A DNA stretch of 63,839 bases, counting the filler, from Pelomyxa schiedti (taxonomy: Eukaryota; Protista; Evosea): NCBI GenBank assembly GCA_020536535.1. It is 12 parts of 12 records of this genome, joined end to end, with 100 filler letters (N's around TTAATTAATTAA, not from the genome) between each part and the next. Parts side by side here need not be neighbours in the genome. Positions count along the whole stretch, not along the records: positions 11,686 to 16,000 come from JAHLWZ010001609.1; 11 more parts are not named here. The stretch is one strand, 5' to 3'. Of the stretch, positions 1 to 63,839 are shown in pieces (the stretch's first letter is position 1; each line of letters begins with the position of its first letter). The position numbers and the translations under genes are program-made. Below the pieces are notes generated by a model, which worked only from the letters and a program-made list of their open reading frames with translations, ran no database searches and was not told the DNA's origin.

Positions 1-23
1 CAAAACTAACAGACGAATGCTCA

Positions 24-1241
24 ATGGCAACAACAGGCTCACATCATTCCACAACCACAACGCTTATGGCCGAGGGACATGTTGTGGGCAGGCTGGTGTG
101 GGACTTGGTTGTGTCCACTGCTAGGGTGTTTGTGTTCGAGGTGCAGGGCTCAATTACTGTCGAGGGACAGACGGGACATAGGAGGGCACAGAGGTGTTTG
201 TGCGTGAGGGTGTCACCACTGCTGCTCAGCATGGTTGGTGAGGTAGATGACAGGGCTGTGGCTCCGTCGAGTTTCCAGTGGGTGGATGACACCAGGTACC
301 TCCAGCACTTATCTGACGAGTGGGTACTGTGCAGTGCCAGTTATGAGAAGGTTGGGGACAGCAGTACTGATAATGGTGTGCTGCTCTGTGAGGAGCCAGT
401 GTGGCTTTTCAGTCGGTGTGTCGCAGTGAATTCCAAGTGGATAGTGTTGTTTGGTGGAGCCTCTGGTTCTTGTGAGAAGTTTCTTTTCCTTCACTGTTTA
501 GAGGAGGCCAACAACAAAAGCTGCTGTTTACGCGAATTTGCTCAATACAAGGTTCCGCTGGACCTCACCGAAGAAGATAATTTGGTTCGTTCCTTGCTGA
601 ACTTCTGCAAACAGAGACCTGATGAGTTGCTGCTTATTGTCAACATGCAGAAGAAGAATGCAAAGATCGTTACTGCAGTCATTGTCTTTGACCTGGAGCA
701 GACCAACACCACGGGAGCACTCTGTGTTCTCAGCACCACCACAGTGTCCTCATCTCTCCTTTGTGGAATCACAGATGCGTGTGTGACGAGGAAGCAAAAT
801 GGAGCTCGGTGTTTCATCTGCACAGTGTGGGTCCTTGACCCCAAAAGTACATTCGGAATATTGAACAGGAGTGGAGCTTCAGTGGAAGAGTTCAGTGGTC
901 ACGTCACACTGCTCGACCCCTCATTCACTTGGTTTCAACCTGTGAATGACTCTGTTTTCTTCATCAAGGATAATGCTGCATATGGAAAACTTCTGATCTG
1001 TGACTGCAACCACCCCACCAGCCCCTCACAGGTGGATTTATCCAGTTCTGGAATCAGGTACAACACCAGAAACCTCCCATCAGGGAAGGTGTGGTCACGT
1101 GTTTCAATGGAATCTGGGTTCCTCTTCTGTTCTGACAACTCACACCTCACAGTTGTTGAACCCTTCACTGGATTCTGTGTCCTCACTCTCGAGTTTCCAC
1201 TCTGTGACTTTCTGGTGGTTACACCCCTGTTTTCTTGCTGA
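24..1241 (+). CDS. Intronless member of a lineage-expanded, beta-rich (propeller-like) hypothetical protein family, 405 aa
   Basis: Long uninterrupted ORF carrying the motifs shared with the other copies in this window: VNSKWIV, VFDLEQTNTTGALCVLSTT and C-terminal GFLFC..LTVVEPFTG. Confidence 0.8.
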   Translation: MATTGSHHSTTTTLMAEGHVVGRLVWDLVVSTARVFVFEVQGSITVEGQTGHRRAQRCLCVRVSPLLLSMVGEVDDRAVAPSSFQWVDDTRYLQHLSDEWVLCSASYEKVGDSSTDNGVLLCEEPVWLFSRCVAVNSKWIVLFGGASGSCEKFLFLHCLEEANNKSCCLREFAQYKVPLDLTEEDNLVRSLLNFCKQRPDELLLIVNMQKKNAKIVTAVIVFDLEQTNTTGALCVLSTTTVSSSLLCGITDACVTRKQNGARCFICTVWVLDPKSTFGILNRSGASVEEFSGHVTLLDPSFTWFQPVNDSVFFIKDNAAYGKLLICDCNHPTSPSQVDLSSSGIRYNTRNLPSGKVWSRVSMESGFLFCSDNSHLTVVEPFTGFCVLTLEFPLCDFLVVTPLFSC

Positions 1242-1350
1242 TCATCAAAAATAACCGCCGTAAAGGCGGTTCCCATGTATGTAAACAAAGAACTCAAGCA
1301 ATTCTCGGGGAATAGAGTGGAAAAAGTTTTTTTTTCTTTTTGAGTTTGCT

Positions 1351-2719
1351 TCATTCCTCATCCGTTGAAGCACTGCTGCTGTCAGCGTCATCGTCGCCAC
1401 TATCTTGCCGCCTGTTGGGATTCTCTGTGAAGTAATCATCCTGTGTGACCGTTGGGAGGCATGTGATGTTGCTTTGCTTTTGTGGTCGTTTTTTGTTGGT
1501 GTTTTTTTGCTTTCCGGTATTTGTTGCTGCTGAGGATGTGGGTGTATGTTGTGTTGCTGTTGTTGGGGGTTGTTCTTGGGTTGAAGCCGGTGTGTTGGTG
1601 GTGTCATTTGTGGACGTTGTAGAACTAAGGGTGGCACCGGGTTCGGAAAAGCATGATGGCCTGAGTGACAGTAAGTTTAAGTCATCAAGTGGAAAGGGGA
1701 TCAGAACCATTTGTTGTCTTTTTTGAGCTGTTTGATCTGTTCCGGGGACAAGAGAGAGACAAGCGTTCCTTGAATTTTGTATTTAATGTCCTTTGTTGTT
1801 CTGTAGTCCACAATGACATAACTCCCTGCAAGGATACACACTTAATCCCAACACAGTATTGTCACAACACAGTAATTGTCCTGGGGCATAATTTCACTAT
1901 TCTCCTAGATTCACGCAATTTAATTCATTTAATGTTACTATTAGTTAAAAGAGCTTTCCCTCTCATGAGTAGCAGTGTTACTTTAAAAAAAAAAAAAAAA
2001 AAAAACCCCAGACACACCTTTTTTAATATAGACAACCCGCCTGAACTTTGCCGGCACCAAAACGAGAATACGGTTCTCGCCACTAGTGCCGTTAGCTGTC
2101 GACTGACTTGTGGCCGCATTCGTACTCGTACTCGTATTCGCATTCACGTTCGAATTCGCAGTTGCAGACGCCGGTTCATTTGGCAAATGCGATTCCGACA
2201 CCGAGCAGCCCTAAATGAATTGTGGGATGAAGAGTGTCCAACCTGTGACCAACGAACCTGCTGGCTCGTCGCCTGTGCAGTTGCAGTTGCAGATTGCGCC
2301 GCGGGCGCGGCGTTGGCCGTGCTGCCACCCCCGCCCTTTTTGGCGCCACCCCCGCGTGTCTTGTGTGCCTTGGTGGCCGCCGCAGTTGCCGACGGTGACG
2401 TGGTAGTATTATTCGGCTTCTTTGCAACTGCGTGTGTTGTTGGAGTGGTAGTTGTTGTAGGTTGCTGTTGTGATTGTGATTGTGATGGCTGGTGGTCCGG
2501 GGCGTCGTCGTCGGTAGTGGCCGTGCTCGTTGTGGTTGCGATTGCGATTGCGGCGGGCGCAGTGGCAGTGGCAAGGGAGCCGAGGGGTTGTGACCCACCG
2601 GTGTCCACCTCCAGGGTGGTGCCCCGTATGTCGGTGACGCGTGCGATGATCTCGCCCGGCGAGAGCCTCACGTTGTCGTCCTGGATCCGCGCAACTACGT
2701 GCTTACGCGCGTGGCTCAT
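1351..2719 (-). CDS. Multi-exon hypothetical protein with Thr/Ala/Gln-rich low-complexity tracts and an acidic C-terminus
   Basis: ORF segments MSHARKHVV..., SESHLPNEP... and GVMSLWTTEQQ...DDDADSSSASTDEE* can be joined through short introns. No domain recognised. Confidence 0.45.
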
Positions 2720-2880
2720 GGGATCAATCAATTAAAAGTCTGTTTGAGAAATCAAATTCCTTTGATTCGCAGCACGTGGAACACCCCGCTGCTGGTCATG
2801 CAACTCCGACGTCCCTTCTTCAATCTCTATTGTTGCACAGACCCAAAGTAAGATTACAGTGAGATATGGTATGATGACAT

Positions 2881-5138
<2,258 letters not shown>

Positions 5139-5344
5139 CCGAATTTGATGATTATTATCTGGTGGTGATGTTTCGGAGAAAGAAGTCTCATTGTCGGTTC
5201 GGCGGGCTGCCCACACTGCAGTATCCCAAGTTCATTACACCCTAAACACATCCCAAACCAACATTTGCCTATTGACGGCAAATGTAAAAAAATACACAAA
5301 AAACCAAGGTGTTTTATTAACAAATACCCCCACAGCACTTGCTG

Positions 5345-7124
5345 CTACAGTTGTGAGCTTTCACATGTGTAGGAGAGTGACATGAGTTTCTGTAGTTTTA
5401 TAGTTATATAGGTTATGGAACGTGAATGTTACCTCGAATGAAGAGATAGCGGGTGCACGGTTTATGATGTAATACTGTACGGGTGTTCTGTTCTTTATTT
5501 TGTGTTTTTCTGACTGGTAGAATTGAATTCTGGCTAAAATATCGGCAAGGCCGTGTATTTTCTTCCAGTTTATGATTCCGTTATCAATCATGTCTGGATT
5601 ACCATCTATTTGGGTGCGTTACACTCGGTTTGTTTTTCTAGTGTTGACTACCTTCAAGGAAGGTCAAATCCTTCAAGAAAACGGCTGTAGAGAGGATCAG
5701 GGTGTTTCTTATACTTACTTATAGAAGGAACCTAAATATGGGATCACAGGAAGTTCCGCAGCGGCAAGCTCATTTCTGTATTTCTTCATATTGGATTCCA
5801 AAAGGGAGTTGGTAGAATTTTCAAAAAATTCTCTCTCGCGGCGAGGAATTTGCTAACTACTATAAGTTCCAGGTTCAAGAAAGATTACCGTTACCTTCCA
5901 CGTTTTTTTCAGTCTCATCACTGCTTGTGCATTGAGGCCGAGACATATGGCATACATTGTGCTCCAGTTATTCATTAGTTTACATTCCTGTCAGAGGATC
6001 GGTTTCGTACTTCGTCACAAAAGAGTTATAACCTGAGCTATAGCTATAAACCTCCTTAGTACACTCACTCGCTTCCGTAGGTTCTGTGTTGAAACGATCT
6101 CAGATGTAACCCATCTTGAAATCTATGCTGGAAAAGTTACCAGAGGACGGAAGCAAAGAGTACTCACGAAATTGGTGTGGGAAATAGACTTTCTTAGCAC
6201 TGAAGAACTGGTCACAATAATAGAATCGGTTTTGGAGTTCCAGCTCTGTTATACAAGGAATTAAGCACGTCAATTTAAAGAATAGTTTACTTGGTGATAG
6301 AACTCAAACAGTGGTATAGATAGAAATATGTCGGACTCGTTCAATGTAAGTTGTTGTGCAAATTCCTGTAGGTATAAGCAGATATTAGGCATTTATTCTA
6401 ATATACTTCAGGAGAGAAGTCCGTGAAGATGGATATATCCTAGATACTACTTAGACATAGAAACGTAGGTGTTTGGAGGCAAACGGTGAAATCCGGAGTA
6501 ACAGAGAGATCGCTCCCTCCTGAACGATGCTTCTTTGCAAAGAAGTACAAAACTTCGCCGTCAACAAATACCTTCAGGCTTTTCTCATAAGATTTGATAA
6601 CCCCCTTGCCGAGCAAACAGTTAGCAATTCCTACTATCTGTTGGCGAGTCAGCCAAGAGAGGTGGCCCTGAGTGTACGAGATAATTTCATTTCCTTTTTA
6701 CATGTTAAAGATGATACTAGAAGAAACATGGAAGTGACCAATGAAAGCTTGCTTAGTGGAGATAATTACATTCTTTTTACGTTTTCTCACCAGAGGACTG
6801 GCCTTCCAAATCATAGTAATAACTTTTTCAAGATCACATGGTTGTAGAATCTGGTAAGTAATTACTCAATGTAAGAGAAGTAGATGTTGACATTGCAAAC
6901 AGGGGCCATTGTTTGGTATTGAGAGCGTAACCACTGAAAGTACAAGTTAGAATTCCTGTTGCTGAGTGTTTATTTACCAAAGTGTCAACGAGATTGTTTT
7001 TCAAAGCAGCGATACATGCTTCTTTTAACTGGAGATGCTTGGGCTCAACGGTAAGCTCCAAGAACTCTAGTAAGATTTGTCCAATTACAATAATACTAAG
7101 ATGGCTTTCAGCCCATCTTTGCAT
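5345..7124 (-). CDS. Ras guanine-nucleotide exchange factor (CDC25/RasGEF domain), multi-exon
   Basis: Spliced translation gives EFAQQLTLNESDIF, WVTSEIV..NLRKRVSVLRRFIAIA, NNWSTMYAICLGL..AVMRLKKTWK, PVIPYL, FLKDLTFLE and DGNPD...INWKK. Canonical 30-45 nt introns. Confidence 0.87.
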
Positions 7125-7397
7125 TATGTTTAAAACTCTGCAGGTCGAAATGAATTGAAATGGAAACGAATGATTTGGACTACTGTTGTTGTATTTGGTC
7201 CTTTTTTGCGGAAGTGTGTGCTGTTGTGTATCTTGTTTCTGGTCAAAAAAAAGGAAAACTGTGAGGAGATATGTACCTATTTATTAACAGCAGAAGGAGT
7301 TCTATGGATGAAGAATAGTAGGGATGAGTAAAAAGAAGGATGTCAACAAGAGTTTCGTCTGTCAAACGTGATTAGATAACAAGAAACGGTTGATTAA

Positions 7398-7993
7398 TTA
7401 AATACTGAAAGGTGACTTGAGCAAGAGGTCAACAAATGCGGTAAAGGAGGTTGGAGGGGGGAATTCGTTCTTTTCCCCTATGTTAGGGAGGATAAACAGA
7501 AATGAAAGTACCTGTGTACAAGGGGGAAATGAATGTGAACGAGCATTTGGTATGTGTTTGGATTCTAAATGCTGAGATGAGGCCTCAATTGAAGGTTGCA
7601 CCAACGCACCAGAACATATCATTGAAAAGTCCCAAGAAGGAATAGCTGGTTCTGACAGTGCTCTGTTACCTCTACTGGTAGGTTTCGTGCATGACACGGA
7701 ACCCTTGAAAAGAAAATTCATTTCTATATATATATGGAGCAGAGCAGGAAAGGGAAAAAACCAACCTGGGCAGCAGACCCCGCCCCCAACTTGGAGCCGC
7801 GCTCAGGAGACCCGACGTAGAACGACACAGCGTTTCTTTTCGGAGCACGGGAAAACCCAGCGCAGCTGCCAGAACCACCGACGTAGTTCATACAACAACC
7901 GGGGTTTGTGGTGGTGGTCGAGGGGGATTTTGTTGTCGAGGAAGAGGACGTGGTGGACGTTGTGGACGTAGTGGTTGCGGGTGGGGATGACAT
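7398..7993 (-). CDS. Small Ser/Thr-rich hypothetical protein, about 3 exons
   Basis: MSSPPATTTS... ORF joins the GSVSCTKP... and EKNEFPPP... segments through GT-AG introns. Confidence 0.42.
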
Positions 7994-8356
7994 CCAAAGG
8001 AGAAGAATTTTGTTTTAGTTGTTCTTTTAGGTTAAAAACAGACTTTCCCTTAGGTTAATCGCGGTTTGATATCGCCGCCGGCTTCCTCTGTTTGAGAATC
8101 ATTGATATCACCCACAGGTCCCAACAAGAGGTCTCGATCACTCTGAAGTGTTGCACTTTGTGCGAGGCAGATTGGATAACTAGTCATACAGAACCCAGTC
8201 TCCAAGATCCTCCTTGCACCCAGGAACCATTCGTTTCCAAGTTGGGATGGAAGGAAGACCCCGGCTCGCGTTTGACACCCTGTCACACGTACACGACGGA
8301 ACAGCGAAAACAAAATTTTCCTTAAAAAAAAAACAAAGGGTTGTGTAGTTGCGGGG

Positions 8357-10742
8357 ATGCATCAAGACACGAGTGGAGATCGCGGAGATGCGTGCGTTGC
8401 GGTGATGATGGAGGAGTGGAAGGGATCTCGCGCGGCGCCGGTCGCTGATTCGGCGTCGTCCGTATCGGGCGAGGGCGACTTGGCGTCGGCCGCTCACGAC
8501 GCGTCGCTGGCGGAGGCCGACGACGGCGAGAAGGGGGGCGCGATGGGGGTGATCGCCGCGAAGGTTCGCGCGGCGTCTCCGGCCTTCGCGGGGATGCTGC
8601 CGAGGTCGCCGAGGCTCGGTGCGTCCTCTCCGGTGTACGGCGCCGCTGGGTTGGGGATTATGGGTGCATTGGAGCCCAGGGAGCTTTTTGCTACGCACAG
8701 AGCGGCTAGAGAGGCCAGAAAAGTGCGCGGCGCTGTTGATTATTATTTGCACTTGTGCCAGCAGTATTCAGGTATGGGAGAAAAAAAAATAATTGAAGTG
8801 GGGTTAGAGTTAGGGAAGTGAGCCGGTTCAATTCACCTTTTTTACTTACTTTCTCAGTGAAACCCGATGCGGCCATTATATCTGCCTTGAGGGTTGGAGG
8901 GAATACTTTGAAGCCATCTCGTAACTTTTCTGATGAAGATATGCTTCCCTTGGCGGAACTTTTGTTGTGGGACCCACCAAGTAATTATCTTCCCTCTCCC
9001 CCTTCTTCACTCTCACAATATTGTGTGGTAGAAGAGGAGGAAGACTCAGAGTCCACTGGGGATGTGGGAACTTTACCCTCTGCACAGTTCACTACTTTAC
9101 TGCTTGGTGGATGTCATTTGTGTATGGATATCAACGGGAACCACAATAACCTGACCATTTTGGCTAGATTGTGGTGGCGCAATCACTTTAGGCCGTATTC
9201 TGCGTGCAAACACATCCCTGGAATTCATCGATATTAGTAGAAATAATATCGCAGGCCTCGGTTGTGAGGTATGACTAGAAAGTGTTGTGGTTGGAACTAA
9301 AGAAACTTTAGCACATTGCAAATGCATTGGAACATAATAGTACAGTGACTCATCTGGATTTACATTCGAACAGCATTGGCCTTCAGGTTGAAATTTCTTT
9401 CCTCGTTATTTGGCTCATTACGCCAAAACAGGGAGCAAGAGCAATGGCACATGCAATACAAGGAACTCACCATTCTCTTCTCTTTCTTGATCTTAGCGCA
9501 AATCTTATTACATACAACGGAGTTGTTGTTCTACGGTCCGCTGTTGCGGGTTTTATCTCTTTCACAGCTTTTCCAAGTTCACTCCTTTGCAGGATGCAAC
9601 TACAAACGAGGCCACGTATCTGACGACCCTCCTTTGTAAGTTTACTTCAAGAACCCGCTTTTCAGTACTTATTCGTCAGACCTGGAGGATTTTTCCCCTG
9701 GAGGCCTGGTGTAGATATTTGCAAATGTTGTTCCCATAAGAAAGGCGCCGTATCAACCAAACACGTGGAACTTCAAGAGTTTGCTCATGCAGACGACAGA
9801 AAGTCCACAAAGCTTGAAGCCGACCTTAGCAGTAACTTGGTACGCAAGCCTCAAAACAAGTAGTGTCTCACGTATTTCTAGGTTCTTGAAGAGCTTTGGA
9901 ACTCTCTGACGCACGGTGCTGGCGCTGCTCTTGCAGTAATAGCAACAGCTTTCAACCTAGTTAGAGCAGCTTCACAAACCGTGCGGCACGTTGAGGGTGA
10001 GAAATTGCATTGCTTACTCAACCTTACAACTTCGTTTTAAGGAGCTCTCATATTTAGCCTTTGTTTGCTCATGGTATACTTTTCATCCATGTTTTACCAC
10101 AGCTTCTTCATGCTCAAGGCTCCAAAGGTTGCAAATAGTTCCGCTTCCCCTCTAACCGAGCTAGGCCGTTTTTCATCGCTTGGATCGATCAGCAATATAT
10201 CTGTTGATTGCCGGAACCTACACCCCTATCTGCATGATTTCACTATATGGACTTGTTGGGACACTTTTACTTGCCAGTATTTGGGCCATGGCATTCTTGG
10301 GAGTACTGCTTGATATTATTGCCTGGTCAAAGTGTATGACCTTAAAGTATGACCAATTATATGATGTCATTCCCTAAACACGAATTTAAGATATGGGTTG
10401 TACCTGGCAATGGGATGGGCACTGGTTCCTTGGATTTATTCAATAATGACATATCCCGGTCCTGTTCTTGGGTTCTGGGGCTACTTTTGGTTGGCATTTG
10501 GTGGCATTATTTACACCGTGTGTACCTTTTTCATAATTTACTCTTAACAAGGTTTATTTTCCCAGGCCGGAGTCTTCTTTTTAGTGAATGACGAAGTGGG
10601 GAAGTTCTACCATGTATTTTGGCATATTTGTTCACTTGTCGGCTCTATCATGCACTGGTAGGACCATTGACGTTTTATTTTCTTCTTAATGCTTTGTCAG
10701 GGTGTGTATATACTATTATGTTCTGCCGAATCCCCTTGCTGA
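8357..10742 (+). CDS. RNI-type leucine-rich-repeat region fused to a hemolysin-III/PAQR family multi-TM domain
   Basis: LRR segments FTTLLLGGCHL, VTHLDLHSNSIG and LLFLDLSANLI. PAQR motifs EELWNSLTHG, SSMFYHS, DRSAIYLLIAGTYTP and HVFWH. The frame stays continuous if the intron at about 9636-9679 is spliced. Confidence 0.75.
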
Positions 10743-11585
10743 TCCTCCAATGGACTACTTTTCTTGGAAGAACTACAACGCTACAGCCTCCAGCTTTTTG
10801 TCCTCTCTCTCTAGCTGATTTTTATCCACGCCCGCTAAATAACAAATTCCATCACCATTCCCTAATTAGTTTTAACCGTGCCCAGTAAAAAAGGCCACAC
10901 AACCAAAAACAACACAACAAAATAAATGTAGGGAGGTTTTGTGGGCACTGTCACACCACTGTGTCACAGCACTGCATCATACCTCCCCCACACCTCCCAA
11001 TGTGGCCCCCGTAGCACAGGCAGGTATACCCTTCTCAAGCTTTTCTGCAAGACCACAGTCCCGCGACTGTCCTCCCACACACCCAAGAGAGCGTGTGGGA
11101 GCTAGTGTTGCTGTTTTGTGTGCTACGCTTGATACTGCCTGTGTTTAGCCAAGCTATCGCAGGGGCAAGGAGGTGGTTGCTATTCGGGCCCTTTACGTTG
11201 GAGTGAACCTTGCTCTTGGGGTCAATCCCATCACTAGACCCAGAATCTCCACGGCGAAGGAAACCAGTTACCAACACAACAGGAGCCTAAAAATAGAATT
11301 ATGGGTAGAACCGAATCCAAGGAACCAAAGGCGTCGCACAACGCGGGGAGTCCCGCGTTCGTTTCGGCACCGGCGCTACTGGCACGCGAACAACTTGGAG
11401 CCATCGCCGCGGCCGCCGTCGTCGCGAAGCGCCGCTGTCAACCAGGCACAACAGCGACGACCAAAACAACAACAAAGAGAAAAACAACAGGGGAGAAAGC
11501 CAAACTCAAAAGGAGAAGAAACAGAGCTCTCCCCAAGAAGGGGAGCGAGACATTGAAGAGGGAAGGGCACTTGATTGGGAGGCTT

Positions 11586-11685
11586 NNNNNNNNNNNNNNN
11601 NNNNNNNNNNNNNNNNNNNNNNNNNNNNNTTAATTAATTAANNNNNNNNNNNNNNNNNNNNNNNNNNNNNNNNNNNNNNNNNNNN
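11586..11685. other. Artificial contig-joining spacer (N-run + TTAATTAATTAA + N-run). Others at 16001-16100, 25182-25281, 43208-43307, 48191-48290, 54459-54558, 56960-57059, 58394-58493, 59576-59675, 60922-61021 and 62327-62426
   Basis: The same six-frame-stop 12-mer sits inside each about 100-nt N-containing spacer, 11 times. Confidence 0.97.
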
Positions 11686-12181
11686 TGATATCCAGTTTGA
11701 ATTGCATGATGGTGGCACTGGTTTCCACATTGGTGGCTTCAGAATTCCAACCACAGACCCTGTTTTCTTCTCCCCTGATGAATCAAGTCCAGGTTTTTGG
11801 TGACAAATGAGGATTGTTCAGTGATTTGTGGACTGCTTCAGGCCAATGCTCAAACACAGCACTCCCATGAGAAAAACCCTAAAACAAAGTTTCACTGTTT
11901 GGCATGCAAGTGGAAAAAAGGAAAAACTAGACCCAGAAAAGTAAGAATTGTCACAAATCCATGTAATTTTTCCAAGTTAGTGTTCCTGTGTTGGAGATGA
12001 TCACGGGGGTAAAGGAACACTTTCTTTCAGCAAAGGAAAATTTTCTCATCTTTGTTGTCCAGAAAACAGAAGGTGGGGGTGTATTGCCTACTTTGCAGGC
12101 GTTTTCACAAGAACTGCACTCCTTCTTTGTAACTGCTGATGGCCTGAACTGTGTTGCTGTCGGGGGATTGTTTTTGCTGTA

Positions 12182-12393
12182 TGAGGGCCTGGCAGCAGCA
12201 TTGCACCTTGGGAGAGAAGGGAACCCAGTATTTGCAGAAGCTCATTGAATACATCCTCCACGATCCCACCACATCATATTTTGAGTTGGATACTGAGGTG
12301 GGCATGGAGGATGTATTCGCAGAGCTTCTGCAAATACAAGCAGTATGTGGGTTCCCTTCTCTCCCAAGGTGTAATGCTGCTGCCAGGCCCTCA
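12182..12393. repeat. Long imperfect fold-back A (stem segments of 46, 16, 14 and 6 bp)
   Basis: 12182-12227 is the reverse complement of 12348-12393 with 1 difference. 12228-12243 pairs with 12322-12337 and 12247-12260 with 12305-12318. Confidence 0.92.
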
Positions 12394-12867
12394 ATGTAAC
12401 CTTCCATGGAAGGCATCCCCAGCCTTCGAACACTGCATTCACAATCCCACAAAAGTGCCACCAGCCTTCCTCAAGGAGCAACTGTGGCAGTGTAGCTCCC
12501 AGCCCCAGTGAAAACAGGTACTGTGGAATCACCACCTCACCACGGCACATCATATTTTGAGTCTGATACTGAGGTGCCCTCACTGCCTGATGTGATGAAT
12601 TGTTGTTGTGGTGTGTCATTTGTATGCGTCATCTGCCCTTCGCTGCTTCTGGTATACAGGCGGGATCAGTCATTGCTCTGGGTTGATTTTCTTGAGGTGA
12701 GATGATTATGAATTGTTCTCCCTGTGTTACTCTCAACCAAAAATGCCAGGTTTTTCCCTTTGAAAGTGTGGGGTCAACCTCAGACTCCTATGTTCAGACC
12801 AACTGTGTTGTGGGATTTGAGGTGAAGAATTGCTGTAATCAAGAGAATGAATATGATGACCTTGGTG

Positions 12868-13217
12868 GCTAATGAGGCACGTTGTGTCGCGTTCCCCAGA
12901 CTTGGCAACGACGAGTGCTGCACCGTAGCGTCTCCCCCAGACCATAAACCGATCCCCGATAATGCTTGCTCCAGAACAGCACCTGTCGTCGACATTGTGC
13001 CCCAACACTGCCCAACTAACTTCCAGCCCTCACACACAGCTGGCCACCGTTGTTGCTGCCGCGGTTGGGGCTGGATCAAGACGGGCACGACGTCGACGGC
13101 AGGTGCCGCTCCGGAGCAAGCATTATTGGCGATCGGCTCATGATTGGGGGGAGATGCTACGGTGCGGCGCCCATCGTTGCCGAGTTCGGGGAACGCGACA
13201 CAGCGTGGCTCATTGGC
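12868..13217. repeat. Diverged inverted repeat B (135-nt arms, 80-nt spacer)
   Basis: 12868-13002 aligns without gaps to the reverse complement of 13083-13217, with about 24 substitutions by hand count, mostly transitions. Confidence 0.9.
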
Positions 13218-13743
13218 TCCAATCCCTCAACAAAAGCCAACCTGAGATTTCCAATCTCAGGTACCCGTTTGTCTTGTCTTGGGTGTTTTTTTTTTCCCCC
13301 TAACACCTTGTGCAGTAGCAAATTAATTCTATGTCTGAATACTGCTGAAACCATTCCAAGTGGTCATTGTGCTTATATTCCAACGGCTGCACATTAGGGT
13401 TCATGGACTCTGGGAGGATGCCACGACCCCTTTCTCCGCCGTTTTTCTTTCCCCTGGTCCACCTCCCTCCTTATGATTAAAGATAAAACAACAGCAAAAA
13501 TGTACTACAATACAAGTATAAGGTTCTATCCAGCCGTCACTGCCCCACCTCCGTCAAGCCTCAAGGTAGGTTCTTCAAAAACCACAATTTGTCCTCACTC
13601 ACCTGACCCAACAAACACGGTAAAAGGATGATATTATTGCAGCAAGTACATTGTGCACCCACTCCCTGTCAGTGCTGGAATATACTACATGGCCACTTCC
13701 CTGACTGGTCTGAGCGATGCCACTGTGAGAATACTGGACATTT

Positions 13744-13910
13744 AGCAGTGTTCATCAAAGTAAATGAAAACTACGACTCAAGAAAAAGTGTTAATATCCT
13801 CTTTTCTGCATTGGTCAAACTCTCTGACTGGACATTGTTTGACCAATGCAGAAAAGAGGATATTAACACTTTTTCTTGAGTAGTTTTCATTTACTTTGAT
13901 GAACACTGCT
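13744..13910. repeat. Near-perfect hairpin C (74-bp stem, one 3-nt bulge, 16-nt loop), candidate pre-miRNA or hairpin RNA
   Basis: 13744-13820 matches the reverse complement of 13837-13910 except for a 3-nt insertion. Confidence 0.93.
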
Positions 13911-14937
13911 GCACATCATTTGCACTTCTGTGTGAGAACAAGATTTTTAAAATCGAAATCGAGGGTGAGCATGAAACTCCTTTTCACTCAAAATAATAGG
14001 CTGGGAATCCACTTGAGAAGGCCTGTTGCATATTGAAGCAGGTGGCCCTTGGCCTAGCACAACTGCACAGCATAAACATTGCCCACAGGCACCGGCCACC
14101 TCCCTAACTGTTGTGCATCCACTCTAAATAGAAACATCCAACCAAGTAGTATACTTTTGATAGACCGATCTGAGACACCTTTCGTAAAGATAACGGTACT
14201 TCTTCATTTACAAAAGATTTGTTTCTGACTCAAAAACAAGAGTTTCAATTTCGCCAAGTCTGCGACATGTGGCACTCTCCTGCTTGAGGGAAGTTGTGGT
14301 GCTGCCAGGGTGCGCTGTAACAATGAACAGAACCTCTGACTATGTAATTGTGACACCCATCCGTTCACTGCCTGTTACCATGTGCTCTACTCTGGATGCA
14401 TCTTCACATACAGCGGCCGCAACCCCAACACCAACTCCAACAGCATCCCCTTCCACGCCCACACCCACTCCCACCCCACAACAACCGTTCCAGCACCAAC
14501 CCCGTTGCCGCTGGCATCCTCAGCAACAACAGCGGCTGCGACCAATGAGCCTGACAACGACGGGGAGGAGGAGGAAGAAAGAGAGGGAGAAGAGGGTGAT
14601 GAACCGTGCAGGTCCTGTAGAAAACACCTTGAGCTTCGTCCCTCCCTATTACTAGGATTTCAAGCAAAAAACCCTGGGGAAACGAAGGAACCATAATCAA
14701 TCCTCGATTTGGTGGACAAAACGGGAAAGTCAGCTTTCGCCTCTGTCGAGGGGTTGCGGTGATGATTGGTGCCGCGGTTCGCAGTGGCGCGGTGATGCGT
14801 TGTGGTGCACACAGCAGTTTTTGACTGCTGCATTTGTGTGAAAGTAATTGGCAAACACAAACATAAAGGAAGTAAACATGTTACTGATTATTGATGGTGG
14901 CTGGTGCGGCTGTTCTCACCAGTGTGGTGGATGTTGT

Positions 14938-15410
14938 GCTGAAAGCATTGTTGTTGGTGGGGGATAGTAAAGGAGAGTCTTCATTGTCAGCTGAATCACC
15001 AAAATCAAGCTCAGAGAGAGGTGGCAACATTGCACCTCGTTTTCTCACAATAGCATTGACATCACCATCACTCCAAGCATGAATCACAATGACACTAGCA
15101 TCCATGACTTACGAAGGGATGTCCACACCCTGAAATTAACAACAGCACAGTTGATGGCACTCTGCTCAAGTGTCCAGGAAAATGAAAGCCTTCCACAGAC
15201 TAGAAGTCATGAAGAACTCCAGGCAACATCAGGTTTGTCTATGTTCAGTTTTATGTCATCTCACTTCTCAACAGAGCAACCAACACAAAGGCCAACCAAA
15301 AGAGAAAACAAGGTGCAGTGTTGCCACCTCTCTCTGAGCTTGATTTTGGTGATTCAGCTGACAATGAAGACTCTCCTTTACTATCCCCCACCAACAACAA
15401 TGCTTTCAGC
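14938..15410. repeat. Inverted duplication D of a 109-nt coding-like segment (255-nt spacer)
   Basis: 14938-15046 matches the reverse complement of 15302-15410 with 2 differences. Both arms encode LPPLSELDFGDSADNEDSPLLSPTNNNAFS. Confidence 0.92.
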
Positions 15411-16100
15411 AGAAACGAGAAAAAATATTATTACTTACTTTTTCTTCGATTTGGTTTGTTCAATCAAAAGGGAAAACAGGACCGCCGGTTCGTTCGGTGG
15501 CTGGTCGAGGTGTACCAGGCCTCCAAGTTGGCTGATGCCCACCAGGTTGCCCCGAGGCATATCCCCAACAGCTCCCCAATGTTGGTGCTGTTGCTTTTGC
15601 TGTTCTGTTGCTGTTGCTCCTGCTGGTTGCTTCTGTGTTGTTCCTCCAGTCCTTTATGGCACTGAGCTGAGTTAGACAAGTTAATTGGACCCAAGGCCTT
15701 TTTCAATGCAAAGTATATGGGAATCCCAGCAAGAAATCATAACCTCCTCCACACCCTGTCACACAAACCAAAAATACCCACCCCCCATTCAGCCAAATAA
15801 AACCACAGGAAAAACAACCCAACAAATTCAGCCCAGCCTCCCACAACTTCATTTCTCTTGCCTTGCACCCCCAAAAAAACAAAAAGGAACCAAAGCACCA
15901 CATTTGACCCACAGCTAGTTGTTGCTCTCCACAGCAAAAAACAGATATAAGCTATACTACAAGTCCTAACTGAGTTGAGGGTGGCTCACCATCAGACTCA
16001 NNNNNNNNNNNNNNNNNNNNNNNNNNNNNNNNNNNNNNNNNNNNTTAATTAATTAANNNNNNNNNNNNNNNNNNNNNNNNNNNNNNNNNNNNNNNNNNNN

Positions 16101-16256
16101 GTATATGTATCAAATACTTTTGTGAGGAAATCAGCACCAAGGGTAGTTTTATATTGTGCACTGAATCTCTTGTTTACGTATCTTATAAGTATGAGTGGGA
16201 GAAAAAAGAAAAAAAAGCCAACGACAAACCTTTGAATCAAACACGATTTGCCAACA
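16101..16256 (-). CDS. Rab-family small GTPase fragment (Rab7-like G1-G2 region), truncated by the contig end
   Basis: Exons VGKSCLIQRFV and NKRFSAQYKTTLGADFLTKV match the Rab P-loop end and effector loop. The upstream exon was not located. Confidence 0.7.
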
Positions 16257-16267
16257 CTGTCAGCGAG

Positions 16268-16393
16268 AAAGGGAGTTAATCGCGTTATGTGCACTACATC
16301 GCTGACGACAAAGGGAGTTAATCACACAATTTTGCCAACGACAAAGGGAGTTAATCGCGTTATGTGCACTTTACTACTCCCTTTGTTGTCAGC
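16268..16393. repeat. Short tandem/inverted repeat cluster (AAAGGGAGTTAATC x3 plus one inverted partial copy)
   Basis: Copies at 16268-16295, 16307-16323 and 16340-16370. 16301-16318 pairs with 16376-16393. Confidence 0.85.
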
Positions 16394-17367
16394 AACCAGA
16401 GCAAAAGATAGTGCCAGTTAATAATTAATTGCACACTGTCCTTACTTGGTATCAAAAAAAAACCTTTATTAAAAACCCAGGACTGTGTTTGTTGTGGTTT
16501 TGTAGCCAAATAAGGTCAAGAGTCATTGAGACATTGTTAGAAAGCCAAAAGAGGTCTTACATCACTACAATGCAATGTAGTTGAAACCCATTTGGGGGGA
16601 GCCCAGTTTGGTTGATCAGTTTTTACCTTAAGAACCTCCTTTTTTTTTCCCCACCAGAATTATGGGGTGAAGCAACAAGAAAGATGATGTGTTGTGTCAA
16701 GTGGGTTTGGTGCATATGGGTGAAGTTTGGTTGCAATTTGGTTGTGTGACAGAAAGAACTTGTGTAACAGGTTACCTACAAATTGGAAGACATAACTTAT
16801 TCTTTTTTCCGGACACCTGTGTGGTCCAGCAACAGAGAGGCTGTCATGGGTGTACACTACAAAATGATTAAAATAAAATAAGATCTGCATGCAGGCAGCC
16901 TCTCTTGCTCTTTGGCAAGGGGCAAAGGCACATAGAGCAAATAATGGTTGTCATGTGAACCTGTGGATGTTAGAAACAGAAAGCCGATAAATGGGACAAA
17001 CTGGCAAACTCACTGAAGTCATGAACTTAACAGTATCTTGTCAATAAATCTATGCATTGGTTAGCTGGGGAAAAAAAGGGAGAAGGCATACCCCAATTCT
17101 GGAACTGGAATCCGTTAGCCATTCCGCACTGCTTGTCAGGTTAGTCGGCAAGAGAGAAGGCAGTTGAGGGCACACCCAAGAGGAGAGCCGCCAAAAAGGA
17201 AAGAGGCCCAAATGCGCAAGGACGTTAACAGGAAAAGGGGGAAAAGGGCAACGCACTACACTGCGATCAGCCATAAAGGGTGACTGCTGGTCCAATTACA
17301 ACCAAGCTACTGCAAGAAAAAAAGAAGGGAAGAGGAAAAGGAAATACAGAGAGGGGAGTTTTGACCG

Positions 17368-18080
17368 ATGCGCCGCTTTACCATTGTGTCTCCTTGCGAT
17401 TCTCTCTTTGAAAAGACGATCAGGCATCGCGGCAACGTATTGCTCTATGAAGGTGGGTGCAAGTTCCACCGGGGGTCAAAACTCCCTCTCTGTATTTCCG
17501 TTTCCTCTGCACTACACTCGTTGATTTCTCCTCGTCTCCAACCCACAAGACGAAAATTTGCCGAGCGGTGTTCTCCTTGATCTGAACACCACACTCAAAA
17601 ACCATCTCCACACACACCACAGGCAATGAAATTACACCACACCGTGCTTCATTGGTGAAAGTGTGGCACAGTGATCGGAATTCAATAACCCGCAATTTTT
17701 ATGCTTCATACGAAGGTGTGAACAACTGGAGTACGATGCACTGCACAATGGCGTGTTTCCTTATCGACGTAGACCACACGGAAAGACGGACACATTCCGT
17801 GCACGATGCCCAGCCTTTCTGTGCCACCAAAGACTCCATCGATGTCTTGGAAACCTTCTCAGTCAGCCAACAATATTTACCTTTCTTCAGCTTTCTACTG
17901 ACGACTGGTGGAAAACTAGCAATGTCCGTCATGCCATTCCGATCTTGTGGGAACAATACTCTACAGGATTCATTGCACCACAGCTTTACCAATGAAACAT
18001 ATTTATATGAGACTGTGGCATCTGCCTGGGACCTTATCCGCACATACCTTGAGTTTGCTGCTAACTCCTTTTCATTGTAG
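17368..18080 (+). CDS. Hypothetical protein, probably 2-3 exons
   Basis: MRRFTIVSP... exon and a 142-codon ORF preceded by a CAG acceptor. No domain recognised. Confidence 0.35.
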
Positions 18081-18191
18081 ATTCTGACATCTTTTAGTCG
18101 GATCTGGACCCAACATGAGAAATGTCTACAGCTGCAGCTTCTGCAACATCCACACAGCCATCACCAAATTGTGCTGTGGTCGGCGTTGTTT

Positions 18192-21100
18192 TCAGGCAAC
18201 GCAGAGTGGGGCTATCGGCGTGGGAGTAGCTTGCCAGCGCCCGTGGTGATTGTGTATGGCGGAGGGCAAAGGTGACGATAGCGATGTGATCTGGTGCGGT
18301 ATGGGATGAGAACTAGTGAGCACAACTTTGAGGCAAGATAAAGAAGTAGGGTCACTCATACTCTCTCCACTTGTAACACAGCCATCTGGAAACCTTTTGG
18401 TACCCCTACTCCATTTCTTCACCTCTTGTGGTCTAACTTTAGCGCCGGTGGATGTCTTGTTTGTCTTCCTCACCTGTGTTTAGGCCTGATGGAGGAAAGC
18501 ACCAGGTATGCTTCCTCACTTCGTTTATCATTTTGACTTGGAAACAGGCCTCCAGCACAGTTCCCTCCGGAATTGCGGCTTAGAGTGGGTCCACTTCCCT
18601 CTTCCTCCTTTTTGTCACCGCCCACTGTAATGAGCATTACAGAAACCAACACGACGAGTTCTCCTTATTTTTCTCCCCAGTTTTCCACAGTGGCTGGTAT
18701 GCGTTTCTTCTCCCACTTTACTGCATTCTCATAAAGACAAGGTCACACCTTCCATATTGACACCAGTTGCAGGCATGATACCTTGATGAAGCTGGCACAG
18801 AAGGCATAGTTCCATTTTCTTGGCGCTCTGGGCCACTATTTCAAGAACAGTAATGCCAGGTCTGGTTCCTATTCTATTTGTATTGTATTCTAACTTGCTA
18901 CAAGACCTCAGCCTCCCTAACCTAACCCTCTAAACAACGAAACTTTCTTTCCATTCTAAAACTTCGAATTTTTAGAAGGTGAGGGAAGAAGTGCACTCCC
19001 TGACCAGCTGGTTTTTTGCAGCATTGGTTTCTTCAGGTTCTGGATTTTTTTGGAATTGGGGGGTGATGGGATTCTTTGGGGTCTGCACGTAGGTTACCGG
19101 GTAGTTGCAATGTGATATTACATACCAAATAAACGTTGGCCAAATGCTGGGTCAATTGCATGTAAAAATGCCTCTGGGTACAGGCAAAAGAGATAAGGGC
19201 CTGACATTATATGAAATTCCTTCCAGAATTTCATGTTATCAATTGTAACAGCAGGGTTTCTTCTAATGTACTCTAACAATGTGGGTGTTGGCACCAACTG
19301 ATTGGCGGAAAGAAATGTATACACTGCTAATTTTTTTTTAGTGAGAGTAGAAGAGAACCGACAACATACCGTTCTCTTTTCTCTTGAGAGCCTCTTCCCA
19401 GGCCTGTTTGCATTTTAGTTCCAGACCTTTAGCTTTGCACGTGAGTTGCAATTGATCTAGGAGAAGTAAATACAAAGAAAAAACCATGAACAGAATACTT
19501 TGTATAGAATCCGGAGAATCAGGATTTGCAGGGAACCGCTCATCTTCAATTTGTTTTGTTAAAAGGAAAACCTGTAACGGTACACACTTCTAAGTCCTAA
19601 ACTGACACTATCAACCTTTTCTTTGGTGGTTTCGGTTTTTACATCATTTTTAGACCCAAGAACCTTATGTACTAACATCCATGATGTGGACACCTCATGC
19701 AAATGAGTAAAAGTCTGCATTCTTTTGTGTGAATCTTTTTTTATGTTAATAGCAATTTTAAAAAGAAAGAAGTACTTGGGTCAGCATGATAGTGTGACAA
19801 TTCCCATAGAGCACAAAAACCTGGAGATCCCGGGTCCATCTGCACATGCTGTACACAATCCTCAAATGAGAATCCTTTTGTTGGTTTCATCAAAATCATC
19901 TTGTGACGCCAAGAATCTGTCTGAAAAAAGTATTACCAAACAAAAAGTGAATGGTGTCTCATTACATCAAGGCCTAACTGCCATTCTGGGTCATAAAAAG
20001 GTGCAAATACAGCAAAAGGAACGTGCACTTTGACTCTGTTCCCTGGAAGGGGAATAAAGCAACTCCACTCTATGGCATTCAGTGTCTCCCCAATTTCGAT
20101 GAGTGCGTTACCTTGACCATGAGTTTACAAGGGTTAGGGGTGGCTGTTGTTTTACTTGACGGGAGTTCAAAAGTTCCTCCTGACTTTAATCCACGCCAAT
20201 CAATTTCCGGAAGGACAGATAAAAGGTGTTCCTTAAGCTTGGAGAGATATTCTCGGCCGATTGACCTTGAAGGTCACCACTCCTTAGAACAGGGAATAAC
20301 AAACATCTCCTGCATACTTGGTTACTTCAGTTGTATCTTGAAGAATTTGTTTCCAGCATTCCAGGATTATATCCAGCAAATCTGGTGCACAACCAGGGTA
20401 GTGATGAGAGAACCTTTGCATGCTAAGGAGTTTATAGTTGGTGGAATTGAGGGGGGTAAAGTGTTACATACGCTGAGAGAAACTCCAAAAAAAGGATAGG
20501 AAAAAATTGGAGTGCCGCGGCAACCAGACGCATTTGGTCTAATATGCTGTCTTGCTCACGACCAAAGAAGGAGTTTCCAGGGGTAGTGTCAAAAATGTTG
20601 TAGAGTAGCTGAAAAGCTACATCATGAGATACAATTGGAGACTATTGTGGGAAGTTAGAAAAGGACGAAATTTGGCACAGCACGGCACACCAAAACATTC
20701 TCAAAAATTGCAGGATCTAAATTATATTTTGATAGAATAACAAGAGATCCAGAAATAATCAAGGTAACTTTTTTCCCGATTTCCATAAGATTCCTGGAGA
20801 AAACCATTCCATAACCACAAAAAAAGATATCATCCTTACAAGAGGGCCTCTTCTATGTGCCTAGGTGTTCTAGCCTCCGGTTCTCTGAGACCATGAACGT
20901 GCAAGATACAACTGTCTGTGTTTTCTGGTCTGGAGCCATGAATTTCAGAAAATAAAGTTTCAGCATCAACTAGAGAAGAAAGTAAACAGAGATCCTGAAA
21001 GTTCACTTAATAACCTGGCCCGTGAAGGAATCTTTCAAATGGAACATGGTAGGAACAAGGAGGACTTGTGTGAGTGTTTGGGTGCCACTTTGTTTCCCAG

Positions 21101-22288
21101 ATATTTGAAATCTCTTCCGTCAGGGTTTCAACAATCTCTGTGGCGATGTCATCTTTTCCTTTTTAACGAATGTTATATTCAAATTCGAGGAAAAATGAAT
21201 TGAATACCACTAACAGTCCATATTGTGATTGGATCTTCTGAGTTCTTGGTGAGTATTTTTATGGCTACACATCTATGCTCTTGTGTCTTAAAAGAGACTG
21301 AGTAGGGGTTCCTAGGCCGAAACTTCCAACCCCGCAATGGCGGCATTATGCCACTGCACTGGATTTCTACAACAGTGTCTAATGGATTATGCTGCAGTAA
21401 GTGGAGTTGAGGAAACTCCGGAGTAGGGAGTGGTACCAAGCATACAACATAAGGATTGTGGTCTGTCGCACTTGCAGGCAAAGCAGAAGCGGTTGAGGTT
21501 GAATTTGAACCTGATCTTGGCAAGCAAGTTGTGGTTGGAGCGGGAGTTGAGGGTATATACACTGGCTGTGTTTGGGGAGCTATAAATCGAGTTGACACGG
21601 GCTCGGGGGATTCATTTATGGGAGGAGATATATTGCAAACAGAGGGTGCACTCAAGGGGGTAATTCCACATTCTTTCTTACACTTGAAGAAATAGGCTAT
21701 GGCTAATAAAACTTGCACGACCACAGGCTCACCGTTGTGCAAGTTATTCTTCCATACTTTGGTTTCAGGACCAAACACCGTCTTCATGCTTGCCTCCAAT
21801 TTTGCTTTCAAAGTGCCATCAAGTTGTCCTGCCACGCGACCAGCATCGGGAACGATGCTGTGACGGCTGTGTATCGATGATACCAGCTGACCCCCCATTT
21901 GCACCACGAAATCCCACTCGGTCTTGGTGAGATTTTGAGGGAGTAACCCGTCCTCCATGAAGCCCCTGAAAGTCCCAAACGTGGCGGGACGTACGGCAAA
22001 GTGCACCCGCAGCACGCTGAGGAACGCCTGGGCCGGCGAGACCTCGGCCGACGGTGTCATCCTCTTTCGGCCAGTCGTGCTGACCGCCTCCAGCCCCTGC
22101 GCCATCGCGTTCGTGTTCGGAGCAGCCGTCGCCACTGGCGCGACCGAAGTAGTAGTCGTCGAAGTAGCCGCCTGAGAGGTTGTCGTAGAAGTAACCGAGG
22201 TCGAAGTCGGCGTTGCTGTGGTCGGTTTTGTTTGTACGAGGCACCGGTTTACTGCCTGCGCCATCCACAGTGCGCCGTACAGATGCAC
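18192..22288 (-). CDS. Large multi-exon hypothetical protein with a Thr/Ala-rich N-terminus
   Basis: A 369-aa first ORF is followed by many open exon-like blocks (e.g. TTPGNSFFGREQDSILDQMR, PFYDPEWQLGL) separated by GT-AG introns. The 3' end is uncertain. Confidence 0.5.
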
Positions 22289-22713
22289 ACCTCGTAGTTA
22301 CTGCGAGTTGTAAAACTCTCGGTTCGGTGTAGAGCATGCTTAAAAAAGCGAGCAGGACTACTTTTACGACGGTGCAACACTGCGAGTTCTCGTTTGACTT
22401 TTTTAGAAAGGGAAATTCAAGAAGGTGGGACAACTTCCAGTCACAGAATGCTCGCGAACTCCATCAGCCCCCAGCATAGACCCTGTCCCAATGGAGAGCA
22501 CCACCAGATTGTTTATGCTTGTGTTGGGCAGTGCAACCCGAGACACAGAGAGTCCTCCACCCAGCTTCATAAGAACCCTCGCATCAGATCTCTTTCGCTC
22601 TACAACACGTAAAACGTACGTTCCCATAAGTATTCCGTAGTAAAGTTTCCTGTTTAGAAAACAGAACGAGAATTGTTCCGGAGTGCCTTTCTTAAATAAC
22701 AAAACAAAAGAAA

Positions 22714-22765
22714 AGCTCAGGTGATACTTCGCTTTGCATGCGGAAGAACTGGGATCGATACCCAG
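22714..22765 (+). pseudogene. tRNA-Ala(UGC)-derived relic: anticodon and T arms intact, D arm and acceptor stem degraded
   Basis: TTCGC-TTTGCAT-GCGGA anticodon arm, then AGAA, then CTGGG-ATCGATA-CCCAG. The ATCGAT T-loop is typical of eukaryotic tRNA-Ala. Upstream AGCTCAG is a D-arm remnant. No acceptor stem. Confidence 0.62.
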
Positions 22766-22951
22766 CAGGGGGGCATGCTGCTTCCCTGTAGTTTAGATGG
22801 TTAGAATATCTACGTTTCACCTAGCGCCGTCACTCCTCATTTATTTTTGTTCTTATTTCTGAAGGGAGGATGGAAGCTTGATAGCTGACGGCTATCATTC
22901 GTGCTGCTTTCGTGGAAAAACCGTTACGTCTTCTTCTGAAGCAGCGGGGAG

Positions 22952-24284
22952 ATGTCAACGACGATGCTGGGGATGGTTGTGACGTACGGGCCGTTGGCAC
23001 GGGAACAGATGACAGCACTTGCCTGCGCGTCCCTTGGACCGTCATCACCACGGGGGCATCGAGGTGGGCGTGGAGGAGGGCACGGGTCGATGGCAATGAC
23101 GAGGGAGGTTCTCGTGGCTGTGTCACGTCACGTGTTGGCAACCAGGACGTGGCTGGTGATGCGGAACGATGACTACGACTGCTGGGTCGTCGGCCTATCT
23201 TTGACCCTCGGTCGGTTTATGATCCCATCATAAACTCCCTCGTCTTCCCCCCTTTTTTTTTTGTTGGACTTGTTATATATAAATACAAAAAGTTACATAA
23301 ATACAAAAAGGCGTGACCAAGAAGATTCCCTGTGGAAACGCGCGGCCACACTCATTCATTGATGATAGCACGTGGCTGATTTCAGAACCGCTGCCGAATT
23401 CGTTCCGGTCATGTCTTTCCGTTAGGCATTATGTTGGAATCAGCACTGCTTGGCAGATGCGGCTTAACGTGGTACTTTCTTTCTGTAGCATTCCTTGCGT
23501 GGCCAGTAACCCGCGGTGGATCGTTGCTATCTCGGATGATGAATTGCTGATATGGAGGGTTGTGAACTGCCGGCCTCAGTTGGGTGACATGAAACAACTG
23601 ACATTGCCGAGTGCCTCCGCCAGGTGGGAGCTCAATCTGACTTGCTATATGCCACCCAAGGGTGATGTTCTGACAATGATCGGCACTGAGGAGTTGTGCA
23701 TGTGGGTGTGTCAGCTGGATATTGCCCGCACCCATGCAAGCGGGTCTATAGTGGGATTAACTTGTCGTTTGCGCCGCATTTACCATAACTATAACAGCGG
23801 GATTTTTCTGACCAAGAGCGGCACCCTCGCAGTTCCATATTCAGGCCCAGAACCGTACTTCACTTTCCCTCTAAACAATCCAGACCCGAACTTTCAGCCA
23901 GTAAATACAGCCAGGCTGAGGAAAATTCCCCTCACCACTCCAAGCTACTGTAGAATTGCTGCTGTCACTCAGCTGGATTCCACCCACTTCAGCCTTCAAC
24001 AGGTGGACCCGCAACCCGATTCCACAACAACAACCACTATAGGCATTTATTCCACTGATTCCATCCCAAATGACACTGGCATTCCGGCATCGGATCCCAT
24101 AATAATTCCAGAACACCAAGTGAGTCTCCCGGAACTGCCGTCGATGTGGATTGGGTCCTGTCTCCTTCTGATCATTGACGGGGCCAAACTAACCATCGTG
24201 GACACACTCACCAACACAGTGGCGTTGATACTGGAGGGTCCTACACATGTCACACTGTCAGCCCACACAATCCTCAGTCCTTGA
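22952..24284 (+). CDS. Expanded-family member with one intron (23211-23310)
   Basis: Exon 1 AREQMTALACAS...VVGLSLTLG splices in frame to VTKKIPCG.... Motifs SNPRWIV and QLDIARTHASG are present. Confidence 0.78.
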
Positions 24285-24482
24285 ATAGCCACAAAAGCCA
24301 AGCAGTTGTGTAGCCCTAAAGAGATGCGATTGAATCTTACGGATCTGACAAATCCCGCTGTTGATTTTTTTTTGCTCATGACATTTGGGGTTGCCGGTTG
24401 GGGTCGTCGTCCGTTGAGATGCCATCCACACCCCATCAAAACAAACCAAAAAAAACAACCAAGAGAAAGGACTGCCAAGTAG

Positions 24483-25181
24483 ATGAAGGGATTATTGGTT
24501 GTGGTATCGGCGTGTTTGTTGACGGTGACGGTGGTGTTGGTTGCGGGATCTCTCCCTGCCAGATCTCACCTTGGCACTGTATGCATTTGCCGTTGTGGTG
24601 GGGTTTTTTTTAACACATAACACATACATGTTATTAGACGCCATACACAATGAAGTTCAAATTGTACGCTTGTGATGGCTACGAAGTGCCCACTCTTCCG
24701 TGGACCCTTATTGGTGGAGGTTTGTGTAAGCCAAAGTCAATCCGGTTGACTTTCGCCTAGGCGTTCAGTATGCTGATCCGGCACACAATTATTATCGAAA
24801 GGATGTTTACTATTCTGTTCCTCACGCTGGCTTCAATGTATCCATATTCACGGTATCACTCAAATTCTTCGTTCTTATACTTATTGTTCTTATACTGATT
24901 GTTCTTGAACTTCTAAAGACAGAAAGTAATGTATCTTATATCTGGGGCACACCTTATTATGGTTATACCGCTGGTGCTCACTTGCATTTCTGCTACACAG
25001 AATCATTATTCTGGTGGGGACCTGTTTTCACCGCTGATTCTTTCACGACGGTATGAAATAAAATTACTTACTCTTTGCCAAACTCTCCAAGGCGGTTACT
25101 GTTGGGAGCAAGTGGGTATCAGACCCCGAGAACCTGGTTACTTGGCCTTGCATAGAGTACGACGACGTTCGCGAATACTAT
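24483..25181 (+). CDS. Secreted multi-exon protein, 3'-truncated; possibly ependymin-related (weak)
   Basis: Signal-peptide-like MKGLLVVVSACLLTVTVVLVAG. Short exons join in frame: GVQYADPAHNYYRKDVYYS, TESNVSYIWGTPYY, ESLFWWGPVF. Confidence 0.52.
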
Positions 25182-25580
25182 NNNNNNNNNNNNNNNNNNN
25201 NNNNNNNNNNNNNNNNNNNNNNNNNTTAATTAATTAANNNNNNNNNNNNNNNNNNNNNNNNNNNNNNNNNNNNNNNNNNNNCTCCGTTTTAGAATCAAAA
25301 AGGAAAAAAAAAGTCGGTTCGTTAGAAGTGTAGGGGGGAGGCTGTCGAATTTTTTCTAAGCTAAAACCTCGCGGTCTTGTATTGAAAAAATTTAGCCAAA
25401 TGGATCAGTTGACCGCAGCAGCATAGTTCTTTCCACAGTGTGCTTCGGATTCATGGATTATGTGGTATCATCTCGTCCATGGTGGTCCTCGTTGACCCGG
25501 AAGAACCAGGGGCGGTGAGCCTCTCAGGAGCCGATAATGGGAAGTTCTTTTTCCCTTAGAAAGAAAAAGAAAACCCTTCG

Positions 25581-28500
25581 ATGCACAAGGACGACGGCGA
25601 GAGTGAGACGCACGGCGAAGAAGAAGCAGAAGACGATGGGGATGATGATGAAGAGGGCCGAGGGGCGGTGCTGCATGTGTCCCGAGCTCCCCCTCCCATA
25701 ATCAAGTCCAGGTCTCAGGCACCAGCCGCCCAGCACACGGCCACAGCCCTGCAAGGCACGAGGACCGGCGGGGCGTGCGCGTACCCTCCCACAATTCAGA
25801 ATGGCAACCCCGAGGCACATACGGCGGCCTCCTCCCGACGAGACGCGCAGCCGCCTGCACGAGGGAGCAGAGGAACCAAACCACGTGTGACATCTGTATT
25901 CAAGTCGGAGTCATCCCATAATCGCCAGCGGCAGGCCACCAGCGAGCAGCAGCAGCCACAAGGCCGGCGATTGGAGGGGCAGTGGGGGCGAGGTGGTGTG
26001 AGGATAAACTTCGACAAGGACACTTATGGGTTCGGTGGTGAGCACGACGACTACCACGAAGAAGGAGGAGGTAGCTTCATGGGGAGGGATATTGTTGATT
26101 TAGGTGGTGGTGTACCACACCCAAAGGTGAAGTTTGTTAAACCTTCAGTTGAGGTACCTCCCCTTCTTCTGTTTGAGGCTTTTTTTTTTCCCCCCCTTTT
26201 TTTTCCCTACATACATATATGTGGCTAATGGTAACCTCCTCTCCAAACATTGTGGTGAGAACAGAAAAAGCCAATTTCTGGTATGCAAAAAAAAAGAATA
26301 AGAATATGGGAAAATCCTGACCTTTTTTTGTCTTTGAAGTTGTGGAGGATGTGCACGAATCTTGTGAAGAAGACTCATTCCAGCCAATCCCTCCTCCCAG
26401 GTTCCATCAAGGAGCGTTTCCTGTCCCAACACACAGGTCAATGAAAACTCCACAAGTTGCAGAACCATCCACGCCTACTGTAATTCAACTTCCCCGAGCA
26501 CCATCACATTCTCCAATTCAGTTGCAACCCACCCAACCCCCTCCACTTTCATCAGGGCCTATTGCGGCACCATCCACCACACCACATTCACAGTCAGAAA
26601 CCCCTTCTGCTGCAAGATTCGTTGGAGGAGTCAACATGGATGAAATTGAGCAGGAAAGTTCTCAACGCCTCCAAAATATGAGTGCCGAGGAGATATTAGC
26701 AGCACAAGAAGAAATTCACAGGCTCTTGGATCCTTCCCTGGTGCAACTGTTAAAAGTAGTGTTGCACTCTTTTCCACACAAAAATTGGGTTGATGAGTAA
26801 CAGTTCTTCCTACTTTAGAGACGTGGTGCCAGAAGAAATGCCAATGAGAATCCATCCACCCCCACTGCATCTTCTTTGTCAAGTGCAGAACAACTACCAG
26901 AGATGTTATCTCCACAGCCAAGTGATTTTTTCTTTATGTTGTTTATAATAGAGATTTATAAAATTCAGAAACTTATAACTCATGTAAAAGGTCGGGAATT
27001 ACTCACTACACCAATTGAGACGTCTCTTGCATTACCAAATGACCCTCCAGTGGACATGTCCAAAGAAGTTTGGGGAATATGATATAAAGCTTAAAATTTT
27101 TAAAGACCTACCTAGACTGAGTGGATGTCTGAAGTCATGCCTCCTAAAAATCTGAACCCCTCAACAGGCCCTGTTCCGGCGGAACTTGCACGATTTGATT
27201 TCACGGGAAACTTAATTCCCCCAGGAACAGGTAACCCAATGGAGTGAGTGGTTGCTTCATTTCCCTTAATGTCTTCTGCCAGATGTACCAGTTTCTGCTG
27301 GTTTGCATCACCATGGAGATGATCAATGGTCCGCTGGGTATAGGCTCAGTGACATACACATGCTTGTTCGCAGTTCAGTTGGGACCCAACGAATCATTGC
27401 CCTTAAAACACTGAGTTGCATATTTGCTGCTCACAGATGCTCCACTAAGCAGCCGCCTTTAGTATTAGGTAATACTCCGCCACCAAGAATATACTTTGAA
27501 TAACACTCTCTGTCAGAATTTCTTGACCACGTTTTATCCCTCAAATTTCCCCTGCTCCTTCGAATTTGCATCAACGACGAAAACCAGAACATTGTTGAAG
27601 GATCCATTTTGGCCCTAAGAAACTTGCTTGTTGATTCTGAAGGTTGAGTATATTATCATTTTCTTTCCCCAGTGACACGCTATTGGGGTATGGCTTTAGA
27701 GGAGACACTGTTGGAGCAGTATGAACTCATGTGCAGGGGCCTGGAGTGCCCCCTCAACCCTCAATTTCCCGAAGCTATTGATGCTGTGCTGAAAAAGAAT
27801 GTTGGCAAACACAGTGGAGATGATGGTGAATTTGGCCAAGAAGACAGCTCCGAGGATGACGAAGACCAAGATGAAGCTGAAATTGCCTCGAAAGATGTTA
27901 TTGCTGCCCTTATATCCACTGATATTTACCACAAATTGGTGTATGTGTACTCCCACCCTCTTTTGCGTCTTCTTCTGACATTAAAACACCAGGGAACTTC
28001 TCAATTCTGCAAAAGAAGCCATCCTCACTCCCACCCTCGACATCCTTCTCAAGTTGATTCGTCACTCAGTGCCCTCTGCAGTTTTACTTGCAAAGGTGAT
28101 TCGTGTTTTGCTTCACACATCTTTATAACGACTTACAACCACCAGACCCCAGGGCTTCTTCCGACTTTCACTTCACTTTGCTCCAGTGGTAACAGTCCCT
28201 TCCCTTTTTCTTTTCTGCCCTACCCAATGGAAAAACAGAAATCGATGAAGTGCTTATGAAAACCCTCCGCATTCTAAGAACTCTTTGTTGCTTAAATCGT
28301 GAGGTACACACCTAAAATTTTCAAGTCATTCATTACTAAACTGCCTCAGGCCACAACTGCACTTCTGTCAAGCAGCGGCCTCATCTTAAAAATGAGGCCC
28401 AGGGTGGNNNNNNNNNNNNNNNNNNNNNNNNNNNNNNNNNNNNNNNNNNNNNNNNNNNNNNNNNNNNNNNNNNNNNNNNNNNNNNNNNNNNNNNNNNNNN

Positions 28501-31500
28501 NNNNNNNGTTGCTTAAATCGTGAGGTACACACCTAAAATTTTCAAGTCATTCATTACTAAACTGCCTCAGGCCACAACTGCACTTCTGTCAAGCAGCGGC
28601 CTCATCTTAAAAATGAGGCCCAGGGTGGCGAGTGTAGGTGCCGAAAACAGTTTGGTGCAATACCTAAAGCTTGTTCAAGTTTGTGTCTGCTACGGATTTG
28701 ACTTCAGTGATTTACATGTTGTCAATTCTGACCACCAGCAACCTATCATCACTCACCCTATCCTTACCAGCTTGAAGAGTTTTTATCTTCATCAAGCTGG
28801 AGAGTTGTCACAGCCACATTGGATTGTGCGGCTTGCTCGGTAAACACTAAAGGGTCATTACATTGTGTCGACAATTTGTTTGCCCCTGCCTGGGTCAAAG
28901 CAAATTCTGTCATCCTAGAGGTAAGAGTAATTAGGCTCTCAGGTTTTTCACTGAAATTTCTGCTCCAGAGCATTACAGAGAATTCTCAGGTTCCAACAGG
29001 GGCTCTGTTTGGTTTGGTTTCATCCTGCTTAAATTTTCTCGTCATGTGTGTATGCATTTAACTGTTTTCGAAAAAAAAATAAGTTCTTTTATAGGTGTGG
29101 AAAAGTGACCAAAGAAACGCCAAGTGATTCAAATCTCACCCTCTTATTGAAGACAATAACCCTTCTCTCTGGGAGCACACTTTTTCACATGGCTCTGACT
29201 TCTTGCAGGACTCCTGTGTTCTTTGTATGAGTAGCTCATTTGTTTCCTTTATCTTGACTCTTGGTAGGACCAAAAATATGCACCTCCGAAGGCACTATGC
29301 AGCATACTGGCCTCGGGAAGCCATTGCCCTCGGAATGGGTTACAACCATGAATTCATGTCACCTAGTTTCCGCTTTGCTGAAATTACAGCTCATGTTTTG
29401 TTTGGTAATGTACTTGTAAATTGTATTCACTGATCTAAAACAAAGCCCAAAGAGTGACAATGCACCAGAGCACACCAGGGCATCCATCTATCAGGTTATT
29501 CCTGCTTATGAAGCCATACTTTCAGCCATTCGATACGAAAAGAAAGGTATCATATCCGCTCTATTTGTTTTGTGACTTATTATATATTTTTGAATCTGTG
29601 GAGACCCTTTTCCTGAAGAGACCATTATTGTGGTTGCAAACTGAAATCATACGACTGTTAAAGGAGTTTCAACACATGAAGGTACGTGTTCCCGAGTGTG
29701 TGAGCCATATGACCAGTGAGATTTCTAACTAACACTTACACAGAAGCGCGTTGCTTTCTTATACACCTCAGCCTTGGATTTGGTGGACAAATTCACAACC
29801 GGGGATGGTACTCCACCACCCCTACCAGATTTAACCTGATGACAATTCACAGAAATGCTTTTGGAGTCTATCCTCGTTTCAGTGGTGCTCAACCCACATT
29901 TCCTGAATGCGGTCATCCTTGAAAAGTAATGGTGATTCTGTTGCCACACAAAACTTGACTTCTTTTTCGTTTTCCATTTTTTTAATTGGTTTGGGTCAAA
30001 GGTATTAACATGTGCTGTTCACAGGCTTACGAGCCTTTGGCCGAGGATGTTGTTGATCTGGAAAGCATATGCCAGTCCTTGCTTGTGTTTTTGAAATTCT
30101 ATTTCCTCTGCGATGTTGGTAACTTCGTTCCCCATCCTTCCTTCCTTCCTTACTGCACCTGAGATGTTGGGAATTCTCTTGGCTTGTTTTCTCTGCACCC
30201 TCATGGAAACTTCGCTGTGCCACTCAACAAGTATGGCTATCCCTTCTATTGCTTGACATACTTGACCGGTAACCACAAAAAAACCCAGGACAACAATACC
30301 GCTTCCCACAGATTGGTATCTGCTCCCAGTTTCACATCAAGTCGACCAAGCTGGTGTTTGGTTGCGCTCAAAAGGCTCCGAAATCCCGTCGCTGGCAGTG
30401 AAGAACTGTCTTTTGTTTCTCTATGTCATGGAAAAACTTGGCATTCCAGGTACATATCGTCTTCCCCTAAGTATATCCCCTTCTTGTTCACCACCTCGTT
30501 CTATCTCACAGGGATCACCCAATCAACTCCACTGGGACTGAAAGTTTACCGGCTCATGCAAACTGTGCTTGCAGGCGAAGCGTTCGAGCACTGTTCAGAT
30601 ACACTCAACTTGCTTTTTGAATGCTACGACGCGAACATTCCAAAGAATGAGGAAACACTGTTGCTTCCTCTTCCAGTGCCGCCTGAGCCCCACATAAATT
30701 TCCAATCCGTCTGCCCTCTGTTCACTGTCTTTATCACCGAGTTGGCTGTGAAATTCGCTGCTGATTCATTTGGAAACCGAGTCTGGGCAAAATTGCTTGT
30801 AAGCAGTCCCTTCTTGCTTTGATGATCATTCTCAATTTGAACAAGTTGCTCCTTCTTCGCATGGAATACCCAGCAGAATACAGAAGAATCTTGTTGACAG
30901 AGTTACATGACATTATCTATTTGTTGGCNNNNNNNNNNNNNNNNNNNNNNNNNNNNNNNNNNNNNNNNNNNNNNNNNNNNNNNNNNNNNNNNNNNNNNNN
31001 NNNNNNNNNNNNNNNNNNNNNNNNNNNNCCCTTCTTGCTTTGATGATCATTCTCAATTTGAACAAGTTGCTCCTTCTTCGCATGGAATACCCAGCAGAAT
31101 ACAGAAGAATCTTGTTGACAGAGTTACATGACATTATCTATTTGTTGGCCTTGCCGTCCTTCCCTCTTGGAAGACCCGGTAACTTAACACTCTCATTTCA
31201 AATACATACCTCCACATCACATACAACAACAGGGTACTTCTTCCCCACCGAAACAAGTCCAGAAGTTATCTCACTGTGGAACCAACTTCTCCTGAAAGGA
31301 AAGCTTAGTAGACGCCGTGGGACATCACTCTATTGGCTCGCTGTCCATCACCTGTGCACACACCTTTTCAAAGAACATGTATGCTTAACACACAAACTCC
31401 CTTTTTGCAAATCCAAATACATTCTTCTCACAAACTGCTTCACTACACAGGGCCGAAACCTGCAGTCACTGTTGGATTTGTTGAACCAAGGGAGTAAAGA

Positions 31501-31902
31501 ACTGTGTGCTGATGTTTTAGGCTACAGCTACCCCCAGGACACACCCAACCCCAAACAGNNNNNNNNNNNNNNNNNNNNNNNNNNNNNNNNNNNNNNNNNN
31601 NNNNNNNNNNNNNNNNNNNNNNNNNNNNNNNNNNNNNNNNNNNNNNNNNNNNNNNNNNCCGAAACCTGCAGTCACTGTTGGATTTGTTGAACCAAGGGAG
31701 TAAAGAACTGTGTGCTGATGTTTTAGGCTACAGCTACCCCCAGGACACACCCAACCCCAAACAGCCACAGCTCTACACTACTGGTACCAGTGCTGGTGCA
31801 CGTGGGTTCAGTCCTGGTATATGTTCTCAAGTGAACAACACCCCCCTAACACCCAATGCTCAGAATGCTCACAGTTGCTGCTGGGCCACTGCAGCCCTTT
31901 GA
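25581..31902 (+). CDS. RPAP1: RNA polymerase II-associated protein 1 (RPAP1/Rba50), many introns, spans three scaffold gaps
   Basis: RPAP1_N-like MDEIEQESSQRLQNMSAEEILAAQEEIHRLLDPSLVQLL. RPAP1_C-like RFDFTG...GLHHHGDDQWSAGYRLSDIHMLVRSSVGTQRIIALKTL. C-terminal DSFGNRVWAKLL. Confidence 0.87.
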
Positions 31903-33660
31903 TAATGCAAATTACTGCTCGGCTTGCTGTTTTGTTCCCGCAGGAATAACAGTGACACTAACCCACAGCACAATCAAGTAGAGGTACAAAAAAAGGAGGG
32001 ATTTCTTTCTTAGTTGCAATTTTTACAAAGTAATCGTGTGACACAAAAGCACAAGTTTGATGGGGCGTTAGTTTTCGCTGAGTTCGATTACTTAGGTCTC
32101 TAAGTTAGCGAACTCTGAGGAGTTGATAGAGCGGAGTGCTTGAACCATTTGGGAGGAATGCGAGCGAAAAGCGAGAGAAAAAAAGACTGAGAGAACGGAC
32201 CGGATTTATTTTTAGATTTTTCAAAACAACAACGAAATGAACAGAATTGCTTGGCTTCGAACGAAGCCTTGTTTACGCGTAAACAGTTGGTTTTCCCTTC
32301 ATTTTTTTTCAACAGCACACGCACCCCCTGCAACGCTCCCCAGTTGCACACGTATCCAGTGCCTTACGCTGCTTACCCACATTTGTCTGTTTTGGCTCGT
32401 TTGCGGAGTCTACACGTTGGTTGAAATTCTTGCATCTGAATGTCAATTTACATCACGCGAATTGCCTGCGGACCACAACAATAATGTCGTTCATTTACCG
32501 TCACCGATGTTTGTGGAATTATGGCTCCAATACCGTGACCTGTCACATGAGACCAGTCCGAGAACTGTCCTGTGCACGTGGCATCCTTGAGCTGAACTTT
32601 TTGGAGCTATCTGAATTTCCATGTTCTAAACGTGCAGTTGCTGTTTTCTGTGACCGCCTCAGAGCCAAAAAAACAAAACCCCGCAAACAAACAAAAAATA
32701 AAAAACCAAGCCGAAAACGCGACACCGAAACGCGAAAACACTACACCTAAAACACGAAAACGTGACACTAACCATGGCGCTGATGCTGTAGAGGTTTTCG
32801 TTATAACAAGGTTGAAAAAGTCACTTTTTTTTTTTCCATACACCTGTTTTTTTTAAGTTCGGTGGTTACGTTTTACCCGTTTTACTGGGGTGTTGCGCGT
32901 CACCGCCTCTTTTCGCTTACTCTGGTTGTTAGAGAATTCGTGGGTGATGGATATGGCTGGTGTCACAGCCTATCTTCAGTTCTTGGAAGCAGCCGCGAGA
33001 GTTCGTTGTTGTTTGCTGCCAGCTGGCTGCAGGTAAACTAAGTTTTCTATATCTGGTATTCTGATATCGACTTGCAGAGAGACAAAAGAGAGCTGCTCCT
33101 GGATATTGGATTTGCATTTTGGATATTACAGTGAGCACACCCTTCAAGGAGAGGCACCCCCAATTTTCCCCATATCACCTGTACTAACAACCTCGTAGGT
33201 GCAATCACGCTGGGCTCTATATGGGCTGATGAGAGTCACAACAGATATCATCAATCAAGGTTGTTCGGCGCACACGACAACCTGACGAGATGACGAGATG
33301 GCGAGGTGCGGCTCGCGCACAGAACCGCACCTCGCCAAGCAAAGCAAGCTCTCCCTACCTACCTACTGTCTATCTGTTGTGACCACCCCAAGCAAGGTTT
33401 TATAAACTTCTTAATATACACTTACTCGTACACAGCGCGCTGCCGCCGCGAGTGAGTGAACTGTGGAGTTCGAGAGTTCTTCGTACGGTAGTTGTGTATT
33501 TTACTGTACGAAAAAGACAAACAGTGTTTCTCAAAAAACTTTTTTCTTTGTTTCTGTTTCGGGGTAGTGGTCGATTACCGGGAATGATAACCTTACAACT
33601 TCCAGATTTCTCTACTGAGATCGTTGTTATGTAGATCTGACATTTTTCAAAAAAAAACCC

Positions 33661-34498
33661 ATGGAGCCAGAGTACCAGTATGTGTTGTCGGTACCGACTC
33701 GCCACCGAAAAAAGGGGGTGATCAAGATGCTGATGCCCTACTCTGAGAAACTGTATGTTTGTTGTGCATGCGTGGCTGTGCCGGTAATTTGTTTTTTTTT
33801 TTTCACAATACCAAAGGCACCATTCAGCACACGGATACATCGACGACTGCAAAGAGCGCAACGTGGATCGCAAAGAAGAGCGACTCACGTTCATGAAGTT
33901 CGAAGAGAAAGAGGTCATGTGGAAGGCACTGGAGAAGTGCCGCAGTGTTCGCCGGTACGAAGAGCTGGGAGATGTAGACTTCGCGGCAAGTCTACCCAAG
34001 ATTTGGCAGGATAAGTGCTCGCTGCCCATCTATGTCCCAAGTACCCCAGAAGACCTGGCGAGGAAGGCGGCCCTCCCACCCCCACGCGTCCCGCAACACG
34101 TCGCCCAAGCCCCTCGCGGTAGCCGCCATGGTGGCCCTCGCCGGCCTGCGCCACCCCCTCAACATCGCCCCCGTCTGGATCGTGACAGTGACACCACCAC
34201 GAGCACCACCAGCACCAGCACCACCACCACGACGGCGGCGGCTACTGCCTCCACGTCAGCCTTCTCGTCGAGCTGGGGATGCATCAGCACCACAACCAGC
34301 CACGGCGGCAGCAGCACGGCCGATGCCGATTCCGCCGCGCCGTCTATTGGTCCTCCTCCGTGCTCGCCTGCGTCCTCCTCAACCCGCAGCAACAACAGCA
34401 ACGCCGACGCCGACGCCGCGCCCCCGCCAAAGTCCTCAACCTCCTCCACTACCTCATGTGAGAATGGACCGTTGATTAGTTCGCGGAAGGTCTTCTGA
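33661..34498 (+). CDS. Small protein with an RRM-like N-terminal region and a Pro/Thr/Ser-rich tail
   Basis: MEPEYQY...PYSEKL splices in frame to HHSAHGYIDD...LTFMKFEEKEVMWKAL (RNP1-like), followed by low-complexity sequence. Confidence 0.5.
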
Positions 34499-34619
34499 TT
34501 TGGATCTCTGGGAAACATACTCAGAGTGTGACTCATCCTATAACTACACCAACCAGCAACATAACAAAGGAGTTAAATAAAACCCTTAACCTTGTTCCCC
34601 TCTCTATTTTTGTGTTGAT

Positions 34620-34867
34620 ATTGATGGGTGACAAGGGTAGAATTCCCACACTCATCCTCACAACAGGGCTCTGGCTTCATCTCGCTCTCCAAGTACGACA
34701 ACACGCCCCTGCCTGCTGCTGTTTCACATGATGATGGTGATGATGTGGCACCCCCTTCTGGTGTGAAACAGCAGGCAGGGGTGTGTTGTTGTACTTGGAG
34801 AGTGAGATGAAGCCAGAGCCCTGTTGTGAGGATGAGTGTGGGAATGCTACCCTTGTCACCCATCAAT
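34620..34867. repeat. Long fold-back E (about 106-bp stem, 33-nt loop) with an outer 13-bp inverted repeat (34566-34578 / 34872-34884)
   Basis: 34620-34728 vs the reverse complement of 34762-34867 shows 4 substitutions and one 3-nt indel. Confidence 0.93.
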
Positions 34868-34905
34868 GTCGATTTAACTCCTTTTTGTTTGGGAACACCT
34901 CACAG

Positions 34906-35857
34906 GCAGTTACAGGCACCAGCCAGTGGCAATCAAGAATCATAAAGTGTTTGATGAACAGTCACAATTCATTCACGATATGTTTGAGGCTTTTCTGACA
35001 GAGGTGGAAATTTTCAGGTTTGTAACTCATCATGCAACATACCTTCTTCCAGTGGCCCTGCAGATGTTCACGAAGAACCTGACTTTGGTGAAACTCATCC
35101 AGCTTATGTATGGAGCGGTATGCTGCCGTGTACCATCTCTGTCTCATCTTATCTTTACTAATAATAAATACATGCACAGGCAAAAGGTTTGATGTGGTTA
35201 CCACTCTCCTATTTCTCTTTTCGGAAGAGTTTATTTCCTGGGAGACCCCTTTCGAGGCAGAGAAGGAGATCAAAAAGGAAAAGAGGAGGATTGAAAAGGA
35301 AAAGGGGAGGATTGAAGAGGAAAAGGGGAGGGACACGGAAAGGGAAGATATGTTGTTGGCAATACTAACCAAGCATGAGGGCGTGCCAGGAGCTATTCCA
35401 TCGCGCCCGACAATACCCACTACGGTCGGTGGTACTAAGACTCCGATATTGGTACCACCCAAACTGGTTTGTGCTCCACCCACTCCCAAATCCGAAAACG
35501 AATTTCGTTTAGAAAGGCCTGATAGAACGCTGTTGGTTGGATACAGAGGCCAATGTATAATCTCATCCTCCCCTCTAACCTGACTTGTCTTGTGCTCTAA
35601 TATGTACACCAAATTAGCGCCCACAATGCATGGAACAAGTGGTGGGTACGTTGGCAGAAATATTCTTCGAGGCCACAGCACCACTTCAAGAGGCCAGGGA
35701 CATCTGGTGTCGACTGCATGGCGTACAGAACACCAGAGACTTGCCAATGGAGAATCCTGATCCCGCGGTGTTATGGCACCATTTTGTGGCACAGGCACGA
35801 TCGGATATTGACTGGAACGCCCACAAAGCTACTCTATGTGGTTTGTACTCTCTTTAA
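34906..35857 (+). pseudogene. Degenerate kinase-like fragment joined to a charged coiled-coil segment; possibly chimeric or a pseudogene
   Basis: YRHQPVAIK...FLTEVEIFS resembles kinase subdomains II-III, but no Gly-loop, HRD or DFG was found. It is followed by EKEIKKEKRRIEKEKGR. Confidence 0.35.
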
Positions 35858-36114
35858 GTTCTTTTAACTTCAAACCAACTCTGAGTAGTAGATAATAGTG
35901 TTACCCTACGCGGTCTCAATGAGTTACTGGCCTCACCCCTCATTCAGAACTCGTAATGGTCATCATCAACCTCATCATAGGACCATCACTGACATTACTC
36001 CTGCTTCCATACATCCCTCTCCACACAAATAGTTTTTCAAGCCCGAAAAAAAAAAAAGTCACATAACAACAACTGATGCCTTTGTTGAAATTTTTACAAC
36101 CACCACCCATCATT

Positions 36115-36863
36115 TCATTGCCAGTTAATTGTGAGCTTCTCACTGATGTTTTCACTGTTTTTGCTGATGACCTGTATTGGTTGTTGTTAAAGGTGATTGG
36201 GAAGTTGTGTAGTACCTGGCAGAACTCCTCAAATGAAATTCGGCCGTCTTTGTCAAGGTCTGCTTCTATGATGGTCTTATCCACAATTTGTTGGAGTTGG
36301 ACGTCATTCAGGTTGTTGCCCACCATCATTTTGAGGACTTGGAACAGCTCCCCGTTGGAAATGAAGCCATCTCCGTCCATATCATAAACTTGGAATGCAA
36401 CTGCGGTGTTTTTTTCGTTTAATTTTCATTTTGTAAAAGGGGAGATGGACTCACATCGTAGCTTTTGTTCATGAGAACCCTTGTTGGAAAGGGTGCTGAG
36501 GGTTGATACGAACTCACTGAATTGTATTTCATCGTCCTTATTCTTGTCGAAAATGGCAAGAAGACGGCCGAGAAGGGGATTTTGTCTGTGAATCAAATGT
36601 CATAAACATAAAAGTAAATATAGGGGATACCGGAGATCAGGGATTGCCAGGAATTCGTCAGTAGTGAGCGTACCACTGCCATCAGTATCGAGTTTCTTAA
36701 ATCGCCTGTAGAGTCGTCTCAGCTCTTGTTCGGTGACTGTAAAGCGAAAAACACGTCAATAGTTTCCAACATTTTTACGGGGCCGAGACTTCGTACAATT
36801 CGTTGTAGCCATCATTGTGTCCAAGTCCTCCGGTCGTATACCAACAGAATTAGATGCGCCCAT
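36115..36863 (-). CDS. CNB1: Calcineurin regulatory subunit B (4 EF-hands, N-myristoylation Gly2)
   Basis: MGASNS..., [33 protein letters not shown] and [60 protein letters not shown]. Confidence 0.96.
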
Positions 36864-37046
36864 TTTATTTCTTTGTTGCCTACTCCGCTGATCCTTCGAA
36901 GCACCTCTAGATCTCAGCCACAACACCAAGTTTTTTTTTTCCCTGTTTGATTTCGGCTTAGATGAAAAAACGATCCGATAATTGGGTTTTGTTCCGGTAA
37001 AAAATTAGAAAATTAGCGCCGTAGGGGTTTTATTGTAGAATCAAAG

Positions 37047-40000
37047 TTACGTGCTGTTGTGCATGGTTTCAAGAATGGTGAGTGAACCGCGGGCTATGCA
37101 AAGTTGGTGCTCAGCATAACAAATGGCCGCTTGTTCTTTGGCCGTCTGTTTGTTCTTTGCATTACTGCCGGTTTGTCTGAGGTTACTCTGTGAAAATTGA
37201 GTTCAGGATACTGACAATTGGGAGTTGCCTAACCGTTAGGCGGGATTCTATCCCGGTCAACAGAGTGTGAAGAGTTTGGTAGACTGCTTCCTCTGTTTGT
37301 GGGCTGAATGAAAGTGAGAAATGTAATTAAAAGGAATCCGAACCTCAGATGAGAAGGAAGCTCCAATGATGGTGAGTTCAGGAGTGTTTCGAGTTCAGTG
37401 GAATTACTGGATGTGAGAAGCCGTAGTGCTCCAAGTAACTGAGGTGACAAAACTTGCGAAGTCAGGAAGTGATCTATACTGTTTTCTACAAATTAGTGGT
37501 TACTAGTGCCAGATTAAACGCACGTGAGATGGTATTTGTCCAGGCATCGCTGTCTGAAATCATAATTATCGTCCTCTGGAAGTGCAAGTTCCATAGGCAT
37601 TACAGAATAGTTCTCAATGATGGTAATTTTGGGGGTTACTGTGCTGGGTTGGACAGGATCTAATTGCGTTGCTGAGGTTGAGGTTGATGTTGATGTTGAT
37701 GTTGAGGTTGAAGTTGCTTGGGAACCAGAAGTAGTGATGGATGTGGAGGTATGTTTTAGTGGCGAAGGTGTATTGGAAGTGGTAAGACAAAATCCGAAGT
37801 GAAGCAAGTGGTCATGAATTTGATCTGAACCACAGTTGTCAAAAATCTTTCAGCGTGTTAAAGCACTTTAGAGTTTAGCAGCTTCTTACTTCATCACCAG
37901 CAGAGAGGGATACGTCAGATCGAACAGCAACTCCATCTCCAGTGTGTTCATATTTCAGCTTTTTATTATATTAGGCACATCCACTGAATGTAGTGCCACA
38001 CAACCTGGATAAAGGGATGATGTCGTGGCATCATTGGAAATGGTACAACGGCGGGCATATAGTCCAAGTCACTAAACAGGGTTTGTGTACTTGTTGAGGA
38101 GGATTGAGTATGTTCTGGGACTGCACAGGTTGATGGGTCATTTGGAAGTGCATGGGAATCGGACAGTATTCTCAACCACAAGTACCGGTTGAAGGAAAGC
38201 TTTTGCAAATTGAACTCTTTTTTCATCGTCTGTAAGATTATGGTGAGAAAGGAGGTTTGATTTTTTCAAGCAGGCTAGCTACATTTGGCACGGCACTGTT
38301 CAGAGCAGCAAATTCCGATTCATATTGCTCAAATAAGGACTGAGTTTCACCTAAAATGTAAGCCGGTAAGTAGGTGGCAATCGGAGGGTTGTGAACTGGT
38401 TACTTACAATCTAAAAATGTTCCTTCGATCATGTGCCGTTCAGATTCAGAGAAGCATAAACTGGAACAAAAGGAGGGAGGGAGGCCAGCTGGGGACATCA
38501 ATAAGTGCAAGATGTGATACACTCTGGCAAGTAGTGGTAGTGGTACCAAAAAAAGGGCGCCACTTCGAATCAGTGATCCTGGACTGATGACTGAGAAGTA
38601 AGGCAAATAAAACATCAGGCCCAAGTGCAGTGAGCACTTTCTTCCTTGAGCGAGCATCCGAGAGCCATTTCCGCACAGAAACAGAACTGTTTGATGCCAA
38701 AGTATCAAGTGATAGGAGCATTTGACATGGTATGAAGGCGACAACCTCTCCTGGCTTGTTTTTTCAGCTCTTAGAATATACAGTAATGAAATGTATCAGT
38801 ACTGCGAATACCTGGATGTTCTCAGTAGCTGTCAATATAATGTCTCCTTGATGGTCCTGTTTGTAGCAAACTTTCAGAAAGATGTTGTTGAGCTTAGCCC
38901 ATTTGTTGAATGCTTCCATTGTATTTAGATCTTTTAAAAAGGAGAGTTAATAACAACAAAAGTAATCACTGCCAGTTTGGACACCAGGAAAGTATCGAGT
39001 TGTGACATAACGTGGTTGATAAAAGGAACTTTTGAAGAAGTTCACATATAGGTCATCGGCCACTTTTGCAGAGTGCTGAAGAATTTCGGCCTTGAAGAAC
39101 AAAAAATTAGTGGTCAGAAAAGGTGTGGTGGCACTCAAACTTGTCCGGTTCGGTAAATAAGAGTTGCATGCAGTGTAGGAGTAATAGAACCAGCATGCAA
39201 TCTCTGTTTATCTCCCTGACGGAAATTAGACCTGGTTAAAGGAAGAGGGAACACTCACTTCGATGTCTTTAAAAGTGAGCTTGTTGAACTGATTTCTGAG
39301 GAGTGTTCGAAGCAGTTGGAGTGTTCGTAGCTGTGTATTAAGCAACGTTAAAGGGATTACAAACTGATTTGATGGTTATCTATACCTCGTTGTTGACCGT
39401 AATTATCGAGTTTGGTGGTGAACCGGGATTCCAAAAGTAAAGTTCCTCCTCGGTAGTATTTAGCACCCTACAAGCTCTAAAAATGCAGATCATTGAATAT
39501 TTGGGGGCAGGGTACCGCATGATATCAACAAGGGTTGAGGGAACAGGGTCTTCCAAGGTAAGGTACTGCTCGAATCTAAATGGGTTCCTTTAGTATGGAG
39601 CCGGTAAGGGGTGAACCTACGTTAGAGCCCTCGATTGAAGAATGGAGAGCTTCCTCTGCAGTTGAATTTCATTTGGCTCGGAAGGTTTTCCAATCTTTAT
39701 CGTGAATGAATCGAGAGGGTTGTTTTCGTAAACAAAACCGTAGTTGAGGAGGAGTTTTTCTTATTTGGTCCATACGTTACAGTGTGCAAATTTTGTTGTG
39801 GTAACACATACCATTGCTACGGTGTCTGTAATTGTTCAGGAACTGCACAAGATTTTAATACCCACACATAGTGTTTATTTATGCATGTATTTATGGAATT
39901 TATTTCTTCCGCACTTCATGATTGGGAGGTATGGCACAGTGAGGAACGATAGAAAATTCACCTTTCACAACATCTGAAACATATGTCACCTAATGTGCAG

Positions 40001-41019
40001 GAAAGTGAACTTGGTACTCAGTTATGTTTCTTTTTTAAACATTGATGTTTCAACCTTTGCGTCAGGGTCGTGGTTCATCATCCCTGCTAAAGGAACAAGA
40101 GAGGCAATGTCTTCTCCTTCCTTGCTTGATGACTCCAGAACAACTGCGAAGGCTCGAGACCAAAACACTTCGTAGGCCCATAACAAATCTTCATAGCTGT
40201 TTGGAGGTTCGTGAGTAAACGCATAACCAGCTGCGAGGAGCAACCTGAAGTGATCACATTGCGTAAAGTATGAAGGATATATTCCGGGAAGGTGGGGGAG
40301 TGCTTCCACCAAACGATGTAATTTATGCCGCGTTGTCATCACGGCGTCATGCAAATTAGTTCCACGCAGTTCACTCAATTCAGCTTCAGTGTAAGACATG
40401 GGAGTGTGAACGACCTGAGGCAGAGAATCTGCAGTCACCCATCACAAACGTAAATCTCGTGAAAATCTCGCGGCCAAAGGGAGGAAGTTTTTATTGCCAA
40501 AAGAGCAAGGTGGATACTGATATAAGGAGCCCAGAAAGACCTCTCGCCCCTGTTCTTCTCCACCCCCAGGAACACGTACACCCCGGACCACCGGTCAATG
40601 CACTCCAAGCCATCCGGGCCCTCCTCGCTCCACCCCAGCCTCCCCAGCTCCCCCCGCAGCTCCTCGTGCAGCCTCACGGCGGGCAGCGTGGCCCCCGCGG
40701 GCCGGGGCGGCGGAGACGGAGGCGGCTCCGCGCCCCCCACCGCGGGGCTGGCTGGGGTGTGCCAGGCGAGGTGCACGGTGGCCTCGTTCACCAGGAGCCT
40801 CATGGGCACCGAGAAGGCCGGCACGTCCGGGGCCAGCCCGCCGGCGCCCGCGGCCAGCCCGCGGCCCCGCTCGCCGAACACACCCACGCGCACGGCGGAG
40901 CACGAGGCGCCGTTGCGCTGCAGCCACTGCATGAGCCCGGCCTCGCGCTCCCCTACGTCCGCGCCCCCGCTTGTCGCTTCTGCTGTTGCTGAGACGGCAT
41001 CGCTGCGGCACGACGACAT
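37047..41019 (-). CDS. Protein-lysine methyltransferase-like protein with two tandem SET + Rubisco-LSMT substrate-binding modules
   Basis: Module 1: WLQRNGA, GRGL, SFWAPYI, WSRAF, LVPLAGMMNH, LLLNYGF. Module 2: FNKWAKLNN, ATENIQPGEVVAFIP, DSKWRPFF, VVPFPMMPRHH, GDEIFDNCG..LLHFGF, LLGALRLL. Confidence 0.8.
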
Positions 41020-41450
41020 TTCGTAGGAACGAAAACTTTATTTTTTTTTCCTTGGGTATAAAAAAATGTGTTTACGCAGGCAGACTGAAGCCCTCATTAT
41101 GTACAACAGAACAGAGGCGAAGGTCGCAGTTGTATTCAAGGCACCACCCATTGCCTCATAACGTATCAATGTACAGGCACACTTGAATAACCCCTGGACA
41201 AATTCGAAAAAGTAGAAGTGTCAGTACCTAATGTTCTGTTCTGTTCTTCCGTAACTGGTCCGTTTCTGTGTTTTACTTTAATTGATGCCGATACCAAGTT
41301 AGTGTTGGGTGTGCCGCAGTAGGTGTCACTTACCAGTACCAGGACCCAGCCCTAGCCTGTGATAAAAAGGAAAGATGTGGAATCATTTAATTATGTATGG
41401 GTGAACTTTATGAACAAGCTGTTTTATGAAGTACAAAAGTACAACAATCT

Positions 41451-42816
41451 TCAAGTACCATCAGTAGGCCACAATTCAACTGTGATTCCAAAAATGACAC
41501 ACAGCACTGCCCCCAGCCCAAACTCAATATAGGCTACCACAATGCCAGAGACAACAAACCTCTTTGGGTATCCCTTGACTATCATCCCAATGAAAAAGCC
41601 TCCAGCAGGCATCAGCAGTAAAATGCACACAAATCCAATACAAAAAATGGGAACCAGGCCATGGTCTGGCAGTGCAAACCCAACAACAGTTCCAGTAATA
41701 CCACCAATAGTTGCTACCACAATCAATCCCCAGCACATCCACATCTCAAATGTGAGAATTGTGACCTGTTTTAGTTGTGAGGAAGTGAAGGAAGAAAAGG
41801 AAATAGACCTGAGGAACAGGCACACTAGTGGAATCTGACATACTCTTGAATAGCAGGTACATGTGAAGGAGGTACCATGTGCTGAGACACAGGTACACAA
41901 ACTGAAACCCGCATATGGCTGGCCAGAGCATGTACCAGAATGCAAAGTCATACACAGATACTGGTTCATCTATCATTTTAAAGATGAACCCACTAACTGT
42001 GCAAAGACACCCCAGGATGGAAAAGACCAGCACTGCACCTGGTTTTGTGGTTGTTTCATTATTGGTATGATGGAAACGGGAAGGGGGGACACACCAGGCA
42101 AGAAGTCATTTTTCCATGAAAAGGGAACGATGTAAAAGGTAACAAATAAGTAAATTCCAATTGCAAGGGTGCCAGTTGACAAAATTGAAGGAAACCAATT
42201 GACAACTGAGAGGACCTTCGTAGATAGTCAGAGTATTGAGATATGAAGGAGATACATACTGAAAGAACCAAATTGATAATAAGCAGAGGAAGAAAGCGGT
42301 ACCCATTTCTAAAAGAGTCCAATCTGGCATGCCCAGGGAATCCACTGGGACATTCGTTAATTCTTAATATTTCAAGGATAGCTGGGATACACTCACCTGT
42401 CAATATATTCCCTCACAGAACAAGACCTGGGGCACTGATTTGAAAGCAGCAATGATCCAAGAGCGTACTGTGACAGAGTCACTTTCGAGCCCACAATCCC
42501 AACCATGCTCTGCACCGATTTAACCTCGAACACCGACCGGCTGGGGTTCTCATTTTGCCATTGCTTCATTGCTTCAGTGACTTTCACAGTCTTTGTATCT
42601 GGTGGCGGGTCTATAATTTCAGTTGGATAATTGGCAAAGAAGCAAAGACCAACCGGGTGGAGGGGATTTTGAGAGCATCAATTCGAAACTGGCTACACAT
42701 TTATCCCACAATTCTCGTGGCACCAACGAAGCCCAAGGAGCTTCCTCCTTGGCGGACAAGTCCACCATCACCACAATTTTGTCATCCCCCCCACACTCTT
42801 CGTACTTTGTTCCCAT
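41451..42816 (-). CDS. Hypothetical multi-pass membrane protein
   Basis: Several long hydrophobic segments in joined ORFs (e.g. GLIVVATIGGITGTVVGFAL, IFCIGFVCILLLMPAGGFFIG). The 5' exon structure is uncertain. Confidence 0.55.
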
Positions 42817-43307
42817 TTCTCCTTCCCGAAACTTTTTGTTTGCTTAATGTCTGGAGGAAGCAAAACGGTCGGGAGCATGTTGCATCCATGTACTTGATTT
42901 TGGGGGTTGGATATTTTCCAAATTAGCAGGTCAGGGAGTACTCGGGGCGTGGCTTACATCCAGCATGGAACTCGGTGCACGAGCAGCGTTCTCATGTGGG
43001 CCCAAGCCAAGTCTGACCAGTTGACTAAAAGCAATTGTCTTTTTGATCCGCATGTTGGTTTTCGAGATCCACCCGAAAAAAAACACTTGGGTAAATAAAA
43101 AAAACACCAGACCATCGGGTTTCTAAAGTTTAGGTTTTGTTGCTAATCACAACAGATTCGATTAGATCGGTGCACATCAAATTCAAAGAATAAGAGGTGA
43201 TCGAATCNNNNNNNNNNNNNNNNNNNNNNNNNNNNNNNNNNNNNNNNNNNNTTAATTAATTAANNNNNNNNNNNNNNNNNNNNNNNNNNNNNNNNNNNNN
43301 NNNNNNN

Positions 43308-44734
43308 GAAACAAAACAAGAAGAGCTCAACCAACAGATTACAGAGATGACAGTCAATTTTGATGTCCAAAGCAAGGGCGAAAAGCAAGCAGTAAGTTAC
43401 TGGATATTGCTTTTCAAGTATTTACATTGTCACAGATTCGGGAGTTAAAAGCAGAGTGTGCCAAGTTGAGAAGCCAAGCGTCACCGCCTGTTAAGCCAGG
43501 TATGATGTAATGTTAATGGATCTTCTAAAACTCTGTAGGTACAAGCCCAAGTCTTCGTCAATCTGGTCCACCTCTTACATCCTCTGCCCCCGTAAATACA
43601 CCCCCATTACCTCCGTCCATGCTATACTCTGAAAAGGTATGATTGAAAATGCAAATTCCGCGAACCAACACTTGCGAAGACAGAAAATGTTGCCCTGCAG
43701 TCTGATATTGACATCATGGGAATGCAAATTGGGCAGTTGCAGGAGGAAAGGACGATGCTCGAAGTCAAGGTTCGTGAAGACTTTATTATGTTATTTCTGA
43801 GTTATCACTAGTGTAAAAAATTGGACCTTGAGTTAGTAAGCCTCCGAAAAGAACTAAAAGACTGGAAGACAGATGCTGTACGTTTATGTCTCCACAATAC
43901 TCAGTGCACTCATTAACAAACAAGGTTCATAAATATGTTACCTCACACAGACCAAGTGAGTGCAGTTCTGCTACAATGGAAGCCGAGCGGATTGCCCGAG
44001 CAAAGAAGGTACATTCCAGTACCTGCCAACCTACCCTCAATACAAATATATAGAGCGGCCTAATGGGAATGCTTTTCCGCGGTGGCGTTGCGGCCACTGG
44101 TGCGGCAGCTCCTCCCAACACAAGCAGTGTTCCCGAGGACCTCATGCCGAAGATGCAGGCCTGTCTTGAGGATACCCTACTCAAGAACTTCCAATTGCGT
44201 GTGTAGAAAAAAAAAAAAACCTCTCCCAAATACGGAAACAAAGAAGGAACTTACTTCACCCAAGATACGAACATTGAGACCCTCGGCCAAGAAGTAACCA
44301 ACCTCATGGACCAAATCAAGGTTCTTGAAACAACACTCAAGCGACACGCAATACCCCTCCCACAATTACCCGAAGTGGCACTCCCTCCCCCCTCAAGCGG
44401 CGTTGTTGCCGCTTCGCCAATAGAAAGGCATCACATCACCCCCACAACGGCAGCAACAACCGCGCCATCGATAACAACAGCAAACGCACTAGTTGCACAC
44501 AAACCAACACAACAACCCGGCTCACCAGCCAAAGCCCCCACAGTTCCCATCCCAATACGCCCCTCTCCTCATTCGGGTTCTGCAGTAATACACCCACAAC
44601 AACAGTCACATTCACCGCACTCCACCACACCCACGACACTGTCAACCACCCCAACACTCTCCGTGTCACCATCACCACCACCCCAACCAAAAACACCCAC
44701 CTTCTCCTTCAGCTCATCCCCGAAGAAATCTTAA
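43308..44734 (+). CDS. Coiled-coil protein with a Pro/Ser/Thr-rich tail, 5'-truncated
   Basis: Heptad-like exons (KELNQQITEM, RELKAECAKLR, ETLGQEVTNLMDQIKVLE) joined by short introns. Stop at 44734. Confidence 0.5.
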
Positions 44735-44811
44735 TTCAAAACTTTGGTGGCTGGGGCCAACTTGGTTGTGAACCGGTGCGGCGTTTGGTTGTGGGAGGCA
44801 TTAACTGCGTC

Positions 44812-46376
44812 ATGTCGACGGAAAATAGTGCTAGCCTTGTGTCTCGACGAAACGATGAACACACCAGCGGCACCCAAAATGAGACAGCCTTGTTGACATC
44901 CTTTGAAGACTTGCGCAGTACTCTTAAGAGTGTGGAAAACTTACCTACATCTCACTCCTTCTCATCCGAACCCAGGGCAATTGCAAGAAATGGGACAGAT
45001 GCTGGATTACACAAAACTGCTGCTAGAAAATAAAGCACTTCGAACAGCTCTTGAAACTTCAGTCTCTGTCAACATTAAGTGTGCTGGAATTTTGAAGGAT
45101 ATCAGTGCCAGTGCAACGCAAACAGGTCACAAAACCTCGACTTTCCCAGAGTCTTGGACTCAAATCACAAACAGGAATCTTCATTTCTAAACCTGAGCCT
45201 GCACCCAAAAGTTTACTGAGTTATGTGTGGCAAGGCAAGCATGGGTCCCCAGAGTACCACCCTGTTGGTCCAAAACCAGGGGGAACCTCTGCAGGGGCAA
45301 TGTTTAAGAAGACCCCAACCTGTTCGAAGATGCACCAAGGTATTACAGATCTTTAATACTGGTACCATCACCAAATTAACCGGAAACCAGGGAAACTTTG
45401 GCTTGGGAAAGTATCCAATAAGCATCAGTATGCAGTATATGAGAAAATATCGTCTGACATGCTCCAATTCTTTGGTGTATGTGGCCCCAAGACACGACTT
45501 GCCTCTCTTCCAGTGCTGAATCCTTTTACCAAAGATGACGAATGGGCAAAAGGTATCGCCGATGGTGATCCCAACTTCAAGTCCACATTCCTTATGTCCA
45601 AGTGGATGAATGGTTATGGTGACATTGGACAACAGTTTGTTGATGTCATCATAACATCCGGCTCTGTTTCAAATCCCACAACCGTCTCTTCAGGTTCCAA
45701 ACAAGTCCCATTGCTTGGTTTAATGAGAGCCGCGGCTATTACAAAATTTGTTGCTGACACTGACTTTCTTGGAGGAACAGGCAAAAATGCAGGCTATGTT
45801 ATTCGCAATGAAAACGGCTCTGAGTACGCCGAATTCGTGAAAATAGACACTGGTGAAGCATTCTCTTTCAGAGACACCACAAATATCGAGCGCGACAAGA
45901 ACCTCAGGAACTCCCAAGATATATGCATTGCTAACGGGGCAACAAGGAACATAATATTTTCACAACTTACTGCAGACCAGAAAAAGGAGTTCCTTCAGAC
46001 CATGTCCCGAATCATAACAACACCAGCCTCTGATTTCGACCTTATCGTACGTCGGAATGGATTATTTGGTGCCAGCATCAGTGAGCCGGACATTATTACC
46101 CTGACGGACACACTGAAAGCAAGGCAATATCTTATGATAACCCTCTATGGACAGGACATAGCAATGTACCTACAAGACCTACAGGCAACAGCTACACTTC
46201 ACATTCAAGATACAATTCAAAAGGCTTCTGCAAGTCAAGGTATCCAGGAGCTCATTGACAAGGTCAGGTCTGCACTTGACCTTGCCAATACTCCTCCTGC
46301 CCCGGAAACTACATTACCACCACCTAATGTTCGCAGAACAACCACCAAGACAGAACAGCCCCTCCACCCACCATAG
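44812..46376 (+). CDS. Atypical PI3/PI4-kinase-like fold protein
   Basis: The long exon carries a catalytic-loop-like DTDFLGGTGKNAG and a DFG-equivalent VKIDTGEAF. N-terminal coiled-coil exons precede it. It may extend to 46740. Confidence 0.6.
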
Positions 46377-46799
46377 CCCCCTCCTACCGGCCATTCCTGT
46401 GCCAAGTGCCACTACAGCTGCACTGTACGGTGATTACACTACTGTGAAAGAAAACCAAGCCACCCCACCTCAAATGCTCCCTGACACGCCAGGCAAGAAA
46501 GAATCCAAATCCAGCTCGGACTCTACCAATCCATGTCAGACTGTGGTCGTAGCGAGGGGTGTCAAAGTATCTGATGGCACCCAAGCCACCAGTTACAACA
46601 CCTCATCGGCTGTTGGTAATGACCTCTTCCTGGAAGAAGAGAGACGCCTCCTCCGTCTACGACCAAAACCACCCCCACGCCAGGGCTTCTTTGACAACTT
46701 ATTTCGGACCAAGGAAAAGATCCCTCCCGGGTTCTGGTGACGGTGTAGAGCTGGGCAAGGCAAGGAGTAAAACTACTCTAATTTTATAACACAGACAGT

Positions 46800-47861
46800 T
46801 TACTCGTCGTCTCCTCCTTCTTCACCATCAAAGTCGTAGATGTCATCCTCTGAGTCGTCTTCATCAGGGTCACTGTACACGAGCTATTCGTGATTGTGAG
46901 TTGAAGATAGGGTAAGATTGTGCGTGCACATACAAAGTCTTCATCACCACCTCGGGATGCGGACTTTATCTTCTCTACTTGAGCTGCGTGCTCGCGGGGG
47001 TTGGAATCGGGGTGTGGTATGACCACATTGGGTGGGACGCGTGATCTTGATTTCGCTGCGAGAGCCTTTACTCTAGCATCAAACGAATCCCGCTTCCGCA
47101 TCCACTCAACCTAGTGGCCTTGAATTAGTTTTGTTTGGGAGTGTTGCTAAAAAGTTTAATAATCGTGTAACATACACTAGCATCAACATTAGCGGGAGAG
47201 GAGGTGTTGGGATCCGCCAGGAGTGACAGTACACTTAACATGACACTTGTTACAGTTTGCGTAGGAAGCCACCTCTCAGACGCTCGCTCTCCACTCATTT
47301 CGTCTTCACCTGGAGGATGAAGGATCGAGATACATACTTTGCCATCAGCATACACTGCGTGCAGATTAATTGGGTGTAAATAATACATACATTTGAAGAA
47401 AAGTATAACAAACCGTTAGGATGCCAAAAGTTGTCAATGAAGCGAAGTGAAGGTGGTCTCATAGGAAAATCGGGCGGAAATACCATTGAAAGCTTGAAAA
47501 TTCCACCCGCACTACAGTTTCGTTTCGTCAAAAACCAGAAGTACAAAGAAAAACCGTACTAAGGGGTTCCAGCCGAGCCTTCAATCCAAATATTCCATTC
47601 GTAAAGATTATCACCATTGGTTTCTACATACACACCCTCAACAGGGTCGGTTTGAAGTGCTTTATTGAGGAGAAAAAACAGAAGAGTTAGTGTACATGTT
47701 GCGTGCTCTATGCAAAAGCAAAAAAACAAGGAAAACCCAAAGAACGAGAACACCCCGCTCGATAATTAAGTACCTTTTAGTTGGTTTGTAATGGCTCTCG
47801 TTGTTGCTGCCGCGATAGCCGGAGACACCGCAGCCGACGACGGACTTGCATGCGCCGCCAT
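46800..47861 (-). CDS. CDC34: Ubiquitin-conjugating enzyme E2, Cdc34/UBE2R class
   Basis: [34 protein letters not shown] (catalytic Cys plus acidic-loop insertion) and an acidic tail [23 protein letters not shown]. Confidence 0.9.
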
Positions 47862-48290
47862 CAACTCGAAACAAAATAAAAGTGTTGTGTCTTTGTAACT
47901 GCCTTGTGGATCTCAAGTCTTCGACAATGTCGTACACTCAGCGGCACCTCCGGACGCACGTCTTGTTGTTGTAGTTTCGGTTTCCTGGATCTCTGAATTG
48001 CCCTTTGTGTGAATTGGTGTCAAATACAGGCAAGTTGTGAATTGACAGGCTCTAAAAATAAACAAATTCTTCTTCGTTCCTCACTCCGAAGCGGGTGTTC
48101 GATTCCCGCCACGAGCGTAAATTATGGTTGAGGGTGTACATCGGTGCACCTTCCCTGGTTCTAGGTGTGTAACATGTTAGTTTGTGATGGNNNNNNNNNN
48201 NNNNNNNNNNNNNNNNNNNNNNNNNNNNNNNNNNTTAATTAATTAANNNNNNNNNNNNNNNNNNNNNNNNNNNNNNNNNNNNNNNNNNNN

Positions 48291-48924
48291 GTCGGTGCAA
48301 AGGAAACTCTTCTTCACCAACTTCAATCCAAAGATTGCCCCTGGAGACGAAATCTCGCTGGCGTTCTCTGAATACAAGTCACACCGTTTGCACTGGCAAT
48401 TCTGCGCAGTCAATGTGGCAAGGTCATTTGCTTCAAGGTCTCTGGTGTGCACCACAATGCCGCAACACAGTGAACCAGTGACTCACGAGCCTGAATGTGT
48501 ATTTTTCCCTCCTGGAGTGGCGCTGTGCCTTTGGGATGGCACTGTCAAAGTGTGCACAGTGCCTCATGGCGGTGATGCCAGCAACCACCTTGTGCGCATG
48601 TTGAATGGAAGAGTACTGGCAGTGAGTCAGAGGTTGTTGTGCACTGAACTCAAGCTGTCAACAACCATAAGCTCTGATGTGTATTCCCTTTGTGGTGAAA
48701 ACGAAAGTCCAACCGAGCTGATTCAGCACTGTTCTGGGTACTTTGCTGTTTCCAGCTGTTCTGGTTTCCTTCTGCTATGCAAGAGAGATACATGTGCGCA
48801 TGGGAAATACACAGTCCATGTTATGCATGCCCAAACAGGGACTACAGTAGCCACGGTAACCACAGATTCAGAGGTTATTGCCTCTGTACCTTCAATCCTC
48901 GGCAACAACACTTCTCTGGAATGA
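48291..48924 (+). CDS. 3' part of a probable expanded-family member, truncated by the contig start
   Basis: Intronless ORF with the family-like C-terminus GFLLLC...VHVMHAQTGTTVATV. Confidence 0.5.
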
Positions 48925-48975
48925 CCAAGATTCTTTCCTGTGATGTGGGCCGTTGATTATTTTTCAAAATTCCAA

Positions 48976-49796
48976 ATGATAGCTGACGAAGCAAGCGAGC
49001 CGACAACCACCATGAGTAAATGGTTCTAAGATGTAACCACTCTGTGTCTGCGGAATCGCAGTCGCGCAGCAGCCAGTGTGGTTTCAGTGCGCACGCGGGG
49101 GTGTTTGGTACAGCTCTTGTGAGGCGCTTGTGGGACACTTGGGTCATCAGCACCGAGAGGAGAGTGGTAGCCGTAATGCGGCTCAGCAAACAGCTGGAAG
49201 TTGGCCCCAAAATCACAATCCAGTTCGGGGTGTCACTCACCCTGCACAGCATCACCTACTTGTGCGTCACAGTGTACAAGGAGGGGTACTGTATAACTGG
49301 AAACCTGTGTGTGTCCCAAGAGACACTTTGGTTGCCTTGGGTGCTGGTGCTCAGTGATACAATAACAAGTGGTGGTGGTGTGGGGCTGAATTTGGGGCCA
49401 CACCACAGGTATTTCTTCCTCAACTTGTGTGCAAATGCGAAGTGGTGGCTGCAGAGCATACAAGAGGGAAACATGCTTGCTGTTACTAACTTTTTCCCCA
49501 CATGTGCTCTGACACCTGGCGGCATAAATGCACAGTCCGTGGCATCTACTGGCATTGGCAGTAACCAACAAAGCTGTGGCGACATGGTTTTTGATAGGGC
49601 AGAAAGGGCTTGGTCTCTAGGGCCATGGGTGGAACGCTGTGAGCACTTAGTTGTTGTTAATTGCCTCTTTTTGTTGTGGCTTGTTGTTCCCACCCAAAAA
49701 TGTGCGAACAAAGTGAGCCATTTTTGGGTGGTTACCCTTGTATGTACAACTTCATTTTTTGTGCACTACATTGCTGGAATTACCAGCTGGAACTAA
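48976..49796 (+). pseudogene. Pseudogene paralog of the 51342-52634 gene
   Basis: Nucleotide similarity to 51342-51930 up to about 49492. Early stop (MIADEASEPTTTMSKWF*), deletion of the RARDQFAALLLAT motif, and unrelated sequence after MLAVTN. Confidence 0.75.
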
Positions 49797-49989
49797 TATT
49801 GGGTTGTATGTGTTGTGTTTGATTATTAGTTGATTGATTCAGCAGGAAAGGAAAGTTCTATGGGAAGTAACTCTCTGGATTATGTAATGCTGATGAACCC
49901 ACCTTAGTGATCTTGCAGCACACATCCCCAGAAAGTTGGAGGCAGACCACTGGCAGCTGCTGGAACAATCATAAAGTGAGAATAAGCCG

Positions 49990-51253
49990 ATGGCATCGTC
50001 GTCGACCACTGTAGCGGCCCACGAGGGGGTACAACCGTTGTCGTCCGCGGTGGTGGGGGGAAATGGTGGCAGTGGCAGCGTGGAGGTTGTGGTGCGGGTG
50101 AATTATGGGACGAGGTGGGGCCAGCACGTGCACTGCTTTGGGCAGCCAAATTGGTTGGGGTCGTGGGACCCAAAGAGGGCCCCGTATGCAACCCAACGCC
50201 CTTATTCTGCCACCAGTCGTAGTATAAAATGTATTTTAATAGTACTATCACGGCGCTATTTATTTTTGAATTACAAATATTTTAAAAGGAAAGAAATATT
50301 TTTCTTTATTAAGAAGATACATAAAATACGGCCAATTTCTTTGACTTCGACAATAGCTCAATGGTGTGGAACAAAGGGAATATGTGGGAAATAACTTTGA
50401 AGGTGGAACTGGCTTCAATTGGACTCAATGGATTGCTCTACAAGTACAATCATCGTTTTTGGTTTATATTTTGGTGGTCTCCCCAAGATAGACCTCTAAA
50501 TTTAGCACACACTCTCTCAGATACGCCATTCTTGAGCACGATAAGCCAGACTGGGGGCTGCCACATATTGAACCCGGATTGGACAGAGTGATTCCTTACC
50601 ATGTTCTCGTTTCTGCTACATCGCCAGTTGTTCAAGAGGACACGTGGGGTGTATGTTCCCCGTTTTATCCCCTTTAACCATTAATCGCTGGTTATTAGGA
50701 ACAGCCCAAACTGCACGAAATGATGTGGCCGGGTTGGCCATGGAATGGTGCTCTGTTCACAAGTCCCATGCCGTTCAGTTCCATGTTTGACCCTCGCGGG
50801 AAAGTATTTGATGAATGGGCCGCTGCAAAAATCGATGTTGCCCTGACTTTCTGTGACCAACCCGAACTGAATCTCAGAACAAAGTAGTAATCTCCAACTT
50901 CCAACACCGCACTCCGCACTTCTTATCAATCTCACTCTGCAAGGCGGGACCTTCTTCCGGAATACTGGAGCCGCGGGATTGCTGTGATCACCTTCCCAAT
51001 CGAAGACCTCCACACGCCAACCAACCCGGCGGCACTCCGCGAGCTGCTTGTGAACCACATCGTGCCGCTGCTGGAGAGAGGCTGCCACGTTGTGATGCAC
51101 TGCCATGCCGGAATCGGCCGCACGGGTCTCACCGTTGCGTGCTTGTCAAAGCTATCTGGGACAAATGCCGGCGATGCAGTTTTGTGGGTGAGGAGCAAAA
51201 TCAGGGGCGCAATACAAACACCAGAACAGGAACGTTTTGTGCACTCTTTCTGA
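49990..51253 (+). CDS. CBM20 starch/glycogen-binding domain + CX5R dual-specificity phosphatase (laforin-like architecture), 5 exons
   Basis: CBM20: TRWGQHVHCFG..LGSWDPKRAPSMVWNKGNMW..YKY..DWG..EPGLDR..VQEDTWG. DSP: DLLPEYWSRGIAVITFPIEDLHTP, VVMHCHAGIGRTG, GAIQTPEQERFV. Confidence 0.88.
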
Positions 51254-51341
51254 ATAACGGCCATAAAAGATATAAAAACCTGATAGCTGAAACAGTTCCT
51301 TGGAGGACAATCAATCTGTTAAATGTTCATTCAATTTTGAA

Positions 51342-52634
51342 ATGATCACTGACGAAGCAACAGCACCTGCGTCGATGTCGACAACAACCAGCACCGGCCA
51401 CGAGAGTAAATGGAGCACAGAGACTATCACTCTGAGGCAGGGGAATCGAGCGAGAGACCAATTCGCTGCGTTGCTTTTGGCGACGGCGCAGTCGCGCAGC
51501 AGCCGCCGGCGCGGGTTCAGCTCGCACGCGGGGGTGCTGGGGCCAGCTCTCGCGCGGCACTTGTGGGACACCTGGGTCATCGGCACCGAGAGGAGAGTGG
51601 TCGTCGTGGCACGGCTGGGCAAACGAGCGGAAACCGGACCCAAGATGGAGGTCAAGTTCGGGGTGTCACTCGCCCTGCTTGGCCTCACAACCGACGTGCA
51701 CATCGGAAAATGCAGAGAGGATGAGCGCTGGATAACCGGAAACCTGTGCGTGACCGAAGGGGAGACACTTTGGTCGCCTTGGGTTCTCAGGGACACAACA
51801 AAAAGTGGCCGTGGCGTGGGGAGGAATTTGGGGCCACACCACAGGGATTTCTTCCTCGACTTGTGCGTGAATGCCAAGTGGTGGGTGCAGAGCATAAAGG
51901 AGAGAAAGATGCTTGCTGTGACCAACTTGCAGACACCCGAAGAGGAGTACAACCCGGTTCTTGTTCCAATTCCTGAGAACTACAATGTCGTTCAGTCAAT
52001 GAGCTTCAACAAATTGAGTTCATCGCAAGCACTGATTCTGATGACCACGGGGAGTGGACGTCAACCAAACACGATGTTGGTTGTGGTTGATGTCCAAGGC
52101 ACCTACACAACGAAAAGTCTGCAGATTGTGAGCTCAACGCAGTGCCCATTTCCACAGCACTACTTCAGGGATAGTTCTGTGAAGTCTCTTCTTCTTTTGA
52201 AGAACAAATCAGGCCAAAATGTGTTCATTGTTGAGACCATCCCTTATGACAGTTACCACCCACGATCTGCTGTGTTTATGATTCAGGAAAATGGAGCGAT
52301 GAACATGCTCTTTGTTGAATCTGACTGGTTTTTTGATGGAATGTTTCATCAACTTAGTGGCTCCCTTTTCTCATTTCACCACCAACGCCAGAAGAGGCTG
52401 GATATCTGGGACTGCAATGACACTGATGATTTCAAGCATGAGACATCACCACTGAGAACATTCAGAGTTCCAAAGGGTGTGCTTTCTGGAGGTGGTTTGG
52501 TGATCCTTGTTGAAGCCAGAACGAGACTGCAAATTGTTGAAGCAACGTCAGGCTTGGTCGTTGCCTCCATTGACTTCCTTCAACCTGGATGCAATATGTA
52601 TGGTCTGGATGTCAAACACTCTTTTGTGTGGTGA
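51342..52634 (+). CDS. Intronless expanded-family member
   Basis: RARDQFAALLL..RHLWDTWV..FGVSLALLG, VNAKWWV, VVDVQGTYTTKSLQIVSST and C-terminal GGLV..LQIVEATSG. Confidence 0.82.
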   Translation: MITDEATAPASMSTTTSTGHESKWSTETITLRQGNRARDQFAALLLATAQSRSSRRRGFSSHAGVLGPALARHLWDTWVIGTERRVVVVARLGKRAETGPKMEVKFGVSLALLGLTTDVHIGKCREDERWITGNLCVTEGETLWSPWVLRDTTKSGRGVGRNLGPHHRDFFLDLCVNAKWWVQSIKERKMLAVTNLQTPEEEYNPVLVPIPENYNVVQSMSFNKLSSSQALILMTTGSGRQPNTMLVVVDVQGTYTTKSLQIVSSTQCPFPQHYFRDSSVKSLLLLKNKSGQNVFIVETIPYDSYHPRSAVFMIQENGAMNMLFVESDWFFDGMFHQLSGSLFSFHHQRQKRLDIWDCNDTDDFKHETSPLRTFRVPKGVLSGGGLVILVEARTRLQIVEATSGLVVASIDFLQPGCNMYGLDVKHSFVW

Positions 52635-52771
52635 TTGTGGTGAAAACGAACAAAAGCCAATCGCCCGCGAATTTTAATTTTTACCGTGGTGGCCTGGGCT
52701 CCAAACAATACAACGACTAAGTTGGTGTCGGCCGATCAGCAAAAACTTTTCGAAAGTGAAAGGTACAGAGA

Positions 52772-54328
52772 ATGGACACCATCGTCGTTTTTTTCGGGGT
52801 GTACATTCGTGATTGCGTTGTACCATAATTCGTTTGTGTTGCCTACGGCTTTCCCGAGGCGCAGTAAGTTTTTGGCGTGGTTTCCGAGCGCGCTGGCTCT
52901 TTTTTTGCCGTTCTTCTGTGGTATTAACTTAGTTACACCCCCAAGAGGGTTTCATATTCTGGAGTAAAATAAAATATAATGTAGTGTTTTCTTGTTACTG
53001 TTACAATAATTTTCAGATAAGAAAAGTGCATACAACCAGGCAGTTTTGTCCTGGACTGTGATGTTACGCGCAGCTGACCTGGTGTGGAAAAGGTTGCCCA
53101 ACACTCAATTTCCTGTATGATTTCAGATTCTGCAAATCCAACAAGTAAAACAGCGGAACTCACTCTGCCCATAACAATCGTCGCCACGTGCAAAACTCAC
53201 TCTTTCGCATTCACGCTCAAACAGACACTGTCCCATGCACTGGCTAAAAGAGAAAAAGGAGCGTGGAAAACTGTCCAAGGGGTATTTTGGTGGCTGTTTA
53301 TCAGGATATCATTCTCATTGTTGCCGGATTACAAGTACCCTTTAAATGATGAGGAGGTCAGGACCAACAGAAGGAAAGCCCTTGTGCAACTTGTGGTTGC
53401 TTTTTGTTTTTAAACTACAACCCATTATGTTGCTCAACTCATGGCAATAGGATGTAATTTGCTTCACACTGGTGGTATTGCTAGTAATCGTTCCAGTTCT
53501 GTGGCCGAATAACTTCCAACACAGTCGCTCTCTGAGCATTTTCTGGTTTGCTCTGGTTATGTACGTGCTACCTTACGCTCTAACCACTGTGATGCACTGT
53601 ACTTTTATACCTTATAAATAGACCAATAATTATTAGAATTCATTTCCCTTTCTTTTTTAACATTTCCTATAGCACTAATCGTTATATTCACGGGGATTCA
53701 CTACGAGCCCTTTTATCTTCTTCCAATAACAGCCACCTCTCCACGGGCCTTCTGGGGTAAAAGGTGGAACATTGCCATTAGAAACCTTCTTCGCCGGAAT
53801 GTGTTCGTTCCTGTTTCACGGTATACCTTTCTGATTCTTCCACACTGCTCAATTTAACTGCAGGCTTTTCCCTCAAAACAAAGCTCTTGGGGTATGTGCC
53901 GGAGTTCTATCATCATTCCTAGTGAGTGCCTTGATGCATGAATTTATGGTTATTGCTTCATTCCGTTCCTCATACTTTACTCAAGGGTACGCTACTTTTT
54001 GTTTTTATTTTTATCAAATTATTTAAATACATACGAAATTCATTCGAAATGTAATTCGTTCTCAAATTATTTTTTCGTCTACCCAACAAACAATTGCTAC
54101 CGGTTAAATACAAACTGACTTGAATTTCCAGCAACAACATCATTTGTTGTGCAGGGAATTACATGCGTTGCACAAGGAATTTTGCAAAGAAAACTCTCAT
54201 CAATGGGCATACAGATAGCAATTCCACGCCCATTGTGCTGTGTTCTTACAATGACATGGCTGCTTGTCAGTGGATGGTGGTTTTTGGGTGTTATCATGGA
54301 CATTCACCTGATGTCCTACCTGCAGTAA
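52772..54328 (+). CDS. MBOAT_2 family O-acyltransferase (wax synthase / long-chain-alcohol acyltransferase-like), with an apparent frameshift in a T7 run near the start
   Basis: TATSPRAFWGKRWNIAIRNLLRRNVFVPV and SFLVSALMHEFMV (catalytic His), with multiple TM segments. Confidence 0.78.
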
Positions 54329-54558
54329 AAAAAAGATGTTCCAAAAGAGTGAATCTTGTTTGTGTTATGGTCTCTGTTGAGAGAACAAAAGGGCTTGGAT
54401 TTCAGGATCGTCATCAGGTAAGAATGTGCCATGCTCTTGTTGTACAAGTGTGTTGAAANNNNNNNNNNNNNNNNNNNNNNNNNNNNNNNNNNNNNNNNNN
54501 NNTTAATTAATTAANNNNNNNNNNNNNNNNNNNNNNNNNNNNNNNNNNNNNNNNNNNN

Positions 54559-55045
54559 ACAGACCCATCCCTGTCAGCCACATACACCCATTCTCCATCA
54601 AGGTGAATAACCCCTTGCATTAGGAATGAGTTCCCATCACTGAAGGCAGCATAAATCCGGTCAAAACGGCCATGTTGTGCAACCCTGAATGCACCACAGT
54701 CAACTACCCCCAGTGTTGGCGACACATTCACCCATAAGTGCGCACAAGCTCCATCGCTGTAGAGTCCCTTTACTGTGCAAACCCTCCTTGATTCCACACG
54801 CATCACCCATTTCTTCCCCCACTCCACAAACAATGATGGATTTGATGTCAACTGACAAATCGGTGGTGGTGAAAGAAAGACACCACCACCAGCGCCGCTT
54901 TTTCTTCTGTGGATTTGAGTTACTTTGTTTTTTTCGTTTTGATATGTGTTTTGATGATGGGGGTGGGTGCGTACAAGTGAGTTATGGGAGCGCACGCAAC
55001 TGCAACGAACTGGTCCTTGGCCTTCAGCACAGCAAAAACGTCCAT
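54559..55045 (-). CDS. Expanded-family member, tandem paralog of 55293-56492, 3'-truncated; intron 54907-54974
   Basis: MDVFAVLKAKDQFVAVACAPITHL-RKSG...VEWGKKWV, closely similar to its neighbour. Confidence 0.78.
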
Positions 55046-55292
55046 CCACCCAGTAAAAACTTGATCTCTTGTTGCTCTGATCTTCTGAGGTGGATCCTTG
55101 TTGGGGACTTTCTCTGGTTCGCGTGACGGTGTGCTCCCCATCGTGATGTGCGGTTGGACCTCCTACGGGAAAACAATGCGATTTCAAAGAAGGCCTTTTT
55201 TTCTGATCAAAAAGTTTAGTGATTACTAGGTCCAGAAGAAAAAGTGAAGCTGTGGGAATTGGCTTAAAGCCAGGCAGGATGCCATGTTGTTC

Positions 55293-56492
55293 TTACAGCT
55301 GACAATGCAGGTGAGCAAGTACAACTCCGGAAATGGGGTCAGACAACCAAAGGTCCAGGCATTTGGAGGTGTGAGTGTGGTTCGAAATGTTGGTTGTGGT
55401 ACTGCTTGTGGGAACAACCACAGGAACAAAGCCACAGTTTGTAGGTATAAGCCTGACTGGAAAAGAGTCACCTGGAAGGGGAATTACACAACAGGGGGTG
55501 AAGTCTGATGAATTGAACACTGTCATGGTTTTCTTGCTGTTAATTTGGCACAATTGGTGCGGACCAAGGTAGGTATACATAAAGGAACCTGGGAGTGATG
55601 GGAATTTGTGCACCATTTTCTTGGTGTTGGTGTTGAACACCTGCCATAAAGAAGCATCTTGATCCCAGTGTAATGTGTGCAGTGTATTGTTGACCGAAAT
55701 GGACTCAACAGCTCCAGGTGCTCCAATAGACTTCTCAATCACTAGGGTCTTGCTCTCAAATGTTCTCACCAAATCAACAAACTTGATCTCATCTGGATAC
55801 AACAAGATAGCTTTGTCCAAATCAAAAGGCAACATGCTCACACCAAAGATCAAGTGAGATACGTAAACCCCAGTTGAACTCAAATCACTCTCGTCATCTG
55901 GCAAACCACCATCAACTAGCCTCCACAGGCCCAAATCCCCGTTGAAGCAAAGAATCAGCCACTTTTCATTCACCCCAATCCAAGTAAAGTCGCCTGAAGG
56001 TTCCGTCTTGGATGCCAGGGTCTGCACACGAGACCCACTCCTGTCAACTACAAACACACATGCATCAGCACTGCCCACTTTGTGCCCTTCCATCAGGAAT
56101 GTGTTCCCATCACTGAATGCTGCAAGAATGCAAGTGGCGTACCCAGTAAGTTCAGGGCACAGGAATGAACCGCAGTCCACAACACCCAGTGTTGGTGACA
56201 CCAGGACAAATAAGTGCACACAAGTTCCATCACGCTCCTTTCCTTTTACAGTGCACAACCTCCTTGATTCCACAGACGTCACCCATTTTTTCCCCCATTC
56301 AACCAACAGTGGTGCCAACGACACAAAACAACAAATCGGTGGTGGTAGCCGTTGCGCAGTAGCGACACCAGTTTTTCTTCTGTGTACGGTTACTTCTTTT
56401 TTGGGATTTGTTGTTTGTTACGAGTGAGTTATGGGAGCGCAAGCGACGGCGACGAACTGGTCCTTGGCCTTCAGCACCGCAAAAAGGTCCAT
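55293..56492 (-). CDS. Expanded-family member; intron 56380-56421
   Basis: MDLFAVLKAKDQFVAVACAPITHS splices in frame to RKTG...VEWGKKWV. Motifs VNEKWLI and FVDLVRTFESKTL are present. Confidence 0.82.
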
Positions 56493-56584
56493 CAGTCGGG
56501 CGAGTTACCAGAAAAATAAAAACTTTCTCAACACAGCCAACGACGCAACGACCAACAAGTAATTAGATATACCCGCGCGAAACA

Positions 56585-56959
56585 ATGTCCAGCAAAACCA
56601 AAAGCACGACGCCCAACGAATCATCAGCTGCCGTCGCCACTTCTTCCTCTTCGTCGTCGCTCAACGCGATGCAGCCCGTGTCGTCGCCGTTCACGGTGCG
56701 CAAGGTGGTGGTGCTGGCCAACGACCCCAAGGACAGCCAGGCCGTGGTGGCCATGCTGGCCCCGCCGTCGTCGCCGGGGGGCACCGGGGGGGCCAGCGCC
56801 GTCGGGGGGGCAAGCGGGGGGGCGCCGCCTGGGTCGCCGTCGCCGTCGCCGTCGCACGGGGCGCTCAACGCGAGCGCGGGGGCGCCCAGGACGCCGCTGG
56901 TGGCGAGGGCCCCGTCGTGCGGCGTCGACTTCGTGGCAACAATGCTAAATGACAAGGTG
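56585..56959 (+). CDS. 5' part of a possible degenerate Ras/Rab-like protein, truncated
   Basis: RKVVVL...GVDF...LNDKV resembles small-GTPase strands 1-2, but the P-loop is absent and a Gly/Ser/Pro insert is present. Confidence 0.38.
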
Positions 56960-57098
56960 NNNNNNNNNNNNNNNNNNNNNNNNNNNNNNNNNNNNNNNNN
57001 NNNTTAATTAATTAANNNNNNNNNNNNNNNNNNNNNNNNNNNNNNNNNNNNNNNNNNNNACCTGGGCAGGTATTTTGAAATACTGCCCCCCACGCACT

Positions 57099-58393
57099 CT
57101 AGTACTGGGAGGAGGAGAGAAAACAGGAGAAGGGTGTGGTCATGAGACTGACCCATCTCTTGAATCCAGGGAAGTGAATGGTGAGAACTGTGTTCCCCTG
57201 GAATGGCTCGAGCACAACAATCTTGTCACTGAGAACCTTGAAGATGAACCCACCCTGTGCTGTGAACCTACACGGCGGTGTAGTTTCTCCTCTCTCGCCA
57301 GCCAGAACAAGAGTTGGGTGGTTGACATCATCACAGTGATAGACAGCAAGCTTTTTCCCATGCAGGCCACTGGTGCGGAACGACACACAGAACAGCGAGT
57401 TTGTGACCTGATACACCCTATCCACCTTGAAACCATCCAGAAGTGGAATTGGCTGACATGAACCAGTTCCCTCTTCCACACAGAACAACACAGAGACAGA
57501 GCAATCCCAACGGGACTGCACAATGAAAACCCTTGAAACACCATCATCACAATCACCACAGATATTAGCACACCTCCTCCTCGTCGCCCTTGTGCTCCCC
57601 CTCAGAACAAAGACACGCAGAAACGAGTGGCCACTTGGAACCTCCCACTTTGTCGCGCTCAGAACCACCAGGCTCTTCCCGCTCCTGTAAGTGCTCTCCA
57701 CGTCCACAACAACAATCGCCACCACACTCTCCGTGTACTGCGTGATTATCGCCTCGCTGGCAGCACACTCGTCCATCTGCACCTGCATTCTCAACTGCAA
57801 TAGATTAGCCCCACCGCCAACAAAAAGGGGCATCTTCACAACTACAAAGCTTCTACTTTCTTCACCTCCACCTTCTCTTTCACAAGCACAACAACCACCA
57901 AGTACACTGCCAATTGGCACAATTGCAGCGAATGACGTCACTGCGTTGTTGTCGCATGAAGTTGCATCTTCAGAATCAGGCAAATATGCAATGACACCCC
58001 ATCTGGAGTTTGAGGACCACGAGTTGCAACTGTGACGCTGCCACCCGTGCGGTCCTTCTTTTGGCGGGGCCAGGACGGCCTTGGTGTTTGTTTTGCCTGC
58101 CAGGAGGTCGTAGACCGTGACGTGGGAGCTGCCGGAGTAGTCGAGCACGGCGGTGTGGGTCGGGTCGACGAAGCGGCCGTGGTGGTGGAAGCCGCTGTAG
58201 GGCATGCGGGCAGGCCCGCGGAACAAACTGAAGAGCACGGGGGAGAGCACCAACGAGAGGATTGTGGGAGGCGTGGTGGACGAAACGGTAACCTCGAGGA
58301 GAAACGATTTGAGGGTGGGGAGGACGAAGTCGGACCACAACAGATCGCGGACGAAGTGGTGGGCGTGGTGGGGTCCCATAATCGCGAGCAGTG
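57099..58393 (-). CDS. Intronless expanded-family member, 5'-truncated
   Basis: ALLAIMGPHH..RDLLWSDFV, SNSRWGV, VVDVESTYRSGKSLVVLSAT and GGFIFKV..IVVLEPFQG. Confidence 0.8.
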
Positions 58394-58493
58394 NNNNNNN
58401 NNNNNNNNNNNNNNNNNNNNNNNNNNNNNNNNNNNNNTTAATTAATTAANNNNNNNNNNNNNNNNNNNNNNNNNNNNNNNNNNNNNNNNNNNN

Positions 58494-59575
58494 TTCCAAC
58501 GAGTAGCGACGAGGTCTCATGGCCACCACAACAAGTAGTACAACGACTGTACCAACGGCCGTCATAGCCATTGTGCCACTACGAGAACAAAACGCCCCCA
58601 TCAGCATCACTAAAGTCGTGAAAAAATGAGTAAATAATTCGATTTTCTGGTTCAGATTTGACAGTTGAAAAAATAATCGAAAAAAAATAGGTTTTAATTT
58701 TTTTCCTTTTTTCACTTTCCCTCACTTCCTGATGGTCCCTGCCGTTGCTGTGTTTGATGAGAATGTGCCCACCTTGTGGGGTGCATGTGATTTATGAAGA
58801 TGCCCAAACGATCTTCCTGAACTGTCGCGCCCCTCGTGAGAAAAGGGTCAAATGTCATTTTACTGTGAAACTGTCAGTCGGGGATCAGATCAGGAAAAAA
58901 AAACGCGTGTTCCCAGGTTTGATCCAACGGCCCAAGACAGAAAACCCTTCTTCGCCTAACAGATCGTTTCAGGTGCCTCCCGCGGCTCAATTCCCTCAGC
59001 ACGAGAGTTTTCGAAGATTTTCACGACAGCTCGCGCACATTGGCGATTAATACCTGGCGGCACTCATATCGCCGACTGTCCCTGAAGGGTTTAAAGAATA
59101 AGAGTGAGTAGTGGAACAAGTCGTTTTTCTGTCTTGGGCCGTTGGATCAAACCTGGGAACACGCGTTTTTTTTTCCTGATCTGATCCCCGACTGACAGTT
59201 TCACAGTAAAATGACATTTGACCCTTTTCTCACGAGGGGCGCGACAGTTCAGGAAGATCGTTTGGGCATCTTCATAAATCACATGCACCCCACAAGGTGG
59301 GCACATTCTCATCAAACACAGCAACGGCAGGGACCATCAGGAAGTGAGGGAAAGTGAAAAAAGGAAAAAAATTAAAACCTATTTTTTTTCGATTATTTTT
59401 TCAACTGTCAAATCTGAACCAGAAAATCGAATTATTTACTCATTTTTTCACGACTTTAGTGATGCTGATGGGGGCGTTTTGTTCTCGTAGTGGCACAATG
59501 GCTATGACGGCCGTTGGTACAGTCGTTGTACTACTTGTTGTGGTGGCCATGAGACCTCGTCGCTACTCGTTGGAA
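58494..59575. repeat. Whole-contig palindrome: two 451-bp arms (58494-58944 / 59125-59575) around a 180-nt spacer
   Basis: The arms are reverse complements with no difference seen by eye, and both run to the contig ends. Identical ORFs appear on both strands. Confidence 0.95.
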
Positions 59576-59675
59576 NNNNNNNNNNNNNNNNNNNNNNNNN
59601 NNNNNNNNNNNNNNNNNNNTTAATTAATTAANNNNNNNNNNNNNNNNNNNNNNNNNNNNNNNNNNNNNNNNNNNN

Positions 59676-60721
59676 TGATTCATCATGAGTATCCACTGAT
59701 CATTGGCTGGGACGCTTCTGGTATTTGCAGCTTTCCTTATATTGCTCGTACTTGCAATATGACTTTTTCTTGATTTTACTTTTTCGTAGGAGTTATTGAG
59801 CAAGTGGGAGAAGAATTTGTACAGAGTGGCTTCGATGTTGGCGACGAAGTTATACTGTTGTGCAAGAAGGAATTGGTGCATAACGGGACATGTGCCCAGT
59901 ATTGCACGGTCACACATTCGATGATAGCACGGAAGCCAAAGAACCTGAACTTTGATGAAGCTGCAACAGTTCCATTGGCTTCACTAACCGCCTGGCAAGA
60001 CCTTCTTGTGCTCGGCAAGTTGCAGGTTTGTTACTCTGGGCATGAAGTTAATTGATAATCTATTGAAACGGTGGCAGCCCGGGAAGAAAGCACTGTTGTG
60101 CACAGGATCGGGAGGTGTTGGAAGCTTTGCAGTCCAAATCGCTCATTACATTGGAGCCGTGGTTGGAGTTATTGGGAGGCAATCAAACTTTGAATATCTG
60201 CGCTCTCTTGGTATAACTACCACTGACATGTCCTCTTTCCATTTGTTAACGCTCAAAAGGGGCTGATTGTGTGTTTGACATTGAGAGTAAAAACCTGGAA
60301 ACAGAAATTATGACGAGTATGGGAAAAGTGGACTTGGTCCTTGATGCACTTTCAATGGCATACAGAGTTGCACCATTGATCAAACCAGGTGGAAAGCTGC
60401 TCAGCATTGTTGGATATCCAAAATTGAAGTGAGTTTATATTTTCCACTGGTTTTCTTGGCTGAGTTTCCCCAAGGGGAGCATTTGATTTTGAAGTGCATG
60501 CCACAATGGTTTACCCAGAGCATTCTGAATTGACTGAAATTGGTTCCCTCATTGAAATTGGAAGAATCAAGTGCCCCCCGGTGTGCACCACCCACTATTT
60601 CTTGCCACTGAACTAAATTGTGATTCAGGTTGAAACATACCCAATGGATCAAGTACAGAATGCACTGGAAAAGCTCAAGTCTGGAAATGTCAAGGGCAAG
60701 TTGGCGCTTCAAATTCCCTGA
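59676..60721 (+). CDS. NADPH-dependent quinone oxidoreductase / MDR-family (zinc-independent ADH-like) enzyme, 5'-truncated
   Basis: GFDVGDEV, GTCAQY, KPKNLNFDEAATVPLASLTAWQ, GSGGVGSFAVQIA and GNVKGKLAL. Confidence 0.88.
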
Positions 60722-61490
60722 ATGAATGGCACCTCAATGCTTCTTTCAACACATCATTCACAAAGATTAAACCCATAGAAAAAGGCTAAAAAAGACAAGT
60801 AAATAGGTTTGTTGCTATTGTGTCAATATCGCTGATGAGGGAATGGCTACCAACTGTGTTTGCTATCATAACCCTGCTTTTCATCACGGTTGGCTGCAAG
60901 TGATAATTGAAGTGAAATGGGNNNNNNNNNNNNNNNNNNNNNNNNNNNNNNNNNNNNNNNNNNNNTTAATTAATTAANNNNNNNNNNNNNNNNNNNNNNN
61001 NNNNNNNNNNNNNNNNNNNNNAACTTGCCCCTGCCATCTCGCTTGTTGTTTACAATACGTCCAGTGTACACACCACCGGGTTGCACCGCGTTGTCAACAA
61101 ATTCAACGATGCTCGGCTCTGTCGACATCAAAAAAAAGTTTGAAACAATCGATTAATTGTAAGTGTTTGAGCATTAAGTGTGTCATTGCATACATTGTGC
61201 TCATGAATTTTCCCGAGAGCAGGACAGTGAAGAACGACGACGACGGCGACTCGGATCCCATCGTCATCATCGTGAGTGTCGTCCTCGTTGTGGCGAACAC
61301 GCGACAAACAAATGTATTTTTCTGTTGCTGTCGTGTGTTTCAGGGAAAACACAGCAACGAGAGGAGCTCACAGAGAGCTTCTCGAATACAACGTCCCAAA
61401 TCAACAAGAAGGCAAGTCTGTTGATTTGTTTTTTAATGCTCCAAGGAGCGGTATCCCACTTAAAAATATTTCTTGTATTTGGGCATGAGG

Positions 61491-62326
61491 TTACATGAGG
61501 ATGCAAGGGTTGTTTGAAGGTGAAACTGGGCTTGTCGGGGCGGACACTGTAGTGTGGCTGTGCGTAACAGCCACCAGTTGACACCCAGTTACTGTGTCTT
61601 TGATTGTGTGCCTGATGCACTTCCCTTCATTTGACAACAATGGCGCCACAGAGATGTAAACTGTTATCTTCACAGTGGGGCGCTCGTGCTGTCTCACGGC
61701 AATCACGTGTAATGGGCCTGTGTTGAAGATAGCTCTGTAAGTGGACTGTGAAAAGCTACTGCTCTGTTTCACGGTGCACCCAGTGACTGTGTTGTTTATG
61801 CAAATGGAATTACATCCCCCAACTTGCCTGCTTAGCTCCTGGTCATCATGGATGGAGAGAATTTCATTTGGGGATACCCACATTATGTCAATGGGATGTG
61901 GCTGCAACGTTAACCTCCTCAACACATGCAAGGAACTGCTGGTGTAACTTGTTCCCAGGTCGCGCAGTCAGAATGATCAGAATCCTGTGCAATAACTGCA
62001 AGCACATCACCATCTGGCGGGCCAAACCGAGGGAACCTGGCCCCAACTGGGAATCCAGATACACCCGCTCCCCAAGGCACATTGCAGCTGCCAACAGATG
62101 CGCCGTTTTCAATCCTCCAAAGCACAAGGTGTGAGGAACCAACCAGCACCATCCACTTGCTGTTGCACCTGTAACACGGAGGGCACACTGCTGGCAGGAT
62201 GTTGCCAATCAATCACACCAGGGGCCCACATGGCCCACTTGACCCACAGTCGCTGTCATCTCCACAACCACCAACAGCAGGACCATGGCTCACTTCAACA
62301 ACATTTATTGCACTGACAGAACCCTC
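61491..62326 (-). pseudogene. Disrupted expanded-family member
   Basis: The motifs CNSKWMVLV and DLGTSYTSSSLHVLR lie in different frames. There is an in-frame TGA near 62213-62215. Confidence 0.6.
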
Positions 62327-62474
62327 NNNNNNNNNNNNNNNNNNNNNNNNNNNNNNNNNNNNNNNNNNNNTTAATTAATTAANNNNNNNNNNNNNNNNNN
62401 NNNNNNNNNNNNNNNNNNNNNNNNNNAAAAAAAAAAAACCGGCAACAGCTTTCGCAGAAGGAGCGGAGACCGTG

Positions 62475-63809
62475 ATGATGGCATCATCCCTGCCGTTGAT
62501 GTTGTGTGCGCACGACCAATTAACCGCGCTGATGACGTCATCGCACGCACGTTGTGGCTCAAAGAGCCCGGCGCGGTTGGTTTTTTCCAACCCAATGATG
62601 TCACGTCACATTTACCACTTGTGCTGTGTCCAAGCAGAGGTCAGGTTTGGTATCACAACGCATGTGCGCTACGATATGTTTTCCAGCGGAGCGTGCTTGG
62701 TCTCGCTGGGTCTGTCGAGTATCACACTTGGGGTCACTTGCGCAGTCATGAGGGCACAGGGCCGTGACATGGTGCAGAAGTGGGTTGATGCCGATAGGGT
62801 GTTGGTGACAACTTGGATCAACAGGGGCGGGAGGATGGGATTCTGTGTAAGGAACGCGAGGGTGAAGTGCGGGAGGAAGGAATGGGATGTGGGTGACTGC
62901 ACGGCTGATGGAAGTAGGAACGGTTGGTATGTGGTGCCTGTTGGTGAGTGGCCTGTGAGGACTTCGGCTGCACCTGGGTTTGTGACTCTGGGTGTCAGCA
63001 GCAAGTGGTTCGTAGTGTGTGACAACATAAGGAATACAATGGCTATTGAAAGGATTATGGAGGGTGCTAGTGAGTTGCTAGGCAATATTGCCATGCCTGG
63101 TGGCGCCGTTGTTGAAGATGTGGTTTTCCCTCCTTGTAACCCTGATGAGGCTGTTATTGTGCAGCGGAAATGTATCATTGATGGCACTACAGGAGGGTCA
63201 ACAATAGTGAGGATATTTGAAGTCATTGATGTCCCACATTGCTGTTCATCAGGAAGCATGTCTATTCTGAATTCGACAAGTTGTGCAGGTTGTGAATCAC
63301 TTCCACAAAAAGTAGAGTACTCCTCCCTTCTAAGAATGAAGAAGAGAAACCACGGTGCCATTACCTCGATTCCTGTTTTCATTGTGGCAGTTAGGCCCCG
63401 AGTTGCCACAACAGGAACAAGCACTTCTGAGAGCTTATCAGTGTATGAGGTGGAGTGTGGCACAGGAAGGTCGAAGTTGATTTCTGGTTCTGTCTCTGGT
63501 TTGTCTCAGCTGGATTCATGCAGGTTTTGCGTTGCTGGCATCTATCTCGGCTCCACATCTTATGAGATATTTAACTGCGATGACACAACCAGCTCAGTGA
63601 GGAAGATTGCAGTTAAGAATGAGGTTACTGCTGATGTCATGGCCTCCTCAGATTTCATCTTTGTGGCTGTCAGTGCAGACAACGAAATAAGAATTGTGGA
63701 CTACTCCACTGGCCTTATAGTCCTCAGGGTCACATTTGGATCCGCAAAACTACTTGGCATGAACTCTGTGTGCTCGTGGCCCACAATCCCACACCCCGAC
63801 TGTGAGTGA
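62475..63809 (+). CDS. Intronless expanded-family member
   Basis: AHDQLTALMTSSHARCGSKSPA, LGLSSITLGV, VSSKWFV, VIDVPHCCSSGSMSILNST and C-terminal DFIF..IRIVDYSTG. Confidence 0.83.
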   Translation: MMASSLPLMLCAHDQLTALMTSSHARCGSKSPARLVFSNPMMSRHIYHLCCVQAEVRFGITTHVRYDMFSSGACLVSLGLSSITLGVTCAVMRAQGRDMVQKWVDADRVLVTTWINRGGRMGFCVRNARVKCGRKEWDVGDCTADGSRNGWYVVPVGEWPVRTSAAPGFVTLGVSSKWFVVCDNIRNTMAIERIMEGASELLGNIAMPGGAVVEDVVFPPCNPDEAVIVQRKCIIDGTTGGSTIVRIFEVIDVPHCCSSGSMSILNSTSCAGCESLPQKVEYSSLLRMKKRNHGAITSIPVFIVAVRPRVATTGTSTSESLSVYEVECGTGRSKLISGSVSGLSQLDSCRFCVAGIYLGSTSYEIFNCDDTTSSVRKIAVKNEVTADVMASSDFIFVAVSADNEIRIVDYSTGLIVLRVTFGSAKLLGMNSVCSWPTIPHPDCE

Positions 63810-63839
63810 AACAAAAAGAGCTTTTGTATCTGATTGATT

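Follow-up and report, generated by a model that had tools for sequence, protein, structure and literature searches.

The contig JAHLWZ010001609.1 of Pelomyxa schiedti, an anaerobic amoeba of the Archamoebae, raises the question of how four long inverted repeats came to lie within 4315 bp and whether they serve as a source of hairpin RNA. The entire contig was analysed; it occupies positions 11,686 to 16,000 of the window, a stretch of 63,839 nt along which positions are counted unless they are assigned to the second copy of the locus. With a probability of roughly 60%, the locus may be considered a local hotspot of inverted duplication, situated in an unstable and essentially non-coding nuclear spacer downstream of an orphan gene.

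The original observation of four unrelated inverted repeats, termed A to D, was confirmed by a repeat search, by folding and by self-BLAST, in which the four were mutually dissimilar. Hairpin A (12182-12393) has arms at 12182-12260 and 12305-12393, a 44-nt loop and a 10-nt bulge; its arms consist of an outer block of 46 nt matching at 98% and an inner block of 33 nt matching at 91%. The loop contains a 31-nt motif (12270-12300), a second copy of which is found on the + strand at 12546-12576 (94%, E = 7.6e-6). Hairpin B has arms of approximately 135-140 nt (12868-13002 and 13083-13217, extendable to 12862-13222) with 82% complementarity, a loop of 80 nt and a GC content of 61%. Hairpin C (13744-13910) is near perfect, with arms of approximately 77-81 nt at 13744-13820 and 13837-13910, a single 3-nt bulge and a 16-nt loop, of which 10 nt (13827-13836) directly copy the left flank at 13733-13742 (p about 0.001). 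Hairpin D (14934-15414) has arms of 113 nt at 14934-15046 and 15302-15414 that match at 97% on either side of a 255-nt spacer. A fifth, small hairpin (13230-13272) with a 9-bp perfect stem and a 3-nt loop is located just 3' of B; its sequence is unchanged in the second copy of the locus, and the hairpin overlaps an annotated 5' splice site, CAG|GTACCC.

When folded as RNA, A, B, C and D gave z scores of -18.5, -19.2, -19.8 and -22.7, respectively, beyond every shuffle, none of which folded equally well. The contig contains five inverted alignments of at least 30 nt, the longest being 359 nt, compared to a mean of 0.23 such alignments and a longest of 49 nt among 200 dinucleotide shuffles. Four hairpins in 4.3 kb also exceed the background, since no inverted repeat of at least 30 nt was found in approximately 22 kb of gene-dense P. 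schiedti DNA, made up of 18.8 kb of flanking scaffold and a 3.1-kb contig. The homologous 3.3-kb stretch of the second copy contains two. From G:U content and the folding energies of both strands, neither strand of the hairpins is favored, and the G:U pairs of B considered separately also present no strand preference. The mismatches between the arms of B are largely transitions (22 of 24) with a GC-to-AT bias, and 12 of 21 are in a CpG context.

MDA chimeras are typically inverted joins to nearby sequence, and Lasken and Stockwell reportedly described inverted chimeras from phi29 MDA in 2007. The P. schiedti assembly was obtained from single cells by GenomiPhi (phi29) amplification and SPAdes in single-cell mode, with one separately amplified cell per DNA library and Smart-seq2 for the RNA (PMC8887013). 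Logan contigs from three DNA runs (X1, X2 and X3) and one single-cell RNA run (X4) were aligned to the contig; the independence of X1-X3 is inferred from the published protocol and from their differing content of the two locus copies. Contigs of X1 (9551 bp), X2 (8981 bp) and X3 (1100 bp) run across A and B, and in all three runs the contigs are interrupted at the k-mer boundaries of C and D, at 13881 in the case of C. The contig depth of the D arm is 54.8, about equal to the summed depths of its two flanks. While the inverted repeats here resemble phi29 chimeras in joining sequence a few hundred bases away, and while the short length of the contig and the lack of A, C and D on the main scaffold would also fit an artefact, a simple chimera would have arms running to the contig end; instead, each repeat is bounded by unique flanks on both sides. 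In addition, the arms differ by substitutions and indels, including one of 10 nt and one of 3 nt, and do not form the exact inverted join of one amplification reaction. The junctions and breaks are identical across separately amplified cells. Both diverged arms of B are also present in the Smart-seq2 RNA contigs of a different cell, and B is found on the main scaffold. Thus, the original view that these are not fresh amplification chimeras holds, and a phi29 or single-cell assembly artefact is the least probable of the explanations considered.

The first feature of the contig is the 3' end of an orphan protein-coding gene on the + strand (11687-11803, 38 codons and a stop), identified by direct reading of a stop-free frame. 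Its peptide matches P0003 of the main scaffold with 97% identity over 36 residues (phmmer, E = 1.6e-15) and, judged by sequence, is the counterpart of P0003; thus, the hairpin region is situated downstream of this orphan gene. An RNA contig of X4 extends to 11686-11720. That the region would contain no recognisable conserved gene was also borne out. A Pfam search of ten stop-free stretches of the contig, P0003 and P0004 gave no match, and protein searches identified no homologs of the three annotated orphan models on the contig. One of the open reading frames corresponds to the annotated NCBI protein Pelo_18051. Searches with the open reading frame through the D arm, with the last exon of Pelo_18050 and with the open reading frame over both B arms returned the annotated proteins of the contig itself or nothing. 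An exact-product look-up of four open reading frames, a tRNA search of the contig and two scans of JGI metagenome contigs (for a dispersed repeat and for the loop motif) produced no match. With Rfam at a relaxed threshold, the best match was 33 bits against a gathering threshold of 100, and sub-threshold matches fell on the C stem. The annotated models Pelo_18050 and Pelo_18051, together with the one on hairpin A, depend in part on palindromic open reading frames and are probably not genes.

These gene models bear on whether the hairpins are part of introns, either introner-like or mirtron-like, that are spliced out of + strand genes. P. schiedti averages 7.4 introns per gene, according to the annotation C is within the second intron of Pelo_18050 and the right D arm within the intron of Pelo_18051, and GT and AG dinucleotides can be read near several hairpin edges. 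The models are orphans built on palindromic open reading frames, however, and the RNA contig at 13083-13510 continues unspliced through annotated intron 1. No splice joints were present in X4, at a depth too low to exclude rare splicing. The introner elements of Amoebophrya are similar in that hairpin-forming inverted repeats occur in non-coding parts of protist genes without a transposase; they occur in repeated families with inverted repeats of 8-20 nt at the intron ends and direct repeats of 3-5 nt, and their removal has been validated by RNA-seq (PMC7789003). None of these traits was found here. Arm length, family structure and splicing led to the rejection of Amoebophrya-type introners, and with intron 1 retained and no family of elements identified, an intronic origin is very unlikely.

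The second copy of the locus, L003, provides a built-in comparison. It is located at about 74-77 kb on a 112-kb scaffold, JAHLWZ010000821.1, is 84-97% identical to the contig, and is described below in its own coordinates. B is present in both L003 and the contig, whereas A, C and the left D arm are missing from L003. At 11511-11588, L003 has one unduplicated copy of the sequence that forms the arms of A; this copy corresponds to the right arm read in reverse complement, including a 10-nt block that only the right arm has kept. The copy of the 31-nt motif at 12546-12576 is an insertion relative to L003, which has none at the matching position. For D, the right arm alone is present in L003 and is native, as is the 255-nt spacer, and the left arm is an inverted copy of 15302-15414. 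The left arm groups with the right arm of the contig against the right arm of L003 at four sites to one, a pattern that, at the level of sequence, favors copying after the split of the two locus copies. The native D arm contains frameshifting indels between the contig and L003.

The largest difference between the copies is a segment of 1303 nt (13744-15046), in place of which L003 has 41 nt. It extends exactly from the outer edge of C to the point where the left D arm ends on its inner side. The alignment of the two copies ends at 13743 and restarts at 15043, with breakpoints at 13743/13744 and 15046/15047. From the two copies, compared without an outgroup, we infer an insertion in the contig rather than a deletion in L003, although the segment may have been deleted from L003. 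The 41 nt of L003 were compared with the start of the left arm of C; the similarity was weak (p 0.07) and was not used.

Since L003 contains neither A nor C nor the left D arm, and since the arms copy native neighbours, the comparison shows A, C and D as copy-specific and apparently recent inverted duplications of neighbouring non-coding DNA. It likewise shows B as an old inverted repeat that was in place before the two copies split. The L003 homolog of B is found at 12408-12618, and a 3-nt deletion and an inner extension occur identically in its two arms. The divergence of the arms suggests that the outer left arm of B was lost from L003. L003 also has a private hairpin (11653-11793, z = -14.4) that is absent from the contig. 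Its loop contains the motif CATCATATTTTGAGT, in a relative position equivalent to that within the A loop.

A model of local inverted duplication may be drawn from these observations. A stretch of native DNA would be copied in reverse complement beside itself, likely by replication template switching or fold-back repair, an enzymatic mechanism that remains putative. Short templated direct copies would sometimes accompany the duplication. The same process may occasionally lengthen or homogenise existing arms, which point mutation would then decay. For A and D, the new arm is the reverse complement of adjacent sequence that is single-copy in L003. The breakpoints at the edges of C and D are consistent with this model, as are footprints of templated copying at the joints: the 10 nt of flank copied into the C loop and the copy of the 31-nt motif shared with the loop of A. 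Transcripts of the + strand through the hairpins would adopt long double-stranded hairpin folds that could, as a by-product, be drawn into RNA interference, with transcription indicated for B only. Selection for hairpins, and not mutation alone, could account for the recurrent birth of hairpins at a shared motif and for the 3-nt change made symmetrically in the L003 copy of B.

Template switching is described as creating and expanding inverted repeats in work of the Loytynoja group (10.1101/2023.04.19.537475 / PMC10710096) that extends to the expansion of inverted repeats in yeast promoters (PMC13100816). The events resemble the ones here in that a reverse-complement arm is made in one event, imperfect arms are homogenised or lengthened, and the changes are lineage-specific and seen between close relatives, as for A, D and B of L003. 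Unlike those events, several of the ones here are clustered in 3 kb, have used one motif repeatedly across the two copies and, in one case, are tied to a 1.3-kb segment. Typical template-switch events involve tens of nucleotides; the arms here, at 80-135 nt, are much longer.

The comparison with L003 also bears on whether four different fold-back transposons or palindromic MITEs were inserted from elsewhere. Like MITEs, the elements consist of arms and a short loop without coding capacity, their presence varies between the two locus copies, and the GC content of B is unlike that of its surroundings. The arms of A and D, however, copy adjacent native sequence that is unduplicated in L003, and the contig depth of the D arm corresponds to two copies only. 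A further copy of any arm was not found in L003 or L004, which provide 25 kb of additional P. schiedti DNA. No target-site duplications were found around whole elements: a comparison of left and right flanks was not significant for A, B and D, and for C a marginal 8-nt match (p 0.044) lies away from the element and the 10-nt repeat flanks one arm only. The four do not share termini and, as originally noted, are not one MITE family. An origin by transposition is therefore improbable.

A stronger alternative is that the locus is a functional hairpin-RNA cluster, either endo-siRNA or miRNA-like, in which + strand transcripts are produced, their stems cut and the products loaded into Argonaute for target silencing. 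The fast turnover of hairpins would then represent evolution of the arms-race type. In its favor are two single-cell RNA contigs, at 12849-13047 and 13083-13510, that are 100% identical to the DNA and cover both arms of B within 12849-13510, with a 35-nt gap between them and a depth of 2-4. CATGGGGA precedes the first of these contigs and presumably derives from the 3' end of the Smart-seq2 template-switch oligo, which it resembles. Because of this resemblance, a + strand RNA 5' end near 12849, approximately 13 nt before B, is suggested and is probably capped. Thus, B is probably transcribed on the + strand, and a hairpin RNA is plausible. Among the hairpins, coverage is confined to B and its downstream flank in this one run, with none on A, C or D, and the reads could include DNA.

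The locus shares several features with hpRNA and endo-siRNA loci, examples of which are the Drosophila hpRNAs, the Arabidopsis IR71-type loci, the long-hairpin miRNAs of Chlamydomonas and the miRNAs of Dictyostelium. These features are near-perfect stems of approximately 80-135 bp, with stems of roughly 100 bp or more possible from the long inverted repeats, fast birth by inverted duplication, several hairpins per locus, repeated hairpin origin and, for B, probable Pol II transcription. Both locus copies have also kept B as a hairpin, its L003 arms having changed symmetrically by 3 nt. The arms differ from those of hpRNA loci in their source, which is the adjacent non-coding DNA and not target genes. 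They had no match in the 25 kb of L003 and L004, and the open reading frames through the D arm and both B arms have no protein homologs; the frameshifts in the native D arm point in the same direction. The right arms of B in the contig and L003 are 92% identical and the flanks 95-97%, so that the arms diverge faster than their surroundings, which is unlike a sequence-constrained small-RNA gene. The absence of a preferred folding strand also argues against this reading.

Argonaute-based RNAi is described for the related Entamoeba, in which the known small RNAs are 27 nt in length with a 5'-polyphosphate and antisense to genes (PMC2582682). Literature linking Pelomyxa or Mastigamoeba to Dicer or Argonaute was not found. 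The Entamoeba small RNAs are not known to depend on Dicer, and a canonical Dicer is not known from Entamoeba. Since A, C and D are copy-specific and the arms of B evolve faster than their flanks, the original suggestion of an undescribed hairpin-RNA cluster stands as a tentative possibility and not as the best-supported reading, which is local inverted duplication.

The two processes may also be combined. The locus could be a nursery of hairpin-RNA genes, in which the CATCATATTTTGAGT motif nucleates palindromes, each copy of the locus acquires a different hairpin, and transcripts, of B at least, feed RNAi in a free-living archamoeba. This proposal is more speculative than a functional cluster and is considered unlikely. 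If true, hairpin-derived small RNAs would exist where only the RdRP-type 27-nt kind is known, and the birth, homogenisation and decay of hairpin genes would have been caught between two copies.

As a probable product of local inverted duplication, the locus serves, with its built-in comparison, as a case of long hairpin-forming sequence arising from ordinary DNA. It also shows that a long palindrome in a single-cell genome amplified with phi29 need not be an artefact. Reverse copying, arm extension or homogenisation, and decay have been proposed to supply the raw material from which new genes for hairpin RNAs and microRNAs arise; such events are rarely caught with arms this long or several side by side. 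Small RNAs from this locus, if found, would provide the first hint of hairpin-derived RNAi in the Archamoebae.

Repeat searching and self-BLAST of the 4315-bp contig JAHLWZ010001609.1 (Pelomyxa schiedti assembly GCA_020536535.1; window 11686–16000) recovered four unrelated inverted repeats (IRs) where the original prediction had placed them. IR A has arms at 12182–12260 and 12305–12393, with a 10-nt bulge and a 44-nt loop. The 135-nt arms of IR B (12868–13002 and 13083–13217) match at 82%, with pairing extendable to 12862–13222. IR C (13744–13820 and 13837–13910) has a 3-nt bulge and a 16-nt loop, and IR D (14934–15046 and 15302–15414) has 113-nt arms at 97% and a 255-nt spacer. RNA folding z-scores of −18.5 (A), −19.2 (B), −19.8 (C) and −22.7 (D) bear out the hairpins, and the longest inverted alignment in the contig exceeded that of 200 dinucleotide shuffles (359 vs 49 nt). 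Other than A–D, self-BLAST of the contig identified a small palindrome (13230–13272), one pair of 31-nt direct repeats (12270–12300 and 12546–12576), and no further repeats.

The original prediction noted no recognisable conserved gene among the IRs. Searches of the contig against Pfam and for tRNAs gave no match, Rfam gave none above threshold, and protein searches found no homologs anywhere for the three annotated models. The first model (12181–12560) is hairpin A read as coding sequence; as reconstructed from the annotation and sequence, its 111 residues fit if a 44-nt GT..AG stretch inside the right arm (12347–12390) is read as an intron. The hypothetical protein Pelo_18050 (13140–14655) starts within B's right arm, and its second intron contains hairpin C. 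In Pelo_18051 (14881–15852) the left arm of D serves as an exon, and a 75-codon frame on that arm is 100% identical to this NCBI protein. The native arm of D contains frameshifting 1-nt indels between two genome copies and is thus not coding. Spurious ORFs on palindromic DNA are the most likely explanation of the three models. All three have coding sequence that takes in hairpin arms and look like artefacts of palindrome-mirrored ORFs. The left edge of the contig (11687–11803) carries the 3' end of a real, though orphan, gene, whose 38 codons are 97% identical to the protein P0003. This gene, which lies upstream of the hairpins, is one of a Pelomyxa-restricted family, with members of 439 and 751 residues sharing a C-terminal stretch. 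The family, which includes P0003 and P0004 (84–2455 on a 3.1-kb contig, L004), has no Pfam domain, and no more than two representative clusters out of 1.8 billion matched.

The gene for P0003 lies on the 112-kb scaffold JAHLWZ010000821.1, of which a 22-kb portion (L003; P0003 at 10001–12078) contains a second copy of the whole contig at 11107–14253 with 84–97% identity. This copy is either a very divergent allele or a recent paralog arising from segmental duplication, and there are probably other such haplotigs in the assembly. The hairpins are the precise sites of difference between the two copies. Four lie in the 4.3 kb of the window contig and two in the 3.3-kb homologous stretch. The 11.0-kb and 7.8-kb scaffold flanks of that stretch and the 3.1-kb contig, a small and gene-dense control, contained no inverted alignments of at least 30 nt within 1.5 kb; relative to this neighbourhood, the locus is therefore a local hotspot.

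The arm sequence of A occurs singly in L003 (11511–11588), in left-arm orientation, and includes the 10-nt block that survives in the window only in the right arm. The right arm would therefore be an inverted copy of its upstream neighbour, with a later 10-nt loss from the left arm. L003 lacks the outermost 23 nt of each arm, suggesting that the arms were extended outwards once more. Alignment of the two copies ends at 13743 and restarts at 15043, such that 1303 nt of the window (13744–15046) correspond to 41 nt in L003. On the left, this difference breaks at the outer edge of C; on the right, it breaks at the inner edge of D's left arm. Of the two D arms, L003 has the right one only. The left arm of D has four differences in common with the window right arm relative to the L003 right arm, with two private changes in the left arm and one in the right. 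This pattern suggests that the left arm was copied from the right after the split of the copies. In the loop of C, 10 nt of the left flank recur in direct orientation immediately 5' of the right arm (p about 0.001).

One hairpin is private to L003 (11653–11793; 65-nt arms at 88%, z = −14.4), and nothing in the window corresponds to its arms. The motif CATCATATTTTGAGT is found in its loop, as in the loop of A, and in both cases the motif lies between the single-copy arm sequence and a 'ccagccttcgaac' unit, so each copy has formed a different palindrome about one motif. Part of this motif, TGAGTCTGATACTGAGGTGCCCTCA, is 80% complementary to a segment at the extreme end of the contig (12558–12582 and 15976–16000), and that segment is native in the window contig and in L003 alike. 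The motif itself may be a short dispersed or templated element. In the window (12419–12543) a unit ending '...gtaactcccagccccagtgaaaacag|gtactgcggaatcg' occurs once, against two to three tandem units in L003 (11620–12082), where the private hairpin sits at a unit junction. Just 3' of hairpin A is a perfect 14-nt palindrome, CCTTCCATGGAAGG (12402–12415), and the matching segment is inverted in L003 (window 12392–12418 vs L003 11943–11917). Just 3' of hairpin B, a (GTCTT)n microsatellite followed by a T10–12 run has ~2 units in the window (13270–13290) and ~13 in L003 (12745–12815). A C/A-rich dispersed repeat of ~165 nt (window 15696–15859) is found at 96% identity twice on the scaffold (L003 19170–19334 and about 13950–14115), ~5 kb apart in opposite orientation. 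Its read depth is raised ~2–3 fold in all DNA runs, and a 16.4-kb contig of the Logan run assemblies also terminates in it.

Both copies contain hairpin B. The L003 version lacks the outer 72 nt of the left arm, yet its inner stem is 95% complementary and its arms have a 3-nt deletion and an inner extension in common; these two arms have been homogenised. At one site, left arm still groups with left and right with right across the copies, so B is older than their split. The window arms differ at 24 of 135 positions; 22 of these differences are transitions, biased from GC to AT, and 12 of 21 inferred C-to-T changes are in CpG context. A pattern of this kind hints that cytosine methylation, or some other CpG-directed process of mutation, is at work in this amoeba. 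Hairpin B (12868–13217) is CpG-rich with 61% GC, compared to roughly 41–52% in its surroundings.

The best-supported account of the locus is repeated local inverted duplication, given the copy-specific presence of IRs, the breakpoints at their edges, the arms derived from native neighbours, the short templated direct copies and the symmetrical changes in both arms. Adjacent DNA in the spacer would repeatedly be copied as its reverse complement, existing arms would be lengthened or made alike, and arms would then decay through ordinary transition-biased mutation. The enzymology may be replication template switching, and the same picture would result from fold-back repair of breaks. The features of template switching described in two sources (10.1101/2023.04.19.537475; PMC13100816) are those of this locus.

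That the IRs form a functional hairpin-RNA cluster, as first proposed, is less likely, and what favors it concerns B, which both copies retain in hairpin form and for which transcription is probable. Contigs from X4, a Smart-seq2 run of another cell, are identical to the window copy at 11686–11720, 12517–12667, 12849–13047 and 13083–13510. The contig from 12849 is preceded by CATGGGGA, which resembles the 3' end of the template-switch oligo (...ACATGGG) and suggests a + strand RNA 5' end 13 nt ahead of B. Depth is 2–4, with zero coverage on A, C and D and a possible contribution of genomic DNA to the library. G:U pairing in B prefers neither strand. Against a cluster, the arms are copies of non-coding neighbours, and those of B diverge faster between copies (right 92%, left about 85% identical) than the flanks (95–97%). 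No targets were found in 25 kb of other P. schiedti DNA or in protein searches with D-arm and B-arm ORFs. The 27-nt small RNAs of Entamoeba are not known to require Dicer. This only studied relative is noted for antisense small RNAs of 27 nt with 5'-polyphosphate ends (PMC2582682), which also argues against the proposal.

Inverted chimeras are a known product of phi29 amplification. Since the assembly derives from seven cells picked by micromanipulation, which were amplified separately with a phi29 kit to give one library per cell, and transcriptomes were made by Smart-seq2 on single cells (PMC8887013), concern over amplification chimeras was justified. An artefact is nonetheless highly improbable, in keeping with the original prediction. 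Every IR has unique flanks on either side, where a simple chimera would go on retracing its own sequence, and arms differ by substitutions and by indels of 10 nt (A) and 3 nt (C). Contigs of 9551, 8981 and 1100 bp from three DNA runs cross A and B, and in 3/3 DNA runs the exact IRs C and D interrupt the contigs at their k-mer edges. The L003 version is present in runs X2 and X3; X1 has only the window copy and X3 has both, fitting separate amplifications. Both diverged arms of B also occur at 100% identity in the RNA run. Readings of the IRs as transposons or introns do not pass the tests that define them: A–D are mutually unrelated in self-BLAST and, as anticipated, not one MITE family, no target-site duplication flanks a whole element, and the RNA contig at 13083–13510 is, at this depth of 2–4, unspliced with annotated intron 1 retained.

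Long IRs, an origin by template switching and a possible role as hairpin-RNA precursors are already known kinds. What is new with repeated local inverted duplication in P. schiedti is the organism, the arm length (80–135 nt), the way the IRs cluster, and their repeated formation at a single motif in both copies.
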